From positions 6,394-70,393 of the forward strand of contig CAYSFG010000033.1 of NCBI GenBank assembly GCA_964430545.1: a stretch of DNA of 64,000 bases, given 5' to 3'. A model generated the notes under the pieces. The model ran no database searches, was not told where the DNA came from, and worked only from the letters and a program-made list of their open reading frames with translations. Every line of letters starts with the position of its first letter. Position 1 is the first letter of the stretch. The stretch is from Candidatus Woesearchaeota archaeon. GTDB lineage: Archaea > Nanobdellota > Nanobdellia > SCGC-AAA011-G17 > GW2011-AR18. Both the position numbers and the translations under genes were made by a program. Of the stretch, positions 1-64,000 are shown piece by piece.

Positions 1-775
1 ATTTTTTAGACTTAGAATTTTTTGCTATTAAAGCCGCTTGTTTTGCAGTTAAGTGTTTGTATTCTTTTGCTTTTTCCTTATGTTCTTCTGAAAATGTACT
101 TTCACTTATTAATAAGTCTGAATTTTTTGCTGCATTTATAGCATTCTTACAATATCCTGTATCAAAAACTATTGTTACAACTTTTCCTTTTAATATTTTT
201 GTTGCTTTTGCTGCAGTTATTTTTTTATCTTTCCAAACTATATCTTTACCTTTTTGTAAGTCTCCAAGTATAGGGTGTTGTATTAATCCAATTTTTGAGG
301 TATATTCTATATTTATTTTTCTTTTATCATTTTCTTCTATCCTAAATGCATATGAAGGTACGCTATGTTCTAATGCATATACTTTTATTTTAAATTTTTC
401 AAATTCTATGATAGTATTATCTTTTATTTCTATTAATTTTATTTTTAATTTTTGATTATAATATGCAGAGTTCATCATGTTATTAAAAAATTTATTTAAT
501 CCACTAGGGCCATAGATACATAATATTTTATTATAGTCATTTGCTTCTAGATTTCTCATTAAGCCAGCTAATCCTAATACATGGTCAGCATGGAAATGGC
601 TTATAAATATTCTTGTTAAGTTAGTAGGTTTTAATCCTGCAAATTTCATTTGTCTTTGAGTTCCCTCTCCACAGTCAAACATTAAGTGTTCTGATTCATA
701 GTTAATATAAATACTTGTAAGATTTCTTTCTTTTGTTGGTTGCATTGAGCTTGTTCCTAAAAATACGATTTTCAT
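1..775 (-). CDS. rnz: Ribonuclease Z (tRNA 3' processing, metallo-beta-lactamase fold); runs off the window start and is not in the ORF track
   Basis: Minus-strand translation from the ATG at 775 gives MKIVFLGTSSMQP...HFHADHVLGL (HxHxDH zinc motif), continuing past position 1. The plus-strand ORF 57..455 is its antisense shadow. Confidence 0.75.
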   Translation of the reverse strand, partial: MKIVFLGTSSMQPTKERNLTSIYINYESEHLMFDCGEGTQRQMKFAGLKPTNLTRIFISHFHADHVLGLAGLMRNLEANDYNKILCIYGPSGLNKFFNNMMNSAYYNQKLKIKLIEIKDNTIIEFEKFKIKVYALEHSVPSYAFRIEENDKRKINIEYTSKIGLIQHPILGDLQKGKDIVWKDKKITAAKATKILKGKVVTIVFDTGYCKNAINAAKNSDLLISESTFSEEHKEKAKEYKHLTAKQAALIAKNSKSKK

Positions 776-839
776 TATATAAACTATATACCCTAACATA
801 TAAAAAGCTTTTTAAACTGTTCTCAATATTAAAACTCTA

Positions 840-1484
840 ATGGGAAGAAAGAAGAAAAAATCTACAAAAATTGAAGAAGTTATAATTAAGGAAAATATTG
901 TTCATGAACTTCCTAAAGAAGAATCTTCTGTTGAAGTCAAGGATGTTTTAAATGAAACTACTGAAACGGTTGAAGTATATTTGGAAAGAGAAATTGTTAT
1001 TTCTGATAGTACAAATTTGACTAGAGAATTATATGATAAAACTAGATACGGTGAGCCTACAGAAAATAAAAAATTTCAATATTCTTTGATTGAAGGATTA
1101 TATTTATTAGAAAGGGGAAAATTTAAAATAAAATCTGGTAATAAAACTTTAGATTTTGATTCTTATATTAAAAAAGCAAGAAAAATAGAACCAAATTTTT
1201 GGGTGAGATATTGTGTATTTAAGGATTTAAGAAAACGTGGTTATATTGTTAAAACTGCTTTAAAATTTGGTGCTGATTTTAGAGTTTATGATAGAGGTGT
1301 TAAGCCTGGTGAAGATCATGCAAGATGGATTGTTTATCCTGTATCAGAGGGAGAACAACTTGGGTGGTATGAATTCTCTGCTAAAAATAGAGTAGCACAT
1401 TCAACAAGGAAAAGATTATTAGTTGCTTGTGCAGATGTAGAATGTCAAATAACATATTGGGAAATAAGGTGGATTAGACCTTAA
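840..1484 (+). CDS. endA: tRNA-splicing endonuclease catalytic subunit (EndA family) with an N-terminal extension of about 60 aa
   Basis: C-terminal core FWVRYCVFKDLRKRGYIVKTALKFGADFRVYDRG...HARWIVYPV matches the EndA catalytic domain. Confidence 0.8.
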   Translation: MGRKKKKSTKIEEVIIKENIVHELPKEESSVEVKDVLNETTETVEVYLEREIVISDSTNLTRELYDKTRYGEPTENKKFQYSLIEGLYLLERGKFKIKSGNKTLDFDSYIKKARKIEPNFWVRYCVFKDLRKRGYIVKTALKFGADFRVYDRGVKPGEDHARWIVYPVSEGEQLGWYEFSAKNRVAHSTRKRLLVACADVECQITYWEIRWIRP

Positions 1485-1605
1485 TTAGTCTCAAATAAAT
1501 TTTATAATTATAAGATATAAATAAGAATTTAATGTAGAATAATATTATTATAGGACTATATGTTTAAACCTACAAAATGTTTAAATAAAGTTAAATATAC
1601 TTATT

Positions 1606-2655
1606 ATGATGGTGGATCAAAGAGAAGCGGCATTAAGTTTTATAAAGATTAATGGTCCTGTTTTACCTGTTCAGATAGCTAAAGTTCTTAACACAAATAT
1701 TTTATTTTCTTCTGCAATTTTATCAGAATTAGTAGATAGAAAATTAATAAAAATTACACATGCATCTATTGGTGGTTCTCCTGTTTATTATCTTTCAGGC
1801 CAGGAAGCTTTAATGGATGAAAAATTATATCATAGTCTTGGTGGTAAGGAAAAAGAAGCTTATTATTTAATAAAAGATAAAAAAATTGTTAGGGAAAAAG
1901 ATCTTGAACCTTGGCAGAGAGTAGCTATTAAAAGTTTAAAAGATTTCACAAGACAAATTACAGTACTTATTGATAATGAACAGGATTCTTTCTGGAAACA
2001 TCATTTAGTTTCAGATGAAGAAGCTAAGGTTTTAATTGAAGATTATATTAAAACTAATTTACAAAAAAATATTATTGCTACAAATAAGATATATGTTCCT
2101 GAAGAAGTTATTTCACAAGAGATTATTCCTCAGAATATTATTCAAAATTCCATTATTCCAGAACAATTAGTTTCTAAAATTGTTGAAGAAAATATTATTG
2201 AAAAAGATTATAATAAAATATATAATGAATCAATAAATGAAAGACAAGAGATTGTAAAAGAAGTAATTAAATCGATAAAAGAAGATTTTAAAAGTCAAGA
2301 TATAAAAAGAGAAATTATTGCTGAAGAATCTAAGAAGCCTGAAGGTAAATTTTATAATAATGTTTCTAGATTCCTTGAGAAAAATAATATAGAAATATTA
2401 AAAGAAGAATTAGTAAAAAAAGATAAAGTAATAAATTTTATAGTTGATATAAAAAGTTCTTTAGGTAAATTAAGATATCTTGCTGTTGCAAAATCCAAAC
2501 CTACTATAAATGAAGCTGATGTTTCTATGGCTTATGCCGAAGGTCAAATAAAAAAATTACCAGTTATATTTTTAATAGATGGAAAAATTAATAAAAAAGT
2601 AGAAAAATTAATAGAAACTAAATTTAAAGGGCAGGTTTTAATTAAAGAATTATAA
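1606..2655 (+). CDS. Hypothetical protein: N-terminal winged-helix-like region, charged coiled middle, C-terminal restriction-endonuclease-like segment
   Basis: N-terminus SFIKINGPVLPVQIAKVLN resembles a wHTH. C-terminus FIVDIKSS...EADVSMAYAEGQ has a weak PD-(D/E)xK flavour. No secure family assignment. Confidence 0.35.
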   Translation: MMVDQREAALSFIKINGPVLPVQIAKVLNTNILFSSAILSELVDRKLIKITHASIGGSPVYYLSGQEALMDEKLYHSLGGKEKEAYYLIKDKKIVREKDLEPWQRVAIKSLKDFTRQITVLIDNEQDSFWKHHLVSDEEAKVLIEDYIKTNLQKNIIATNKIYVPEEVISQEIIPQNIIQNSIIPEQLVSKIVEENIIEKDYNKIYNESINERQEIVKEVIKSIKEDFKSQDIKREIIAEESKKPEGKFYNNVSRFLEKNNIEILKEELVKKDKVINFIVDIKSSLGKLRYLAVAKSKPTINEADVSMAYAEGQIKKLPVIFLIDGKINKKVEKLIETKFKGQVLIKEL

Positions 2656-2668
2656 ATAAAAAATAAAA

Positions 2669-2983
2669 TTAAGTCTTATAAGGTTGATTAATATCTTGCA
2701 GACTTATTTCATCAGCACTTATCTTTAATTCTTTAAGTTCTTCTTTTATATTATCTTTTGTTATTCCAATTTTATAATATTCTAATGAATAAAGCTGGCC
2801 ATAGCTTTCTATAAGGCGCCAGCCATGGCATTGTAGTTTAGTTACTATCACAGCAATATTATGTAAATGATCTCTTATAGTATCTCCATAATCTCTTATT
2901 ATAAATGGATCCACCTTTGATCTTCCTTCTATCGGCAATGCCCAGTTTGGTTTTCCATGTAACCATAAGTTTATTACTATCAT
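2669..2983 (-). CDS. Hypothetical protein (104 aa)
   Basis: ORF that overlaps the next ORF by 4 nt, giving a two-gene arrangement. Confidence 0.3.
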   Translation of the reverse strand: MIVINLWLHGKPNWALPIEGRSKVDPFIIRDYGDTIRDHLHNIAVIVTKLQCHGWRLIESYGQLYSLEYYKIGITKDNIKEELKELKISADEISLQDINQPYKT

Positions 2984-3177
2984 TTTTTATACTCCCAGAA
3001 CTCCTCTTCAAATTCTTTCATGTCTATTGCATCTAAGTCTATTTCTAGTGTTTCAAATTCATTTTCTTTTATATCTTTTTCATAATAACATAATGATTTA
3101 TACCATTCTTTATCATCATTTAGTTCATCCTCTTTTTTTATTTCTATTTTTTTATTTTCATAGTTTTCTTTTTTCAT
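2980..3177 (-). CDS. Hypothetical small acidic protein (65 aa)
   Basis: Highly acidic, and its stop overlaps the start of the downstream ORF by 4 nt. Possibly a small regulator or antitoxin-like partner. Confidence 0.3.
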   Translation of the reverse strand: MKKENYENKKIEIKKEDELNDDKEWYKSLCYYEKDIKENEFETLEIDLDAIDMKEFEEEFWEYKK

Positions 3178-3318
3178 TTTATTTTACCTCCAATAATTAT
3201 AATAATATTTTTGAATTAAAAAAGCTTCACAAGAAATTTCTGTAGATCTATTTAGAATGCTTGTATAAACTTACATAAAATTGGAAACCTTTATAATTTA
3301 TATGAAAACATTTAATAT

Positions 3319-4437
3319 ATGAAAACATCATATTTATTTGTTTTAGGAAGAGATCCTGAACTTTCAAGGATTGAGATAGAGTCTTATTTTGATTCTAGAA
3401 ATATTAAGGTAGAAATTATTGATGAAAGCTCTGATATTTTAGTTATTAATATAGAAAAACTTGATCCTGAAGTTATTAATGAACTTGGCGGGACTATTAA
3501 AATAGCTGAAGTAATCTCAAATAGTGATAATTATTATGATATTGAAGATAGTTTAACTAAAGCTAATATTTATCCGGGGATAAAAAATAAAGTTAATTAT
3601 GCTATAGAACCTTTCAAGACTAAGTTATTTTCTACAGTTTCAGATTATCTTAAGGATTACTTTAAAAAAGAAAAGATAAAAGCTTCTTTTAAAAGGAATC
3701 TTGATCCTTCTAGCCTATCTAAGAAAGATTTTATTAACGATATGATTAATTTTATTATTTTTAAGAATTTTATTGGTATTGTAAGATATGTTTCAGATCC
3801 TAAGGAATTCAAAAGAAGAGATCTTGGAAGACCTGATGTTGATTATATGAAAAGTATTTCTATAAGATTGGCTAAAATTATGGTTAATATTAGTAAGGTT
3901 AAACCAGGACAAATATTAATTGATCCCTTTTGTGGAAGCGGGACAGTATTACAAGAAGCATTATTAAAAAATATTAATGTTATAGGAATAGATGATGACT
4001 CTAATTCTATTAAACAAAGTAAAACTAATTTAGAGTGGTTAAAAAATAATTATAATATTAATTCTAATTATCAATTGATTAAACTTGATGCTCGTAAAAT
4101 GTTTAGTGTTATTAAAAAAGGAAATGTTATTGTTACAGAGCCATATATGGGTCCTTTTATTAGAAAACTTCCTAGATTAGAAGAGGCTCAACATTTAGTT
4201 AGAGATTTAAGAGAGCTTTATGATAGTATTGTTAGACAGGCTAAAGAAATTTTAAATAAAGATGAAAGAATTGTTATTATAATCCCGATTATTAGAACTT
4301 TAGAAAATAAAAATATTAAGATTGATTTTATTAATATTGCAAGTGCTTATGGTTTTACAGTTATTTACAAACCTGTATTTTATGCTTACAAAGGCAGTAA
4401 ACTTCATAGAGAGATTTATGTTTTGGAAAAGAATTAG
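3319..4437 (+). CDS. Putative tRNA (guanine-N2)-methyltransferase (Trm-G10 / UPF0020 family; THUMP-like N-terminus plus class I SAM methyltransferase)
   Basis: SAM-binding motif I LIDPFCGSGTVLQEA. Domain order and length match archaeal Trm-G10-type enzymes. Confidence 0.55.
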   Translation: MKTSYLFVLGRDPELSRIEIESYFDSRNIKVEIIDESSDILVINIEKLDPEVINELGGTIKIAEVISNSDNYYDIEDSLTKANIYPGIKNKVNYAIEPFKTKLFSTVSDYLKDYFKKEKIKASFKRNLDPSSLSKKDFINDMINFIIFKNFIGIVRYVSDPKEFKRRDLGRPDVDYMKSISIRLAKIMVNISKVKPGQILIDPFCGSGTVLQEALLKNINVIGIDDDSNSIKQSKTNLEWLKNNYNINSNYQLIKLDARKMFSVIKKGNVIVTEPYMGPFIRKLPRLEEAQHLVRDLRELYDSIVRQAKEILNKDERIVIIIPIIRTLENKNIKIDFINIASAYGFTVIYKPVFYAYKGSKLHREIYVLEKN

Positions 4438-4606
4438 GTTTTATATAGAATTATAAAATTATAGATTTAAAAATAATTAATTGATTATTTAATAAATAGA
4501 TTAATTAAAAAATTTTATTGTAAATTAAAACATTAATAATTCTCAAATAATACACAAAAAATACTCATCACAATCTTTATAAACTATCCAAATTTTCATT
4601 AGAAAC

Positions 4607-4813
4607 ATGGGAAGAATAAGAACTACATTAATCAAGAGATCTGGAGAAAAATTGTTAAAATCTAACCCAGAAGCGTTTCTACCTAATTTTGAACATAATA
4701 AAAAAACTGTGGAAAGTCTTGCAGAAGTTCCTTCTAAGAAATTAAGAAATGTTATTGCTGGTTATATTACTAAATTAGTTAAAAACTCTCAAAAAAGAGC
4801 ATCATCTTTTTAA
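4607..4813 (+). CDS. rps17e: 30S ribosomal protein S17e
   Basis: MGRIRTTLIKR... and PSKKLRNVIAGYIT match the S17e signature. Confidence 0.85.
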   Translation: MGRIRTTLIKRSGEKLLKSNPEAFLPNFEHNKKTVESLAEVPSKKLRNVIAGYITKLVKNSQKRASSF

Positions 4814-4825
4814 GATCATTGTAAA

Positions 4826-5137
4826 ATGACTGAAGAACATAAAGAATATAAATTTAGGGAGAGAACAAACACTATTTATGTAGGTGAAAAACCTTTAATT
4901 AATTATGCGACTAGCGTTGTTATGAATTTTACTGCACATAATATGCCTGAAGTTATAATTAAATCAAGAGGTAAATTTATTTCTAAAGCTGTAGATATTG
5001 CAGAAGTTGCAAAGAATAGATTTTTAAAAGATCAAATAGAACTTAAGGACATTAAAATAGGTTCTGAAGAGTTTATTAATAAAGAAAACAGGAATGTTAG
5101 GGTAAGTTTTATTGAGATTACTTTAAAAAAGAAATAA
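4826..5137 (+). CDS. albA: DNA/RNA-binding protein Alba
   Basis: IYVGEKPLINYATSVVMNF...VIIKSRGKFISKAVDIAEVAKNRF is typical Alba. Confidence 0.85.
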   Translation: MTEEHKEYKFRERTNTIYVGEKPLINYATSVVMNFTAHNMPEVIIKSRGKFISKAVDIAEVAKNRFLKDQIELKDIKIGSEEFINKENRNVRVSFIEITLKKK

Positions 5138-5392
5138 ACTTCCACTATATGTCGTAATGTAAACTAGAATTAAAAGTGGGAAAACTCGTGGCAGGATTAT
5201 AAAATTATTAAATAAAAATATTAGTAATGTTTATAAATTTTTTTATTATTACTACTATAAAAATATAATAAAAAACTTTAAAAGTTCATTAATATTTTTT
5301 TTAGATTATTTATAATAAATTTTTTAAACTCAATAAATTAAAACAATAACATTTATTAACAATACAATTCTAAGATATATAGTAAAGAGGTT

Positions 5393-7081
5393 ATGATGAT
5401 AAATTCACTTTTAATTGATATAGGAATAATAATTTTGGCTGCAGCATTCTTAGCTTTACTTACTAAATTAATAAAACAACCCATAGTTTTAGGTTATGTC
5501 ATAGCTGGTTTCTTAATAGGTCCTATAACTTTTGGGTGGGTTAAAAACATAGACTTAATTAAAACTTTAGCAGAATTAGGTGTAGCTTTCTTATTATTTA
5601 TTGTGGGTTTAGAATTAGATTTAAACAAATTCAGACAATTAGGGTGGGTGGTGGCAGTTACAGGGTTTTTGCAGGTAATTATGGTTACCGCTGTCAGTGC
5701 TTTTTTTGCAGGGATTTGGTTGTCTAAGATAGAAGCTTTTTACATTGGTCTTATTGTTGCTTTCTCAAGTACTATGATCGTCATTAAATTAATAGATGAC
5801 AAAAATGAATTACAGACGTTACATGGTAAGATTGTTTTGGGTATTTTATTAGTTCAGGATATTATGGTTGTTTTAGTTTTATCTTTATTACAAAGTTTAG
5901 GCAGTACTTCAACATTTACATTTCTATCTATCTTTAAAGGTCTTGCTTTAATAATAGTTTCTTATTTTATAGGTAAATATATCTTTAATTATATTTTAAA
6001 ATTAAGTGCATCTATTCCAGAATTATTATTTATAGTTTCTTTAGCAATAAGTTTTGTATATGCTGGTTTGGCATATTATCTTAATTTTTCTATTGCTATC
6101 GGCGCATTTATTGCAGGCATAGCTCTAGCTTCATCTCAATACAGCATAGAAATAATTGGCAGGGTAAAATCTTTAAAGGATTTTTTCTTAGTTATATTTT
6201 TTGTTTCTCTAGGGTTGCAAATTACATCTTTTTCATTTAGGGCTATTTCAGTATTACTTTTAATTTCTTTTTTACTTGTAGTTATTATAAAACCATTAAT
6301 AATATTTATTTTACTTAAATTATTTAAACAAAGTAATAGGACATCTTTTAGTTCAAGCATTGCTTTAGCCCAGATAAGTGAATTTTCTCTTGTTCTTGCA
6401 GGAACTGGTGTTGTTCTTGGCCATTTACAAAATAATATATTTAGTCTTGTAGTTATTTTAGGTGCTATAACTTTCACTTTAACTTCTTATTTAATAAAAT
6501 ATGATAGGGATATTTATACTTTTATTCATCCTTTATTAATAAAGATTGAAACTAATCCTAAAAATTTTGGTACTGAAAAATTAGAAAAAGAATTAAAAGA
6601 ACATATTGTTATTATTGGGGCTCATAGAATGGCTTCTAGGATTATTGAAATATTAAAACAAAGATATAAGAATTTTGTAGTTGTAGATTTTAATCCAGAA
6701 AGAGTTGCTGAATTAAGAAGAGAAAATATTAATTGTGTTTATGGTGATTATGGTAATGTTCATGTTATTGAAAATTTGAATATTTATAAAGCAAAGATAA
6801 TTATTTCAACTGTTCCAAATTTTAATGATAATCTTAGATTGATAAAGATGGCTAAATCAAATAATAAGTCTATTATTACAATAATAACTACACATAATGC
6901 TTTTGATGCTTTATTATTATATAAGGGGGGTGCTGATTTTGTTATATTCCCAGAATATTTATCAGGTCAAAAAATAGCAGATTATTTAGTCCATCTTGAT
7001 TCTAAAGGTATTAAAAAATGGGGGCAGCATTATAAGAGTACATTGATAGAAGAAATTAAAAGAAATAGGTTGTTTATTTGA
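5393..7081 (+). CDS. Monovalent cation:proton antiporter (CPA2/Kef-type) with C-terminal TrkA-N (Rossmann) regulatory domain
   Basis: Multi-TM N-terminal half followed by IVIIGAHRMASRIIEILKQ, an NAD-binding GxGxxG-like TrkA-N motif. Confidence 0.75.
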   Translation: MMINSLLIDIGIIILAAAFLALLTKLIKQPIVLGYVIAGFLIGPITFGWVKNIDLIKTLAELGVAFLLFIVGLELDLNKFRQLGWVVAVTGFLQVIMVTAVSAFFAGIWLSKIEAFYIGLIVAFSSTMIVIKLIDDKNELQTLHGKIVLGILLVQDIMVVLVLSLLQSLGSTSTFTFLSIFKGLALIIVSYFIGKYIFNYILKLSASIPELLFIVSLAISFVYAGLAYYLNFSIAIGAFIAGIALASSQYSIEIIGRVKSLKDFFLVIFFVSLGLQITSFSFRAISVLLLISFLLVVIIKPLIIFILLKLFKQSNRTSFSSSIALAQISEFSLVLAGTGVVLGHLQNNIFSLVVILGAITFTLTSYLIKYDRDIYTFIHPLLIKIETNPKNFGTEKLEKELKEHIVIIGAHRMASRIIEILKQRYKNFVVVDFNPERVAELRRENINCVYGDYGNVHVIENLNIYKAKIIISTVPNFNDNLRLIKMAKSNNKSIITIITTHNAFDALLLYKGGADFVIFPEYLSGQKIADYLVHLDSKGIKKWGQHYKSTLIEEIKRNRLFI

Positions 7082-7101
7082 ATTGTTTATATAAAAATAA
7101 T

Positions 7102-7740
7102 TTAAATTAATCCATTTTTTAGAAGTGCTTCTTGTATTATTTTATAAATAATTTCATGACCTTTTGTATTTGGATGATCTCCATCAACTAATAAACTTTT
7201 ATAATCAAGATTTACTAAATTTTCATATAGGGGAATAAATAGTATTTTATTTTTACTTGCAACTTTTTCTACAATACTATTAAAAATTTTTATATGTTTA
7301 TTTTGTGCAGAATATTCTGGGGCCCATGGTAAAGGATTAAGCTTAGTATCATCAACTGGTGTCAATCCAATAAGAACAATATCTTTAGAATAATTATTTG
7401 CAAGTTCTATTAATTTATTTAAATTTTTTTCATATTTTTTAGAAGAAATATTAAATTTATTATTTTTATTAATAATTAAACAGTCATTTGTTCCTACAGA
7501 AAATAAAAATAATGTTTTTTCTTTGTCATCTAATCTATCTATAACCTCTTTTTTAAATCTTTTAATTATACCATTACTTGTGTCTCCACTTATTCCTAAA
7601 TTATAAATAAGGTAATATTTTTTATAATTAGATTCAATAACTATTTTGTCTAAATATTTTCTTAGTCTTTGAACCCAACCTCCTTCAGCATCCCATGCCC
7701 CATAAGTTATGCTATCACCAAATACTAATATTTGTACCAT
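7102..7740 (-). CDS. SGNH/GDSL-family hydrolase
   Basis: N-terminal MVQILVFGDSITYG (GDS block) with downstream GTND and DGDHP blocks. Confidence 0.65.
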   Translation of the reverse strand: MVQILVFGDSITYGAWDAEGGWVQRLRKYLDKIVIESNYKKYYLIYNLGISGDTSNGIIKRFKKEVIDRLDDKEKTLFLFSVGTNDCLIINKNNKFNISSKKYEKNLNKLIELANNYSKDIVLIGLTPVDDTKLNPLPWAPEYSAQNKHIKIFNSIVEKVASKNKILFIPLYENLVNLDYKSLLVDGDHPNTKGHEIIYKIIQEALLKNGLI

Positions 7741-8038
7741 TAATAATATTTATTTAATCTGATTAATTAAACTTTTGTTTTTAATATCATTCTATTTTTG
7801 TAATATTTTAAAAAATTTTCAATAAAGATTTATAAATAATAAAATAAATTAAATAAAAATGATAAAAAAGATAGAAATTTAAAAATTTATGAAGAATATT
7901 AGTTTTAAAAATAGCAAACATTCAACAAAATATTTTATATATAAGAAATTTGGTTATTTTCAAATTAATATTACATCAAAATAAAGAGAAGGTATATTAA
8001 ATAATAAATTAGATATAATAAAATTTGAAAAATAAAAT

Positions 8039-8148
8039 GCCATACCCAAGATTTGAACTTGGAACAACAGCCTGACTCACTAAGGTGGATATGAGAGTTA
8101 CACCCTAATTTCTTAAGTCTGTGCTCTGCCAGGTTGAGCTAGTATGGC
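8039..8148 (-). tRNA. Intron-containing tRNA (110 nt) with an intron of about 37 nt in the anticodon arm; isotype unresolved
   Basis: Minus strand: acceptor GCCATAC/GTATGGC (7 bp), D arm GCTC-AACCTGGCA-GAGC, T arm CCAAG-TTCAAAT-CTTGG, discriminator A. The anticodon stem CAGAC only pairs with GGCTG on the far side of a 37-nt insert, with one A-G mismatch. The unspliced loop reads TTAAGAA. Confidence 0.7.
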
Positions 8149-8306
8149 CTATAAATAAGTTTAAACTAATCTTTTAAAAAGCTTTTTATTCTAGTATTAT
8201 TAGCTTATTACATGGAGAGAGTTTTTATAATGTTGGAAGGTGGTTATGTAAATTTAAATAAGTTTGATTTTAAAAAAGAGGGTTCTATAATATTTAATTC
8301 TTAATT

Positions 8307-8759
8307 TTATTTTCTTATTTTCTTAGCAAGTGCAAATAATTTAATATCATCAGCGCGTTTGTAGTCATGCGAAGAAATATAACCTTCATATTTATTAAAA
8401 TATTTATTTACATTAGATTTTAATGGTATCCAATCTTTTATTTTAGTATGGTGCATTGGGAAAAGTTTAGCATGTATATGATCTACACCAAATCCTTCAA
8501 ATATCATTCCAGTTCTTCCAACATCTTCAAATTTAGAATCAATTAATTTAGCTACTTTTTTTGAAGCAATTACAAGTTTTTTTAATACTAAATCCGGTAG
8601 GTCAAAAGCATAACTTCCATAATGTTTTTTTGTTATAACCACAGAAAATCCTTCTGTATTAGGAAAAATAGATAAAAATGCCAAATGTTTTTCATCTTCC
8701 CATATCTTATGGCATGGGGACTTTTCATTTACAATTTTACAAAAGAGGCAGTCTTTCAT
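8307..8759 (-). CDS. HIT-family (histidine triad) nucleotide hydrolase
   Basis: MKDCLFCKIV... N-terminus and a histidine triad VDHIHAKLFP. Confidence 0.75.
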   Translation of the reverse strand: MKDCLFCKIVNEKSPCHKIWEDEKHLAFLSIFPNTEGFSVVITKKHYGSYAFDLPDLVLKKLVIASKKVAKLIDSKFEDVGRTGMIFEGFGVDHIHAKLFPMHHTKIKDWIPLKSNVNKYFNKYEGYISSHDYKRADDIKLFALAKKIRK

Positions 8760-8942
8760 AATATAATTATTTTAATTTGCTTAATAAACTTTTTGAATTA
8801 AAGGCTCTGTCCAGATTGGGTAAAGAATTTTGATTAGATAAAAAAAGGTTTGTGTTATTTTTTTTGTGTTGTTTTTCTTTTGATATTGTATAATATAGTA
8901 TTTTATCCGAATTCTTTTTTCTTTGTGTAGCTTTTTTTATTT

Positions 8943-9569
8943 TTATTTTAAATAAAACTCAAGTTCTTCTAAATCATATATCTTATTTTTATATTCTTTT
9001 TTACCTTCCCTGTCTAATAATACTGCTTTTATACCATATATTTCTGCTCCCTGTATATCTGTTTCTATTTGGTCACCTATAACTATTACTTCTTCTGGTT
9101 TCATATTTAGTTTTGTTAATATTTTCTGATAAATTAGGGGGGAAGGTTTCATTATTCCTTCATTGCATGAAAAGTAAATTATATTAAAATATCCATGTAT
9201 ATTTAATTTTTTTATTGATTCATTTGAAATTGGAATTGTATTACTTAATAGTACAAGTTTTATTCCTTTTCTTTTTAATATTTCTAGTATGTCTAAAGAA
9301 TCATCAAATAAGGCAACATTATTTATTTGAGAATTCCATAATCTAACAAGTTCATCCTTAAATGCTACAGGTTTATTTATTTTGTTTAATAGTTTAGTAA
9401 AAAATTCATCTGAATTATAATTTCTTATATACCATTCTTTTCTTAATTCTTTGAATTTTTCTTCATTTTCACTTCCTATAATATTAATAACTTTTTGAAT
9501 ATAAGATCCAATGTGATTTTTATTATAAGCTAAAGTCCCCCATAAATCAAATATTACTGCTTTTATCAT
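8943..9569 (-). CDS. HAD-superfamily hydrolase
   Basis: Motif I MIKAVIFDLWGTL (DxxGT) and downstream HAD blocks. Confidence 0.75.
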   Translation of the reverse strand: MIKAVIFDLWGTLAYNKNHIGSYIQKVINIIGSENEEKFKELRKEWYIRNYNSDEFFTKLLNKINKPVAFKDELVRLWNSQINNVALFDDSLDILEILKRKGIKLVLLSNTIPISNESIKKLNIHGYFNIIYFSCNEGIMKPSPLIYQKILTKLNMKPEEVIVIGDQIETDIQGAEIYGIKAVLLDREGKKEYKNKIYDLEELEFYLK

Positions 9570-9732
9570 TTAATTTTTTGAGAAATTATTACTTTATTAA
9601 TATTTATATTGTTAAAATTAAGTTATATAATCAATTAACAAAGTAATAAATTTAATTTTTTTAGTTTATTGTTTATTAATATTAAAATTTATTTTTAATT
9701 AAAAGTTATGGCATTTTTTATATACTTTAAAA

Positions 9733-9818
9733 TGGACTTGTCGGGATTTTCGAAATTTTGTCGAACCCGAAGTTTCATCGACGCCAACGATGTGTATTAA
9801 CCATTCTACTACAAGCCC
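9733..9818 (-). tRNA. tRNA-Ala (anticodon GGC) with a 13-nt insertion in the T-loop
   Basis: Minus strand GGGCTTG TA GTAG AATGGTTAA TAC A CATCG TTGGCGT CGATG AAACT TCGGG [TTCGA CAAAATTTCGAAA AT] CCCGA CAAGTCC A. The G3:U70 wobble is the alanine identity pair and the anticodon loop is TTGGCGT. The T stem TCGGG/CCCGA encloses 20 nt instead of 7. Confidence 0.75.
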
Positions 9819-9854
9819 ATTAAAAGTTTAATACTAAACAATTTATTAATATAA

Positions 9855-11066
9855 CTAAAAATCAACATATTTACCATGTTTTATAACTTTATAAAATTCA
9901 TTATATTTATTTATATCTTCTTTTTCAGCTTTTATTAATGGTTTTCTGTGTATAACATGATTTACTAATGCCCAAGCAAAATATGGTGTAAAATCTATTA
10001 CTGATATTTGATCAACACCAGGTTCATCTTTTTTAAAGGCCATATTAGGATGGCTGTTTGACCCATGTATATTCATTTTATTATCTGCTATTATTTCATA
10101 TGCTCCCCTTGATGAAAATATCATATGAGACAACATAACATGTATTTGTTTAGGTCTTCCATCCATTTCTAATCCTAATACCATAGTTTTTTGTAAAGTT
10201 CCAAATGTATCTCCAATATCATCTATTCCTACTAATATTTTTCCTTCTATACCTTTAAAATTATTACTAGTTTCTGTTATTTCAGCAGTTATTTTTTTAG
10301 GATTATTAGGTTCTGCCCTATATTTATTGCAATATATTATAGAAGCATCAGTTAATCCAGAAAGTTCATAGAAGTGATCGACTGGTTTTTTTGCATTTTT
10401 GTCAGGTGCCAATATAACCAAATTTTTTCCATTTTCACCTATTTCTATCTTAGAATTTAATAAATAATTTGCCATTATTGGTATAGGATCTAGATTAAAT
10501 AATACTTGTTCTGGGCTGCATTGGTATATTTTACTATAAATTCTTTCCATTGCATCTGAATGTCTATCCATTGTCAGAACTTCTTTTATACCTGCATTGT
10601 AAAAACTTTTTACAGCAACTTCTAAACTAAAAGATTGTCCTTGCATAATTTCTATTTTTCTTTTCTTACCTTCTGAAATATTTTCATAGTTCTCTTCATA
10701 TTTTAAATTTGGATCTAAATCTTGTCTGTCAAATAAGTGTTCAGCTAATATTAAATATACTTCTTTTGCTCCTGATCTATATGCTGCATCTGCTAAAAAA
10801 GGTATTCTTCCAAATGCAGTCATTGTATCTAATTCAGTTTTTGTATAACTATATACTATACATGCTATTCTTCCAGAAAGTCTTTTTGGTCCTTCAAGCG
10901 TTTTTAATACATCAGTAATTGTTGGGCAGTATTCTCCATTGCTAAAACATATGTTTTTTACTAATTCATCTGGATCTATTACTCCAAAATTATTAGCTAA
11001 TCTTTTAGCAAAATTATCATTAGGTCTTAATGGTAAGAAAGCTAGTCCATCTCTTTCGTATTTCAT
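9855..11066 (-). CDS. prs: Ribose-phosphate pyrophosphokinase (PRPP synthetase)-like, with a C-terminal extension of about 90 aa
   Basis: RFSDGE-like FSNGEY, TMDRHS (the DxHS block), and PRPP-binding VGIDDIGDTFGTL. Total 403 aa against a typical ~300 aa. Confidence 0.55.
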   Translation of the reverse strand: MKYERDGLAFLPLRPNDNFAKRLANNFGVIDPDELVKNICFSNGEYCPTITDVLKTLEGPKRLSGRIACIVYSYTKTELDTMTAFGRIPFLADAAYRSGAKEVYLILAEHLFDRQDLDPNLKYEENYENISEGKKRKIEIMQGQSFSLEVAVKSFYNAGIKEVLTMDRHSDAMERIYSKIYQCSPEQVLFNLDPIPIMANYLLNSKIEIGENGKNLVILAPDKNAKKPVDHFYELSGLTDASIIYCNKYRAEPNNPKKITAEITETSNNFKGIEGKILVGIDDIGDTFGTLQKTMVLGLEMDGRPKQIHVMLSHMIFSSRGAYEIIADNKMNIHGSNSHPNMAFKKDEPGVDQISVIDFTPYFAWALVNHVIHRKPLIKAEKEDINKYNEFYKVIKHGKYVDF

Positions 11067-11120
11067 TATATTTTAGCAAAATTATCATTTTATAAACATT
11101 TGTAGAGTAGAAACTTATTG

Positions 11121-11672
11121 TTATTCAGTATATTTTTCTGTAATTTTTAAAAAAGTATTTTTAATATTTTTTTTAATATTAGGGATATAATTTAGTATAC
11201 CCTCTCTTAATGCTAAGTATGGTGGTATTAATATTAGGTCTGCAGAGATTGAAGAAACTACTGGTGAATATCCTTTTGTCATTAATATGCTTTGTATTGT
11301 ATCTCTGAATAAATGAAAGGTAATTAAAGCAGAAAAACCATTGATTGGTGCCATATTCAGAAGAAGGTCATATGTTGCTACACCAATTTTTCTAGAGTTA
11401 TATTTTTCTCCTTTAGTATATCTATTTCTATTTTCTTCTAAATATGTTAATAAAAATAATGATTCATATGCTAAAAATCCTAAACCATCTGATAATAAAC
11501 TTAGACCCCATGCATTTTTTATTAAACCTGATCCAAGGTCTGCTGTTTTTGCAGATATTAAAGTGCCAACAAAAAAACCAGCTGTTGTTGCGATTTTTCT
11601 ATTAGTTTTATTAATATCAGGCAAATAACTTACTTCTTCTGCTATAATTTCTAGTCTGCTTTTTAATCCCAT
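11121..11672 (-). CDS. Hypothetical protein
   Basis: ORF only. Partly hydrophobic, no recognisable motif. Confidence 0.3.
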   Translation of the reverse strand: MGLKSRLEIIAEEVSYLPDINKTNRKIATTAGFFVGTLISAKTADLGSGLIKNAWGLSLLSDGLGFLAYESLFLLTYLEENRNRYTKGEKYNSRKIGVATYDLLLNMAPINGFSALITFHLFRDTIQSILMTKGYSPVVSSISADLILIPPYLALREGILNYIPNIKKNIKNTFLKITEKYTE

Positions 11673-11705
11673 GTTTTTATAAAAATACTAAATATTTTTA
11701 AAACT

Positions 11706-13247
11706 TTACACTTTTTCAATTTTAGTTTCTATGAATTTACCAAAATATTTTAATTCCTTTTCTTCAGAAACTATTTTAGTTATTATCTCTTTTAAATCTT
11801 TTATTTTAATTCTTATTTGTTTCATATTGTCTCTATCTCTCAATGTTATATCTTCCTGATTTATACTTTCAAAATCTACTGTAATGCATAATTTTGTTCC
11901 AACTTCATCTTGTCTTCTATATCTTTTTCCTATACTTGCTGAATCATCATAAAAAACATTAAATCCTTCTTTAAATAAGTCTTTAAATATATTTTCTGAA
12001 ATTTCTGGTAGTTTATCTTTATTTACTAATGGAAAAACAGCAACATCAATAGGTGATAGATGTGATGGAAAGTTAAATAATGTTCTTTCTTTTTCTTCTT
12101 TATAAAATGCATCTAGTAATGCCCATATGTTTCTGTCTACTCCAAAACTTAATTCTAAAATATGTGGTATGAATTTTTTTACTTTTTCATTTTCATCTAT
12201 TGTCACTTCCAATTTTACTCCAGAACCTAATTGGTGTCCTCCTAGATCATGGTTTGTTCTATAATGAACACCACCTATCTCTTTGAACCCGCCTAATGTT
12301 TCTAAATTTAATTCTACATCAAAATGTATTTTATTATAAAAAGCTCTTTCTTCTGCTTTTAGTTCTCTAAATCTAAATATATTTTCAGGTATTTTTATTT
12401 TTTCTAAATAAAACTTCTGTACCATTGCCATGTGATAGATATAAAATTTTGGAAATTTTAGTTTTTCATTCATTTCTTTGCATGTTATTTTTTTTATCTT
12501 CTTATCTGAATAAATAATTAAATTATAATCTTTTATTTTATTGTAATCTTGGTGCTCGTTTATTTTTTCTGGATCAAAGAATATTTGTATTTCTGCTTGA
12601 ACAAATTCTCTTAATCTAAAAAATCCTTGTCTCGGACTTATTTCGTTTCTATAAACTCTTCCAATTTCAGCCAATCCTAAGGGTAATTTTCTTCTTGTTG
12701 CTTCGAACTCTCTTTTAAATGCTAAAAAAGGATTTTGCGCAGATTCAGGACGCAGCATCATCAAATCATCTCCTGTTGCTCCTACTTTTATATCAAACAT
12801 CATATTAAAAAAACGAACATCCATTAAGTTTCCTTTACAATTAGGACATTTCAATTTATTATCTTTTATTAATTTTGTTAATGCTTCTTCTTTTAATCCT
12901 CCAACATCTAATTTAGTTTCATCTTCTAATATTTGATCTGCCCTGAATCTAAAATGGCATTTTTGACATTCTGTCATTGGATCAGTAAAATTTTTTAAGT
13001 GCCCTGAACTTTCAAATACTTTTTTTGGCATTATAGTACAATCATCTATTTCATAAAAATTAGAATTTAATCCTAAAAAATATTTTCTCCATAAGTTTTC
13101 CCATTTGTGTTTAATTTTAGTCCCTAGACTACCATATGTCCAGAATCCTGCTTTGCCTCCATAAATTTCAGCACTAGGATAGATTAAACCACGTTTAGTT
13201 GCAATATCTATTATTTTTTCATATCTTGATTTTTCCTTATTTTCCAT
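11706..13247 (-). CDS. glyS: Glycyl-tRNA synthetase (archaeal/eukaryotic dimeric type)
   Basis: N-terminus KRGLIYPSAEIYGGKAGFWTYGSLG, class II aaRS core and anticodon-binding C-terminus. 513 aa. Confidence 0.9.
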   Translation of the reverse strand: MENKEKSRYEKIIDIATKRGLIYPSAEIYGGKAGFWTYGSLGTKIKHKWENLWRKYFLGLNSNFYEIDDCTIMPKKVFESSGHLKNFTDPMTECQKCHFRFRADQILEDETKLDVGGLKEEALTKLIKDNKLKCPNCKGNLMDVRFFNMMFDIKVGATGDDLMMLRPESAQNPFLAFKREFEATRRKLPLGLAEIGRVYRNEISPRQGFFRLREFVQAEIQIFFDPEKINEHQDYNKIKDYNLIIYSDKKIKKITCKEMNEKLKFPKFYIYHMAMVQKFYLEKIKIPENIFRFRELKAEERAFYNKIHFDVELNLETLGGFKEIGGVHYRTNHDLGGHQLGSGVKLEVTIDENEKVKKFIPHILELSFGVDRNIWALLDAFYKEEKERTLFNFPSHLSPIDVAVFPLVNKDKLPEISENIFKDLFKEGFNVFYDDSASIGKRYRRQDEVGTKLCITVDFESINQEDITLRDRDNMKQIRIKIKDLKEIITKIVSEEKELKYFGKFIETKIEKV

Positions 13248-13392
13248 TGGATTTAGAATTAAATTACTAGTATTTAAAAGTTGATGTTAAACATTTTTTT
13301 CTAAAGAAAAGAATATTTTAAATTGGTAGATAGTAATATTATCTAAATAAACTTTCAGTAACACTTATAAAACTTATTTAAATATCTATTTT

Positions 13393-14391
13393 ATGAGCTT
13401 AAATAAGTTTGACTTCCAAGAAGAAAAAGCTATTGAAGAAATAAAAAAAAGAAATGCTAAATTAGTTTTAATACAGTTGCCAGAAGGGCTAAAACAAGAA
13501 GCATTAAGAATAGCAACTAACTTAGAAAAAGAAGCTAATTGTCAAGTAATTGTTTCTGGTGATAGTTGTTGGGGTGCTTGTGATGTTACTATAGATGATG
13601 CTAAAAATTTAAAAGTGGATTTAATTGTTCATTTTGGTCATGCTCAATTTATTAAAATAAATTACCCTATTGTTTATATTGAGATTAAAGATAAAACAGA
13701 TATTATGCCTTTATTAAAACAATCTTTAAAATTATTAAAAAAATTTATTAATATTGGTTTAGTGGGTAGTGTTCAGCATTTGCATAAATTTCCTGAAGCC
13801 AAGAATTTTCTAGAGTCATATAATAAAAAAATAATAATTCCTGAAAAAAAAGGTTTTGCTGCTTATGATGGTCATGTTGTAGGTTGTGAATATAACTCTT
13901 TAAAATTAATTCAAGATGAAGTTGATTGTTTTTTGGTTATTGGAAATCAGTTCCATTCTTTAGGTGCAGCTATGTCAGTTACAAAACCAGTTTTTTTGAT
14001 TGATGTTTATAATAATGAACTTGTTGATATGGAAAAATTAAAAAACAAAGTTATAAAACAAAGGTTTGCTGCTATTGAAAAAATTAAAAGTTCTAAAAAT
14101 ATAGGAATTATTGTTGGTATTAAACCAGGTCAAAGATTTGGTAATTTTAAAGTTATAATTAATAAATTTAGAAAAATAGGTAAGAATGTTATTATTATTA
14201 CTATGAATGAAATGACCAAGGATAAATTGATTAATTTTTATAATATTGAAGGTTTTATTGAATTAGCTTGTCCTAGAATAGCAGTTGAAGATTATGATAA
14301 ATATGAAAAACCTATAATTACATTTCGTGAATCTTTAGTTGTTCTTAATGAATTAAAATGGGAAGATTTGATAGAGAAAGGATTTTTATAA
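13393..14391 (+). CDS. dph2: 2-(3-amino-3-carboxypropyl)histidine synthase (diphthamide biosynthesis Dph2)
   Basis: VSGDSCWGACDV Fe-S cysteine block and the three-repeat architecture typical of Dph2. Confidence 0.8.
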   Translation: MSLNKFDFQEEKAIEEIKKRNAKLVLIQLPEGLKQEALRIATNLEKEANCQVIVSGDSCWGACDVTIDDAKNLKVDLIVHFGHAQFIKINYPIVYIEIKDKTDIMPLLKQSLKLLKKFINIGLVGSVQHLHKFPEAKNFLESYNKKIIIPEKKGFAAYDGHVVGCEYNSLKLIQDEVDCFLVIGNQFHSLGAAMSVTKPVFLIDVYNNELVDMEKLKNKVIKQRFAAIEKIKSSKNIGIIVGIKPGQRFGNFKVIINKFRKIGKNVIIITMNEMTKDKLINFYNIEGFIELACPRIAVEDYDKYEKPIITFRESLVVLNELKWEDLIEKGFL

Positions 14392-14487
14392 TAAAGAAAA
14401 GGTTTTTGATAACTTAGAAAAATTAAATGTATATGGTAAATATACAATTTTTTAGTATTCAATTAATCATATTTTTTTGTATTAATT

Positions 14488-14811
14488 TTATAATCCTAAA
14501 TAGTCTCTAATTCCATTTGTTCCTGGAAGTTCATATTGTTTGTTTTTATTATATTTATTCCATCTTTTTGCAGCATTTTTTAAACTTAAATCAGAATAAC
14601 TTGTAATTGTAGAATTAGGTATAGTATTAAAATAAATTCTAGATATTAAATTACATGATTTTAAATCTTCAATTTTTTCTTCAGGTAGATTATTTATTAC
14701 AAAACCTAATTGATTAGAACCGAAGCTAGTGAATTTTAAATCTTTAATTATATCAATTAATTCTTCTCTCTTACTCGAATTTCTCAATCTCAAAAAAACA
14801 TTTTTGTTCAT
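14488..14811 (-). CDS. Hypothetical protein (107 aa)
   Basis: ORF with a 4-nt overlap to the upstream ZPR1 gene. Confidence 0.3.
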   Translation of the reverse strand: MNKNVFLRLRNSSKREELIDIIKDLKFTSFGSNQLGFVINNLPEEKIEDLKSCNLISRIYFNTIPNSTITSYSDLSLKNAAKRWNKYNKNKQYELPGTNGIRDYLGL

Positions 14812-15392
14812 TTCTTTTTCCCATTTAAATTACTTATAATTGTCTTTTCAGATATTATTGCTGAATTTCCAGATGGATCTTCTATAATCATCATTAATTT
14901 TTCATTCCCACATTCTACTTTCCATAATTTTTTTAATAAATTCTTAGCTTTTTTTCTAATACTATCTTCATCTGTTGCATCTCTTTCAACTTCTAATATA
15001 TGTTTAAATTTTTTTAATACCCCTTCTATATTGCTTACATATCCATCACTTGCTATTCCAGGTTCTACACTCATTTTCATTTGGGGGATTTTTACTGTTG
15101 CTTCTGAACCCTTTACTACTCTAACATTTAAGTCTTTACTATTTTCTATTGTAAATTCTATTTTAGAAGCCTTTCCTTGTTTTTCTGCTTCAACATCATT
15201 TTGTTTATAATTACATTCTGTGTTTTTGCATTGCATTCCAAAAATAAAAACTTTTCCAAAATAAGGTATATCTTGTTCTGTTTCATATAACATTAATGTA
15301 TCTTTTTGACACATAGGGCATTTTTCGTTTTCTATTGTGTCTAATTTTAATTTGCTTAAATCCATTTCACTTGAAATTTCTTCTTTGTTCAT
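14808..15392 (-). CDS. ZPR1-type zinc-finger protein
   Basis: CPMCQKDTLMLYETEQDIPYFGKVFIFGMQCKNTEC is the C4 ZPR1 zinc ribbon followed by the ZPR1 beta-domain. Confidence 0.7.
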   Translation of the reverse strand: MNKEEISSEMDLSKLKLDTIENEKCPMCQKDTLMLYETEQDIPYFGKVFIFGMQCKNTECNYKQNDVEAEKQGKASKIEFTIENSKDLNVRVVKGSEATVKIPQMKMSVEPGIASDGYVSNIEGVLKKFKHILEVERDATDEDSIRKKAKNLLKKLWKVECGNEKLMMIIEDPSGNSAIISEKTIISNLNGKKK

Positions 15393-15455
15393 ATAATATT
15401 GATATAAAATAACATTTATAAAGATTTTGAATTAGATTTTTTTAGAAAAATAAAA

Positions 15456-15761
15456 TTAATATCTAGCGTCACAATAGTCATCACCGCTACAACTACCGTC
15501 ACAATCTGCTGCATCATTTTTAAACCAAATATCTTTGTCTAATTTACCAAAATTTTCTTCTGCAAATTTTTTAGTTTTATTATATTTGCTAGTTTCATTT
15601 CTATTGGATGGTCTGTGATTTATAAATTTTCCAAAATAAACATCACAAAAGTTTCTATATTCATTTGTGTGTAATATAAATTCATGCCAAACATTATCAA
15701 GTTTTACAGATGGTGCAGACGGTTCTTTTCTTTGTGAGCATACCCAAAGGAATTTCAACAT
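15456..15761 (-). CDS. Hypothetical protein with a Cys-rich C-terminus
   Basis: ORF ending CDGSCSGDDYCDARY. Confidence 0.3.
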   Translation of the reverse strand: MLKFLWVCSQRKEPSAPSVKLDNVWHEFILHTNEYRNFCDVYFGKFINHRPSNRNETSKYNKTKKFAEENFGKLDKDIWFKNDAADCDGSCSGDDYCDARY

Positions 15762-15917
15762 TTCATTAAAATGCTTTTGTGCTAATTTGTTAGATAAATT
15801 ATACTTCTTTCCTTAGCGCATAATTATGTTTGGATTCTTATAATTTAATAAATTCTCAAATAGTTTTGTTTTATTCATTTTTTTTACATATATTATTAAA
15901 AATAATTTAATAAATAA

Positions 15918-16325
15918 TTATTGTCTAGAATCATTAGGGTTTAAATTTAAAGAACCTTCTTCTACTCCCCTATAAATTGTTGCAAAACTTGGGCACACAA
16001 CTATCCAGTCTTCTCCAAATCCTGCAATGTCTCCTTCTATTGTATCACATGTTTTTTTTAATTTTGAAACTGCTCTTTTTAATTCAACTAAATCTTTATC
16101 TTTTAATGGTTTAATATTTATTAATGCAACTGTATAGCCTTCTCTTAATGCATCTAATGCTGGTTTAATATCGGCAAAATCTTCAACAACAAAATTTCTT
16201 ACCACAACTTTTGCTTTTCCACTTCTATCAACTGGTTTAGAATTTATTTCTACATAGTCATCATTGAATTCATCAGAAGGCTGTTGTTTGCTTCCTGCAA
16301 AGATTTTATCAAATATTCCTACCAT
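15918..16325 (-). CDS. sepF: Cell division protein SepF
   Basis: KPALDALREGYTVALINIKPL...GDIAGFGEDWIVVCP is the SepF/DUF552 core. Confidence 0.75.
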   Translation of the reverse strand: MVGIFDKIFAGSKQQPSDEFNDDYVEINSKPVDRSGKAKVVVRNFVVEDFADIKPALDALREGYTVALINIKPLKDKDLVELKRAVSKLKKTCDTIEGDIAGFGEDWIVVCPSFATIYRGVEEGSLNLNPNDSRQ

Positions 16326-16692
16326 TTTAATAGTGTATAGTGTGAATGAGATATATAAACATTTCTGTTTTATTATCTAATAGTAAAAAACTAGCAAATG
16401 GAGTATATTTTTTTTGATATAACTATTATAATATCTATTTTTTATTTAAAATCTTTAATTTCTGTAAATAGTCTCCAACTTTTGCTTAATTTTTAGTGAT
16501 TTTAATATTAATAGACGCCTTAAAATTTAAAAAATTATAATAAAAATTGAAAGAATGTTGAACTTCAAGTTTTAGGAATAGTTATTTAAAATAATTAATG
16601 TTATTTATTACAACAATATGAAATAATTATTCATAATTTAATTTTATACAATATTTATAATAAAAAAACTTTAGTTATTATTTCTAAAATAT

Positions 16693-16947
16693 TTATTCAC
16701 TCTCTAATTTAGAAACAACATTCCAAATCTGCATTCTTGTATATTGAGGTAGATTGGGGTCATCAGCTATATATCCTAATTGTTCCAATGATTTATCTAT
16801 TCTTATATTTATATTTGTTTCATTTTCACTTGTTAAAATTTCTATTGCTGTTTTTATTCTTATTCTTACATTTTTAGGAACAGATACATCGGTTTCAATA
16901 TTATTAAGCCATTCAATTATATCATGTAAAACTTCTACTGTTACCAT
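16693..16947 (-). CDS. Small conserved archaeal protein (UPF0147-like)
   Basis: 84 aa helical protein VPKNVRIRIKTAIEIL...DPNLPQYTRMQIWNV, immediately downstream of prefoldin beta. Confidence 0.45.
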   Translation of the reverse strand: MVTVEVLHDIIEWLNNIETDVSVPKNVRIRIKTAIEILTSENETNINIRIDKSLEQLGYIADDPNLPQYTRMQIWNVVSKLESE

Positions 16948-17283
16948 TCATTCTCCTTTACTTTTTAGTTCAGACATTACATCTGATTGTATTCTAGAAG
17001 CTTTTTCTTTTAATTGATTTTCTTGTTTTTCAATACTCTTTATTCTAATTTCCACTATTTCTTTTTTAGATTCTAATTCTCCTTTTAATATGTCTTTCTC
17101 TCCTGTAACCATTATTGCACCAATTATTTTGTATACTTTGCCTTTTGACTTTTCTATTTCGTCTATAGAATTATTTAATTCTATCATTTGTGATTGGAAT
17201 TGTTGTTTTTGCATTAATATTTGTTGTATATTTTGATCAAGCATTTGCAACTGTGTGATCTTTTCATTATTTTCAGCTTTCAT
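16948..17283 (-). CDS. pfdB: Prefoldin beta subunit
   Basis: Coiled-coil protein with the central beta hairpin GKVYKIIGAIMVTGEKD. Confidence 0.75.
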   Translation of the reverse strand: MKAENNEKITQLQMLDQNIQQILMQKQQFQSQMIELNNSIDEIEKSKGKVYKIIGAIMVTGEKDILKGELESKKEIVEIRIKSIEKQENQLKEKASRIQSDVMSELKSKGE

Positions 17284-17293
17284 TTTTATTTAC

Positions 17294-17431
17294 CTAGATT
17301 GCATCAACTACTGTGCTTATCGTTCTTGCTTTATATAATATCTTAGAACCACAATATAGACATCTTACTCTTTTTTTAACTGTCCCAGAATCTATTTCTT
17401 TTTGACATTCTAAACACATATACATAACCAT
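17294..17431 (-). CDS. rpoP: DNA-directed RNA polymerase subunit Rpo12 (RpoP); 45 aa, below the ORF-track cutoff
   Basis: Minus-strand translation MVMYMCLECQKEIDSGTVKKRVRCLYCGSKILYKARTISTVVDAI is a CxxC...CxxC zinc ribbon. It sits next to L37ae, as in conserved archaeal clusters. Confidence 0.7.
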   Translation of the reverse strand: MVMYMCLECQKEIDSGTVKKRVRCLYCGSKILYKARTISTVVDAI

Positions 17432-17433
17432 TT

Positions 17434-17652
17434 TTATTCTCCTAGGTAAAAAGCTTTACCTGTAAATTTATGATTACATTTATTACAAAACCATATTCCT
17501 TTACTTAGTCTCTTTACATTTAATTTATTGCATGATGGGCATTCATATTTTTTTTTTTGTTTTTTTTCTATTGCTAAAACTTTTTGTTTTATTGTTAAAC
17601 CATATCTTACACCAAATCTTCCTGTTGATCCTACTTTCTTTGTTGACGTCAT
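17434..17652 (-). CDS. rpl37ae: 50S ribosomal protein L37Ae (eL43)
   Basis: MTSTKKVGSTGRFGVRYG and zinc ribbon CPSCNK...CNKCNHKF. Confidence 0.85.
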   Translation of the reverse strand: MTSTKKVGSTGRFGVRYGLTIKQKVLAIEKKQKKKYECPSCNKLNVKRLSKGIWFCNKCNHKFTGKAFYLGE

Positions 17653-17803
17653 TTTTAGACCTATTTAACGTGGAGTTTAGGGGGATTTATAAAGTTATCT
17701 GGTCTTATATCGAGAATAAATTAAGTTTATTTATTAAATAATTAAAAAAAGAATAAGGTTACAGGAATTAAAATTAGGTGTTTTTAGATTTAAAATAAAA
17801 ATA

Positions 17804-17850
17804 TGAGGCTGCCCGGATTTGAACCGGGATCTCAAGGTCCCAAACCTCGG
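17804..17850 (-). tRNA. tRNA-Pro(UGG)-like 3' half (position 26 through 3' end) with no 5' half nearby; split-tRNA half or tRNA fragment
   Basis: Minus strand C CGAGG TTTGGGA CCTTG AGAT CCCGG TTCAAAT CCGGG CAGCCTC A is a perfect anticodon arm (anticodon TGG) plus T arm plus 3' acceptor strand. The complementary 5' acceptor GAGGCTG and a D arm are absent within about 400 nt on either side. Confidence 0.5.
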
Positions 17851-18197
17851 GTTCTAACCAAGTTATACTACAAATACAGTTCAAAGGCCAAAACCTATTG
17901 AATCCCCATTATATTAACTTGGGCCCAAATTATTGGATTATGAAGACTTAATAAAGTTTACTTTATGTAACTTATTTCATCAATAAACCTATTTACTCAA
18001 TTCATTTTAATTGTAAATCTAATATCTATTGTATGTTTGTTATCTTTATTTCTTCTTCTGAGGATTATTTAATTTAGTATTATAATTTTTTTTGATTTCA
18101 TTTTCTAATATTAATTATTAGGTTTATAAAATTCTATTGTGTAGTTGGTAAGATCATTTAATAATATAAGATATATTAATTTTAAAAAATGTTAAAT

Positions 18198-18794
18198 TTA
18201 TTTTATTTTTTTATTTAATATTTCTTCAGTAATATCATCCCAAGAATAAACTCTTTTAATATTTTTAGGTAAGTCATTTTCTTGATTCCAGGTATAGTCT
18301 AATAATAATATTTTTTCAACTTCAGATGCACAATCTATCGCATTTTCAATAGAATCTTCTATCATAATTTCTATATCTAAACATTTACACACTTCTGATT
18401 TTTTATTGCTAATTCCATTTAAACTAGATTGATTTGTTAAATATAATCCAGAAAATTTATTCCAATAATGTTTTTCTATCCATTTTGCTGTATTTTCATG
18501 CAATTTATTAGGTCTTGAACTTATTAGATATAATTCATCACCATTTTCTTTTAATTTTTTTACACCTTCTTGTGCCCCTTTTAATGGCTTAATATTATTA
18601 TTAAACTTGTTAGTTTTATAAAATTTTTCTAGTCTATTTAATTCTTCTTCTTTCGAACACTTCCAGAATTTTCTAAGTCCATAAGAATTTATTTCTTCTA
18701 CCCTTAAGTTAATATTATACAATGAATTTGTATATTCTAATAATGGGGTTATAAATTCTGCTAGTACATCATCAATATCTATTCCTATTTTCAT
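18198..18794 (-). CDS. HAD-like 5'(3')-deoxyribonucleotidase family protein
   Basis: MKIGIDIDDVLAEF (the DxD motif I of NT5C-type nucleotidases). Confidence 0.55.
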   Translation of the reverse strand: MKIGIDIDDVLAEFITPLLEYTNSLYNINLRVEEINSYGLRKFWKCSKEEELNRLEKFYKTNKFNNNIKPLKGAQEGVKKLKENGDELYLISSRPNKLHENTAKWIEKHYWNKFSGLYLTNQSSLNGISNKKSEVCKCLDIEIMIEDSIENAIDCASEVEKILLLDYTWNQENDLPKNIKRVYSWDDITEEILNKKIK

Positions 18795-18878
18795 TAAAAA
18801 TAAAATTTTAGTTGCTTAATTTAAATATTTGTATAGTCTAACATAAACTTTATATACAATACAAAATAATTAAATTGC

Positions 18879-19715
18879 ATGTTTAAAAAATATGGTATAA
18901 TAGGTATTATCTTAATTTTTTTAGTCGAATTAAATTTCTTTTTTAAAATACAACCTTTTGCAAATTTTTATTTTCCAATTGTGTGGCTAGGTTATATTTT
19001 AATTTTAGATGCTTTAGTTTACAAACTCAGGGGAAACTCCTTAATTAGTAATAGATTTTTACAATTTATTGGTATGTTTTTTTTGTCTATTTTTATATGG
19101 TGGATATTTGAATTTTTTAATTTTTCAGTAAATAATTGGGTTTATGTCCATACTTCTGAAATGTCTGAATATGCTTCTTTATTTATGAAAATTCTTGCTT
19201 ATTCTACTGTTCTTCCTGCTTTTTTTGAGACTGTAGAATTAATAAGGTCTATTCATTTATTTGATAAAAAAGTTTTACATAAAAAACATAAGATTACTAA
19301 AAAATTTTTATATGTTATGGTTATTTTAGGTATAACATCATTTATAGTGCCATTATTTATTCCAAAATTTTCTTATCCATTGATTTGGTTAAGTTTTTTC
19401 TTTATCTTAGATCCTATAAATTATTTACATAAACAACCTAGTATCATAAGCCATCTTAGGGATAAAAAATTAGTTATTCCATTATCATTATTATTAGCTG
19501 GTATTATTATGGGATTTTTTTGGGAATTCTGGAATTATTGGGCTGTAAGAAAGTGGGTTTATGATATTCCATTTTTAAGTTTTTTTAAGATATTTGAAAT
19601 GCCTATTTTAGGTTATTTAGGTTATTTTCCATTTGCTTTTGAATTATATGCTATGTACTGGTTTTTAAGAAGTTTAATTATTCACAAAGAACATTTATTA
19701 ATTGACAATAAATAG
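18879..19715 (+). CDS. Polytopic membrane protein, hypothetical
   Basis: Seven or more hydrophobic segments rich in aromatic residues. Confidence 0.45.
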   Translation: MFKKYGIIGIILIFLVELNFFFKIQPFANFYFPIVWLGYILILDALVYKLRGNSLISNRFLQFIGMFFLSIFIWWIFEFFNFSVNNWVYVHTSEMSEYASLFMKILAYSTVLPAFFETVELIRSIHLFDKKVLHKKHKITKKFLYVMVILGITSFIVPLFIPKFSYPLIWLSFFFILDPINYLHKQPSIISHLRDKKLVIPLSLLLAGIIMGFFWEFWNYWAVRKWVYDIPFLSFFKIFEMPILGYLGYFPFAFELYAMYWFLRSLIIHKEHLLIDNK

Positions 19716-19746
19716 CTTTAAAAATTTTTAGTTTATTATTATTTTT

Positions 19747-20235
19747 ATGAAAGAACCAGAAATTGAAGTTTATGCAAAGGCTTTTATTTTATATCAGGAA
19801 AATTTATTCCTTATAAAATTAATTAATAATACATGGGTCCCTATTGGTGGGCATGTTGTAAAAAAAAATAATCTTGGAAAATTAATTGTAAATAAAGATT
19901 CTGAAATTTTTATTAAAGATAAGATATTAGGTTCAAGTGCTGATACAGAATTTAATTTATTTAATTATAATGGAATCCCTATTATATCACATCCGCCAGC
20001 TTATTTATCAAAAAGTGGAAATTATCATTTTGATTTAATTTATTATGGTTTATTTAACAAAGAACCTATATTAAATCATTCTAATATTGAAATTTTTAGT
20101 ATGCTTGAATTAAAAGCTATGGAAAAAAAAGGATTAATCAATAATAACATTATTAATTTTTATAATAAATGTTTAGATTTATCAAGAGAAAATATTAAGT
20201 CAGATATAGAAAAAAATAAATTAATTCTATGTTAA
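19747..20235 (+). CDS. Hypothetical protein
   Basis: ORF only. Confidence 0.3.
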   Translation: MKEPEIEVYAKAFILYQENLFLIKLINNTWVPIGGHVVKKNNLGKLIVNKDSEIFIKDKILGSSADTEFNLFNYNGIPIISHPPAYLSKSGNYHFDLIYYGLFNKEPILNHSNIEIFSMLELKAMEKKGLINNNIINFYNKCLDLSRENIKSDIEKNKLILC

Positions 20236-20251
20236 ATTATAAAATAAAAAT

Positions 20252-20977
20252 CTATTTTTTAGCTGTTGCTGCTGCTTTTGCTGCTGGTGTTTTTCCTGTT
20301 TCTGGTTTAGCTCCTGCTGTTGATGCTGTTCCAGGTGTTGCAGGTGCTCCAGCTGCTGCTTTTGCTGCTGCTTCAGCTTCAGCTGCTGCTTTTGCTGTTG
20401 CCTTTTCTTTGTCTCTAGTTTTCTTTTTTACTTCTAGATCTTGAGCCATTGTTATTAATTGTTTTTTCTTTTCTTCTGAAGGCTCTGTTTTTTCTGTTTT
20501 TATTTCATTGTCATATTTTCCTTCATCTACTTCCTTTAGAACTTGTATTGCATCTTTTCCATCTATCAGTATACCTGCAGATTGACAGCTTCCTAATACT
20601 GTTTTTACAGCCGCTTTTAGACTTTTAACTAATAATGCTGAACTTTTCATCTTTGCTATTTTTATAACCTGTTCAAATGATATTACGCCTGCTTTGTTTA
20701 TTTGTGGTTCTCCTGAACCTTTTTCTAAGTTTATTTCTTTGAATATTAATTGTGATACTGGTGGAGTTCCTATTGTTATTTCAAATGTTTTATCTTCTGT
20801 GTCTACTATGATTTTTACTGGTACTTTCATCCCTTTAAAGTCTTTAGTTTTTTCATTTATTTGAGTGACTACTTGACCTATATTTACTCTAAGTGGTCCA
20901 AGAGTTCCTCCAAGTGCTGCTCCTGCAACAGCTTTTCCACCATCAACCAATGCTTCAACTATAGTTTTCTTTCCCAT
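20252..20977 (-). CDS. rpl11: 50S ribosomal protein L11 (uL11) with an Ala/Lys/Pro-rich C-terminal tail of about 80 aa
   Basis: GGKAVAGAALGGTLGPLRVNIGQVV...TIGTPPVSQLI is the L11 core. Residues 160-241 are low-complexity KAAAEAEAAAKAAAGAPATPG...AAKAAATAKK. Confidence 0.85.
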   Translation of the reverse strand: MGKKTIVEALVDGGKAVAGAALGGTLGPLRVNIGQVVTQINEKTKDFKGMKVPVKIIVDTEDKTFEITIGTPPVSQLIFKEINLEKGSGEPQINKAGVISFEQVIKIAKMKSSALLVKSLKAAVKTVLGSCQSAGILIDGKDAIQVLKEVDEGKYDNEIKTEKTEPSEEKKKQLITMAQDLEVKKKTRDKEKATAKAAAEAEAAAKAAAGAPATPGTASTAGAKPETGKTPAAKAAATAKK

Positions 20978-21070
20978 TTCATTACCTTAAAGTAAGTTAT
21001 GTGATTTTTGAATTATTTATAAAAGTATCGTATAATTAAATTTTTATGAGAAATACAAATTTATTTTATG

Positions 21071-21100
21071 AATTATCACACAAACCAATGGTTTTTGCAT
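21071..21100 (-). promoter_or_regulatory. Conserved upstream element of about 30 nt (copy 1, upstream of rpl11)
   Basis: Minus-strand reading AGAAAGAAAAATGCAAAAACCATTGGTTTG lies just downstream of a TATA-like TTTTAAAAATA, about 95-120 nt upstream of the L11 start. Confidence 0.35.
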
Positions 21101-21153
21101 TTTTCTTTCTATTTTTAAAAATTATTTTATTTTAAATAATATTAATAAAATTT

Positions 21154-21630
21154 TTAATATCTATCTTCTTCAGCAGTTTCTTCACCTTCTCTCCTTATAA
21201 CTTTTACCCAGTCTATTTTAACTGTTATTGGTATTGGTATTGCTGCTTCTAATAATTCTACAACTACTTCTTCTTTAGATTCATCTATTCTTTTCACTTT
21301 TGCTTTTTCTTTCTTGAATGGGCCATGTATGATTTCTACAATATCTTTTTCCTGAATATTAACTTGTATTTTTACTTGTTCAAGCATAGGTTCTATTTCT
21401 TCATATTTCACTTCTTTGTTTAAAAGTCCTCTAGAATATGGTATTCCAAAACATGCTTGTGCTGCATCTTCTTGTGTTTTTGCTTCTATAAATATATATC
21501 CTCTCATTCCATGTGCATTTATTATACAATAAACTTCTAATTTCTTCTTTGTTACATTATTTTCAATAAAATCCATTACTTGTTCTTCTCTATTTGCTGT
21601 TGTTCTTATTGCGAATAGTTTATTTTCCAT
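21154..21630 (-). CDS. spt5: Transcription elongation factor Spt5 (archaeal NusG)
   Basis: NGN domain LFAIRTTANREEQV...GMRGYIFIEA plus a C-terminal KOW. Confidence 0.85.
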   Translation of the reverse strand: MENKLFAIRTTANREEQVMDFIENNVTKKKLEVYCIINAHGMRGYIFIEAKTQEDAAQACFGIPYSRGLLNKEVKYEEIEPMLEQVKIQVNIQEKDIVEIIHGPFKKEKAKVKRIDESKEEVVVELLEAAIPIPITVKIDWVKVIRREGEETAEEDRY

Positions 21631-21828
21631 TTATTTTCCACCTAATTGCCATATCATATTTATTATAAATCCAATGAATCCAATTAATAATATTCCTATT
21701 CCAGTTATCTTTACTATTGCTTTTAGTTCTTCTCTTGATGGCTTTTTTGTAACTTGCCAAACCCTCTTACACTCTAGTATAAATGATTTAAATTTTTGAC
21801 CAAGAGAAGGTTTAATTACTTGATCCAT
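21631..21828 (-). CDS. secE: Protein translocase subunit SecE (Sec61 gamma)
   Basis: 65 aa with a single C-terminal TM. Conserved secE-spt5-L11 gene order. Confidence 0.75.
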   Translation of the reverse strand: MDQVIKPSLGQKFKSFILECKRVWQVTKKPSREELKAIVKITGIGILLIGFIGFIINMIWQLGGK

Positions 21829-21930
21829 TACTTATTTAGATAATAGATAAGGTATTTAAAGCTTATTATGTTTTGAGTATTTCCGAATGTTAATATTTTT
21901 TATAGATTATAATTGCATATTTTCAGGTAC

Positions 21931-21960
21931 AAATCAATGGTTTTTGCTTTTTCTTTCTTT
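21931..21960 (-). promoter_or_regulatory. Conserved upstream element (copy 2, upstream of secE-spt5)
   Basis: AGAAAGAAAAAGCAAAAACCATTGATTTGT, about 100-130 nt upstream of the secE start. 26/30 identical to copy 1. Confidence 0.35.
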
Positions 21961-22216
21961 TAACTATTTTTTATAAATTCTTCATATTTTATATAATACT
22001 TGAACCTTAATAATCTTATTATGAAAATCTAAGTCTAATAAAATACGATAGTCTCATTTCTATATTTATAATAATTTTTATTTTAATAATGTCCTATATA
22101 ATAAAATGGGTTTTCAGTTTCTAATTTTTTTAATCCATTTTTAATTCTTTCAGATATGTGAAAATCTAATTTTTTCAGAAAATCATTTGCATCTGGTGAT
22201 AAATATACTTACCACA

Positions 22217-22390
22217 TTATAATTTAACATATTTTGATATTGGTATCTTTCTGGATTTTTCCAATCTTTTTATAGTTTCTCCACCAAGTTCGCCTTCTTC
22301 TATTAAGATATGTTTAATCAAAGCTATATTATTCTTTAATATAGTTATATCTTCATGCATACTTCTAATTTCTACTTTTGTTGTTATCAT
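22217..22390 (-). CDS. Small hypothetical protein (57 aa), below the ORF-track cutoff
   Basis: Minus-strand ORF MITTKVEIRSMHEDITILKNNIALIKHIL...KYVKL next to the HEPN/MNT pair. Very speculative. Confidence 0.2.
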   Translation of the reverse strand: MITTKVEIRSMHEDITILKNNIALIKHILIEEGELGGETIKRLEKSRKIPISKYVKL

Positions 22391-22500
22391 ATTATATAAT
22401 ATTTAAAGTTTATATAATTTTCTACTTGCAATTTTTATTTTCGGATGGATTTAATATCCAGGAACTCTGCTTCGGTGGGTTATTTATTTTAAACAAACTT

Positions 22501-22911
22501 TTATTTTAATTTGTTATTTATTATTTGTTTTAGCTTTGTTATAATTGATTTAATGTCTTCTCTTCTTTTTTCTAAATAGTCTTCAGGTATAATTAACCCT
22601 TCATAATAAATTCTATTTCTTTTTTCTCGCATATCATCAATTGTTTGAATTTCATGTTTTTTGAATTCTGGGTATTTTATTTCTATATATTCTATCAATC
22701 TTTTATGGGCTCCATCTCCTTCTGATTTATATCCGTCTAGTAATGCTACTGCAGTCATGAGCTCTTTTATAACATCATAATAATCTTTTGTTGTTAATGT
22801 GACAAATTCTTTTTCATCAACTTTTTTTATTCTTTCTATTGTCATTTCAGCAATCTTTAATATGTGTCTTGGTCTTTCCTTGTTTGGCGTTACTTTTAAT
22901 AGTCCTTCCAT
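22501..22911 (-). CDS. HEPN-domain protein (toxin component of a HEPN/MNT pair)
   Basis: All-helical 136 aa protein DYYDVIKELMTAVALLDG...KRLIEYIEIKYP, immediately downstream of a minimal nucleotidyltransferase. Confidence 0.65.
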   Translation of the reverse strand: MEGLLKVTPNKERPRHILKIAEMTIERIKKVDEKEFVTLTTKDYYDVIKELMTAVALLDGYKSEGDGAHKRLIEYIEIKYPEFKKHEIQTIDDMREKRNRIYYEGLIIPEDYLEKRREDIKSIITKLKQIINNKLK

Positions 22912-22914
22912 TTT

Positions 22915-23439
22915 TCAAAACACTTTCAAATATCCTTTTATCATTATTCCATTTAATATATTATTTTTTAGTTCTTTGCTAATTTTTTTAAAATTTTCTT
23001 CATATAGAATGTTTATCTTTCTTTTTAATATTTTTTCGTACTTTTCTAATTTTAATTCTTTAGATTTTGAATCTACAAATAAGTCTATATCACTTGTTTC
23101 TATATCTTCTCCCATTGATGCTGAACCAAATAATATTATTACTTTAGGAGAACATTCATCATAAATATAGTTAATTATTTTGCTATCATATAATCTTAGT
23201 AACATATCTATTTTCTTGTATACTCTAAATTTTTCATTATCTCTATTTGCTATATATGTAGGATATATACTTTTATTTTCTCTTATTACTAATTCTTCTT
23301 TTATTAATTTTCTAAGATGATTTATTACTGAAGGTTGAGAAATTTTTGTATTTCTTGATATTTCTCTCATTTGAAAATTTTTTCCAGGACAATCAAAAAA
23401 TTCTTGCAAAATTTTATATATGGTATAATCTTGTAGCAT
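22915..23439 (-). CDS. Minimal nucleotidyltransferase (MNT) with N-terminal wHTH (antitoxin component)
   Basis: VIILFGSASMGEDIETSDIDLFVD is the Pol-beta-type NTase GS...DxD motif. N-terminal HTH ISRNTKISQPSVINHLRKL. Confidence 0.75.
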   Translation of the reverse strand: MLQDYTIYKILQEFFDCPGKNFQMREISRNTKISQPSVINHLRKLIKEELVIRENKSIYPTYIANRDNEKFRVYKKIDMLLRLYDSKIINYIYDECSPKVIILFGSASMGEDIETSDIDLFVDSKSKELKLEKYEKILKRKINILYEENFKKISKELKNNILNGIMIKGYLKVF

Positions 23440-23526
23440 ATGGTATTATTATATTGCACATGGTATATAAATATTGCTGTTTGTTGGTTAATAAAAATAA
23501 GGTAATTGTTATATTATTTTAGATTA

Positions 23527-23551
23527 ATATTTTAGGCACAAATATAGGTTT
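23527..23551 (-). promoter_or_regulatory. Conserved upstream element (copy 3, degenerate, upstream of the MNT gene)
   Basis: GAAAACCTATATTTGTGCCTAAAA aligns with AAAAACCATTGATTTGTACCTGAAA of copy 2. About 90-110 nt upstream of the MNT start. Confidence 0.25.
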
Positions 23552-23908
23552 TCAGATTCTATTTTTTATTAAAGATTTTTCTAAATCACCAAATATTATT
23601 TTTTTATCATTTTCTTCAAGTTCTTTTCTTATGATTAATCTATTAAATTCATTGAAATCAATTTCAGGTAAATTGTCTGGTATTTTTAAAAAAATTTTAT
23701 CATAAGAACAAAGTCCAATTCTTATTATTTTTTTATTTATATCAACTTTAAATCCATTAATAGAATCATACTTACTATATTGACTATAACTTATAATTTT
23801 TATGTCTGGCTTTTCTATAGGATTTCCAAAAAAAACATATTGTTCCATAAATGACGCATTAGGAAGAAATTCTTTTTCCTTGAATATATATAAATATCCT
23901 AGTTTCAT
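23552..23908 (-). CDS. Hypothetical protein
   Basis: ORF only, directly downstream of ftsZ. Confidence 0.3.
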   Translation of the reverse strand: MKLGYLYIFKEKEFLPNASFMEQYVFFGNPIEKPDIKIISYSQYSKYDSINGFKVDINKKIIRIGLCSYDKIFLKIPDNLPEIDFNEFNRLIIRKELEENDKKIIFGDLEKSLIKNRI

Positions 23909-23910
23909 TT

Positions 23911-25032
23911 TTAGTCAACAAAATCTATTCCTAATTGGTTTTCTATTTCTTTTTTAGGTTTAAATATTTTTTGTGGTTTTTTTCCACCAAATATTTGTGG
24001 CGATTTTACTCCAGTTACAATTAATAATGTTCTTATTGTATTATCTAAATCTTCAGATATTTGCGCTCCCCATATTGTTCTTGCATCAGCATCTAATCTT
24101 TCAGTTATTGTTTCTACTATTTTTCTTGCTTCATCTAATGTCATATTAGGTCCGCCTGATATATTTATTAAAGCACCATTAGCTCCAGTAATATCTACAT
24201 CTAATAATGGATTTTGAATAGCTTTTTCGACAGATTCAATAGCACGATTATCTGTATCACTTTCACCTACCCCAATCATTGCTACCCCGCCTTTTCCCAT
24301 TACTGTTTTTATATCCGCAAAATCTAAATTAACAAGTCCAGTTTTAGTTACCAATTCAGCTATTCCCTTTACTGCATTTGTTAATATTTCATCTGCTACT
24401 TTGAATGCTGTATGTAATGGTAATCCAGGACATAATTCTAATAATTTGTCATTTGGAATTACTATTAATGTGTCAACAGTTGATTCTAATTTTTCCAAAC
24501 CAGCTATCGCATTTGCATATCTTCTCTCTCCTTCCATAGAAAAAGGTAAAGTTACAATTGCTACAGTCAATGTTCCTAATTTTTTTGCTATTTCTGCTAC
24601 TACTGGAGCTGCGCCTGTTCCGGTTCCACCACCCAATCCGCAAGTTATAAATATTATATCTGACCCCTGCAATTTATCTTTTATTTCTTTTTCACTTTCT
24701 TTTGCTGCATCTTCTCCTACTTTTGGTATTGATCCAGCACCTAATCCTGAAGTTAATTCTCTTCCTATTAGTATTTTATCATTTGCATTTGTATATAATA
24801 AATCTTGAGCATCTGTATTTATAGCTATTGTTACTGCTCCTGCAATTCCAACTTCTGACATTCTATTAATGGTATTATTTCCTCCGCCACCACAACCAAC
24901 TACTTTTATTCTTGCTTTTTGTTTATTTACTAATTCTTCTAGTTCTTCATCTACTTGTGTTATTTTTTTAGGTACTTGTTTTAATCCCGCGATAGCAATT
25001 CTTTCATTGACTTGTCTTAATATACCATCCAT
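23911..25032 (-). CDS. ftsZ: Cell division GTPase FtsZ
   Basis: [13 protein letters not shown] and the tubulin signature [19 protein letters not shown]. Confidence 0.95.
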
Positions 25033-25167
25033 AATTTTTATCTCTTTTATTACTATTTAAATTTAATTGTAACAGAGTGTATATACTAAAGTATAGAATT
25101 ATAATATTTTTTATATTGTTTGATAAATAATTATTATTATCTAATTTAAGCAAAAATATTTAATTAT

Positions 25168-25821
25168 TTATTGTAAGACAATTTCTGTTAATTCAGGTAT
25201 AATTTCTTTTACTTTTTTTATAAAACTATCTATGTATTCTTTACTTAGTTTTATTTCAGATTTTATTTCAGCTTTATTATTATCTATTTTTATTTCATAA
25301 TCATGATCATGTATTCCTAATAAATTTTGTAATAAACTTCCTATTTTTTCTTTATTATCTGTGACTATCTTATTTATTTTTACTTCGTAGACCACATTTC
25401 TTCCTGCTAAAGGATGATTAAAGTCTATTATAGTTCTTCCTCCGTTTACTGTTCTTATTGTCCCAATCATTCCAGATGCGTTTATTTGTAATCCTGGAAA
25501 TGGATTTATTTTTTGATCTTTTAAGATTTGTGTATTTATTGTTTTCATCAAGGATGGGTCTTTATTTTTAAATGCTTGTTCCGGTTTTAATTCTATTATA
25601 TGGACGCTTCCTATTTCTTTTCCTATTAATTCTTTTTCTATTGTAAGAAATATTTGTCCTTGTCCTAAACATATTATTTTGGGTCCATAATGCGAATGGT
25701 TTGTTTTTGAATTTAGTTTTTTTGCTTCATCTGCATAAGTAACATCAAATAATTCATTTGTTTCTTTAATTCTTGCCCTATAATCAATTTCTACAAAATC
25801 TTTTTCTTTTGTTTTATTCAT
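25168..25821 (-). CDS. FKBP-type peptidyl-prolyl cis-trans isomerase (archaeal long FKBP/SlyD-like)
   Basis: VEIDYRARIKETNELFDVTYADEA...GPKIICLGQGQIFLTIEKELIGKEIG is an FKBP fold with an insert-in-flap domain. Confidence 0.65.
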   Translation of the reverse strand: MNKTKEKDFVEIDYRARIKETNELFDVTYADEAKKLNSKTNHSHYGPKIICLGQGQIFLTIEKELIGKEIGSVHIIELKPEQAFKNKDPSLMKTINTQILKDQKINPFPGLQINASGMIGTIRTVNGGRTIIDFNHPLAGRNVVYEVKINKIVTDNKEKIGSLLQNLLGIHDHDYEIKIDNNKAEIKSEIKLSKEYIDSFIKKVKEIIPELTEIVLQ

Positions 25822-25965
25822 AAAAATGAGATCAAAACAGGGTATATAAATTTTTTTAAACTAATGCATTGTTGCGTTGCCAGGACTTTTATAATAAAAT
25901 TAATGAATAAAATTTTAAATAAATTAACAAAAACATTTATATAATGCTTCATTTCTTCACAACTT

Positions 25966-26358
25966 ATGGGAGAAGTAAGATTAGTACAAGCAGGTAACTT
26001 AAAGATAGGCAGTTATGTTATTTTTGATGGTTTGGCTTGTGTTGTTAAAAATATACAAACTTCAAAAACAGGTAAACATGGTTCTGCAAAGTGTAGGATA
26101 GAGGGTGTTGGTTTGATTAATGGTGAAAAAAAGATTAAACTTCATCCAGGAAGTGATAATATTGAATCTCCAATTATAGAAAAGAAAAATGCTCAAGTTT
26201 TATCAATTTCAGGTGATATTGCTAGTGTTATGGATACAGAAACATTCGAAACATTTGATCTTAAAATTCCAGAAGATCATAAAGATAAAACAAAAGAGGG
26301 CAATATTATACAATATTGGATTATTTTAGATCAAAAAATTATTATGGGTGGCAAATAA
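25966..26358 (+). CDS. eif5a: Translation initiation factor 5A (aIF-5A)
   Basis: Hypusine loop TSKTGKHGSAKCRIEG. Confidence 0.9.
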   Translation: MGEVRLVQAGNLKIGSYVIFDGLACVVKNIQTSKTGKHGSAKCRIEGVGLINGEKKIKLHPGSDNIESPIIEKKNAQVLSISGDIASVMDTETFETFDLKIPEDHKDKTKEGNIIQYWIILDQKIIMGGK

Positions 26359-26520
26359 ATGGTAAAATTTCCTGAAGCTAATAGAAGATTATATGGTAAT
26401 GTTTTTGTGTGTAGAAAATGTAAAACTAAAATGAGGACTGATGCAGCTAAAGTAAAGAAAGGTAGAATAAGTTGCAAAAAATGCACTTCAAAAGCATTAA
26501 GACCAGTTAGGAAGAAATAA
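26359..26520 (+). CDS. rpl40e: 50S ribosomal protein L40e; 53 aa, below the ORF-track cutoff
   Basis: MVKFPEANRRLYGNVFVCRKCKTKMRTDAAKVKKGRISCKKCTSKALRPVRKK is a C4 zinc ribbon matching L40e. Confidence 0.7.
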   Translation: MVKFPEANRRLYGNVFVCRKCKTKMRTDAAKVKKGRISCKKCTSKALRPVRKK

Positions 26521-26584
26521 TTTTATAATTAATAATTTTTTATAACTAAAAGTATATAAACTACTTTATTTTAATTTATTAACA

Positions 26585-27778
26585 ATGAATTACGATTTAA
26601 TTTTTCTATTATTATTTTATTTATTGCTATTGATAATATTTAAAATTTTTAGAAATAAATTTGAGGTACAGTCTAAAGTTTTTGTTCTTTGCAAAACTAA
26701 ACTTGGTTTAAACCTGATGAATAATATTGCTAAAAAGATTCCCAAAACATTAAAATTTATTGGGACTTTGAGTATTATTATAGGTTTTATTGGAATGGTT
26801 TTTACTGTAGGTATTATTTTCAATGGTACTTATACATTATTAACAAAGCCTAATGCCCCACCTCAATTAGCACCTGTTATTCCTGGTGTTAATATAGATG
26901 GTCTTCCCAATTTATCTTTTTGGCATTGGATAATTTCTATTTTTATTGTAGCAGTAATTCATGAATTTAGTCACGGAGTTTATGCTAGACTAAGTAAAGT
27001 AAGAATTAAATCTTCTGGTTTTGCTTTCCTTGGTCCGATTTTAGCGGCTTTTGTTGAACCTGATGAAAAACAAATGAATAAGATAAAAACAAAAGATCAA
27101 TTAAAAATTTTAAGTGCAGGTCCTTTCTCAAATATTTTTTTAGCTATAGTAGTTATTTTATTTATGATATTAGTAATTTCTCCTGTTAACAATTATCTTT
27201 TTGAAGTTAAAGGTATTAATCTTGCTTCTTTGAACCAAAGTTTTCCTATAGCTTCTTCAGGAATAAAGTTTAATGATACTATAATAGAAATTAATAATGT
27301 TAAGTTAAATGATATTAAATTATTAACAAATGAAATATCAAAATATAAACCAGGTGATATTGTTAATGTAAAAACAGAATCTAATGATTATAAAATTAAG
27401 TTAGGTGTTAATCCTTCTAATTATTCTATAGGCGCTTTAGGTGTAGCAATTTCTGGGTATAAAGTTGGTCCAAAAGAATTTATAAAAAATAGATTTGTAT
27501 TTTTAGTGTCTATATTTTCTTGGTTTTCTCTTTTAGTATTTTGGTTATTTAATATTAGTTTAGGTGTTGGTTTATTTAATTTATTGCCTTTAGGGCCTGT
27601 TGATGGTGGGAGAATGTTTTACGTTGCTACTTTACATTTTTTAAAAGATAAGAAAAAAGCTTTAAGATTATTAAATTTTGTATCTTTGATTATGATATTA
27701 TTAATAATTATAAATTTGTCTCCTTTTATTATAAAATTATTTAAATTTTTATTTAATCTTTTATTAATTTTGTTTTAG
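26585..27778 (+). CDS. Site-2 protease (M50 family intramembrane metalloprotease) with a PDZ-like insert
   Basis: HEFSHGV (HExxH) inside a TM helix, and a second TM block with LPLGPVDGGRM (LDG motif). Confidence 0.8.
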   Translation: MNYDLIFLLLFYLLLLIIFKIFRNKFEVQSKVFVLCKTKLGLNLMNNIAKKIPKTLKFIGTLSIIIGFIGMVFTVGIIFNGTYTLLTKPNAPPQLAPVIPGVNIDGLPNLSFWHWIISIFIVAVIHEFSHGVYARLSKVRIKSSGFAFLGPILAAFVEPDEKQMNKIKTKDQLKILSAGPFSNIFLAIVVILFMILVISPVNNYLFEVKGINLASLNQSFPIASSGIKFNDTIIEINNVKLNDIKLLTNEISKYKPGDIVNVKTESNDYKIKLGVNPSNYSIGALGVAISGYKVGPKEFIKNRFVFLVSIFSWFSLLVFWLFNISLGVGLFNLLPLGPVDGGRMFYVATLHFLKDKKKALRLLNFVSLIMILLIIINLSPFIIKLFKFLFNLLLILF

Positions 27779-27812
27779 TTACATTTAAAAATGTTTATAA
27801 TAACTTATTTTT

Positions 27813-28598
27813 ATGCTAATAGATGTTCATTCACATTTGTACTTTCAGCATTTTGTGAAAGATTTTGAAGAAGTTTTAGAGAGAGCAAAAAATGTTGGTG
27901 TATCTTTTATAATTTGTTCTGGTGTAGATCATGAAAGCAATGTTAAAGTTCTTGAATTATCAAAAAAATATTCTATAATTAAAGCTTCTTTAGGTATTTA
28001 TCCTTTAGATGCTGTTGGATTAGGTAATTATAATAATATTCATGAAGATACAAAAAAAATAGATGTTGATGAAGAAATTAAATTTATAAGAAAAAATAAA
28101 GATAATATAATTGCTATAGGCGAAGTTGGTTTGGATAAATCTCCTGAAGAACCAAAATTAAAAGAACAAGAAGAAGTTTTTCTTAAAGCAATTAGATTAT
28201 CAAAAGAAATTAATAAACCTTTAGTTGTTCATACAAGAAAAGCAGAGAAGGAATGTTTAGATTTATTGGAAAAAGAAAATGCAAAAAATGTTGTGTTGCA
28301 TTGTTTTACTGGAAATTTAAAACTTGTAAAACGTGCTGAATCTTTAGGTTTTAGTTTTTCAATTCCCGCTATTATTACGAGATTACAACATTTTCAAAAT
28401 TTAGTAAAAGAAGTTTCTATGCAAAATATCTTAACAGAAACTGATGCACCTTATTTAAGTCCAATAAAAGGAGAAAGAAGCGAACCGTTTTATATTCGGG
28501 AAAGTATAAAAATTATTGCAAAAATAAAAAATTTAACTGAAGAAGAAACAGAAAAAATAATTTTTAGTAATTTTCAAAAAATTTTTCTAAAAAATTGA
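27813..28598 (+). CDS. tatD: TatD-family metal-dependent hydrolase/DNase
   Basis: MLIDVHSHL start and conserved His/Glu/Asp blocks (GEVGLD, HCFTG). Confidence 0.85.
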   Translation: MLIDVHSHLYFQHFVKDFEEVLERAKNVGVSFIICSGVDHESNVKVLELSKKYSIIKASLGIYPLDAVGLGNYNNIHEDTKKIDVDEEIKFIRKNKDNIIAIGEVGLDKSPEEPKLKEQEEVFLKAIRLSKEINKPLVVHTRKAEKECLDLLEKENAKNVVLHCFTGNLKLVKRAESLGFSFSIPAIITRLQHFQNLVKEVSMQNILTETDAPYLSPIKGERSEPFYIRESIKIIAKIKNLTEEETEKIIFSNFQKIFLKN

Positions 28599-28765
28599 GA
28601 AATCGTAAACTATATAAATCAATTATTCGTAATTCAATAAGATGATAATATCTTCCTTTGGGGAGAAGAGGTGAAAAATGGCAGCAAAAAAGAAAACGGC
28701 AGCAAAAAAGAAGAGGAGATAAATTCTCCTTTTTTTATTTTATTAATTTACAAATATTTTTTAAT

Positions 28766-29362
28766 TTATAAATTTATTATTATTCCTTTATCTCCAGGAT
28801 TTATAATTAATGTTTCTTTGATTTTATCATTTTTATTTTCATTCTCATGAAAATGCCCACAGAAGGTATATTCTGGTTTAAATTTTTCAATAAATTTTCT
28901 AGAAGATTTGCATCCTCTATGTTCTTCATAAAGATAATCTAATTTTGTGTTGTATATAGGTGCATGGGTTATAAATATTAAATTTTTTTTATTATTTAAA
29001 ATTTTATTTAATTTATTAATTAAGTTTTCTAGTCTTGGTTCTATTAATGAAAATCCCCCAGTTCCAAATCCAAAAAATATCCATTCTTTGTATTTATATA
29101 TTTTCTCATGCAGGTTAAAAAGATTTTTATATTTTTTACATAAATTTTCTATTTCTTGTGGTGTTTCATGGTTCCCGGGTATGATTAATGTTTTTATTTC
29201 AAAAGAATTTATTTTTTTAGCCACGTCATTTAATCCATTTCCAAATATTGAGAAATCTCCACAGCATATTATCAACTCTGGTTTTTCATTATTAACTTTT
29301 TTTTCTATTATTTTTAATGATTTATAATTACAGTGTAAATCTGTAAAAATTAGTATTTTCAT
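28766..29362 (-). CDS. Calcineurin-like metallophosphoesterase
   Basis: ILIFTDLHCN, CCGDFSIFG and IIPGNHE motif blocks. Confidence 0.75.
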   Translation of the reverse strand: MKILIFTDLHCNYKSLKIIEKKVNNEKPELIICCGDFSIFGNGLNDVAKKINSFEIKTLIIPGNHETPQEIENLCKKYKNLFNLHEKIYKYKEWIFFGFGTGGFSLIEPRLENLINKLNKILNNKKNLIFITHAPIYNTKLDYLYEEHRGCKSSRKFIEKFKPEYTFCGHFHENENKNDKIKETLIINPGDKGIIINL

Positions 29363-29450
29363 ATTAATATCATCAAATGCTTAAATTTAAATGTTGCTAG
29401 TAAAAATTAAATAAAGAAAAAGAGGTATTGGCAACACTTTTTATGTTTTA

Positions 29451-29558
29451 TTATTCATAAGCATAATAACCATACATGAAAGCGGCTTCTTCTATTGACA
29501 CTTCATCGTTTTCAAGCATAGTATCTATTTCTGTTTTAAATTTTCTTCTTAAGCTCAT
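29451..29558 (-). CDS. Small ORF (35 aa) with a strong Shine-Dalgarno sequence, hypothetical
   Basis: AGGAGG sits 8 nt upstream of ATG. Product MSLRRKFKTEIDTMLENDEVSIEEAAFMYGYYAYE. Start overlaps the stop of the upstream small ORF (ATGA). Confidence 0.25.
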   Translation of the reverse strand: MSLRRKFKTEIDTMLENDEVSIEEAAFMYGYYAYE

Positions 29559-29659
29559 TTTATCCTCCTTTTTATTTTTGGTCTTTCTAAAGGTAAATCC
29601 ATTAAACTTATACTAAATATTCTTTCTATTATTTTATGTTCTAGTTCTATTGGCAACAT
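29555..29659 (-). CDS. Small ORF (34 aa) with a strong Shine-Dalgarno sequence, hypothetical
   Basis: GGAGGAG sits 9 nt upstream of ATG. Product MLPIELEHKIIERIFSISLMDLPLERPKIKRRIK. Translationally coupled to the next small ORF. Confidence 0.25.
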   Translation of the reverse strand: MLPIELEHKIIERIFSISLMDLPLERPKIKRRIK

Positions 29660-29950
29660 TTTTTTTCTCCTCCTTTGGTCTTCTAACTAGGTATATTATT
29701 TCAAAATACCTTTAAAAAAACACTAATTTATGTTTTGTTTAATTAAAACCTAGTATTATTTATTTAGATTAATTCATTTATAAACTTTAGGCGGGCATGT
29801 GGCACGAGCTCTTTTTTGGCACGAGCATTTGATGTTACAATGTATATTTTATAGAATATAGTAAATCAACAAAGTTTTTAGATTATTTTTTCGTTGTTAA
29901 CTGACAACACATTAGTTTTCATTTAAGAATTTGTTTGGTTTGTTATATAT

Positions 29951-30760
29951 TTAGTTTAGTATACCATTGTCAATTATAGAATTTCCAAATAATCCAACAT
30001 TACTTTCTTCTTTGTATATATTTATTTGTTTTAGCAATTTAATTGAATTTCTGCATATTATTTCTATTTTTTCATTAGAAATATCACTTAAACTTTCAAT
30101 ATCTTTTAAACTTGAAAAATTTTTATATAAAAAGTCTATTGTTTTATATAATTCTTCAACCATACAATTATTACCAATTATTGAAAATGTTTTTGAAATA
30201 ATTACTTTATTTTCAATTAAAACGTCTAATGTTTTCCTATTAGGCAAATTATTATCATAAAGAATTTTTAAATTTAATCTTTCTCCTAATCCTCTAATAT
30301 TTTTTAAATATCTATTTGATAACATTTTTTCATACCATACAGGATTATATATTTTTTTAGTCTCTGCCTTTATAATTTCTATTGGTAATATTCCATATGA
30401 TATTTCTAAAAATTTATCTGGTTGTTCTCCAATTTTAAGTGAATGTACAGGCATTTTTTGTTTTATAAAATGTAATAATTCTTCATCACCTCTTTTAAAA
30501 TATTCTCTAATTCTTTCATTAACTAAAATTAAATCTTCATGTAAACTTCCTTTTGGTATTATTATTTTTTCATGTTCAAATTCTTCAACTTCTTTAATAG
30601 TTTTTATTAAAATTTCAATAATCTGTTCTTCCGAAGGTTGTGTATATCTTTTAGGCAATATTATTCCTTTAAATAATCTTTCTTCACCATCATCCATTGC
30701 TTTTATATCAGCAGTATATATTATATTTCCTAAAAATTTTTTATATTCTTTTATTTTCAT
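29951..30760 (-). CDS. Hypothetical protein (269 aa) downstream of orc1/cdc6
   Basis: ORF only. Confidence 0.35.
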   Translation of the reverse strand: MKIKEYKKFLGNIIYTADIKAMDDGEERLFKGIILPKRYTQPSEEQIIEILIKTIKEVEEFEHEKIIIPKGSLHEDLILVNERIREYFKRGDEELLHFIKQKMPVHSLKIGEQPDKFLEISYGILPIEIIKAETKKIYNPVWYEKMLSNRYLKNIRGLGERLNLKILYDNNLPNRKTLDVLIENKVIISKTFSIIGNNCMVEELYKTIDFLYKNFSSLKDIESLSDISNEKIEIICRNSIKLLKQINIYKEESNVGLFGNSIIDNGILN

Positions 30761-30799
30761 TATTTGTATTTATTAATAAACTATATTATAAAACTTTCT

Positions 30800-31873
30800 T
30801 TAATAATCATTCAATGTTTTTGTAGTATTATATTCTATTATAGTTGTTCTTCCTTCGTCAAAACCCTTGTTAATTTCTTTTAAATTTATACTATTTGCTT
30901 TTTCAAGATCTTTTAATCTTCTGTAAAATGTCCTAGTGCTTTTTTTTGTTTTATTCTCATATATTTTGTATATTTCTATTGACGTTTTTCCAGAATTATT
31001 TTTTATTATTTCTAATAGTTCCTTTTCACTATCACTTATAATATCTAATTTTTTTATTTTGAAATCATTTAGTTTTGATATTGAAATTGTTATATGTTCT
31101 TTTGTTATTTTTTTTGAGTTATTATTTTCTGCTATTTCCCCTGCTTCCTTCATTAAAAATAACCCTACTCTTATATCACCTAATTCAAATGTTTTAGTTA
31201 TAATATCATTAAATGATTCATTGTCAAATGTGTTTTGCACAAAAGTATAATCTAATCTTTGTTTTAATATTCCATATATTTCGTTTTTATTATATTGTCT
31301 GAACTCTAATGTTTCTGGCATTAATCTTGATTTTATTCTTTGATCAAGTATTGTTAAGAATTCTTTGTCATTTGTTATTAATATTATTATTTTTCTTGAT
31401 ATTTGTTCAACTAAATTATAAATTATATCTTCATCTTCTAGTTTGTCTATTTCATCTAGTACTATTACTGCTGATTTTTCATTTAATAATTCTGCTGCCT
31501 TTTCCATTAATTGTTCTATATTTTTATTATGTACCCAAGTATATTTTAGTTGTACACATATTTCTTGTACTAATTTAAATGCAGTATCTTTTATCCAGCA
31601 ATTTATATAAATACAATTTACTTCATTTGGATGTTCTTCTTTTAAACTTTCTAATACATGTTTAACTCCAAGTGTCTTACCTATCCCATGTTCTCCTACT
31701 ATTAACAAATTTCTCCCATTTCTTTTTTGTAATATTGGTTTGATACATTCTGCTATGTATTGTTGTTCATTTTCTCTATATTTTATTATTGGAGGAGTAA
31801 AGTCTATATCTAGAAATTGTGGATTTAAAAATAATGATTCATCTGCCTTTAGTATATTATCAAACATTCCCAT
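30800..31873 (-). CDS. cdc6: Orc1/Cdc6 replication initiator (AAA+ ATPase plus C-terminal winged helix)
   Basis: Walker A LLIVGEHGIGKTLGV, Walker B VIVLDEIDKL, and a C-terminal wH domain. Confidence 0.9.
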   Translation of the reverse strand: MGMFDNILKADESLFLNPQFLDIDFTPPIIKYRENEQQYIAECIKPILQKRNGRNLLIVGEHGIGKTLGVKHVLESLKEEHPNEVNCIYINCWIKDTAFKLVQEICVQLKYTWVHNKNIEQLMEKAAELLNEKSAVIVLDEIDKLEDEDIIYNLVEQISRKIIILITNDKEFLTILDQRIKSRLMPETLEFRQYNKNEIYGILKQRLDYTFVQNTFDNESFNDIITKTFELGDIRVGLFLMKEAGEIAENNNSKKITKEHITISISKLNDFKIKKLDIISDSEKELLEIIKNNSGKTSIEIYKIYENKTKKSTRTFYRRLKDLEKANSINLKEINKGFDEGRTTIIEYNTTKTLNDY

Positions 31874-31907
31874 ATATTGTTAAGAGATTCATGGCTTTTA
31901 TTATTTT

Positions 31908-32264
31908 CTATATTTCTTTAACACCATTATCAGTATATGCTATTAATCTAAAACCATATCCTAATGATAATATTGCGCTTATTATTGCCATATGTTCTTT
32001 TCCAGTTCCAGAATATAAGTTTAATCCTACTTCAGTTCCAGTTAATTTTTCATTTAATGCTTTTTTCACACTTTCTTTTTCTTGTTCTAATGATTGATTA
32101 TCATCTAATATTATTAGTTCAGCATTCATTGTGTTTTTGAAATTTTCTTTACCAAAATTATTTGTTACTATAAATATTTTTTCCCATTTTTCTGAGTTTA
32201 TTACTTGTGTTACATGTATCCATGTTCCTTTTCCTGTTGATAATGATGCTATTAAACATGTCAT
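31908..32264 (-). CDS. Hypothetical protein (118 aa)
   Basis: ORF immediately upstream of cdc6. Confidence 0.35.
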   Translation of the reverse strand: MTCLIASLSTGKGTWIHVTQVINSEKWEKIFIVTNNFGKENFKNTMNAELIILDDNQSLEQEKESVKKALNEKLTGTEVGLNLYSGTGKEHMAIISAILSLGYGFRLIAYTDNGVKEI

Positions 32265-32544
32265 TAATAAAAGAAAAATTAGTTATTTATAAAGATTTAG
32301 TTAAAGGAAGTATTTAGTCTATTGTTTAATTTAAAGGTATTAAGGATAATTATTTTTGGCAGGAACTGCATTTTAATATTTTATTAAGTGAACAATTTTT
32401 ATCATAATTACATCTTTTAAAAAAGTTATCTGCATTATATTTTAAAGTTACCTTCATTTTATAATACCAATAAGGTGTAATATAAAATATTTAATAATGA
32501 AGCAGGATTAAAATAATTAATATATCAGATTTTTTCATCTCTAA

Positions 32545-33489
32545 TTATTTATTTTCCTCATCTTCAAGTTCCTTAAGTAATTTTTTCTTAATCTTATCTT
32601 TTAAATCAAGTTCTTTTAATAATTCTTTATATCTGTTTCTTATTGTTACTTCTGTTACTCCAGCTACATCTGCTACTTCTCTTTGTGTTCTTTTTTCATT
32701 ATTCATTAATGCGGCTACGTATAATGATGCAGCAGCTATTCCAGTTGGACCTCTTCCAGATGTTAGTTCAGCGTCTCTTGCTTTATTTAAGATATCAACA
32801 GCTTTAGATTGAGTTTCAGCTGATAATTTTAAAGCACTTACAAATCTCGGTAAATAATCTACTGGATTGCTTGGTAATATTCTTATTCCTAATTCTCTTG
32901 TTATAAATCTATAAGTTCTTCCTACTTCTTTTTTGTCTATTCCTGAAGCTTCTGATATTTCATCTAGTGTTCTTGGAACTTCATGTCTTCTGCATGATGC
33001 ATATAACGAACCTGCTACAACACTTTCCATACTTCTTCCTCTTACTAACCCTCTTTGTACGGCCATTGTATATATTCTAGCTGCTTCTTCTTCTACTGAT
33101 TTTGGTAGTTTTAAATATGAACTCACTCTTTTTAATTCTTGTAATGCTAATTTTAAATTTCTTTCAATTGCTGTTGAAATTCTATGTTGCCATTTTCTTA
33201 ATCTAAAAAATTTATTTTTTCCCTTAGCATTTAATTGGTAAATATCTCCTTTTTGTCCTATATCTGTTCCTAATCCACGATCGAATTTTGTCCAACTCAT
33301 AGGGGCACCTGTTCTTCTTCTTTTAGAAGCTTGATCGTCGTTAAATTCCCTCCATTCTTGTCCAAAGTCTATCATTTTTTCTTCTATAACTAGACCACAA
33401 TCTCTACAAATTGCTTCTCCTCTATCTTTTTGTATTAGAAGATTTTTCCCACCACATTCTGGACATTTTCTAGCTACTTCTGTTGGCAT
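32545..33489 (-). CDS. tfb: Transcription initiation factor IIB (TFB)
   Basis: N-terminal zinc ribbon CPECGG...CRDCG and two cyclin-fold repeats. Confidence 0.95.
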   Translation of the reverse strand: MPTEVARKCPECGGKNLLIQKDRGEAICRDCGLVIEEKMIDFGQEWREFNDDQASKRRRTGAPMSWTKFDRGLGTDIGQKGDIYQLNAKGKNKFFRLRKWQHRISTAIERNLKLALQELKRVSSYLKLPKSVEEEAARIYTMAVQRGLVRGRSMESVVAGSLYASCRRHEVPRTLDEISEASGIDKKEVGRTYRFITRELGIRILPSNPVDYLPRFVSALKLSAETQSKAVDILNKARDAELTSGRGPTGIAAASLYVAALMNNEKRTQREVADVAGVTEVTIRNRYKELLKELDLKDKIKKKLLKELEDEENK

Positions 33490-33781
33490 TTTTTAAATTT
33501 CCCCCTAATATATTACCCCTTAATAGTTTCACAAAAAACTTTATATATAAATTGTATTCCTACTATATAAAGCTTGTGTATAATATAAAATATATTTTAT
33601 AGGATATATATATTATCCTCGACGATTTAAATATTTTGAATAAAATTCATTATTAGGATATTTTAATTTATTTAGTTTAAAACTCATTTTTTTACACTTA
33701 ATTTATAATTTTATATGTAATTTAGTTTAGTCAAAAATACAATAGAAAAATATTTTAATTATTTTATTATAAAAATTATTA

Positions 33782-34162
33782 CTAGGAAATTAATATTGCA
33801 TTAAGAGTTTTTATTTGTCCAGGTCTTGATGTTACCTTGGCTTTTCCTAATTTAGTATTTATTATTGCACCTTTTGTTATTATATTTCTTCTTATGAACT
33901 GTCTGTTTGCAGAATTATCTTCAACATTTGTTATTTCTGTAATTTGATATTTTTTAGTTTTAGGATTTAAAACATTTGCTTTATTAGTTGATAATAATGT
34001 AAATTTTAAACTTCCACTTTTTTCTCTTTTAATTTTTATTCTTTCTACTCCCACTTTTGTTAATGTAGGATCATATCCATTGTTAAATAATCTTTTCTTT
34101 CTATACTTCCTATATAATCCACCAGATACTTTTCTTCTTGATCTTTCTTGTGATTTTGCCAT
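33782..34162 (-). CDS. rps8e: 30S ribosomal protein S8e
   Basis: SRRKVSGGLYRKYRKKR...LSTNKANV matches S8e. Confidence 0.85.
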   Translation of the reverse strand: MAKSQERSRRKVSGGLYRKYRKKRLFNNGYDPTLTKVGVERIKIKREKSGSLKFTLLSTNKANVLNPKTKKYQITEITNVEDNSANRQFIRRNIITKGAIINTKLGKAKVTSRPGQIKTLNAILIS

Positions 34163-34259
34163 AAGAATTCTGAATTGAGAACTAATTAATAAAGCTTACT
34201 AACAATTATAACAAATAAAATACAGATAACTTTATATATAATTGACTTTTTGAAATTAT

Positions 34260-34481
34260 ATGGAACTAAGACCTTTAGATACATTGAATGAATCAAGAAA
34301 CAAAAACGTTATTGTAGAATTAAAAAATAATAAACAATTAATTGGAAAATTAAAATCATTTGATATTCATATTAATACTGTTTTAGAGCAATGTGAAGAA
34401 AAAGTTGATGGTGAAGTTAAAAGAAAATTAGGCACTGTTTTTATTAGAGGGGATACAATAGTATTTATTTCCACTTCATGA
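34260..34481 (+). CDS. Sm-like archaeal protein (LSm)
   Basis: Sm1 VIVELKNNKQLIGKLKSFDIHINTVL and Sm2 FIRGDTIVFI. Confidence 0.8.
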   Translation: MELRPLDTLNESRNKNVIVELKNNKQLIGKLKSFDIHINTVLEQCEEKVDGEVKRKLGTVFIRGDTIVFISTS

Positions 34482-34498
34482 GTTTCTAGGAATTTAAA

Positions 34499-34714
34499 AT
34501 GACTAAAGGTACTGCATCAATGGGCCTTAAAGGCAAGAGAAGTGGTTTAGTGCAGAGATGTAGGCGTTGTGGAAAAAGAAGTTATCATGTTCGTAATAAA
34601 AAATGTGCATCATGTGGTTATGGTGATACGGCTAAATTAAGGCGTTATGCTTGGCAGACTAAAAGACATGGTAAAACAATCAGAAGAAAAAGAGATAATT
34701 CTTTGGCATATTAA
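34499..34714 (+). CDS. rpl37e: 50S ribosomal protein L37e
   Basis: MTKGTASMG...[22 protein letters not shown] zinc ribbon. Confidence 0.9.
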
Positions 34715-34807
34715 TTACTTATTGTATTTATAAATTTATTAAATTTTAAAAAATCCTTCCATTTTTTCTAATAAACCGTTATAAAGAATAAAAATAATAA
34801 ATCATCT

Positions 34808-35527
34808 ATGCAAATAAAAAATAATTTTATTCAGTTTAGATTAGTCAAGGAAGATAAAGAATATATTTATATTAAAGGAACTAGTGGTCCTGCTAAAGAA
34901 GTTAGAATATCCAAACATTTAACACCCGAACTTTATTTTTTAGCAGGAATAATTCTTGGCGATGGACATTTAGACAAAGATATAAAAAGAATTACATTAG
35001 AATTAACTGACAGAGAAAAATTAGAAAAGATTGCTACAATTTTTGAATTAGTATTTTCTTATACAAAAATAAAAATTGCAATTAGAACTGATAAAAGGGA
35101 AAATAGAAAAATAAGATTTTATTTTAATATAAATAATTCGCCAATATACCATTTATTCAACACTATCTTTGGAATACCTAAAGGAAAGAAAAGTGATATA
35201 ATAAAAGTGTCAAAATTTATTAAACAATCAAATTTAAAATTCAGAAAATATTTTCTTCTTGGAGTTTTTATAACAGACGGGGGGCGAAGACAAGGGGGTT
35301 TTGGTTTATCTACAGCTAGCAAAATATTTAGAGAAGATATATCTGAACTACTTTTTTCAATAGGAATTATACATTCAAAAGATAGTTGGATAAACAAAAA
35401 GTATAAAAAACCTTATTATGGTCTATCTTTTAGAAAAAAACAAATATACAATATGCAGGGGTACCAAAGTGGTCAAATGGGCCAGATTCTAGATTCTTTA
35501 TATGAGAAACTAGAAGGCTTAGCTTAG
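34808..35527 (+). CDS. LAGLIDADG-family homing endonuclease-like protein; its 3' end overlaps the 5' exon of the downstream tRNA
   Basis: Two LAGLIDADG motifs, FLAGIILGDGHL and LLGVFITDGGR. The ORF continues about 73 nt into the tRNA starting at 35455, so its true C-terminus is uncertain. Confidence 0.65.
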   Translation: MQIKNNFIQFRLVKEDKEYIYIKGTSGPAKEVRISKHLTPELYFLAGIILGDGHLDKDIKRITLELTDREKLEKIATIFELVFSYTKIKIAIRTDKRENRKIRFYFNINNSPIYHLFNTIFGIPKGKKSDIIKVSKFIKQSNLKFRKYFLLGVFITDGGRRQGGFGLSTASKIFREDISELLFSIGIIHSKDSWINKKYKKPYYGLSFRKKQIYNMQGYQSGQMGQILDSLYEKLEGLA

Positions 35528-35618
35528 GAAATCCTTAGGTGTTATGGGTGATTTTACACTACGATTTTATGACACCTGGTGGCTTAGGCCTTCGCAGGTT
35601 CGAATCCTGTCCCCTGCA
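35455..35618 (+). tRNA. Class II tRNA (Leu-like) carrying an intron of about 80 nt; anticodon unresolved
   Basis: Acceptor GCAGGGG/CCCCTGC (perfect), 3-bp D stem CCA/TGG with Leu-type D loop AAGTGGTCAAA, 3' anticodon strand CCTGG, 14-nt variable arm TGGCTTAGGCCTTC, T arm GCAGG-TTCGAAT-CCTGT, discriminator A. 164 nt against an expected 85. Confidence 0.65.
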
Positions 35619-35970
35619 TTATATTTCCTTAAGTTTAGTTAAAATAATAGCATATTCTGCAGGTTTGATATAATACCCTTCTTCAATTAATTTATTTAAT
35701 AATTCAACTGCTTTTTCTTTGTTGATTATATTTTTCTTCAAGGCAAGAAAAATAACTGTTGTTGTCCTAATTGTATTTATATTATAAGATTTGGCAGCTT
35801 TTATTGCATAAGCATCATCAATAATTAGAATTTCTTTTTTATCTTTTGAAAGAGATATAGCTTTCGTTTCTCATTTACCTAAATTGATATTAAGTTTATT
35901 CTTAATTTTTTCTACTTTAATCCATCCATCTTCTATTGCTTTTTTAATTATAATATGGAGGATTGTATAT
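35619..35970 (-). pseudogene. Degraded PIN-domain nucleic-acid-binding protein gene (COG2405-like): in-frame TGA and no start codon
   Basis: Minus-strand frame reads ...KKAIEDGWIKVEKIKNKLNINLGK*ETKAISLSKDKKEILIIDDAYAIKAAKSYNINTIRTTTVIFLALKKNII... The TGA at 35871-35873 falls at the conserved Gly of the LGKGE block. No ATG at the 5' end. Confidence 0.45.
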
Positions 35971-36063
35971 TAGATTTATGCCTTAGTTGACAGCAAAAGC
36001 AATGTATTAGTAAGGTTATTAATTGCTTTTACTATATAATAAATTTGTACTTCTTAATGGTTT

Positions 36064-37488
36064 TCATACAAATATATTTTGATCATTACAATCCCAACCT
36101 AAATTTTTCATATCTTCAGAATTTTCACAAATTTGTTTTGATATTCTAGGATGATCTGGCAGTCCTATTTTACTCCAATCAAAATTTGGTGAAGGATCCC
36201 ATTTTCCACTACTAGAGATTTCATAATGCGCAATTACATTATAATCACTTATTTCTTCTAAACCATATTTACTTAATAGATAAGGCAATAAAATATTTAG
36301 AGTATCATATTGTTCTTTTGTATATTCATCATTAGACTTTGCAGTGTTTACAATTTCTATACCTATACTATCTGAATTTGCATTAGCAGCATGATAAGCT
36401 ATATATTCTTCAGGCACTAAATAATAAAGATCACCATTTTTATCTAATAAATAATGCGGAGCTAATTTTCTTTCTTTAAAAGTATTAATTGCTTGATCTA
36501 TTGTAGTTGTAGCTGTATGGTGCAATATTATTTTATTAATATTTCTATCATTATTTGGAATCCTATAACCAGCTATAATTTCTTCTAAATAATCTATATT
36601 AATATTTAATTCAATAGGAAATCCTTCTGGTATTGTTTCTATATTAATCTTTTTAACGACTTCTGATATTTTTTTAATTGCCTTTTGTTTAAATAATGTT
36701 CTTAATGTATCAATATCTACATTACCATAACCATCAATACCTTTTATTTTTATTTGTCCATTTTCTTGATAGAATTTTATTTTAATTTCTTTATGTATTG
36801 TTATATCATCAAGAGAATTAATAGAACCAAAAATTGTTGATAAACCTTCATCTAAATTTTTATTTTCTAAAGTATTTATAATTGCATTTATAATCCCACT
36901 TTTAGGTTGCTCTTCACCAGGTTTTTTTATTGGAATATAATCATCTGGGTTGCAATTATTATAAAAGAAAGTTGTTGGTTTGCAAAGTTGCCATTTATTA
37001 TTTTTAAACATTAACCATATATTAGAATTACTATCTATTCCTTTTCTGTCTAATTCTATAGGCCAACTTTCATAATTTTTAGGTTTATTTATACTAGTTT
37101 CAGGTGAGGCAGTATTTATTGAAGATCCATCTACTTCTTTTGGTATGAATTTTTTACTTTCTATTTTTCTATCTTTTAATTCACTTGGATTTTTTTTAAC
37201 ATAAATTTGTATACTTTCTACTTGTCTTCTTAATTCTGCTATATTTTTATATCCTAAAGCCCAATTATATAATGCTTGTGATGGTATTGCTGGATCAGCT
37301 GATTCTTTTACTAAATTTTCATATCCCTTTTCTTTTGGTATTGCCGGAACTCTTAAAATATTATAATCATTTATTAATTTACCAACAGAAATATCATTGT
37401 TTATTATTTGATTAAATTCTTGTGCATTTATTATATTTATAACTAATAACGTCATTACAATTATTATTAACACGATTTTTTTATTCAT
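36064..37488 (-). CDS. Secreted N-acetylmuramoyl-L-alanine amidase (Amidase_2/PGRP domain) with Sec signal peptide and a large N-terminal region
   Basis: Signal MNKKIVLIIIVMTLLVINIINAQE. C-terminal KIILHHTATTTIDQAINTFKERKLAPHYLLDKNGDLYYLVPEEYIAYHAANANSDSIGIEIVN matches the Amidase_2 zinc-amidase blocks. Confidence 0.8.
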   Translation of the reverse strand: MNKKIVLIIIVMTLLVINIINAQEFNQIINNDISVGKLINDYNILRVPAIPKEKGYENLVKESADPAIPSQALYNWALGYKNIAELRRQVESIQIYVKKNPSELKDRKIESKKFIPKEVDGSSINTASPETSINKPKNYESWPIELDRKGIDSNSNIWLMFKNNKWQLCKPTTFFYNNCNPDDYIPIKKPGEEQPKSGIINAIINTLENKNLDEGLSTIFGSINSLDDITIHKEIKIKFYQENGQIKIKGIDGYGNVDIDTLRTLFKQKAIKKISEVVKKINIETIPEGFPIELNINIDYLEEIIAGYRIPNNDRNINKIILHHTATTTIDQAINTFKERKLAPHYLLDKNGDLYYLVPEEYIAYHAANANSDSIGIEIVNTAKSNDEYTKEQYDTLNILLPYLLSKYGLEEISDYNVIAHYEISSSGKWDPSPNFDWSKIGLPDHPRISKQICENSEDMKNLGWDCNDQNIFV

Positions 37489-40400
37489 ATTGATTTATAT
37501 TCCATATTATTATCTAATTCTATCCATCCTTCACTAAGACCATTATCTTTAGTTTTTATTGAATCATCTATTTTTATTTTAACCCATTTTGGTTTATTTA
37601 TACTGCTGCTATCGCTGTCATTATCAATAACCTTAATTGTTGTTTTTTTATCAATTATTATTTTTCCTATTAAATTACCATTAATATTATTTTTAACATC
37701 TATCTCCCCACTAAAACCATCTATTATTAAAATTCCAATTTCATTATTAATTTCACTTTGTGCATTTTTAACTATTACATTACTAGTTTCTCCTTTTCCA
37801 TATTTTTCAACTAAATCTCTTATAACATCTATAATTTCATTTCTTTTTGCATTTAACAAATACAATATATTTCTGCTTTGATCAGCATCTAATACATCTA
37901 CATTTTCACTTAGTCCGTTTTTCTTTAATTTTACTAATAATTCATTTTTTAATTTAGCATCATTAATATTAATGCTGCTTGTGTCTAACCAACAGCTTCC
38001 TAATGTTTTTCCTGTTGCTTGATCATTTCCGCATGTTCCTACTGACTGCCATCTTCCATCTTCTGGTGTTGGTTGTACTAAGCTGCATACTCTTATTATT
38101 CCTGAACTTTCAAATGTTCTATCAATTCCAGATGTTGCAATTCCAATTAATGGACTGGTTCCAGATGTTACTCCTAATATATTAGAAGATGAACTTGTTA
38201 ATCCTGCTCCTCCAATTGTTTCTGCTGCACCTATTGCTCCTAATCTTGTTAATGATGCACTTTTAGTTCCATCATAATTTGATACACATTTATTTGCACT
38301 GTCAATATCATCTCTTTGTCCTTCTTTGCTTGCAATTGCATCTTTTAATTCCCCTATTCCAAATGAACTGCTTACTTTTCCAAATCCACAATTTTCTTGT
38401 CCATTAATATTTACACAAATTTCATTATATCCTTTTGCTCCTACTTTTTGTACAGTTTTTTGTTCATATTTTCCAGCATCTATTCTTCCTTGGAAACTTC
38501 CATATTGTTCATCATCTCTAAATGTTACATATAATGGTTGTAATCTTGATGCTTTATTGATTAAATATACTGAATATATTGTTGGTTGTTGTATTTGGTT
38601 ACTTGGGGCATTGCTTACTACTGGTGTTGGCTGTGAATATATCCCACCATAATATCCTGATCCTGAATATATATGATAAAATACTTTGTAATTTGATAAT
38701 TCCAATGTTCCTGCTGGTATTGGTGTTGCTCCTGATTGTGTTCCGAATGTTGCAATATCTCCAGGCCCAGCATATGGTGCTTCATCAAAGAATGCTGTAA
38801 ATTGCGGCGGATTTTCTGGTTCTGTTAATTGATCTAATATTTTTCCTAATTTAGGGAATTTTCCATTTACACTTGTTCTACATATTTGTGTTCCTATTTC
38901 TTCGCTTGATTGTCCTAAGAATGCTGCTGTATATGTATTACTATATTCTTTTGTAAAAAAATTTACTGAGTCACCTATATTATTAAATGAATTTTGAAAA
39001 TTTAAATATTCTCCTCCGCCTTTAGGTTCTCCAAATGCTTTTCCTGTTACCCAATCTAATACACCACCAGTTATACCCAACAATGTTGATGTTTCTCTCC
39101 ACATTACTTCACATACCCCTACACTTCTTATATAATCACAAAATCCTACATCTTCATTTCTATTTAATTTTATTTCTAAACAATCATGATATCCTTGTAT
39201 TAAACTTCTTAAATTTTTTAATCCTGCATCTATTCCTGTTAAACATAATGGTACTACTATTCCTTCTTTTATATTGGGAAAACATAATACTGTTGATCCT
39301 ATTATTCCTGATTGTATTACATTTCTTGGTGCTACTCTTCCGCCTAATGTACATCTTGAACTAGGGCACATTACGGGGTCACATGCATTAAATAATAATT
39401 TACAATCTGAAGGATCCATTACACTTGTACATCTTGGTTGTGCTGATTGTCCTATATTTTTTGGATCTAATTTTGCGCATTTAACTAATTGTGATACTCC
39501 AGGTATTTTTATTTGTTGTCCTTCTTTTGAGCATCTTAAATTATTATCTATTGTTAATATTCTATTTTTTAATCCTTGTATTGCTTCTATTGCTGAAGTA
39601 TCATATTTTATTTGATCATCTCCTCCACCTTGACAGTCTATTACTTGATTTGGTCCAACATTCCATACTTGTGAAAATTTTATTGGATTTGATCCTGTTG
39701 GAAAACGTTCTAATACTTTTACATAGTCGCCATTTCCTATTGGAAAGCAATATGGTTTTCCATCAGGATCAAAATAAGAGTTTAAATTTCCTGCATAACT
39801 TCCAGATAATGCTACTCCTGATGCTGTTGATATTGTTGATTTATAATAATGTGGTTTGCATTTTCCTTTTCCATTTTCAATATAATAATCTCCAAATATT
39901 CTTTTACAATCTTCTTCATTTGAATTATCTTTAGGTGTTAAATCACTCTCCCAATCATTTGTTACATATATTGGTTGTCCACTTTCGTCTGTTGCTTGTA
40001 TTCCTTTCCATAATGTTTCTGTTCTTGTTGTGGCTATATTACAATTATTAATATATGTTCCCCCAGCTTCTGAACATATTTCTTTATTAAAATTATCATC
40101 TCCAAATATTTGTTTATTATAATCATATTTGCTTATACCTTTAAATTTTTTTGAAACAAATTGTCCTGCATAACTTCCGTCAGTTGATGGTGTTGGTAAT
40201 AAATTTGGTACTGTTCCTAGTGCTTTCCATTCTCCAGGTTTTTCGCTTATAGGAAGTAAATTGCTTAATTCTTCATTTTTTTTATTTAATCTTGCATCTC
40301 TTACTAAATTTACTCTGCTAGAAATTAATGTATTTTTTTCTACATCACTTAATTCATTAAAACCAGGTAATTTATTTATTACACTTTGAGAAGCTTTATA

Positions 40401-43358
40401 ATCAGCTACTAATGTATTAACGCCTAATTCTCCTGCTTGGGCATTTATATATTTTCCATAACTTGTATCTTTTGGATATTGTTTTTCTAGTATTGAATAT
40501 TTCAAGCATTCTTGATAATTTTGTATTATATCAGAGTTTGCAATTCCTAACGCGCTTGCTGCATTTTTATATTCTTGAAAGTCTTGGCATTTTTCATCTT
40601 TATAATTTATTTCTTCTATTGTTCCTTTTATTGATTCTTGTGATTTTTTTAATGCTTCTTGTGTATTATCTGTAGTTTTTTTAATTTCATCTCCATAATA
40701 ATTTATACATTCACTAACTGTGTCAAAATCTTGATGTTTTTCTGTTCCTTTTTCTTTTACTTCTGTGTTACATTTTTGTCCGAAAAAATCATCTGATTGT
40801 CTTCTTGCTATTGCCCTTGTGCTTCCTTGTAATAATGAACTTTTTAATGTTACAAATGCAAATGTTCCTAAGCATACTTTTTTCCAGGTTTTTACAACAC
40901 TATCTAATGTGTCTATTACAGAATTAAATTTTTTTAATAAATTTTCAGTTGTATTTAATTGTGAATTTAACATTTCTGGCGTCCATTCAAATGGTCTTGG
41001 ATCTATTGGTACATTTAATCTAAAATTAGAAGTTGTATATGCCCTTCCTGATCCAGGTATTATTGTTACATATGCTTCTGTATTTGTTTTTATATCTGTT
41101 ACTTGTACATTTTTGCTTTCTTCTCCATATTCTGGGAGTATTTCTCCGTTTTCTGTTATTATTGCAAATGCTGTAGTTATAGGTTTTGCTGCATTTAATT
41201 GTAATGTTGTTACTGTTCCATCTCCTGATACTGGTATATCTTTTTCTTCTATCTCTTTGAAGTCTTCTTTATTATTTTTTTGATATAATCTTATTGTTAC
41301 TGATGTTTGGCTGTTTATTCTTTCTACTTTCCAGAATTTATCTGCAGATGGAATTGTTGGTAGTGGTTCATTTTGTTGTTCTCTTTGAATTACGTTTTTA
41401 ATTTTATTTGATATTACTCTTCCTGATTCATCAATAAAACTTTCACTTATCAATCCTTTATATCTTACACCATCTAATCCCTTTATTCTATTTCCTTCAT
41501 ATAATGGCTGGCTTATTTCTGCACTCCCATCTGAATTATATACTTTTAATAATAATACTCCTCTATCTTTTTTTGTTAATTTTTCAACTTTTTTTAAATT
41601 AATAGCAACGCCAGAATCTTCTAAATAGTCCCCACCACCTTTTCCCCCATATATATCTTTTAATTTATCTTGTAGTCCTATTTTTGTATAATAAAATTCA
41701 GCAAGTTTTAGCATTTCTAATTGAAAATTAAAGCATCTTGTTCTTGTATCTGAGTCAGGATTGGTAGTTTTACAGGCATCATTATTTATTAGATATTTTT
41801 CATATATTTCAGCTAGATCATTTGTTGCAGATTTTGCGTCTGCTGTTCCAGGATATTTATCTATTATTGTTTTATATAAAGCAACAGCCTTACATGCAAT
41901 ATCCTCTTTAGAACCATAGGGATTAACAGTTTTATCTAACTCACAATAATCATCTTCTATTTTATTTACTATGTCTTGTGTTGGTGGTTTTATTTCTAAT
42001 GGTAATAAACCATCTTTTGTTGATATTGTTTCTCTTATTATTGTTTTACTATCACCTTCATTGTTTTCTATTACTGCTATATTTTTAATATGATATAATT
42101 TTACACCGTTATTTTTTATTGTTATTATCTGTGAAAGTTTTGAATCATCTAAATTAAAGTCTTGTGCTAAATTTCTTATATCATTTTCTTCTAATTCACA
42201 TTTTTGTAGATTTGTTTCATCAATTATTCCTGTGAATCTTGTACAATCATTGCTGTATTTTCCTACAATAGTTTGTTCTGCTGATACTAAATGCCATGAA
42301 CTTCCAGGATAAAGTGTTTGTCCAACATTTACTTTTTTTCTAATTGTTTTTCCAGGAAGATCAAATTCAAAGTCTGCCCTGTCTGTTGGTGTTATTATAT
42401 CGTCTAGTTTTACTTGAAATACATCTTGAAATGGATTTCCTGTATATCCAAATGTAAAATATCTTGAATTTCCTTTTTCTAATCTAAATGTTCCTTTTGT
42501 TTTTAGTCCTTGTGCTTCTACTGGATTTTTATTTGGATTATAAAATGTTAGCGGTATTAATTCTTTTCCATAAACTTCAAATGTTCCACCATTTTCATCT
42601 ATGCTTACAGCCCGTATATATCCTTTTCCAGAAAAAAACATATTTTGTTCTTTATTTTTTGTAAATTCATCTAAATTCTTATATGGTTTTAAATTTAAAT
42701 CTTGTTCATTTATTCCAAATAAGTTTGTGCTTTGTGTATCTAATAATATTTTTGCATTCATATCTAATGTTATTAAATTATTTTCTGGTTTTCGTGTTTC
42801 CTTATCTAGTTTTTTTAAATAAACAATAACTGCACCCATATTATTTAATGAGTAACTATCACTTCTTGGAGGAATATATCTTACTCTATTTCCTGCCAGA
42901 TATTTTGCAGATTCACCAGATTCATTCATTGTTATATCTATAGAAATTATTCTTGGTATGTTTGTTATTCCTGTGAATACATCTCTTTGGCTTGGATCAT
43001 TTGTTAATGGACTTAATAATGTCCCTAATGTTGTTCCTTTTAAATACATAAATACTGGAACATTGCTTTGATCTAATAATGATTCACGTACTTGTTTTGG
43101 TTGATAATCTGCTACATTTATTATTATGCTTTCTCCTATATATATTGGATCTCCAAAACTAAATCCTCCTCTAGATCTTAATAAATTATCAGCAATATTA
43201 TCATTATATACATCACCGCCATAATTAGTATTGCTTCTTTGACTTGCTGGAATAGAATATGGATTATTATCATTATAAGGATCATATTGCTCTTGTAGTG
43301 CTGATGCTATTGGTAGAGATATTATTAATAATATCACAATTATTGCACTTAATTTCAT
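37485..43358 (-). CDS. Giant secreted protein (1957 aa) with Sec signal peptide and multiple Cys-rich segments; putative surface adhesin or host-interaction protein
   Basis: N-terminal signal MKLSAIIVILLIISLPIASA. Uninterrupted 5.9-kb ORF whose start and stop overlap the flanking genes by 4 nt each. Cys-dense region around residues 1180-1330. The plus-strand ORFs inside it are Leu/Phe-rich antisense artefacts. Confidence 0.7.
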   Translation of the reverse strand: MKLSAIIVILLIISLPIASALQEQYDPYNDNNPYSIPASQRSNTNYGGDVYNDNIADNLLRSRGGFSFGDPIYIGESIIINVADYQPKQVRESLLDQSNVPVFMYLKGTTLGTLLSPLTNDPSQRDVFTGITNIPRIISIDITMNESGESAKYLAGNRVRYIPPRSDSYSLNNMGAVIVYLKKLDKETRKPENNLITLDMNAKILLDTQSTNLFGINEQDLNLKPYKNLDEFTKNKEQNMFFSGKGYIRAVSIDENGGTFEVYGKELIPLTFYNPNKNPVEAQGLKTKGTFRLEKGNSRYFTFGYTGNPFQDVFQVKLDDIITPTDRADFEFDLPGKTIRKKVNVGQTLYPGSSWHLVSAEQTIVGKYSNDCTRFTGIIDETNLQKCELEENDIRNLAQDFNLDDSKLSQIITIKNNGVKLYHIKNIAVIENNEGDSKTIIRETISTKDGLLPLEIKPPTQDIVNKIEDDYCELDKTVNPYGSKEDIACKAVALYKTIIDKYPGTADAKSATNDLAEIYEKYLINNDACKTTNPDSDTRTRCFNFQLEMLKLAEFYYTKIGLQDKLKDIYGGKGGGDYLEDSGVAINLKKVEKLTKKDRGVLLLKVYNSDGSAEISQPLYEGNRIKGLDGVRYKGLISESFIDESGRVISNKIKNVIQREQQNEPLPTIPSADKFWKVERINSQTSVTIRLYQKNNKEDFKEIEEKDIPVSGDGTVTTLQLNAAKPITTAFAIITENGEILPEYGEESKNVQVTDIKTNTEAYVTIIPGSGRAYTTSNFRLNVPIDPRPFEWTPEMLNSQLNTTENLLKKFNSVIDTLDSVVKTWKKVCLGTFAFVTLKSSLLQGSTRAIARRQSDDFFGQKCNTEVKEKGTEKHQDFDTVSECINYYGDEIKKTTDNTQEALKKSQESIKGTIEEINYKDEKCQDFQEYKNAASALGIANSDIIQNYQECLKYSILEKQYPKDTSYGKYINAQAGELGVNTLVADYKASQSVINKLPGFNELSDVEKNTLISSRVNLVRDARLNKKNEELSNLLPISEKPGEWKALGTVPNLLPTPSTDGSYAGQFVSKKFKGISKYDYNKQIFGDDNFNKEICSEAGGTYINNCNIATTRTETLWKGIQATDESGQPIYVTNDWESDLTPKDNSNEEDCKRIFGDYYIENGKGKCKPHYYKSTISTASGVALSGSYAGNLNSYFDPDGKPYCFPIGNGDYVKVLERFPTGSNPIKFSQVWNVGPNQVIDCQGGGDDQIKYDTSAIEAIQGLKNRILTIDNNLRCSKEGQQIKIPGVSQLVKCAKLDPKNIGQSAQPRCTSVMDPSDCKLLFNACDPVMCPSSRCTLGGRVAPRNVIQSGIIGSTVLCFPNIKEGIVVPLCLTGIDAGLKNLRSLIQGYHDCLEIKLNRNEDVGFCDYIRSVGVCEVMWRETSTLLGITGGVLDWVTGKAFGEPKGGGEYLNFQNSFNNIGDSVNFFTKEYSNTYTAAFLGQSSEEIGTQICRTSVNGKFPKLGKILDQLTEPENPPQFTAFFDEAPYAGPGDIATFGTQSGATPIPAGTLELSNYKVFYHIYSGSGYYGGIYSQPTPVVSNAPSNQIQQPTIYSVYLINKASRLQPLYVTFRDDEQYGSFQGRIDAGKYEQKTVQKVGAKGYNEICVNINGQENCGFGKVSSSFGIGELKDAIASKEGQRDDIDSANKCVSNYDGTKSASLTRLGAIGAAETIGGAGLTSSSSNILGVTSGTSPLIGIATSGIDRTFESSGIIRVCSLVQPTPEDGRWQSVGTCGNDQATGKTLGSCWLDTSSININDAKLKNELLVKLKKNGLSENVDVLDADQSRNILYLLNAKRNEIIDVIRDLVEKYGKGETSNVIVKNAQSEINNEIGILIIDGFSGEIDVKNNINGNLIGKIIIDKKTTIKVIDNDSDSSSINKPKWVKIKIDDSIKTKDNGLSEGWIELDNNMEYKSI

Positions 43359-45373
43359 CCTATTTCAGGCCTCCTAAATAATGGATGTTCTTGGTTTGTA
43401 TATATTGATAATTGAATATTTTGCATTGCTTCCATATCACCAGGTATCGGGTCTGCTAATACATATAATGTTAAGTCTCCATTTTGGGTTAAGTCATTTC
43501 TTGTAAAATTATGGTTAAATACTTCCCCACCTGTTATTACATAATTTAATGACATAGATGGTATTTCTATTTTTTCACAGTGTGTTTTTTTCTTAAATAA
43601 ACTAAATATTCCTAATTCTCTTGTATCTACACAATTTTCTATTTCTTGTTTTTCTGTAGTTATTGGCCATGTACTGTTTCTTATTACATATGCAGTTATT
43701 GAATATTCTCCTGCTAATAATTCTATATTTTTATTTTCTAAAAATGTATTATACGCAGTGCTATACTGTACTTTCTGATGATCAAATTGGAATGATATTT
43801 GTTCTGAATCATACGGTTCTCTTATTTTTCCATCTTTTTTATCTATTATTTTTATTTCTACTTTTTTCTTGTATAATGGTTCAAGAGCTACTATTAAATT
43901 TTGGTTTATATTCTGATTTGATGAATAAATTGTTTTTCCAGGATAATATCCTTCTTTTATTCCTTCAATTACTCCATTAACACATAATGGTAATTTTGTA
44001 TTTAATTTTGGTTCATCTCCTGTTTTTTCTGATTTTCCCAATGGGCATGCTGCTGGTGTGCATTTATAAGTTAATGTTACATCTTTTAATGGTATTAAAT
44101 CTGAATTTTCATCAAATGTTCCTGTGTATATTGTTGCTTCTTTTTTTGCATACTTACATATTTCATTATTAATTTCAGGGATATCATTATATGGTATGTC
44201 ATATTTTCTTGGTTGATTATTATCAATTATTACTTCTGTTGCAAATTGAAATGTTAAATCTGTTTTTGAATCTCTTAATGTTATTAATACCGGATATTTT
44301 ATATCATATACAAATCTATGTTCTGATATGCATACAAATGAGGATAATAAACTTGATGCCCCGCTTCCTATTTTTTTTGATGCTTGATTATTTTTTAATA
44401 TATTTCCTTCAGAAGGATTAATATCTATTAATGTGGGCCAGTCCGGTATATACATAAAATTTACGTCTACATCCTTTCTTGGTTTTTTTAATGCATCAAA
44501 TTGTAAATATTCTAGATTTTTTAATGTATCTGCGCTTGTATCTTTTACTGATATTGCTGCTGTATTTTCAAATATTATATTTTTTAATTTTAATTCTATA
44601 TCTTGTTTATACCATATTCTTTCATTACAACTTAATTCAAGTCCAGAATATGGTATTTCAGGATCATAAGCTATTAACATCGCTATTGTTCTATTTTCTA
44701 AAAATAATTTTTCATTTTCAGATTCCATTATTTCTTTTGCTACATTATATAATTTACCTAGGCTTGTATCAACATCTGTATTATAATTTGATATTGAAAA
44801 ATTTGCAATTCCTACTTCAATTTCTAAAGGATAATTAACACTTACTATTATTTTATCATCTCTTATTTCTGTTTTCGTTTCTGGATTTTTAGATGCTGTG
44901 AAACTATATCCTTGTTTTGCAAATGTAGTTAAATTATTTATACATACTATAAAATTTTCATTTACATATTGTGATATTGAATTTTGAATATCTGTTTTAC
45001 TTGGCATATTTAATTCTTGTATTCCATTAGCTGTTTCTCTAAACCATAAAGGTGTTTTTAAATCAGATCCTGAGATTATTTCTAGTGTTGATGGTATTGG
45101 TGTAAAACTTGTAACAGGTAATTTGTCTTCTTTCAAATTTAAAAATCCCCCTTGTGAAGCTACTAATGTTACTCCATCCATTGAAACCCTATTTACGCAA
45201 CTTGATAAGAAGTCTTCTACTGGTTTTATTTGTATAGGTAATGTTTTCACTACATTTAATTTTTCAAAGAATTTTTGGATTATACCTTCTCTTATTATAA
45301 AAACGCTTGCGATGATTACTAAAATTACTAAACCTATAATTATAAAAGCAGTTACCTGGCCCCTCTTTTTCAT
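43355..45373 (-). CDS. Secreted/surface protein (672 aa) with a class III (type IV pilin-like) signal peptide
   Basis: N-terminus MKKRGQVTAFIIIGLVILVIIASVFII: positively charged, then RGQ, then a hydrophobic helix, as in archaeal prepilin peptidase substrates. First gene of the three-gene operon. Confidence 0.55.
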   Translation of the reverse strand: MKKRGQVTAFIIIGLVILVIIASVFIIREGIIQKFFEKLNVVKTLPIQIKPVEDFLSSCVNRVSMDGVTLVASQGGFLNLKEDKLPVTSFTPIPSTLEIISGSDLKTPLWFRETANGIQELNMPSKTDIQNSISQYVNENFIVCINNLTTFAKQGYSFTASKNPETKTEIRDDKIIVSVNYPLEIEVGIANFSISNYNTDVDTSLGKLYNVAKEIMESENEKLFLENRTIAMLIAYDPEIPYSGLELSCNERIWYKQDIELKLKNIIFENTAAISVKDTSADTLKNLEYLQFDALKKPRKDVDVNFMYIPDWPTLIDINPSEGNILKNNQASKKIGSGASSLLSSFVCISEHRFVYDIKYPVLITLRDSKTDLTFQFATEVIIDNNQPRKYDIPYNDIPEINNEICKYAKKEATIYTGTFDENSDLIPLKDVTLTYKCTPAACPLGKSEKTGDEPKLNTKLPLCVNGVIEGIKEGYYPGKTIYSSNQNINQNLIVALEPLYKKKVEIKIIDKKDGKIREPYDSEQISFQFDHQKVQYSTAYNTFLENKNIELLAGEYSITAYVIRNSTWPITTEKQEIENCVDTRELGIFSLFKKKTHCEKIEIPSMSLNYVITGGEVFNHNFTRNDLTQNGDLTLYVLADPIPGDMEAMQNIQLSIYTNQEHPLFRRPEIG

Positions 45374-45445
45374 ATATAAAAATAACCATATTACCTATAT
45401 AAATGTTACCGTAAACCTTATATAATGTTTTAAAATTCAATCTTT

Positions 45446-45640
45446 ATGGCAACAAAATTACATACTAGGAGAAGAAGATATTTACCTAAAGGTCCTGAAC
45501 GTAATAGAAAAAAAAGATTTAAGACTTTTCTTAATGAGTCTAAGGCTAAAGTTTATGCTGAATCACTAGGTTTAAAAAATTATAAAATTATTAAGTCTAA
45601 TTATGGTTTAAGCAAGAAGTTTAAGATTGTTTTGGAATAA
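45446..45640 (+). CDS. Small basic hypothetical protein (64 aa)
   Basis: MATKLHTRRRRYLPKGPERNRKKRFK... is highly basic and may bind nucleic acid. It sits divergently upstream of the giant operon. Confidence 0.3.
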   Translation: MATKLHTRRRRYLPKGPERNRKKRFKTFLNESKAKVYAESLGLKNYKIIKSNYGLSKKFKIVLE

Positions 45641-45992
45641 TTTTATCAATTTTTATCAATTCATTATTTTTTTATTAAATTTTTTTAATTAAAGTTATTA
45701 TTTTATGAATATATATTTTAAAAAGAGTTATAAAATATTTGTTTTAAATAATCTATAAAAATAAATAATTATTTTGTAAATTTTTAATTGATTCTTTATG
45801 TATTATTTTATAATGTAATAGAAAATTTCAACTAACTTTTAACATTTTTCCAAAATTTCTTAATAAAGATATATAAAAGATTCAAATAATAAATAGGTAT
45901 TAAAGTATTAAGTACAGAAGTTCATAATATAACTAAAAGATTAGCAATTGTAGAATCTAAACTTTCTTAAATAACAACTAATTTCAGATTAG

Positions 45993-46457
45993 ATGGAAAA
46001 TGAATTTAAAAAAATTAAAAATTTATTAGATAATAATAAAATTATATATGAAATAAAAGAACATGAACCAGTTTTTACAAGTGAGCAAGCTGCAAAAGTT
46101 AGGGGTATAGAATTAAAGTCAGGTGCAAAATCAATGATAGTTAAAAGTGAAGGGAAATTTTATAATCTTATAATAAGTGCAGCTAAAAAAATAGATTTTA
46201 ATAAAATTAAAAAAATATTAAATAAAAAAAGTGTTAGTCTTGCAACTCCAGAAGAAGTTTTAAAAAATACAGGTTGTGAAATTGGCAGTGTTCCTCCTTT
46301 TGGTAATTTATTTAATTTAACTATTTATTGTGATCCTTCATTATTAGAAAATGAATATATAGACTTTAATGCTGGCTTGCATAATTTATCAATTAGAATG
46401 AAATCTAAAGATTGGGTTGTAATAGTTAATCCAATAATTATAGATTTTAGTAAATAA
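45993..46457 (+). CDS. YbaK/ProX-type aminoacyl-tRNA deacylase
   Basis: ATPEEVLKNTGCEIGSVPPFG and the overall YbaK block pattern. Confidence 0.7.
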   Translation: MENEFKKIKNLLDNNKIIYEIKEHEPVFTSEQAAKVRGIELKSGAKSMIVKSEGKFYNLIISAAKKIDFNKIKKILNKKSVSLATPEEVLKNTGCEIGSVPPFGNLFNLTIYCDPSLLENEYIDFNAGLHNLSIRMKSKDWVVIVNPIIIDFSK

Positions 46458-46661
46458 ATATTTATATAACCTTTAAATAAAGATTTTACTATGTTATTCA
46501 CATTAAATTTAGAACATGAATTTAAAAATTATAGGTTAACTACTGATAATTATTGGAGGCAACTAGATGATATAAAAATTAAAGATAAAGATAAAACTTA
46601 TACATAGTTTGATAATTGTATTAATACATTAAAATCAAATAAATATAAAGATCATGTTAAC

Positions 46662-47117
46662 TTGAATGGGGTAAATTATAAAATACATAAAGAAACAGAT
46701 ATAGTAAAATCATTTTTAATACCTAAGTTATACCCTATGGTTCATAGAGATGAAAAACCACATATATTTACAACACAAGAACTTGAAAGAGTAATAGCTT
46801 TAGGTGATGATGATATTAATAATATACTTGCTATAGATCTTGAAGGTTATTTAAAATTATACAATCAGTCAATAATTCAAGAAATAATTAAATATAATGT
46901 TCCTATTGCTGTCAGGAATGAGGCTTTTTGTGCAGGAAATGATTATGTTGGAAAAGTTGCAGTTGGAGATAAGGATTTTATTAGAGATATTAGATTAACT
47001 TTATTAAATGGTTTTTATTCCCATTTAACATCAGGTAAGTTAGATGTGTTTGTTGATATTGTCCCTAATGATTCTGAAGATAAATTATTAGATAAAATAA
47101 ATAGTTTATATAAATAA
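46662..47117 (+). CDS. Hypothetical protein
   Basis: ORF only. Confidence 0.3.
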   Translation: MNGVNYKIHKETDIVKSFLIPKLYPMVHRDEKPHIFTTQELERVIALGDDDINNILAIDLEGYLKLYNQSIIQEIIKYNVPIAVRNEAFCAGNDYVGKVAVGDKDFIRDIRLTLLNGFYSHLTSGKLDVFVDIVPNDSEDKLLDKINSLYK

Positions 47118-47210
47118 AAATATTAAATTATTAATATTTTTTACAAAAATTCGGAAGATATTTTCAAATTATTAGGAAAGACTTATAAATTATAAGAACT
47201 AAATATATTT

Positions 47211-47501
47211 ATGAAAAAAATACAATTTAATATTGATTGGAGTGTTGTATTTTGGATTAGTATAATAATCTTATTTTTATGGTTGATAGCAAAAGCTGTT
47301 GGTTTGATTCATTCTCCATGGTTTATAGAAGCAATTCCTTATGTGGTAGGATTTTTTAGTTTATTAGCAATTGCAAAAGAAATAGGTAAATACGCCCAAA
47401 AAATAAATACTTTAATAGAAGATGTAAAGGAATTAAAATTTTGTGTTATTAATATTGATAAAAGATTAATTGTTGTAGAAACAAAAATTGATAAATTATA
47501 A
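47211..47501 (+). CDS. Small membrane protein with a C-terminal coiled coil, hypothetical
   Basis: Two TM segments followed by a heptad-like tail. Confidence 0.3.
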   Translation: MKKIQFNIDWSVVFWISIIILFLWLIAKAVGLIHSPWFIEAIPYVVGFFSLLAIAKEIGKYAQKINTLIEDVKELKFCVINIDKRLIVVETKIDKL

Positions 47502-47506
47502 ATAAA

Positions 47507-48148
47507 TTAACTATATCTTTCTTCTTTCCATATATCTCCATGATTATTATATCCTCTTACTTCCCAGAATCCTGGTTCGTCTTTATCAACAAATTTTAAT
47601 GCGTTTAAAAATTTTGATCCTTTCCATGCATATAATTGTGGTATTATCATTCTCATTGGCCATCCGTGTTCTTGTGATATTGGTTTTCCTTCTAATTCAT
47701 ATGCAATTATTACATTATTTTTTTCTAAGTCTTCTCTCGGTACGTTTGTTGAATATCCATCTGTCCCATATTGTATTAAATATTTCCAATTATCTTTTGG
47801 TTTTACAATTTTCACAAAATCTTTAAATGAAACACCTTTCCATTTTACATCAAATTTACTCCATGAGGTTACACAATGAAAATCTTCTGTTAAATTTGTA
47901 GCTGGCATTTTTAATATTTTATTATATGTAAATGATAATTCTTTTTCTATTAACCCATAAACTTTTAAACTCCATTTAGCTTTATCAAATTCTGGTTTAA
48001 CTCCTAGATCTAATACTGGAAATTTTTCTGTTAAATATTGACCTGGCGGTAATCTCTTATTTACATTTTCAGAATGTTTTTTATTTCTAAATAAATTTGC
48101 TAGTTTTTCTTTTGCTTCTATATATTTTTCATTTATTTCATTTGGCAT
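47507..48148 (-). CDS. Molybdopterin-binding oxidoreductase domain protein (sulfite oxidase family, MsrP/YedY-like)
   Basis: FHCVTSWSKFDVKWKGV and GWPMRMIIPQLYAWKGSKF match the Oxidored_molyb domain. Confidence 0.65.
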   Translation of the reverse strand: MPNEINEKYIEAKEKLANLFRNKKHSENVNKRLPPGQYLTEKFPVLDLGVKPEFDKAKWSLKVYGLIEKELSFTYNKILKMPATNLTEDFHCVTSWSKFDVKWKGVSFKDFVKIVKPKDNWKYLIQYGTDGYSTNVPREDLEKNNVIIAYELEGKPISQEHGWPMRMIIPQLYAWKGSKFLNALKFVDKDEPGFWEVRGYNNHGDIWKEERYS

Positions 48149-48237
48149 AATATTTTATATATTTGTTATAATATAAAACTATTTATGGATAGTTAAATCA
48201 ATAAAATATTGTAGTATAGACTTTAAATAATAAACTA

Positions 48238-48369
48238 TGGGCCCATCCGGACTCGAATTCTCCAACTTTTTTTAGAAGTTTCCGGAGACCTTCACCACGT
48301 TTACCCAAAATTTAAAACTTTTCAAGGTGACGTTTTAGCCATAAGCTATAGCCACTAAACTATGGGCCC
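48238..48369 (-). tRNA. tRNA-Phe (anticodon GAA), 132 nt with three apparent introns (D loop, anticodon loop 37/38, T loop)
   Basis: Minus strand GGGCCCA TA GTTT AGTGGCTA [TAGCTTATGGCT] AAAAC G TCACC TTGAAA [AGTTTTAAATTTTGGGTAAACG] T GGTGA AGGTC TCCGG [AAACTTCTAAAAAAAGTTGGAGAA] TTCGAGT CCGGA TGGGCCC A. All four stems are perfect only after removing the bracketed inserts. Confidence 0.7.
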
Positions 48370-48406
48370 AATAAAAAATTAAAATATCTAAAGAATAAAA
48401 GCTTTC

Positions 48407-49570
48407 CTATAATATTTTTATAGTCTCTTTAAACATTTCATTCATCTCATCTGTTTTAATAACGAGGATTTTTACTTTGCTATCTTTATTTTGTATATAT
48501 CCTTCTTCTTTAAATTTTTCATTCTTATTTTCATCAATTATTATTCCCAAGTTATCTAATTCTTTAAGTATTTTTTCTCTAATAACAATAGAATTGTAAC
48601 CTATTGCTCCTGTGAATATTATTAAATCTAATCCATTCATTGCAGCAATATAACTTCCTATATATTTTTTTATTCTATATGAAAATAAATCCAGTGCAAT
48701 CTTAACTTTATGATTTTTCTTTTCTAACTTTAATAGTTCTCTTACATCATCACTTTCCCCAAGTCCATAAAATCCGCATTCTTTGTTTAGATATTCTTCT
48801 AATTTTTCATAATCTAATTTTAGTTTTTTTCCTAAATATAATAAGGCGCCTGCGTCTATATCTCCTATTCTTGTTGAACCAAATATTCCTTCTAATGGTG
48901 TGTATCCCATGCTTGTATCAAAACTTTTTTGTTCTTTTATTGCAGTTATGCTAGACCCGCCCCCTAAATGGCATATTATTATTTTATCAGGTATTTCTTC
49001 AAATGAGCTTTTTAGTTTATTTAATATTGAGCTTATTGATATTCCATGATATCCATATTTATAAAGTTCTAATTTTTCTGCAATTTTATTGTTTATAGCA
49101 TACAATTTTGCAGTTTCTTGTTTTGTTTTATGAAATGCACTATCAGATATTCCTATAAATTTTACTTTAGGAAGTAATTTTTGTAAATTTATTAATTCAA
49201 TTAATGTTGGCTTTATGTGTAATTGGGCTGATTCACTTACTTCTCTTAATTTTTCTAAATAAATTTTATCTATTATTTTATTTTCTAAAAAATATAAACC
49301 AGGTGCTACTATTCTTATTCCTATTCCACTTAATCCATTATCTATTAAGTTTTTATTTATTAAATATTTTATTAAATATTTTGCAGAGTTTTCATAATCA
49401 TTTTTATTTATTTTTTTCTTTTCTTTTTTATCATTAAATTCTATATTAACTAAAAATTCTTTTCCAAATTTTTCAAAATTAGCTTTTAATATTAATTTAT
49501 GATTATACAAACTATACTTCTTTGAAGCACTCCCTACATTTACTATTAAATATTTTTTTTCCATTGCCAT
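48407..49570 (-). CDS. ackA: Acetate kinase
   Basis: N-terminal KYLIVNVGSASKKYSLY (ASKHA phosphate-1 motif). 387 aa. Overlaps and is co-oriented with phosphoketolase. Confidence 0.75.
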   Translation of the reverse strand: MAMEKKYLIVNVGSASKKYSLYNHKLILKANFEKFGKEFLVNIEFNDKKEKKKINKNDYENSAKYLIKYLINKNLIDNGLSGIGIRIVAPGLYFLENKIIDKIYLEKLREVSESAQLHIKPTLIELINLQKLLPKVKFIGISDSAFHKTKQETAKLYAINNKIAEKLELYKYGYHGISISSILNKLKSSFEEIPDKIIICHLGGGSSITAIKEQKSFDTSMGYTPLEGIFGSTRIGDIDAGALLYLGKKLKLDYEKLEEYLNKECGFYGLGESDDVRELLKLEKKNHKVKIALDLFSYRIKKYIGSYIAAMNGLDLIIFTGAIGYNSIVIREKILKELDNLGIIIDENKNEKFKEEGYIQNKDSKVKILVIKTDEMNEMFKETIKIL

Positions 49571-51864
49571 TTTTCTATTTCGTCAGGATCTATTCCATAT
49601 TCTTTTATATATTCAGAATGTTCTTTTAATTTTTTTTCATATTTTTTTATTATTTTTTGTGTTTTATATTTTTTAATTACATTATTTTTTTCTAATAACA
49701 TTAATGCTTCTATTAATAAATGATACCTGCTTGTTTTGTTTCTTACATGCATATCAAATGGTGTTGTTGTTGATCCGTTTTCTATATATCCATGTACTTT
49801 AAATCTTTCTGGATTTTTATGGTCACAAAGAATCGCTTTTATGTCATTCGGATATCCATGATAGTTGAATATGACTGGTTTGTCTTTTGTGAAGTAATTT
49901 TCAAAATCATTCAACGGTATTCTGCATGTTTCATTTCCTATTCCTATTGAAGATAGTTCCATAATATTAACAAATCTTATTTTTATTTCAGGAATTTCAT
50001 TTTTTAATATATCTATTGCAGCTAAACATTCTTTTGTCAAGTAATCCCCTATCCCAACAAATACTATTTCTGGATTTTTATCACTAGCAAATTCCCATAT
50101 ACTTAATCCCGTCTGTAATTCTTTTTCTGCTTTTTCAATAGTTAACCATCTTGGCTCTACTGTTTTTCCTGCAACTATTATGTTTATTCCATTTTTTGAT
50201 TCCAAACATTTTTTTAATACAACTAAAGTAGAACTTCCATCTGCAGGAAAATATACTTTAGATAAACAATTTGTTCTTTCAAGCATTCCACTTATGAATT
50301 TTGGATTTTGATGAGAAAAACCATTATGTTCTTGTCTCCATCCTGATGATGTTAATATATAATTTAATGATGAAACATCTCCTCTCCATGATGTCTCGCC
50401 AGCTATTTTTAAAAATTTTTCATATTGGTCTGCCATGCTACTAACTATTTCTATAAAAGCTTCATAAGATGCAAATACACAATGTCTTCCTGTTAATATA
50501 TATCCTTGTGATAGTCCTTGTAGTGTATGTTCACTTAACATTTCTATTACTCTTCCATTTCTTCCGATATCTTTATCCCATTCTTTTATTGGCCAAACAA
50601 ATGATCTTTTTGTGGTTTTGAATATTTTATCTAATTTATTTGAGTAAGTCTCATCTGGTGACATTAATCTAAAATTGTTTTTATTTAATTTAAAAACTTC
50701 ATTTAAATATGCTCCGACTCTTCTCATACTTGATGATCCTATTGTTCCTGGTTTTGTTGAGTCTTCCTCAAATTTTTTTATATTTGGTAATTTTAATTCT
50801 TTATAATTTTTCCATCCTAAAGCATGTTTATTTAGTCCCATTGGTAATTTAGGTATTATTTCTTTTATTTCTTCTATAAAGCCATTATTAAATAATTGAT
50901 TAAAATTATAACTTCCAAACCATTTTTCAACAGCTTCAAGTTCTTTTAAATTTGTTTTTGCTTCTTTTGCTATTACTTGATGTGATAAACAATTACCTTC
51001 TAGTTTTTCTCCATTTAATGTTTTTATTCCAGTCCATCCTTTTTGCGTTCTTAATATTATCATGGGAAATCTTGGTGATAGTATTCCATTTTTTGATTGT
51101 ATTTTTTTTATTTTTATATAACATTCTTCTAATTCATCAATCATTTTTTCATAAATATTTGGTTCTTCCACTATTATGGGGTCATATCCGTATCCATAGA
51201 ATAATGATTTTAATTCTTTGTTTGACATTCTTCCTAATATTGTAGGTCCTGAAATTTTATATCCATTTAAATGTAATATTGGTAGAACTGCGCCATTTGT
51301 TTTTGGATCTATGAATTTGTTTATATGCCATGCTGTTGCTGTTGCTCCTGTTTCTGCTTCTCCATCACCTATTAAACATGCGACTATTAATTCTGGATTA
51401 TCTAATATTGCACCATATGCTGTGGATAATGAATATCCTAATTCTCCTCCCTCTACTATTACTCCTGGTGCTCCTGGATTGCTGTGGCTCGGAAATCCAT
51501 ATGGCCAACTAAAGTTTTTTGCAATATATTCTATTCCTTGTTTTGTATGTGTTGCTTCTTTGTAGAATTTTCCTAAACTTCCTTCTAAAAATAGATTTGA
51601 TTGTAATGCAGGAAATCCATGTCCTGGCCCCAATACAAACATCATATTTAATTCATGTTTTTTAATTAAATAATTTAAATTTGCATATACAAAATTGATT
51701 CCAGGACATGTTCCCCAATGTCCTAACAATCTTGGTTTTATATCTTCAAAGTTTAATTTTTTTTCTAGAAAGAAATTATTTTTTAAATATATCTGTATCG
51801 CTGATAAGTAATTTACTGCTCTTACATATTTTTTTATTGATTCTACAGCCTCTTTTTTATTCAT
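49546..51864 (-). CDS. xfp: Xylulose-5-phosphate/fructose-6-phosphate phosphoketolase (XFP, TPP-dependent)
   Basis: Phosphoketolase signature LLGHWGTCPG near the N-terminus, TPP-binding GDGE block. 772 aa. Confidence 0.9.
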   Translation of the reverse strand: MNKKEAVESIKKYVRAVNYLSAIQIYLKNNFFLEKKLNFEDIKPRLLGHWGTCPGINFVYANLNYLIKKHELNMMFVLGPGHGFPALQSNLFLEGSLGKFYKEATHTKQGIEYIAKNFSWPYGFPSHSNPGAPGVIVEGGELGYSLSTAYGAILDNPELIVACLIGDGEAETGATATAWHINKFIDPKTNGAVLPILHLNGYKISGPTILGRMSNKELKSLFYGYGYDPIIVEEPNIYEKMIDELEECYIKIKKIQSKNGILSPRFPMIILRTQKGWTGIKTLNGEKLEGNCLSHQVIAKEAKTNLKELEAVEKWFGSYNFNQLFNNGFIEEIKEIIPKLPMGLNKHALGWKNYKELKLPNIKKFEEDSTKPGTIGSSSMRRVGAYLNEVFKLNKNNFRLMSPDETYSNKLDKIFKTTKRSFVWPIKEWDKDIGRNGRVIEMLSEHTLQGLSQGYILTGRHCVFASYEAFIEIVSSMADQYEKFLKIAGETSWRGDVSSLNYILTSSGWRQEHNGFSHQNPKFISGMLERTNCLSKVYFPADGSSTLVVLKKCLESKNGINIIVAGKTVEPRWLTIEKAEKELQTGLSIWEFASDKNPEIVFVGIGDYLTKECLAAIDILKNEIPEIKIRFVNIMELSSIGIGNETCRIPLNDFENYFTKDKPVIFNYHGYPNDIKAILCDHKNPERFKVHGYIENGSTTTPFDMHVRNKTSRYHLLIEALMLLEKNNVIKKYKTQKIIKKYEKKLKEHSEYIKEYGIDPDEIEKWQWKKNI

Positions 51865-51903
51865 AATTTTTTTATATATCCTGTTATATAATAAGTTATC
51901 GTT

Positions 51904-52263
51904 CTATGTAAATCTTGTCTGTAATTTTTTACTATAACTTAATGGATGATCTGTTACTAAGGTTATTGCAGTCATATAAGGTTCAAGCTCTTTGTACATA
52001 TTATCATAACTTTTTTGTCCTTTTTTTGTTAATACTAAACTTTTTTTTTCATATTTTATTAATTTATTTTCTTCTAAAAATTCTAAATTCTTGTATAATG
52101 CTCTATCTTGTTTTTTTACTATATCAGCGTTTTTTGCTATATCAATAAATTGCGCTTTAGATATTGTTATTGTTAAGTTTTTATCTTGTATCTTTTTATT
52201 TGCTTCTCTATACCAGAATCCTAATGCGAATAATATAAATTTGTGTGTTTGACTTAGTAGCAT
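51904..52263 (-). CDS. Hypothetical protein, possibly a wHTH regulator
   Basis: ORF only, directly upstream of xfp. Confidence 0.3.
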   Translation of the reverse strand: MLLSQTHKFILFALGFWYREANKKIQDKNLTITISKAQFIDIAKNADIVKKQDRALYKNLEFLEENKLIKYEKKSLVLTKKGQKSYDNMYKELEPYMTAITLVTDHPLSYSKKLQTRFT

Positions 52264-52305
52264 TGCTTTATTTTTTGATTTATTAGAAGATAAATGTTTG
52301 CTATT

Positions 52306-52854
52306 TTAATTATCTAATTCATAATTAATAATTGTTATACAATCTGCTGCCAAATAAACTGTGTTTCCTAAAGATATTTTCTTTCCATATCTTAATACAA
52401 ATCCTTCTTCTTTTTTTGGTAAACCTACTTGGTCTCCTATTACAAATACCGAATTTTCTTTAAATTTAATTTTACTAATTACTTCTCCTTTTTCTTCTAA
52501 TACATAAATTTCATTCTCTTTAGATAATTCTTTTATTATTTCTTGAAAACTTTTTTTTTCTAAACTAAATCCTTTATGTTCTTTTCCTGATAAAACATTT
52601 TTTATTATATCACCTATTGTTATTTCATCACATCTTAGATCATAAACTATTTTACCATCTATTCTCATATATAATGGGGGTTTAGGAGGCCCATTTAATA
52701 TAATGTGAAATATTACATCTCTTCTTAGTGCATGTGATTTAAAAAAACTAGAAACTATGCAATGTGCTACTATATCCAATCTTCCTGCTTCTCTCAGATT
52801 TTTAAAATTTCCTGTTGTATATCCTTGTCTTGAAAATAGTATAAAGTGTTTCAT
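52306..52854 (-). CDS. trmY: tRNA (pseudouridine54-N1)-methyltransferase TrmY (COG1901/DUF358, SPOUT fold)
   Basis: MKHFILFSRQGYTTGNFKNLREAGRLDIVAHCIVSSFFKSHALRRDVIFHIILNG matches the TrmY N-terminal block. Confidence 0.7.
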   Translation of the reverse strand: MKHFILFSRQGYTTGNFKNLREAGRLDIVAHCIVSSFFKSHALRRDVIFHIILNGPPKPPLYMRIDGKIVYDLRCDEITIGDIIKNVLSGKEHKGFSLEKKSFQEIIKELSKENEIYVLEEKGEVISKIKFKENSVFVIGDQVGLPKKEEGFVLRYGKKISLGNTVYLAADCITIINYELDN

Positions 52855-53136
52855 AAGAATATTATTTTATTCACATTTAAAAGGTTAACTTAAATTATTT
52901 TTCTCAAAAGTTATAATAAATATCAACTTAATTAAGGTGTTTTAATATTTCCAACTGTTTTGATTATTGGAGAAAAAATAACAGAGGAAAGCTTGGAAAA
53001 TTAAGTAGACTATTTATTTATGGAGAAGAGAACCTATTCAAATGGATGAGATTAATCGGAACATCAAATAAAATTAAAGAATTAAAATTTTTAACTTGGA
53101 AAAAATATGGATATTTATCAAAGAATTGGAATTTAA

Positions 53137-53221
53137 AGCCCCTGGTGGAAATTGAATCCACAACCTCTTCCTCATTAGCATAAGTTACCAAGGAAGGACT
53201 CCACCATTAAGCTACAGGGGC
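53137..53221 (-). tRNA. tRNA-Thr (anticodon GGU) with a 13-nt canonical anticodon-loop intron
   Basis: Minus strand GCCCCTG TA GCTT AATGGTG GAGT C CTTCC TTGGTA [ACTTATGCTAATG] A GGAAG AGGTT GTGGA TTCAATT TCCAC CAGGGGC T. Confidence 0.75.
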
Positions 53222-53535
53222 GTTAAGAAATAAGATTTTGCTACTATTTTTAAGTGTTTTTATTAAATAAAATAAGAATTTATTCTAATTCTAAATCTTT
53301 AACATTGCCCATAAAATCTTTTAATGTTCTTTTGTTATCATAAAATTTTAATCTTAAAGTTTTTCCTTCATTTATTATTTTTAACATTTTTTGGGCTAAC
53401 TGAATTAATTTTTCTTGAATAGTTTTTTTAGTATCACTTGTTCAGTTGTAGTTTTTTTAATTCTAATAATTTTCTCGCTTTTTTTAAGTCTTAAATTTCT
53501 TTTTTATAGGTTATATTTTAAATTGATGATATCCA

Positions 53536-53772
53536 TCAATTTTTACCTAATTTTTTCATTAATTCTTTTTTATTAGGAACTCCAACAAATTCTAATTTAT
53601 TGTTTATGACAATGCCGGGAGCGCTCATGATAAGATATTTTTGCAGAAGTGCAGGATTTTTTGTTATATCTATACTTTCATATTTTATATTTTCCTCATC
53701 TAACATTTTTTTAACTTGATTGCATCCTGAACAATTCGGTGTAGTTAAAATTTGAATTTTCATTTTTCTCAT
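53536..53772 (-). CDS. Glutaredoxin/thioredoxin-like small protein (CxxC)
   Basis: MKIQILTTPNCSGCNQVK is an active-site CxxC at the N-terminus of a thioredoxin fold. Confidence 0.65.
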   Translation of the reverse strand: MRKMKIQILTTPNCSGCNQVKKMLDEENIKYESIDITKNPALLQKYLIMSAPGIVINNKLEFVGVPNKKELMKKLGKN

Positions 53773-53978
53773 TCCTTATAAGTATTAATTCCCAATAATT
53801 GATACAAATAACAATATGAAATAAAACTTTCAATAAATATAATCATTCCTATCACAATAAAAATTATCTTTAATATATTTTCATAAAGAATAAGTCCTAA
53901 AAGAACCAATATAAGTCCTAAAAAAAATCTTAATATTCTATCTGTCAATCCTATATTCTTTAGCATTTTAATCCTCAC
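53769..53978 (-). CDS. DUF2892-family small membrane protein
   Basis: KNIGLTDRILRFFLGLILVLLGL. A paralogue lies at 57918..58118. Confidence 0.5.
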   Translation of the reverse strand: MRIKMLKNIGLTDRILRFFLGLILVLLGLILYENILKIIFIVIGMIIFIESFISYCYLYQLLGINTYKE

Positions 53979-54828
53979 CTTTATACAGTTTATTTTTTAT
54001 TAATAAAATAACAGTTATTATAATTAATGCTATTATGGATAAAACAAGCCAAACTGGGATTTTTTCCAACACACTTATTAAAAATGCAGTTAATTGTGAA
54101 GCAATTATGTTAATTTTCATTTGGCTTGCAGAATGATTTGTTAACTGATTTTTTAACATGAAATAAATTATAAGCCAAGCCATAATAATAAATATAATTC
54201 CAGATAATAAATTAGAAACAGACACACTAATATCTTTCCCAAATATATTATACTTTATTTCTTTTTTAAATATTAAAATCTTTTCCATAATTTTTGTTTT
54301 ATCAACAAAGTAAGATATCACAAACAATGGAGCAACCATCCCTATCACATAAAATACAGAATATATTCCGCCCCAAAATATTGATCCAGGTAAAGCAGAT
54401 AAAGCTAATGCCCCAGCTAATACTGGTGCGCAGCATAAAGTAGCAAATGCAGAAAATACACCTAAAATAAAAACAGAACCTATTCCAGTTACTTTTATTT
54501 GGGATTTTGTTTGGAAAGGTAGGGAAAAATGATATCCTAATAATATGGATATGCCTAATAAAAATAAAAATCCAGCTCCAATACCATAGATTAAATTATG
54601 GTACTGTTTGAGCATTTGTCCTATAAATCCAAATCCTAAACCAAGAGGTAAAAAAATTGCTAGTAGACCAAAGAAAAAAACTAGGGTCATTAAAAGAATT
54701 GTCTTTTTCTGTCTAAATATGGATGCAAAATAAGCTGGCAATAATACCCCTATACAACAAGGGGCAAATAATGCAGCTATTCCTGCTAATAATGCAGTTA
54801 CTAATGAAGCAATAATTAATATTTCCAT
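53968..54828 (-). CDS. ccdA: Cytochrome c-type biogenesis / thiol-disulfide electron transporter CcdA (DsbD family)
   Basis: Polytopic membrane protein with Cys pairs in TM1 and TM4 (FAPCCIGVLLPAYF, TLCCAPVLAGALALSA). Confidence 0.75.
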   Translation of the reverse strand: MEILIIASLVTALLAGIAALFAPCCIGVLLPAYFASIFRQKKTILLMTLVFFFGLLAIFLPLGLGFGFIGQMLKQYHNLIYGIGAGFLFLLGISILLGYHFSLPFQTKSQIKVTGIGSVFILGVFSAFATLCCAPVLAGALALSALPGSIFWGGIYSVFYVIGMVAPLFVISYFVDKTKIMEKILIFKKEIKYNIFGKDISVSVSNLLSGIIFIIMAWLIIYFMLKNQLTNHSASQMKINIIASQLTAFLISVLEKIPVWLVLSIIALIIITVILLIKNKLYKGED

Positions 54829-54831
54829 AAT

Positions 54832-55599
54832 TTATGTCACCTTACTTATCTCTGCAAATAGTACATCATTATTTATTGCCATATTTGGATCATCTAATTT
54901 AAAAATAATAATCCCTTTTTTATTAATAATAAAATAAGTATGCCCGGGATAGGATCCTTTATGCATTGAAGATTGTAGATTTAGTGTCCCATAAGCCTGT
55001 GATACAAAACCCCCTGTATCATATAACATATTAGATTTTTGGAATGTAGTTTTAGAACTGAAAACTTGAGACCATTTTTCTTTTGAGTCTACTACAATGG
55101 AAACAGGTATAATTTCTTCAGTATTAAGACGTGAATCTTGGCCTAGAGCAGTAATCTGCTGCCAGCAAGCAGGATAACACATTGCTCCTTCATTAAAAAA
55201 TAATATTACATTTTTGCCTTTGTAGTTACTAAGTTTAAAAGTTGTGTTATCTTGTTTTATTAAGATAAAATCTGGTGCTTCCTTTCCTATTGCATCGTCA
55301 AAATTAATTGTTTTAATATCTTTGTTAAGCACATTATTTTCTGTAATTAAATTATTATCATGATGGTTCATATCATCTACTTGTGATATTTCTTGATTTA
55401 TTTTATTAGCATAACCACTATCACTAATATTTTTAATTGTCATAAAGAACAATGTACCTATTAAAAGTATTACCACAATTATAATTATAGTTTTTTTATA
55501 GTTCATTTTTTCTGATCGGATAATTTTATAGTTAATATATTTAATGACAGCAACTCTTGTGATTTTTTTTTGTTGTATTGTGCTGCATTTGTTTTTCAT
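54832..55599 (-). CDS. Membrane-anchored thioredoxin-fold protein (SCO1/SenC- or TlpA/ResA-like) with a CxxxC motif
   Basis: N-terminal TM, then a redoxin-like domain containing GAMCYPACWQQ. Confidence 0.5.
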   Translation of the reverse strand: MKNKCSTIQQKKITRVAVIKYINYKIIRSEKMNYKKTIIIIVVILLIGTLFFMTIKNISDSGYANKINQEISQVDDMNHHDNNLITENNVLNKDIKTINFDDAIGKEAPDFILIKQDNTTFKLSNYKGKNVILFFNEGAMCYPACWQQITALGQDSRLNTEEIIPVSIVVDSKEKWSQVFSSKTTFQKSNMLYDTGGFVSQAYGTLNLQSSMHKGSYPGHTYFIINKKGIIIFKLDDPNMAINNDVLFAEISKVT

Positions 55600-55723
55600 A
55601 TTTATTCAAGCAAGAAGTTGAACAAAACCAATTATTATTTTTATCAATGCCTTTACCTTTCTCTTGTTTCATGCTACATATTGGGTCAGTTTTTTTAAAT
55701 CCAAACATTTTAACAGCCTCCAA
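55541..55723 (-). CDS. YHS/TRASH-domain metal-binding protein
   Basis: DPICSMKQEKG...WFCSTSCLNKY matches the YHS block DPVCGM...FCS..C. C-terminal CCH. Confidence 0.5.
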   Translation of the reverse strand: MEAVKMFGFKKTDPICSMKQEKGKGIDKNNNWFCSTSCLNKYEKQMQHNTTKKNHKSCCH

Positions 55724-55973
55724 CCATTCCTGTTGATTGTGGTGCAGTACTACCGCCTAATTTTGTAGGTATTGTTCCATGGTGTTCATACATCATTTTT
55801 TCGTTTGCAGTCCATCCAGTTGTATCAAGATTCTTCCCAGCTGAAGCTGTTGCTACTTCAATTACTAAACCTATTTCACTTTTTAGTGAATTTATCTGAA
55901 AAGACTGAAATACTAAAAACAATAATATTCCCCCAATCATTATTAAATTAAGATATTCTATATATTTTTTCAT
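55710..55973 (-). CDS. Small membrane-anchored hypothetical protein
   Basis: N-terminal TM plus a His-containing tail MMYEHHG. Confidence 0.3.
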   Translation of the reverse strand: MKKYIEYLNLIMIGGILLFLVFQSFQINSLKSEIGLVIEVATASAGKNLDTTGWTANEKMMYEHHGTIPTKLGGSTAPQSTGMVGGC

Positions 55974-55976
55974 TTT

Positions 55977-56318
55977 TTATTCCTCCCTAATCCATCCTTT
56001 ATTTTTACAATGATCCATGCATAAATTGTAGAGCCATACAAATATTAAAGTAAATACTGCTGTAAAGATAATAATTTCTACAAAACCTATAAAAAAAGAT
56101 GAAAATGTTATTGTTGTTTCTTTTGCTATTTTTACTAAATCAATTCCATGGAACAAATTATTAAATAATTCTAAAGCTTTATTTGAAAATAAAACAAATA
56201 ATAAAGTACATAGTGTATAAATAAGACTTGCAGTTATTGTTGTAGCTACGACAGAAGGCCATGCAGGTAATTTATTCATTTTAACATCCACCAATCTGTT
56301 CGCTAGAACCACCAGCAA
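55977..56318 (-). CDS. Hypothetical membrane protein
   Basis: Three hydrophobic segments. Confidence 0.3.
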   Translation of the reverse strand: MLVVLANRLVDVKMNKLPAWPSVVATTITASLIYTLCTLLFVLFSNKALELFNNLFHGIDLVKIAKETTITFSSFFIGFVEIIIFTAVFTLIFVWLYNLCMDHCKNKGWIREE

Positions 56319-56997
56319 CAGATCCCTTTTCTATATCTCTATATTTATTTGAAGCTAAATTTATATAATTTAATTCTATTCCTTTTTCTTGTAGTACTTT
56401 GGCTTTTGCAGCTATTGCACCTGGAAAGAATAAAGTCTTCCATTTTCCTATTTCTTCTAATATTTGGTAATCTGTAAATTCATTTTGGTGGTATTTTATT
56501 AAATATTTAGCTAAGCCTCTCATTACATAACTATGCGCACAACCACATACAGCCCTTCCATTTTTATCTATTAATGCTTGTGCACCACAGCAATATTCGC
56601 ATGCCATCTGGCTTGCAATAGAAATGTATCTTTGCATTTCAATATCAGTTAATTTAATACCATCATCTAAAGCACTAATTTTTTTTATTGTTACATCTGT
56701 TTTCTGGGTATCTACAGCTGAAACATCATCAAAGCTAACTACAAGTTCTGTTCCATATATTCTAGGCACTCCACTAGGTAAAATATTAGCAATATCAATT
56801 TTAGTGTTGCTTCCAGAAAATAAATTAAATGAAGAACTGCCATTCGTTATTTGGGTAAGCTGGAAAATATTAAAGCCTATAATAAAAACTATAGCTATAA
56901 GTAAACTTAAAGATAAGTAGTGCATACTGTCATTTGAAAAATACTTATTGTTATTATTTAGATTTTTATCTTCTAATATTTTTATATTTTTTTTCAT
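56281..56997 (-). CDS. Membrane-anchored Cys-rich extracytoplasmic protein, hypothetical
   Basis: N-terminal TM, then ...MACEYCCGAQALIDKNGRAVCGCAHSY. Confidence 0.35.
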   Translation of the reverse strand: MKKNIKILEDKNLNNNNKYFSNDSMHYLSLSLLIAIVFIIGFNIFQLTQITNGSSSFNLFSGSNTKIDIANILPSGVPRIYGTELVVSFDDVSAVDTQKTDVTIKKISALDDGIKLTDIEMQRYISIASQMACEYCCGAQALIDKNGRAVCGCAHSYVMRGLAKYLIKYHQNEFTDYQILEEIGKWKTLFFPGAIAAKAKVLQEKGIELNYINLASNKYRDIEKGSVAGGSSEQIGGC

Positions 56998-57096
56998 AGA
57001 AATTAGTAAAGTGCAACAGCTTAAATAAATAATTATGAAACTAGTTTCGCAGTTATATATAAATAATGTTTCACATTAATATATTTAGAACAAAAT

Positions 57097-57516
57097 ATGA
57101 ATGATAAGAAAAATAAACTAATATTCATAGGAATATTTATATTAATAGTAATAATTATAGTATCAGTATTTTTTATATTTTTTATGCCGGTATTTAGTAA
57201 AAATATCTATAAAACAAAAACAAGTGTCGGACAAGTTAGTATTGATTTAACTCCTAAAGGTATAGTTGATGGAAAATTTACTTTTGACATTGAAGTAAAT
57301 ACTCATACGATTAATAATTTAAATGAATATGACATAAAACAAAACATTATTATGAATTATGATAAAAAATCAATTAAACCTATATTCGCACCCCAGTTAT
57401 CAAGTCATCATAATTCAGGAGTATTGGTTTTTGATTTAAATAAAGCGCCTAAGGAATTTAGTATAAATATTATTGGAATTCCTGATGTAAATGAAAGATC
57501 ACTAAAGTGGAAATGA
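57097..57516 (+). CDS. Membrane-anchored hypothetical protein
   Basis: Single N-terminal TM followed by a soluble domain of about 100 aa. Confidence 0.35.
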   Translation: MNDKKNKLIFIGIFILIVIIIVSVFFIFFMPVFSKNIYKTKTSVGQVSIDLTPKGIVDGKFTFDIEVNTHTINNLNEYDIKQNIIMNYDKKSIKPIFAPQLSSHHNSGVLVFDLNKAPKEFSINIIGIPDVNERSLKWK

Positions 57517-57911
57517 GCTTGAAATTAAAAGAAAGATTATCTTCTGTAACAAGCATATTTTCAAGTATTTTAAGTTTTTTAGGAGGGTACCAAGTCTGCC
57601 ATAATATTTGTTTAAGCCTAATTGCAGTGTTATCAATAATTGGAATTACTATAACAGGCATGCCATTATTTTTCTTAACAAAAATTGCAATTCCTTTTTG
57701 GATAGTCGCATTTTTATTATTATTAATAACACTTATATTATATTTCAAAAAAAAGTGTATATCAAAGAATTTAATAATTTTTAATACAGGAATAATCATA
57801 GCTGGAATACCATTTCAACAATTAAAAAATTATTTTATTGTGTTTTGGATTATTGGTGGAAGCCTGATTGTAGCATCAATTATTTTGTATATTAAAAAAA
57901 TAAAAAAATAA
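57507..57911 (+). CDS. Hypothetical polytopic membrane protein with an intramembrane CxxxC
   Basis: GGYQVCHNICLSL inside the first TM. The overlapping minus-strand ORF 57470..57799 is rejected as antisense. Confidence 0.4.
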   Translation: MEMSLKLKERLSSVTSIFSSILSFLGGYQVCHNICLSLIAVLSIIGITITGMPLFFLTKIAIPFWIVAFLLLLITLILYFKKKCISKNLIIFNTGIIIAGIPFQQLKNYFIVFWIIGGSLIVASIILYIKKIKK

Positions 57912-57917
57912 TTTTCT

Positions 57918-58118
57918 TTATTGATTTTTATTATTTATATTTAGTAAAGTATGTAGAGCACACCAGCCTATGAAACTTTCTATTAATGCAATTATTCCTA
58001 TTATTACAATTACTAAGTTTACCCAAAAGTTTGATGTTTTCAAAGCCCATGGGCCAAGCCACCAAAAAGCTAATGCAAACCTTAATACTCTATCAGTTAT
58101 TCCTAAATTTTGTTTCAT
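57918..58118 (-). CDS. DUF2892-family small membrane protein
   Basis: NLGITDRVLRFALAFWWLG is a paralogue of 53769..53978. Confidence 0.5.
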   Translation of the reverse strand: MKQNLGITDRVLRFALAFWWLGPWALKTSNFWVNLVIVIIGIIALIESFIGWCALHTLLNINNKNQ

Positions 58119-58528
58119 TAATTTTTACCTCCATTTTTTTATATAGATAAACTGAATTCTATAATTTATATAATTTTCTATAAAAGTTTATCTATCTCTC
58201 AAAGAATTTGTTATAATTTAGTAATGGTTCGTCTGCTGGTTGATATTTGAATACTTCTTTAAATTTTTTAGAGATGTTATCTACTAATGGGTCAATGTAC
58301 ATTGGGAATATGAAGTGTGATAGTATTGTTTGCTTTGTCTTTTCTTTCTTCAGGTTTTAGCCCAAACAAGTCTAGGTTCTTCTTTATATATTCATAACGT
58401 CCTTTACTATCATAAATATCATTGTCCATTTTTATTTCACTCTCCTATTTTAGTTGAGTTGTTATAAATAGTCAAGTAAGATAATGCAAGATTCTGCATT
58501 GCAAAGATGTTAACGTATTCTCTCAGAA

Positions 58529-58650
58529 GTATGAATGCGGGGGACATTGACCATGCTGATAATCTAGCAACGCTAAGTGTCTTTAGTATGCCTTAATGTT
58601 TTAATAGATAAACTTATTTATATTGTCTTCTGTTATTCTTCTGGCTTAGT
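58529..58650. repeat. Left copy of a direct repeat of about 120 nt (partner at 62622..62735)
   Basis: GAATGCGGGGGACATTGACCATGCTGATAATCTAGCAACGCTAAGTGTCTTTAGTATGCCTTAAT...AAACTTATTTATATTGTCTTCTGTTATTC is near-identical to the copy at 62622, differing by 3-4 substitutions and one 12-nt variable spacer. Confidence 0.7.
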
Positions 58651-59080
58651 TTATTTTTTGTTTTATTTGATTTATTATTTCTCCTGAGCATTTATCCCAG
58701 AATTCTAAAATATTTTTAGCTTTCATTATGTCTACTTTGAATCCTCTATAATTTACGTCATGTCTTATTTTTTTGAATAGGAATAGATTGTTTAGTTGCA
58801 TTTTTTTTTTTATTTCCATTTCTTTTAGTATGTCCATGCTTACTTCATGATTTTTCGGTTCATATCCTAATAACCACCATTGTGCGTCTCCTAATTGTCT
58901 TATTGATTCGTATGTTTCTCTAAAGATTAGTGTTGCGCTTTCTTCGTTTAATGGTATCATTTTTACTATTTTAATGTTTATTTCTGCTATTTCTATCATT
59001 GATTTTATTTTATGTATATCTAGTTGTCTTGGTCTTAATTGTTTATCTTTTTCTAATAATTCTATTATCTCTTTCTTCAT
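58646..59080 (-). CDS. HEPN-domain protein (toxin of the second HEPN/MNT pair)
   Basis: Helical 144 aa protein immediately downstream of an MNT gene. Confidence 0.65.
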   Translation of the reverse strand: MKKEIIELLEKDKQLRPRQLDIHKIKSMIEIAEINIKIVKMIPLNEESATLIFRETYESIRQLGDAQWWLLGYEPKNHEVSMDILKEMEIKKKMQLNNLFLFKKIRHDVNYRGFKVDIMKAKNILEFWDKCSGEIINQIKQKIN

Positions 59081-59700
59081 GGTTTTACCTCTAGGAATCC
59101 TGATAATTTTATTCCATTTGCAATATTGTTGAATAAATTTATATCTATATTTTTTCTATTAAATATATGTACTTGTATTTTTCTTTTTATATGGTTTTCA
59201 ATATTTGTTATATACTCTAATTGTTCTTTTCTATTCGCTACTAATTGTCTTAATGATAGAACTTGATATCCTTCTTCTATTTTTTCTTCTGTTTCTATTG
59301 CTATATCTATGTCAGATTCTGATATATCTTCTCCTGTTCTAAAGCTTCCGAATAAGATTATTGTTTTTGGATTTCTGTAATAATCATTTAAGAATTCTAC
59401 TATTCCACTTTGATATAGATAGTTTAAATTAAATACTATTTTACTTCTTGTGAATAACCAGTTTTGTGTGTTTGCTCTTATTCTCCATATTTTTGTAAGT
59501 TTTGTTATGTTTATTATTTCTAATCTATAAAATTCTTCTAATATTTTTCCAACATTTGATTTTGGTACTTGTGCTTCTTCTGCTAAATCTGATAAGCTAT
59601 ATTCAATATCTGGATGCTTGAATAGTTCTTCGAGTATTTTATCTCTTCCATTTTTTTCAATTAAGTATTGTTCTCTTTTTAGAACTTTTGTTTTTTTCAT
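59077..59700 (-). CDS. Minimal nucleotidyltransferase with N-terminal HTH (antitoxin of the second pair)
   Basis: IILFGSFRTGEDISESDIDIAIE NTase motif. N-terminal DNA-binding region. Confidence 0.75.
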   Translation of the reverse strand: MKKTKVLKREQYLIEKNGRDKILEELFKHPDIEYSLSDLAEEAQVPKSNVGKILEEFYRLEIINITKLTKIWRIRANTQNWLFTRSKIVFNLNYLYQSGIVEFLNDYYRNPKTIILFGSFRTGEDISESDIDIAIETEEKIEEGYQVLSLRQLVANRKEQLEYITNIENHIKRKIQVHIFNRKNIDINLFNNIANGIKLSGFLEVKP

Positions 59701-59861
59701 ATAACTTATGTTCTATATATAGAACTATTTAAACATTTCGGTTGTTGTTAATTGATAGTAAGTGTTAGTAATATTAAATATTATCTTCTGTTATTTGTAA
59801 ACTATTTATTTAGTAATATCGATTAAGTCTTTGCATTTTTTCTTTGTTTGAGGGTCTTCTT

Positions 59862-61166
59862 TTATTCTAACAACCACTTCCATAATGGTATTATTTTTAT
59901 TGTTTTATTTTCTATTTTCTCTTCTTTGTAATCAGATTCATTTGTTATAATTATTCCTTTGTTTAGTTTAAAATGATTTAATGATGTTATTAATGAGTTT
60001 ATTTCTCTGTTTCTTGTTTCATTATTTGATAAGTTAGTGCATACTTGTATTATTGAAACTATTTTTTTACCTTCTTTCATTATGAAGTCTATTTCTTTAT
60101 CTTCTGTTGTTTTGAAATAGTTTATAGTAAGTAGTGGGTTTTTTTCTTTTTGTCTTAACAATTGTAGGAATACAGTATTTTCTAGTCTTTTTCCTTGTTC
60201 TTGAATTGAGAATAGGTTTAGGAAACTTATATCATCAAGATATATTTTTGGTATTGATAAACCGCTCTTCTTTTCAGAATTTTCGTATTTTCTTAGTGCG
60301 AAAATAAAGAATGAATCTTCGAAAATATTAAAATTATAATATAATGTGTTTTTGCTTATTTTAATTCCTTGTGATTTTAGGTTATTATATAGACTATTTA
60401 TGCTTAATTCTTTAGCTGTAGAGCTTATTAATGAATTCATTAACCATCTTATTATTTTTGTGTTTTTTAGGCTATACCTCTCGACTATATCTTTGTATAT
60501 TACAAGATCGAAATAATCTTTTACTATTTTCATTTTTTCATTCTTGTCATTTTCTAAAACTACTTCAGGATAGCCTCCGTATAGTAGATATTCTTCAAGG
60601 TAATTAAGTAATCTTGATTTTGTTTCTGTGTCTATTTTATTAATATCAAACTTGAATTTTTTGAAAGCTAAAAATTCTTTAAAAGATAATGGAAGTAGAA
60701 GATTTGTTATAGATCTTCCTCTTAATGATGTTGCTATTTCTTTGCTTAATAATTTTGATGATGATCCTGTTAAGAAAATTTGGCAATTGTATCTGTCATA
60801 AATATCTCTTATAGCAAGTTCCCATTTGTTTATTACTTGAGGTTCGTCTATGAATATGAAAAGTTTTTTCTTTATTATTTCTGGAAATATAGACCATTGG
60901 ACTTCTATTAATTCACTTATTTCTTTATATGATATATCACTTAAAATAGGGCTTTCAAAATTAAAATATAAAATCTGCTCTTTAAGTATTCCTGATTTTT
61001 CCAAATTTTGTATTTTATTAAATAATAAAGAAGTTTTACCAACCCTTCTAGCACCTATAACTGTCTGAATTTTATTAGATTCTTTAATTATTAATTCTCT
61101 GTCTATAAGATTGAATTCTCTTTTATTAAAATCCAATAAATAACGTTTTATCTTTTCTGTGTCCAT
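59862..61166 (-). CDS. AAA+ superfamily ATPase (COG1373; AAA_14 plus DUF4143)
   Basis: Walker A IGARRVGKTSLL, Walker B FIFIDEPQ. Architecture typical of archaeal DUF4143 ATPases. Confidence 0.75.
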   Translation of the reverse strand: MDTEKIKRYLLDFNKREFNLIDRELIIKESNKIQTVIGARRVGKTSLLFNKIQNLEKSGILKEQILYFNFESPILSDISYKEISELIEVQWSIFPEIIKKKLFIFIDEPQVINKWELAIRDIYDRYNCQIFLTGSSSKLLSKEIATSLRGRSITNLLLPLSFKEFLAFKKFKFDINKIDTETKSRLLNYLEEYLLYGGYPEVVLENDKNEKMKIVKDYFDLVIYKDIVERYSLKNTKIIRWLMNSLISSTAKELSINSLYNNLKSQGIKISKNTLYYNFNIFEDSFFIFALRKYENSEKKSGLSIPKIYLDDISFLNLFSIQEQGKRLENTVFLQLLRQKEKNPLLTINYFKTTEDKEIDFIMKEGKKIVSIIQVCTNLSNNETRNREINSLITSLNHFKLNKGIIITNESDYKEEKIENKTIKIIPLWKWLLE

Positions 61167-61443
61167 AACTATAATATAAACAAACTAATATATAAAAGTT
61201 TCCCTTTCAATAGGGAAAGAATAAACAAATGTTTCCTTATATATAGGGAAATTTAAAATAATCAGCCTATATCGTAAATGGGGTTAGCATATAAATAAAA
61301 ATGATATATCGTAAAATTGGTGAATATATAAAGAATAGTTCAATAGTATATAGTTACTATTAAGTGATAACCATACCGTAAGATTTATAAACTTAGTAAT
61401 TTTGCTAAAATAAGCTAAAAATTAACTAGAGAGAAAAACAAAA

Positions 61444-62340
61444 ATGGATACTCAAACTATTGATAGTGTAAGATATGCTTTAGGAAAAGCACATAGCGAA
61501 ATTTATGGTGCTACAATTATTAAAGAACCTGTAAAACCTTTTTATAAAACAGGAACTCATGGTGTTAGTGAAAGTTTAAGAAAATGTACTGATTCTGGTT
61601 ATAAACCTTTATTCATGCCTGAACTTGCTATTGCAAGAAGCAAAACAGATGGTGATTCAATGTTATGGAAAGATTGGTTTTTAACAACAAGTATTATAGC
61701 TACAGGAAGAACAAAAGGGGGAAATCCTGTTGTAGTTTATGCTCACGTACAGAATCCTTTTAATAATCCAGACAATATAAGAAATGCAGTAAATGGAACA
61801 GAAGGAAGAAAAATTGTTAATGGTGCTGGAACATTAACTAATGAAGAATTTTATCAATTACTAGACCAGCAAGGAAATGGAAGAGTTTTCGTTGTAGACT
61901 ATGATAAACTAGAAAGTTCAACAAGTGGGATTATAAAAGTTAAAGATGCTTTAGAACATCCACAAACAATACCCTTCTTAGGAAGCAAAGAAATAGCAGA
62001 AGCTTATATTGATAGATATCAAAAAGTTCATGATAAAAATATTGGAGTATGGTATTATGATGATTTAGGAGAAGAACCAAGGGCTCGTTTGCTCTGTGCT
62101 GGCAGCAGCGTCAACGGCGGCTTGTTCAGCAGCTGCAGCCTTGACTACAGCGGTCGTGTCCTCGGGGTTGCGCCGGAGGCGCAGTGCGTCGAAAAAAAAG
62201 TAGTAGATGAACCTAAAGCAGAACCTCTTGAAGCTAGAGTAAGTGGGCCTAGTGTAGAATTATTAAATGATGGAAGACTTGTTAGAGTTGGTGGAATTAT
62301 TTATGTTCGTGCAGAAGGTTTAGAATTAAGATCGCAATAA
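61444..62340 (+). CDS. Hypothetical protein with atypical composition, containing a 120-bp block of about 65% GC
   Basis: Low K/I/N content compared with neighbours. Nucleotides 62085-62205 (PRARLLCAGSSVNGGLFSSCSLDYSGRVLGVAPEAQCVE) are strongly GC-rich. Confidence 0.5.
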   Translation: MDTQTIDSVRYALGKAHSEIYGATIIKEPVKPFYKTGTHGVSESLRKCTDSGYKPLFMPELAIARSKTDGDSMLWKDWFLTTSIIATGRTKGGNPVVVYAHVQNPFNNPDNIRNAVNGTEGRKIVNGAGTLTNEEFYQLLDQQGNGRVFVVDYDKLESSTSGIIKVKDALEHPQTIPFLGSKEIAEAYIDRYQKVHDKNIGVWYYDDLGEEPRARLLCAGSSVNGGLFSSCSLDYSGRVLGVAPEAQCVEKKVVDEPKAEPLEARVSGPSVELLNDGRLVRVGGIIYVRAEGLELRSQ

Positions 62341-62621
62341 ACAAACTTTTTTATACTATTTATTTTTATTATTTTCTTTGTCCCAGCTATTCTAAAAACT
62401 TTACAATATAGTAAAGTGTTAATGGAGTAGTTTGGATCTACACGCATTTTCATTAAGACAACAATAGTTGTTATAAAATACAGCCTTGACAGAAATGAAA
62501 AATTTATTCCATTATTCTTAATATTCTAACCATTCTATAACTAGAAGATTATTTAAAATAATAAAACTAATATAATATTAGGCATCAGAATAAACGTCAG
62601 GCATTCACCATATTAATAGTA

Positions 62622-62735
62622 TATGGAATGCGGGGAACATTGACCATGCTGATAATCTAGCTACTCTAAGTGTCTTTAGTATGCCTTAATAGTATAATGT
62701 TAAACTTATTTATATTGTCTTCTGTTATTCGTCTG
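62622..62735. repeat. Right copy of the direct repeat of about 120 nt (partner at 58529..58650)
   Basis: See the left copy. Confidence 0.7.
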
Positions 62736-62775
62736 ACTCTTCTTCTACTTCAATTGATTTTGATTTCTTTTCTTT

Positions 62776-63027
62776 CTAAGAATTCTTTGGCTGCTCTGAT
62801 TTTCTTTGATGATCTTCTTTGTCGTTTATTATTTTTTTAAGCAAGTCTAAATGCTTTTGATAATATTTTTCTCTTATTTCTATTGCTTCTTCTAATAATT
62901 CTCTTATTGTTGTTGATAGGTCTTTTTGTTCTAACTTTGCTAATCTTTCTAGTTTAGTTAATAGTTCATCATCTAACCTAAACATTTTTCTTTCCTTTTT
63001 CTTCTTGGGCTTTTCTTTGTAGATCAT
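62776..63027 (-). CDS. Ribbon-helix-helix (CopG/Arc-like) DNA-binding protein
   Basis: KMFRLDDELLTKLERLAKLEQKDLSTTIRELLEEAI is an RHH beta-strand plus two helices. Confidence 0.5.
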   Translation of the reverse strand: MIYKEKPKKKKERKMFRLDDELLTKLERLAKLEQKDLSTTIRELLEEAIEIREKYYQKHLDLLKKIINDKEDHQRKSEQPKNS

Positions 63028-63409
63028 TGTAGTCCCCCATTACATTTTTGCAGTTTGTATTTATATTCTCTAGTACATGTTTTGTACATACTTTTAAATT
63101 TTGTAGGATATTCTAGCCGTAATTTATCTAATTTGATTTTTGTTTTCATATTTTATTATTTTGATTTACTGCTATTTAAGTCTTGTACGTCTCTTGTGCG
63201 TAAACCTATATTGTAGAATTTATTTATAAATTTTGTAGTCCTTTCGTAGCCACAGACTGAGTTTTTGTTCATAATTCTATTATTTGTATTAAGTAGTATA
63301 TAAGTAGCGAGTTAATGTTATACACTAAAAAGTGTAAGAGATGTACAAAATGTATGTTGTCATGTCTAAAAAGTATGTGGCGCTTACTTAAATAAGAATT
63401 ATTTGTAAA

Positions 63410-63706
63410 CTATTTCTTTTGCATGATTTCTTTTGTTTTTATTATTATTTCTTTTGCTAAGTTTGTAATCTCTTTATATAGTGATTCTTTTAATTTGATC
63501 TCTACTCCATATTGATAATGTTCTCTTATTCCTACTATAGTGTTTTCTTTATCTTCTGTGTTTATTGAATATATTTTATCTAATATTTCCTTCTCAAGAT
63601 CTATCTTGTTTTCTTCTATTAAACTATTGATTAATGCGAAAGTACATTCTTGATTTCTTGATTCATATCCATATTTTATTGCTATTGCTAATAAACATTG
63701 GTACAT
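63410..63706 (-). CDS. HEPN-like protein, possibly N-terminally disrupted (third TA-like locus)
   Basis: Upstream in the same frame the sequence reads MSQTKNKVEWCLRKAEK*IQEGKIHKGLVIVKPDIRKAEDHIKKAEHYL... with an in-frame TAA. An upstream minus-strand ORF fragment ends ...GTEEFVELIKNEPNKE and overlaps as ATGA. Confidence 0.4.
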   Translation of the reverse strand: MYQCLLAIAIKYGYESRNQECTFALINSLIEENKIDLEKEILDKIYSINTEDKENTIVGIREHYQYGVEIKLKESLYKEITNLAKEIIIKTKEIMQKK

Positions 63707-64000
63707 TGAATAAAATATTGTGCTTGTGCTTATGTCTGGAAAGTTTCCTTTTTTTAGATAATCTGTTGCTGATAAATAATGCTCTGCTTTTTTAATATGA
63801 TCCTCTGCTTTCCTTATATCGGGTTTTACTATTACAAGTCCTTTATGTATTTTACCTTCTTGTATTTATTTTTCTGCTTTTCTTAGGCACCATTCAACTT
63901 TATTCTTTGTTTGGCTCATTTTTGATCAACTCCACAAATTCTTCTGTACCTGTAATAACTATCCCTTTTATAATATTTATTATTACAGAATCATTTTTGT

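Follow-up and report, generated by a model that had tools for sequence, protein, structure and literature searches.

A tRNA-Val(GAC) gene with three predicted introns, one of them splitting the anticodon, in a Woesearchaeota-like DPANN archaeon

A 132-nt gene on the minus strand of a 64-kb stretch of archaeal DNA (64,000 nucleotides, referred to as the window) appears to encode a tRNA-Val(GAC) interrupted by three introns: a D-arm intron of 13 nt (position 22/23), one of 22 nt that splits the anticodon (34/35) and a T-arm intron of 24 nt (53/54). The probability of this reading is estimated at about 0.87. We infer splicing from the sequence, the helix geometry at the junctions, the match to the tRNA-Val family and the differences between the introns of this gene and those of a relative. 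The three predicted introns are supported by bulge-helix-bulge (BHB) geometry and, independently and in agreement with it, by about 85 archaeal tRNA-Val genes used for comparison. A first-pass annotation had already recognized three inserts in one archaeal tRNA gene, and on this point the sequence is exactly as it was parsed there. The amino-acid identity given there, tRNA-Phe(GAA), and two of the three junctions are revised here.

The gene occupies 48238..48369, with G1 at 48369 and the discriminator base A73 at 48238; the CCA end is not encoded. From 48369 to 48238 the minus strand reads GGGCCCA TA GTTT (21 nt) AAAC G TCACC (29 nt) GGTGA AGGTC TCCGG (31 nt) CCGGA TGGGCCC A. The locus lies in a 258-nt intergenic gap with a minus-strand ORF on either side, one encoding a molybdopterin oxidoreductase-domain protein (47507-48148) and the other acetate kinase (48407-49570), and it forms a local GC island in a window of about 25% GC. 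Upstream of the gene, at -36 to -25 (48394..48405, minus strand), is an A/T-rich element, AAAGCTTTTATT, that is conserved in the syntenic relative L139 described below. It reads AAAG(C/T)TTTTATT across the two sequences, and the remaining flanks have diverged in the alignment. By its position and sequence the element looks like an archaeal BRE/TATA promoter.

Two other features of this neighborhood were observed. A 14-nt sequence at the start of the gene, GGGCCCATAGTTTA (48356-48369), recurs at the 3' end (48231-48244) on the minus strand, where it takes in the 3' strand of the acceptor stem, A73 and the trailer's first 7 nt; L139 does not share these 7 nt, and the repeat may be a chance occurrence. 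The best homologues of the acetate kinase, at about 50% identity, come mostly from CPR bacteria (Paceibacterota, Azambacteria), which suggests that the gene may have been gained by horizontal transfer. A phosphoketolase gene (49546-51864) is located immediately upstream of it.

The predicted gene consists of four exons and three introns, all on the minus strand. Exon 1 (positions 1-22, GGGCCCATAGTTTAGTGGCTAT, 48348..48369) is the same as the start of an intron-free Woesearchaeota tRNA-Val gene, L003. It is followed by intron 1 (13 nt, AGCTTATGGCTAA, 48335..48347), placed by the BHB scan and by the U13·U22 pair that its removal restores. Exon 2 (positions 23-34, AACGTCACCTTG, 48323..48334), exon 3 (positions 35-53, ACGTGGTGAAGGTCTCCGG, 48282..48300) and exon 4 (positions 54-73, TTCGAGTCCGGATGGGCCCA, 48238..48257) are each identical in L139, and exon 4 matches a T arm and acceptor common to many archaeal tRNA-Val genes. 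Between exons 2 and 3 lies intron 2 (22 nt, AAAAGTTTTAAATTTTGGGTAA, 48301..48322), placed by BHB geometry, shuffling tests and L139, and between exons 3 and 4 lies intron 3 (24 nt, AAACTTCTAAAAAAAGTTGGAGAA, 48258..48281), placed by BHB geometry, shuffling tests and its absence in L139. The spliced product is the 73-nt sequence formed by GGGCCCAUAGUUUAGUGGCUAU, AACGUCACCUUG, ACGUGGUGAAGGUCUCCGG and UUCGAGUCCGGAUGGGCCCA joined in that order. Its anticodon loop is UUGACGU, its D stem pairs GUUU with UAAC and leaves U13·U22 as a mismatch, A73 is present, and ARAGORN identifies it as tRNA-Val(gac). The product would be charged with valine by ValRS.

Standard tools do not find this gene. ARAGORN made no call at 48238-48369 with or without its intron mode, and the Rfam tRNA covariance model gave no match at the locus even at E<=10 on a 401-nt slice. 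Since both are silent, no tRNA structure with zero or one intron fits, in line with the earlier view of a gene with several inserts. Lowering the ARAGORN thresholds yielded dozens of spurious calls in the AT-rich window and was uninformative. When the inserts are removed, ARAGORN takes both spliced versions as tRNAs, Val-GAC with the BHB cuts and Phe-GAA with the cuts of the first-pass annotation. Thus the cloverleaf alone cannot choose between valine and phenylalanine.

The junctions were defined by the geometry of the splice motifs and by homology. In the archaeal BHB motif a central helix forms between four exon bases and four intron bases close to the intron's 3' end, and the cuts fall two bases 3' of each strand. 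All pairs of cut sites were scanned for this geometry. The cutting rule gave the homology-defined product in 5/5 clear intron-bearing relatives (L112, L092, L039, L022 and L025). In the gene described here the central helix has four of four pairs at each of the three homology-defined junctions. All three motifs are relaxed to some degree, none having the strict hBHBh' form with its two flanking helices and two intact 3-nt bulges; for introns 2 and 3 the outer helix is imperfect, being absent or offset.

At the T arm the fit is perfect. Intron 3 has a central helix CUCC/GGAG of four Watson-Crick pairs, bulges GG↓A and AA↓U (arrows mark the cuts) and a 5-bp inner helix AACUU/AAGUU. The 24-nt insert between TCCGG and TTCGAGT that had been noted earlier is thus exact. 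At intron 2 (AAAAGUUUUAAAUUUUGGGUAA) the preceding exon ends with CACCUUG and the following exon begins with ACGU; the central helix is ACCU/GGGU, the bulges are UG↓A and AA↓A, and the inner helix has 6 bp. This places the intron at 34/35, which makes the anticodon GAC. The first-pass annotation had the correct length of 22 nt and had put the insert at the canonical site 37/38. At 37/38, however, a G·A mismatch leaves only three of the four central pairs and an inner helix is lacking; at 38/39 there is no central pair at all. Intron 1 (AGCUUAUGGCUAA) has a relaxed bulge-helix-loop motif with a central helix GGCU/GGCU, a 3' bulge AA↓A and a 2-bp outer helix. Its 5' site falls in a loop, and G·U pairs account for two of the four in its central helix. 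The 12-nt insert proposed earlier for the D loop is replaced by 13 nt at 22/23, because in the BHB scan the 12-nt cuts in the D arm form no central helix, the best of them having two of four pairs. The expectation that BHB motifs would be found on folding the junctions was thus borne out at all three sites, in relaxed form and after two of the sites had been shifted, and failed at 37/38.

The significance of these motifs was assessed by shuffling the introns with the cuts set by homology, which gave P values of about 0.012 for the D arm, 1.4e-4 for the anticodon and <5e-6 for the T arm. The three motifs can coexist in a single fold of -24 to -27 kcal/mol, an energy well above that of the minimum-energy fold (-38.7 kcal/mol). 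Shifting the first two cuts by one base, to 23/24 and 35/36, leaves the product unchanged, so the exact positions of these two junctions are set solely by the BHB geometry.

A metagenome scan with exon 3 gave 21 matches, of which one is real. This is L139, a contig of 4.2 kb and 26% GC, and it is the one informative relative found; the other 20 are chance matches in contigs of 52-73% GC without tRNA context. Acetate kinase proved a poor bait for relatives, the tRNA being absent from contigs L143 and L144, and when viral contigs were scanned with exon 1 a single match came up, a chance one. L139 is syntenic with the window, carrying acetate kinase (68% amino-acid identity), the tRNA and then the oxidoreductase (87%). 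Its exons are identical to those of the window at 72 of 73 positions. The sole change, C5 to T in exon 1, still allows pairing with G68.

The introns of L139 have changed in a different manner. Its intron 1 is 12 nt long and lies at the same site. The intron strand of the central helix is GGCC in L139 and GGCU in the window, so that a G·U pair becomes G-C; the sequence GGCY AA, comprising this strand and the 3' bulge, is conserved, whereas the remaining insert varies in sequence and length. Intron 2 is 33 nt long in L139, with the first six and last eleven bases as in the window, and its inner helix of 7 bp includes one compensatory change from U-A to A-U. The T arm of L139 is uninterrupted; TCCGG is directly followed there by TTCGAGT, and the alignment gap spans precisely the 24 nt of intron 3. 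This pattern, in which exons are conserved, introns vary but keep their splice motifs, and one intron is exactly present or absent, is that of real introns and argues against a decaying pseudogene.

These data bear on two alternative readings. First, introns 2 and 3 alone might be spliced, with the D-arm insert retained in the mature tRNA as an enlarged D loop or extra hairpin. The D-arm motif is indeed weaker than the other two, folding to minimum energy gives an uninterrupted 8-bp hairpin without bulges at this place, and the EndA of this organism has no obvious specificity loop. Contacts between G18/G19 and the T loop are, however, part of the established architecture of tRNA, and a D loop of 21 nt would disrupt them. 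Conservation of GGCY AA in L139, where the rest of the insert has changed, also speaks against retention, as does the occurrence of clear BHB motifs at the D-arm introns of other archaeal Val genes (L092, L039 and L112). Retention of the insert is thus very unlikely. Second, and with as little probability, the locus could be a decaying tRNA pseudogene without function, its inserts being junk that is never removed. This would agree with the failure of the standard detectors to make a call. It does not agree with exons that are almost invariant between the window and L139 when the flanking proteins are only 68-87% identical and the introns and flanks have diverged, nor with intron segments belonging to the splice motifs that are either conserved or changed in a compensatory way. 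All three inserts show BHB geometry far beyond chance in the shuffling tests, and the promoter-like element upstream is conserved.

The identity of the tRNA was examined by comparison with other archaeal genes. The T arm and acceptor were used to scan one genome per species, allowing a gap of 0-30 nt, and at least 119 loci were recovered; every listed locus has an intact T arm. Among the matches listed, 87 of the 116 loci typed by ARAGORN are tRNA-Val (TAC, GAC or CAC), most of the rest are Ile, Met or Lys tRNAs, and none is Phe-GAA. The acceptor stem, D arm, variable loop and T arm of the locus are those of archaeal tRNA-Val, and the product is identical at 65 of 73 positions to L096, a Val-GAC gene. 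The Woesearchaeota tRNA-Val gene L003 begins with GGGCCCATAGTTTAGTGGCTATAACGT, and once the 13-nt D-arm intron is removed the first 27 nt of the product are identical to it.

The D stem and the anticodon loop provide additional criteria. T13 and T22 are present in all 49 distinct archaeal Val genes, corresponding to a U·U mismatch that closes the D stem, and only the 13-nt cut at 22/23 yields U13·U22. The loop TTGACGT is the commonest anticodon loop among Val-GAC relatives (5/8). It occurs in the intron-free DPANN Val-GAC genes L094, L004, L046, L054 and L072, and also in L112 once the D-arm intron of that gene is removed. The spliced versions were scored against an nhmmer profile (HMM) built from the 49 distinct Val genes. 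The BHB product scored 68.5-68.6 bits, a perfect-stem alternative with a 13-nt cut 65.4 bits, and the products of the first-pass annotation 58.9-59.1 bits.

The reading as tRNA-Phe(GAA) removes 12 nt from the D loop, 22 nt at 37/38 or 38/39 and 24 nt at 53/54, and gains four perfect stems. Its spliced product is accepted by ARAGORN as tRNA-Phe(gaa), and at 37/38 a relaxed motif with three of four central pairs can be drawn using the 5-bp anticodon stem as the outer helix. Nevertheless it is highly improbable. Genes that share its T arm and acceptor are predominantly Val and, among the matches listed, never Phe-GAA. Its anticodon-loop junction has the G·A mismatch and lacks an inner helix at 37/38, and has no central pairs at 38/39; moreover its 5' cut would break into the inner helix that L139 keeps, with a compensatory change. 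Its 12-nt D-loop cut has no central helix, its perfect D stem contradicts the invariant U13·U22, and its HMM score is about 9.5 bits below that of the BHB product. The D stem GTTT/AAAC had been offered as perfect in the first-pass annotation, where boundaries were chosen so as to make every stem perfect, and from this choice came the wrong anticodon and the two wrong junctions. The rule misled because the mismatch U13·U22 is invariant (49/49) in archaeal tRNA-Val. Alternative splicing at 34/35 or 37/38, producing two tRNAs with GAC or GAA anticodons from one gene, could draw on some BHB-like geometry at both sites, but its probability is negligible since a Phe anticodon on a Val body would misread codons, the two structures are mutually exclusive with 34/35 backed by covariation, and nothing positive speaks in its favor.

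With the tRNA-Val(GAC) reading, the T-arm intron is of evolutionary interest. If true, its presence in the window and its exact absence in the nearest relative, L139, would capture a recent gain or loss of an intron. The sequence of intron 3 is unique in the window and the fetched loci, except that the contigs L001 and L002, which come from two other samples, bear the same locus as the window. Sequencing runs ERR3478687 and ERR4904393 contain the locus. The possibility that intron 3 is a mobile, repeated element was rejected, since neither the window nor the fetched loci of other organisms contain a further copy. A scan of JGI metagenomes for an insert of 10-40 nt at 53/54 in the same T arm and acceptor context gave zero matches. 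As a separate observation, the D-arm intron (48335-48347) resembles the adjoining exon (48349-48361), AGCTTA-TGGCTA versus AGTTTAGTGGCTA, with a shuffle P of 0.012. The resemblance weakly hints that the D-arm intron might have come from a tandem duplication of this exon; the L139 intron at the same site has no such similarity.

Other tRNA genes of the window are also interrupted, making 5/5 of those seen in the 64 kb. One is a hidden tRNA on the minus strand at 17804-17907. The Rfam model matches 17804-17877 with three mismatched acceptor pairs, which arise because the true 5' end, GGGG (17907-17904), is split off by a 30-nt intron (17874-17903) at 4/5 in the acceptor stem. The junction of this intron is a strict BHB with a central helix AUGG/CUGU, a 4-bp outer and a 5-bp inner helix, and the spliced product is tRNA-Pro(tgg) by ARAGORN. 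The others are a Leu-UAG tRNA (8038-8148, minus strand) with an intron of about 31 nt, found by ARAGORN only and below the Rfam threshold; an Arg-UCU tRNA (35454-35619, plus strand) with an intron of about 83-85 nt; and a Thr-GGU tRNA (53137-53221, minus strand) with an intron of about 13-15 nt, the last two as read from ARAGORN or Rfam. Two features unrelated to tRNA were also seen. A direct repeat of about 160 nt (58533-58692 and 62626-62784), with copies 4.09 kb apart and the first 73 nt 92% identical, brackets ORFs including an AAA_14/DUF4143 ATPase (59862-61166); the copies could have arisen by duplication of regions upstream of genes or could be the termini of a mobile element. A GC-rich intergenic island at 9734-9809 (GGACTTGTCGGGATTTTCGAAATTTTGTCGAACCCGAAG...) has hairpin potential and matches no Rfam family at the gathering threshold; it may be a small RNA.

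The enzyme that would remove these introns is encoded in the same window. EndA, the tRNA splicing endonuclease, is a protein of 214 amino acids (840..1484, plus strand; Pfam PF02778 and PF01974), and its gene lies at the start of the window as the first-pass annotation had reported. Also upheld is the idea of introns at non-canonical sites, of which there are two, in an archaeon that encodes EndA. The protein is a single unit with N-terminal and catalytic domains. Its best relatives of solved structure are the catalytic subunit of N. equitans (3IEY_A, 6.8e-34) and the subunit of the M. jannaschii homotetramer (1A79, 1.3e-30), and its catalytic Tyr, His and Lys residues align to those of the solved enzymes. 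Its homologues, 60-77% identical and 175-250 residues long, are labelled as Woesearchaeota or Nanoarchaeota tRNA-intron lyase and so indicate where the organism belongs. There is no second EndA-like ORF within the 64-kb window.

Residues 67-214 of the protein are colinear with M. jannaschii EndA. In pairwise alignments the interval between the catalytic Tyr and His has no insertion relative to 1A79, unlike the enzymes of N. equitans (+6 residues) and ARMAN-2 (+5 residues; PMC3488258). EndA of the α4 type has been described as cutting strict BHB motifs only, and the cutting of relaxed motifs goes with inserted specificity loops, known as L1/CSL, L2/ASL and L3, the last of which is usually borne by DPANN enzymes (PMC5829648). 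An α4-like EndA without the loop insertions of the N. equitans and ARMAN-2 enzymes would here have to cut three relaxed motifs and the acceptor-stem intron of tRNA-Pro. If the genome holds no second subunit or paralogue, the broad substrate range of EndA in this Woesearchaeota lineage might rest on a determinant that has not been described, though we consider this rather unlikely. One candidate would be the lysine-rich N-terminal extension of roughly 45-65 residues, which is beyond the reach of alignments to solved structures.

The inferred pathway, from transcription through cleavage to ligation, together with the order in which the introns leave, is as follows. Transcription would probably start from the BRE/TATA-like element about 25-36 nt upstream and give a precursor of about 132 nt. 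At each junction four bases of the exon and four from the 3' region of the intron would form a central helix. Each cut would then lie two bases 3' of one strand of this helix, within a bulge or loop of a BHB or relaxed BHB/BHL motif. EndA would then cut at 22/23, 34/35 and 53/54. An RNA ligase would join the four exons, the ends would be trimmed and CCA added, and the expected end product is a 73-nt tRNA with the anticodon loop UUGACGU.

The locus has practical consequences for annotation. The gene is missed by standard tRNA finders, and cutting it to give the tidiest cloverleaf yields Phe instead of Val. Genomes like this one would therefore seem to be without tRNA-Val(GAC), and hand curation could add a spurious tRNA-Phe. 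BHB geometry combined with features that are invariant in the family, such as U13·U22, resolves the gene cleanly. In biological terms, a three-intron tRNA is added to the DPANN record together with one clean case of presence/absence of a T-arm intron, and the locus raises the question how relaxed motifs are cut by an EndA that appears to lack the described specificity loops.

Sugahara and colleagues reportedly described multi-intron tRNA genes in the Thermoproteales and in other Crenarchaeota in 2007 and 2008. Crenarchaeota such as the Thermoproteales have multi-intron tRNA genes with BHB, HBh' or hBH motifs at non-canonical positions; 22/23 and 53/54 are among the known intron positions, and crenarchaeal tRNA genes with up to three introns are described (PMC4090602). 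The gene described here is like these in having up to three short introns, BHB or relaxed BHB motifs, a precursor fold that is not a cloverleaf and predicted removal by EndA. It differs in its host, a Woesearchaeota-like DPANN archaeon of 25% GC, and in its EndA, a single unit nearest to those of N. equitans and M. jannaschii rather than a subunit of the crenarchaeal heterotetramer with its Crenarchaea-specific loop. An intron at 34/35, splitting the anticodon, was not found in the literature on archaeal tRNA introns that a limited full-text search covered.

DPANN archaea have more non-canonical and multiple-intron tRNA genes, and the tRNA sets obtained for them with standard tools are incomplete (Kaneta et al. 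2018, PMC5829648). The disrupted genes of that study are from the same superphylum as this locus. The intron-containing tRNA-Val genes of Woesearchaeota, Nanoarchaeota and Thermoplasmatota (L073, L112, L092, L039, L022 and others) have the same body and BHB-type introns. The D-arm introns of L092 and L039 lie 1-2 nt upstream of intron 1 of the window, L022 has an intron at 33/34 and L073 has two introns. Among the matches listed, no fetched relative has three introns. None of them has a T-arm intron either, which says little since the scan pattern demanded an uninterrupted T arm. Outside the archaea, tRNA genes of eukaryotic nuclei and nucleomorphs can have the same layout, with one intron in each of three arms; these differ in that they depend on another endonuclease and have an independent origin. 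The current picture of archaeal tRNA splicing is unchanged: multi-intron archaeal tRNAs with non-canonical introns are already known, and to these the locus adds a three-intron example from the DPANN archaea in which the anticodon itself is split.

Follow-up and report, generated by a model that had tools for sequence, protein, structure and literature searches.

Within the 64-kb window, the whole stretch of DNA that was analysed, two copies of a non-coding direct repeat (X1 and X2) adjoin the ends of toxin-antitoxin (TA) genes, and we tentatively read this repeat X, with a probability of about 0.4, as a recombination or insertion junction of serially acquired TA modules in a small defence islet. 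The islet would have expanded to the left and to the right of a target gene of a diversity-generating retroelement (DGR), a gene native to the DPANN archaeal chromosome.

Two direct repeats adjoin the ends of TA genes

By blastn on the same strand, X1 and X2 turned out to be 91.2% identical over 114 nt (E ~1e-41), which upholds the repeat pair of the original prediction, and they are the only full copies of X in the window. Each contains an 18-nt tail core motif, called B.

58533..58646, no strand: X1; on the plus strand, core 58533-58597, A+T-rich patch 58598-58608 and tail 58609-58645
62626..62738, no strand: X2, in the same orientation as X1 and 91% identical to it
58620..58637, minus strand: tail core motif B in X1, AATAACAGAAGACAATAT, which overlaps the TATA-like AATATAAATA
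62712..62729, minus strand: tail core motif B in X2, an 18-nt motif identical to B of X1

The outer limits of both copies are sharp, and the 200-nt flanks on each side have only shuffle-level similarity. Inside X, a core of 65-73 nt (92% identity between X1 and X2) and a tail of 37 nt (~95% identity) enclose the A+T-rich patch of 10-11 nt, which had been described as a 12-nt variable spacer. The patch is indeed variable, but since it can still be roughly aligned by eye with 2-3 indels, it is an indel-prone stretch and not a replaced spacer. Besides these indels, the copies differ by five substitutions (G/A, A/T, G/T, T/G and G/A). As the copies are 91% and not 100% identical, any event that produced them is not recent, or selection keeps them. 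Selection on the X copies would point instead to a functional element.

Both repeats were predicted to lie 3' of minus-strand genes, and they do. X1 begins with the first base past the stop codon (58646-58648) of the 144-aa gene HEPN1, while 37 nt separate the end of X2 from the TAG (62776) of a ribbon-helix-helix gene (RHH). The termini of X are imperfectly complementary (GAATGCGGGGGACA vs GAATAACAGAAGACA), with mismatches that are all G/A transitions. GCATTC (62601-62606), upstream of X2, can pair with the GAATGC that opens the core, as can, more weakly, the hexamer GTATTC (58515-58520) upstream of X1. T-runs lie beyond X on the plus strand in both copies.

A small size (114 nt), sharp ends, unrelated flanks and such complementary termini would also suit a short MITE- or REP-like repeat whose family is dispersed across the genome, in which case two copies lie 4 kb apart by chance; about 30 copies per Mb would give two in 64 kb. 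We regard this as quite improbable, since the only two full copies in 64 kb both lie in one 6-kb islet and both adjoin TA gene ends, and the flanks of X show no target-site duplication. Exact 19-20-mers of X were found in none of 185,579 GTDB species genomes, JGI metagenome contigs or IMG/VR, where the search returned only unrelated Na/Pi-transporter genes and chance matches, and X had no match in phage or plasmid collections.

Unit A contains an ATPase gene and a MNT-HEPN module

The interval between X1 and X2 is a mosaic of separately bounded pieces, namely an AAA/DUF4143 gene, a MNT-HEPN module and a DGR target gene. The first two, together with a palindrome P and a partial copy of the tail core (B'), belong to unit A, which reads P1 - AAA - B' - MNT1 - HEPN1 - X1 on the minus strand.

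58646..59080, minus strand: HEPN1, 144 aa with HEPN fold, a member of a large family in DPANN; weak match to PADLOC PDC-M05B
59077..59700, minus strand: MNT1, a minimal nucleotidyltransferase of 207 aa (Pfam NTP_transf_2/Polbeta; PADLOC PDC-M05A)
58646..59754, minus strand: extent of the MNT1-HEPN1 module, from promoter to exact stop codon, with 83% DNA identity in three relatives
59778..59795, minus strand: B', third and partial tail-core copy, AATAACAGAAGATAATAT, with 1 mismatch, between the AAA stop and MNT1
59862..61166, minus strand: AAA_14 + DUF4143 ATPase, PADLOC candidate defence gene PDC-S01 (E 6e-98)
61199..61227, no strand: palindrome P (P1), TTTCCCTTTCAATAGGGAAA + GAATAAACA, directly upstream of the AAA promoter

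The HEPN/MNT pair and the DUF4143 AAA+ ATPase that had been proposed for this interval are thus both recognised, the ATPase and MNT1 by their domains and HEPN1 by its predicted fold. The HEPN1 protein has no sequence match in Pfam or PDB, and the top Foldseek matches of its AlphaFold model (pLDDT 95.5) are HEPN structures, such as 2hsb, 1ufb, sacsin HEPN and HEPN toxins. HEPN RNases carry the motif R-x4-6-H; the conserved motif of the HEPN1 family, read by eye from invariant alignment columns, is R-x-D-x-N-Y. MNT1 probably has a fused N-terminal winged helix-turn-helix, as inferred from its paralogue MNT2. By gene adjacency and predicted fold, MNT1 and HEPN1 constitute a MNT-HEPN TA pair, in which the toxin activity is putative.

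This pair resembles type VII MNT-HEPN systems (MntA-HepT) and PADLOC PDC-M05 in that the nucleotidyltransferase gene overlaps the gene of the HEPN-fold protein by 4 nt and a second pair lies next door. It is unlike MntA-HepT in that Pfam does not recognise the HEPN1 family, whose motif also departs from that of HEPN RNases. MNT-HEPN systems are not known to have an RNA element.

The limits of the module were located in the three relatives. Their flanks differ, and the homology ends at the HEPN stop, exactly where X1 starts; X and the core motif are missing beside the module in all of them (3/3). The other limit lies close to a tail core as well, for B' is 23 nt upstream of the 5' limit of the module, so that B' and X1 bracket it. 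The core TAACAGAARAYWATAT has three exact matches in the window, where 0.25 would be expected by chance, all on the minus strand and all at 58.6-62.7 kb. A degenerate fourth tail-core copy, B'', lies between a second palindrome (P2) and MNT2, and the matches of both B' and B'' are short, A+T-rich and were spotted post hoc. Besides, a 21-nt copy of the 3' end of HEPN2, a gene of the second unit, adjoins B', which is a sign of earlier junctions between a gene end and a tail core.

The ORF with unusual composition is a native DGR target gene

The third piece of the interval is the ORF that had been taken as foreign because of its composition.

61444..62340, plus strand: AvpA-family DGR variable protein with C-type lectin fold, 298 aa; the ORF earlier called foreign
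62083..62160, plus strand: DGR variable region, a run of NNC codons placed in columns that differ between family members
62161..62184, plus strand: IMH-like CGGGGT and then the hairpin GCGCC-GGA-GGCGC (GRA trinucleotide loop), inside the gene at 62163-62182
62341..62489, plus strand: non-coding 3' flank of the gene, conserved with the locus of its closest homologue (L018)

The product matches AvpA (PDB 5IOO) by phmmer with E 7e-55 over residues 29-248, and the profile of its family matches AvpA with E 1.7e-102. More than 130 homologues (36-60% identity) make up a conserved DPANN protein family, and in the relatives these genes sit among housekeeping genes, without such TA modules. The ORF is a native DPANN chromosomal gene with its own conserved flanks (61380-62489). 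The anomaly of composition is real but local: G+C reaches 60-67% at about 62070-62200, against ~25% for the window, and this patch is the variable region with the IMH motif and the GGA-loop hairpin. The codons of the variable region include AGC AGC GTC AAC GGC GGC TTG TTC AGC AGC TGC AGC CTT GAC TAC AGC, and an NNC run lies at 62095-62150. A C-terminal variable region of NNC/AAY-derived codons, followed by IMH and a GRA-loop hairpin within the gene, has been described for DGRs (PMC4372165, PMC5006420), and this gene shows these features.

In the L018 locus, a template repeat lies about 65 nt past the end of the homology and ~215 nt past the stop codon, and it is missing at that place in the window, where the homology to L018 stops at 62489, 136 nt short of X2. 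Within the 64 kb, we found no second copy of the invariant flank of the variable region, no AAC-rich repeat, and no ORF of at least 200 aa with the RT-like motifs YxDD + GxxxSQ. Because the window contains neither template repeat nor reverse transcriptase, the gene is regarded as an orphan or remote DGR target, like the homologue in L017.

X1 and X2 were also considered as a template/variable pair. They are like the pair of the Nanoarchaeota DGR (PMC4372165; AvpA, PMC5006420) in being two repeats of about 114 nt and ~90% identity near a bona fide DGR variable-protein gene, with X2 roughly at the position of the L018 template repeat. Unlike such a pair, their mismatches are not adenine-only in either strand or copy and indels are present. 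Both copies are intergenic, non-coding, A+T-rich and unrelated to the variable region of the gene, and no reverse transcriptase lies in the window, so this candidate was rejected.

Unit B shares only its non-coding ends with unit A

62776..63027, minus strand: ribbon-helix-helix (CopG-like) gene RHH, whose frame stays open for 16 codons past its TAG
63410..63919, minus strand: HEPN2, with an in-frame TAA that interrupts it; if this codon is read through, the product matches Pfam HEPN with E 1e-4
63900..64000, minus strand: 3' end of MNT2, which runs off the window (complete in L008 at 118-720)

The frame of RHH past the TAG runs to a TAA at 62725-62727, within X2. MNT2 (200 aa) is 25% identical to MNT1, and together with HEPN2 it forms a second MNT-HEPN pair next to the first. 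The palindrome P recurs with 29/29 identical positions past the window end (P2, ~64590-64619), upstream of MNT2; near P1 there is another hairpin at 61233-61252. Unit B, whose far (right) end lies beyond the window, thus reads P2 - B'' - MNT2 - HEPN2 (interrupted) - 41-aa ORF - RHH - X2 on the minus strand, in the same orientation as unit A. The two units share only non-coding ends: each has P as its 5' end and X as its 3' end, and the tail core stands just upstream of each MNT gene. Their cargo is unrelated (25% between MNT1 and MNT2), while X is 91% and P 29/29 identical.

This arrangement bears on the proposal that one element of 4.1 kb, with a TA pair, an ATPase and a foreign ORF, is integrated here and has X1 and X2 as its attL and attR. 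Sharp direct repeats of ~100 nt around accessory TA or defence genes are typical of integrated elements and islets, as is a shorter core at internal junctions, and the length of X is typical of att sites that copy their target. We nevertheless consider a single element highly improbable. The supposed cargo includes the native DGR target gene and the conserved flanks that belong to it, several independent modules, internal junctions and an additional partial tail-core copy, and P marks the ends of the two units opposite to X. P and X are interleaved in the order X1-P1-X2-P2, which is not the product of a single insertion. Moreover, the copies are not identical, and X matches no tRNA, known RNA or protein gene, a fragment of which an element would restore. 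As originally stated for the interval, no integrase lies between the X copies, and no transposase or recombinase was found there or in the other ORFs scanned either. DPANN genomes often have no obvious integrases.

X has no sign of coding capacity, known RNA or an attC site

As coding sequence X was rejected, for its longest frame has 38 codons and its peptides match none of 5.8 billion proteins. The suggestion of a structured 3'-UTR or small RNA found no support in folding, since the folds of X, computed for both strands and for RNA as well as DNA, are no more stable than those of shuffled sequences (z -0.6 to +1.1). Rfam 15 gave 0 matches at E<=10 in 58400-58750, and in the whole window only three tRNAs reached the gathering threshold.

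A broader form of this idea gives X a function, as a cis element or as a gene for a small non-coding RNA, in two paralogous copies; we judge this to be unlikely though worth weighing. On the minus strand, the tail would act as promoter, with an upstream motif and the TATA-like AATATAAATA; the patch, free of constraint, would span the distance from TATA box to start site, and the core would be a transcript of ~60-90 nt. On the plus strand, an RNA of ~140-165 nt would run from a TATA-like box upstream of X to the T-runs past the tail; at their 3' ends, this RNA and the TA operon would be antisense to each other. Several points agree with such a function: a variable patch of conserved length separates conserved blocks, the start site counted at 23 nt past the TATA-like box equals the median TATA-to-ATG distance of the leaderless genes of this genome, the tail core precedes each MNT gene in the manner of a shared promoter or operator, T-runs follow both copies, and G-U pairs are used in the plus-strand helices. 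Against it stand the shuffle-like folding energies and the empty Rfam search, two substitutions that break predicted pairs (in a fold inspected by eye, with two copies only) and the missing X downstream of the orthologous MNT-HEPN modules. TATA-like matches of equal strength also occur at 0.6-0.8% of positions in this 25% G+C genome, and on both strands of X.

Integron cassettes with attC sites, including CALINs, occur in Archaea with TA genes as typical cargo (PMC9668308). X is like them in being a recombination-site-like repeat directly 3' of each gene module, and in that copies within a genome are more similar than copies between genomes. Unlike integron cassettes, the modules have their own promoters, and X lacks both the long imperfect hairpin (DNA folds of -4.3 to -7.2 kcal/mol, z +0.2 to +0.9, both strands and both copies) and the R''/R' cores RYYYAAC...GTTRRRY, which are missing in X1 on either strand; X2 contains a single self-complementary GTTAAAC with no partner 50-150 nt away. 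X was accordingly rejected as attC.

A proposed recombination-built islet

Under the reading we favour, that of X as a junction of serially acquired TA modules, MNT-led modules would have entered, or been swapped, at an X-like site that was already present, with duplication of its tail; either a recombinase acting in trans or short-homology recombination could have brought this about. Rather than bounding one 4.1-kb element, the X copies would then be att-like scars or landing pads for a number of small insertions. Among the options of the original prediction, the evidence from the junctions suggests that a recombination hotspot comes nearest. Against the favoured reading, no empty-site allele was seen: this organism is present in only two Logan samples, and the site is occupied in both. 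It is also conceivable, though very doubtful, that unit A (~2.7 kb) and unit B (~2.0 kb), on either side of the DGR target gene, belong to a so far undescribed kind of small DPANN cargo element that is non-autonomous and has P (with the tail core) and X as its conserved ends. Such elements would move or exchange cargo with the help of a recombinase gene located elsewhere, and their site would be neither attC nor tRNA-type att.

In its plain form, the result is mainly a correction, in which a foreign cassette becomes a native DGR target gene between selfish TA/defence modules of an ordinary kind, and X becomes a sequence at the junctions or flanks of these modules. At the very place of the TA modules, the template repeat and reverse transcriptase of this target gene have been lost or lie elsewhere, which bears on the origin of orphan variable genes. 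The result would weigh more if P, the tail core and X proved to be the recognition sites of a mechanism of cassette exchange, with a bearing on the mobility of TA and defence modules in tiny DPANN genomes.

Sequence and limits of the two repeat copies

The two direct-repeat copies, X1 (58533-58646) and X2 (62626-62738), lie on the same strand and share 91% identity over 114 nt (E about 1e-41), which confirms the repeat pair claimed in the original prediction, whose interpretation is supported in part. The 64-kb window contains no further full copy of the repeat X. Over 200 nt to each side, the flanks of X1 and X2 are no more alike than shuffled controls, so the limits of X are sharp, and an extended duplication around it is rejected because the flanks cannot be aligned.

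Parts of the repeat X
Core, 65-73 nt, 92% identity between copies
A+T-rich patch, 10-11 nt, between core and tail
Tail, 37 nt, about 95% identity between copies

This anatomy closely matches the one described from the sequence, except for the supposed variable spacer: aligned by eye, the patch is still roughly alignable with 2-3 single-base indels, and represents a stretch prone to slippage rather than one that was replaced. Both copies lie 3' of minus-strand genes, as predicted. The first base of X1 directly follows the stop codon of a 144-aa gene, while 37 nt separate X2 from the TAG that closes a ribbon-helix-helix (RHH) gene. Past this TAG the RHH frame has 16 further open codons, up to a TAA within X2 (window 62725-62778); a recent nonsense mutation or readthrough of the stop codon could explain this.

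Candidate identities of the repeat

The longest frame in X has 38 codons. In the plus frame the core reads ...NAG(D/N)IDHADNLATLSVFSMP*, with two of the three core substitutions synonymous, and a 20-mer from the core matches the C-terminus of the PhoU domain of an Anaerolineae Na/Pi cotransporter (ERISDHADNLG...). We attribute this match to chance, since a single 20-mer match is expected by chance in 596 Gb. The Pfam PhoU profile gave no match to the X-frame peptide while the control matched, and nothing similar was found in Pfam or among 5.8 billion proteins; X is therefore rejected as a coding sequence or the 3'-end fragment of a gene.

A tRNA, a tmRNA or any Rfam family is rejected for lack of a match. 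The earlier idea of a structured RNA gets no support from the folding of X, which was never better than shuffles on either strand, as RNA or as DNA. A C/D-box or guide-RNA reading of the patch is likewise rejected: visual inspection showed no box motifs, and with indels the patch can still be aligned. Archaeal integrons with toxin-antitoxin (TA) cassettes exist (PMC9668308), so an attC site merited testing; it is rejected because X has neither a hairpin nor paired R''/R' cores.

In size, level of identity and place beside the target gene of a diversity-generating retroelement (DGR), X1 and X2 resemble a DGR template/variable pair. However, their mismatches are not adenine-specific, indels are present and the window has no reverse transcriptase, so this pair is rejected. 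The sequence of X is unrelated to the variable region of that target gene, ORF298. That X is the spacer in front of the template repeat at a relative's locus, L018, is rejected too, the similarity being no better than in shuffles.

X might also belong to a dispersed repeat family. This is unlikely: exact-pattern scans of GTDB species genomes, JGI metagenomes and IMG/VR, and BLAST against phage and plasmid collections, returned unrelated or chance matches and no copy of X.

Toxin-antitoxin and defence genes beside the repeats

Both copies of X are accompanied by a nucleotidyltransferase-HEPN (MNT-HEPN) pair.

MNT-HEPN genes of the islet
59077-59700, minus strand: MNT1, a minimal nucleotidyltransferase, overlapping the 144-aa gene (HEPN1) beside X1
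63410-63919 and 63900-64000, minus strand (L008 118-1210): second MNT-HEPN pair
Right of X2, on the same strand: RHH gene, 41-aa ORF, interrupted HEPN2, MNT2

The 144-aa partner of MNT1 has no sequence match in Pfam or PDB. Its DPANN family is very large (487 matches), and the top matches of the protein's AlphaFold model (pLDDT 95.5) are HEPN structures, MNT-HEPN toxins among them. In PADLOC, the two-component candidate system PDC-M05 matches MNT1 strongly (E 2e-13) and HEPN1 weakly (E 0.003). The predicted HEPN/MNT pair is thus borne out, and so is the DUF4143 AAA+ ATPase, whose AAA_14/DUF4143 gene is PDC-S01 in PADLOC (E 6e-98).

HEPN2 has an in-frame TAA after codon 17, and its read-through product matches Pfam HEPN, so that the gene is either a pseudogene or read through. 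MNT2 extends past the end of the window and is complete in the Logan contig L008. MNT1 and MNT2 share merely 25% identity.

Genomic context and the DGR target gene

The window (about 25% G+C) comes from a DPANN-type archaeal chromosome, with genes for TFIIB, Orc1/Cdc6, FtsZ, tRNA-splicing endonuclease, diphthamide synthase and an archaeal-type GlyRS, and the homologues of its genes are labelled Woesearchaeota, Nanoarchaeota or Pacearchaeota by their sources. Rfam places three tRNAs at 17804-17877, 35455-35618 and 53137-53221, where ARAGORN finds none; one of them contains about 90 inserted nt, which are probably an intron, and a LAGLIDADG-domain ORF (34808-35527) extends into the 5' end of the match at 35455.

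ORF298 (61444-62340), lying between the two copies of X, had been taken for compositionally foreign; it proves to be native. More than 130 homologues with 36-60% identity occur in DPANN genomes, and its neighbours in relatives are ribosomal-protein, eIF2-alpha, proteasome-ATPase and RNA-ligase genes. It matches PDB 5IOO (AvpA) with E 7e-55 as a single sequence and E 1.7e-102 with the family profile. AvpA is a C-type-lectin-fold variable protein of nanoarchaeal DGRs (PMC5006420), and ORF298 is accordingly a native DGR target of AvpA type, explained by known biology.

What set ORF298 apart is a G+C-rich patch (60-67% G+C at about 62070-62200), which has three parts: the variable region, an IMH-like CGGGGT and a hairpin, GCGCC-GGA-GGCGC.

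Features of the G+C-rich patch
62083-62160: variable region, where NNC codons run through the variable columns of the family
62161-62184: IMH-like motif and GGA-loop hairpin

Nanoarchaeal DGRs carry a TGGGGT-type IMH and a GRA-loop hairpin within the gene (PMC4372165), to which the CGGGGT and hairpin of ORF298 correspond. The sole other G+C-rich spot in the window is a low-complexity GCTGCTGCT-type array at 20268-20431, within a minus-strand ORF (20252-20977).

Neither a template repeat nor a reverse transcriptase was found in the 64-kb window. At L018, the locus of the closest full-length homologue (60% identity), an AAC-rich template repeat lies about 215 nt past the stop codon. DNA homology with L018 starts inside the gene and breaks at 62489, which is 150 nt past the stop and 136 nt before X2. 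On these grounds ORF298 is an orphan or remote DGR target, as is the homologue at another relative's locus, L017. Two assemblies break at or just before the variable region: L008 ends at 62215, and P0001, a copy 93% identical to the ORF298 protein on an NCBI contig of 21,632 nt, is cut at residue 203, about ten codons before it. Both breaks fit hypervariability of this region in the population and are no proof of it. P0001 represents either a paralogue or an allele of a sister strain, and its contig probably stops at the hypervariable stretch.

Junctions, tail core and palindrome

The MNT1-HEPN1 module was found in three relatives, in other contexts; identity is 88-90% in protein and 83% in DNA. 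The homologous stretch begins about 40-54 nt upstream of the MNT start and closes with the HEPN stop codon, at, or within 7 nt of, the first base of X1. X is absent beside the module in all three relatives and is accordingly part of the site rather than of the module.

One mismatch separates an 18-nt core of the X tail, AATAACAGAAGACAATAT, from a further copy at 59778-59795, 23 nt before the 5' limit of the MNT1-HEPN1 module. The pattern TAACAGAARAYWATAT matches exactly at three places in the window, each of them on the minus strand and between 58.6 and 62.7 kb; chance predicts 0.25 matches. MNT2 and the second palindrome have a fourth, more degenerate copy between them. The coding sequence of an overlapping two-gene operon elsewhere (2669-3177, minus strand; 65 aa and 104 aa, no Pfam match) at one point resembles the tail core by chance (ITKDNI).

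We also noted a 21-nt match (95%) between 59791-59811 and 63399-63419, by which the 3' end of HEPN2 and its flank are copied between the AAA gene and MNT1. This copy directly adjoins the internal tail-core copy and is the fossil of an earlier junction.

Besides, a 29-nt sequence containing a palindrome is repeated in the islet.

Palindrome-containing sequence P
61199-61227: P1, just upstream of the AAA promoter
L008 1-29 (about window 64590-64619): P2, the identical 29 nt upstream of MNT2

Upstream of the AAA gene (window 61199-61252), a second hairpin comes after the palindrome TTTCCCTTTCAATAGGGAAA. P is the exact end point of three Logan contigs, which implies that the shared sequence reaches further right; P could serve as an operator or form the other end of the units. 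The Logan contig ends (58454/58461, 61228 and 62215) are ambiguous as to a polymorphic insertion: the repeated palindrome accounts for the end at 61228 and the hypervariable region for that at 62215, while the gap of 6 nt at 58455-58460 resembles a small polymorphism.

X could also be a regulatory element or a small RNA gene. On the minus strand the X tail carries a TATA-like box, from which the patch would set a start site 23 nt beyond, at the core edge, a spacing usual for this genome; the tail-core motif stands upstream of both MNT genes, and T-runs follow X on the plus strand. However, a matrix from 49 window genes scores TATA-like boxes on either strand of X, at a frequency that is background for promoter-like matches of such strength in this genome, and nothing structural supports X as an RNA. 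We consider this reading rather unlikely, if the strongest of the alternatives.

Layout and possible origin of the islet

Organization of the islet
Unit B, minus strand: P2, core'' (the degenerate tail-core copy), MNT2, interrupted HEPN2, 41-aa ORF, RHH, X2
Between units B and A, opposite strand: DGR target gene ORF298
Unit A, minus strand: P1, AAA, HEPN2-like 3' remnant, core' (the internal tail-core copy), MNT1, HEPN1, X1

Units A and B have their non-coding ends in common and nothing else. A family of cargo elements with P and X as ends is improbable in our estimate. The 4.1-kb cassette originally proposed, a single element with X1 and X2 as attL and attR, is the worst fit of all readings and very improbable: a native DGR gene lies inside it, and the two repeats alternate as X1-P1-X2-P2.

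Our preferred reading, tentative at a probability of about 0.4, is that the islet arose as TA/defence modules were serially inserted or exchanged at an X-like site, with X and the tail core as att-like junction or landing-pad sequences. What we observe directly is the two copies, their limits and abutment to gene ends, the limits of the module, the enrichment of the motif and the unrelated cargo. Against insertion, neither a recombinase nor a target-site duplication was found, nor an empty allele in the two Logan samples that carry this organism; the internal tail-core copies, moreover, are short sequences picked out post hoc. The modules would have arrived or been exchanged one after another, through a recombinase acting in trans or through short-homology recombination; the direction of these events, too, is what we infer.

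In conclusion, X is a modest but real feature of this archaeal chromosome, best read as a module-boundary repeat.
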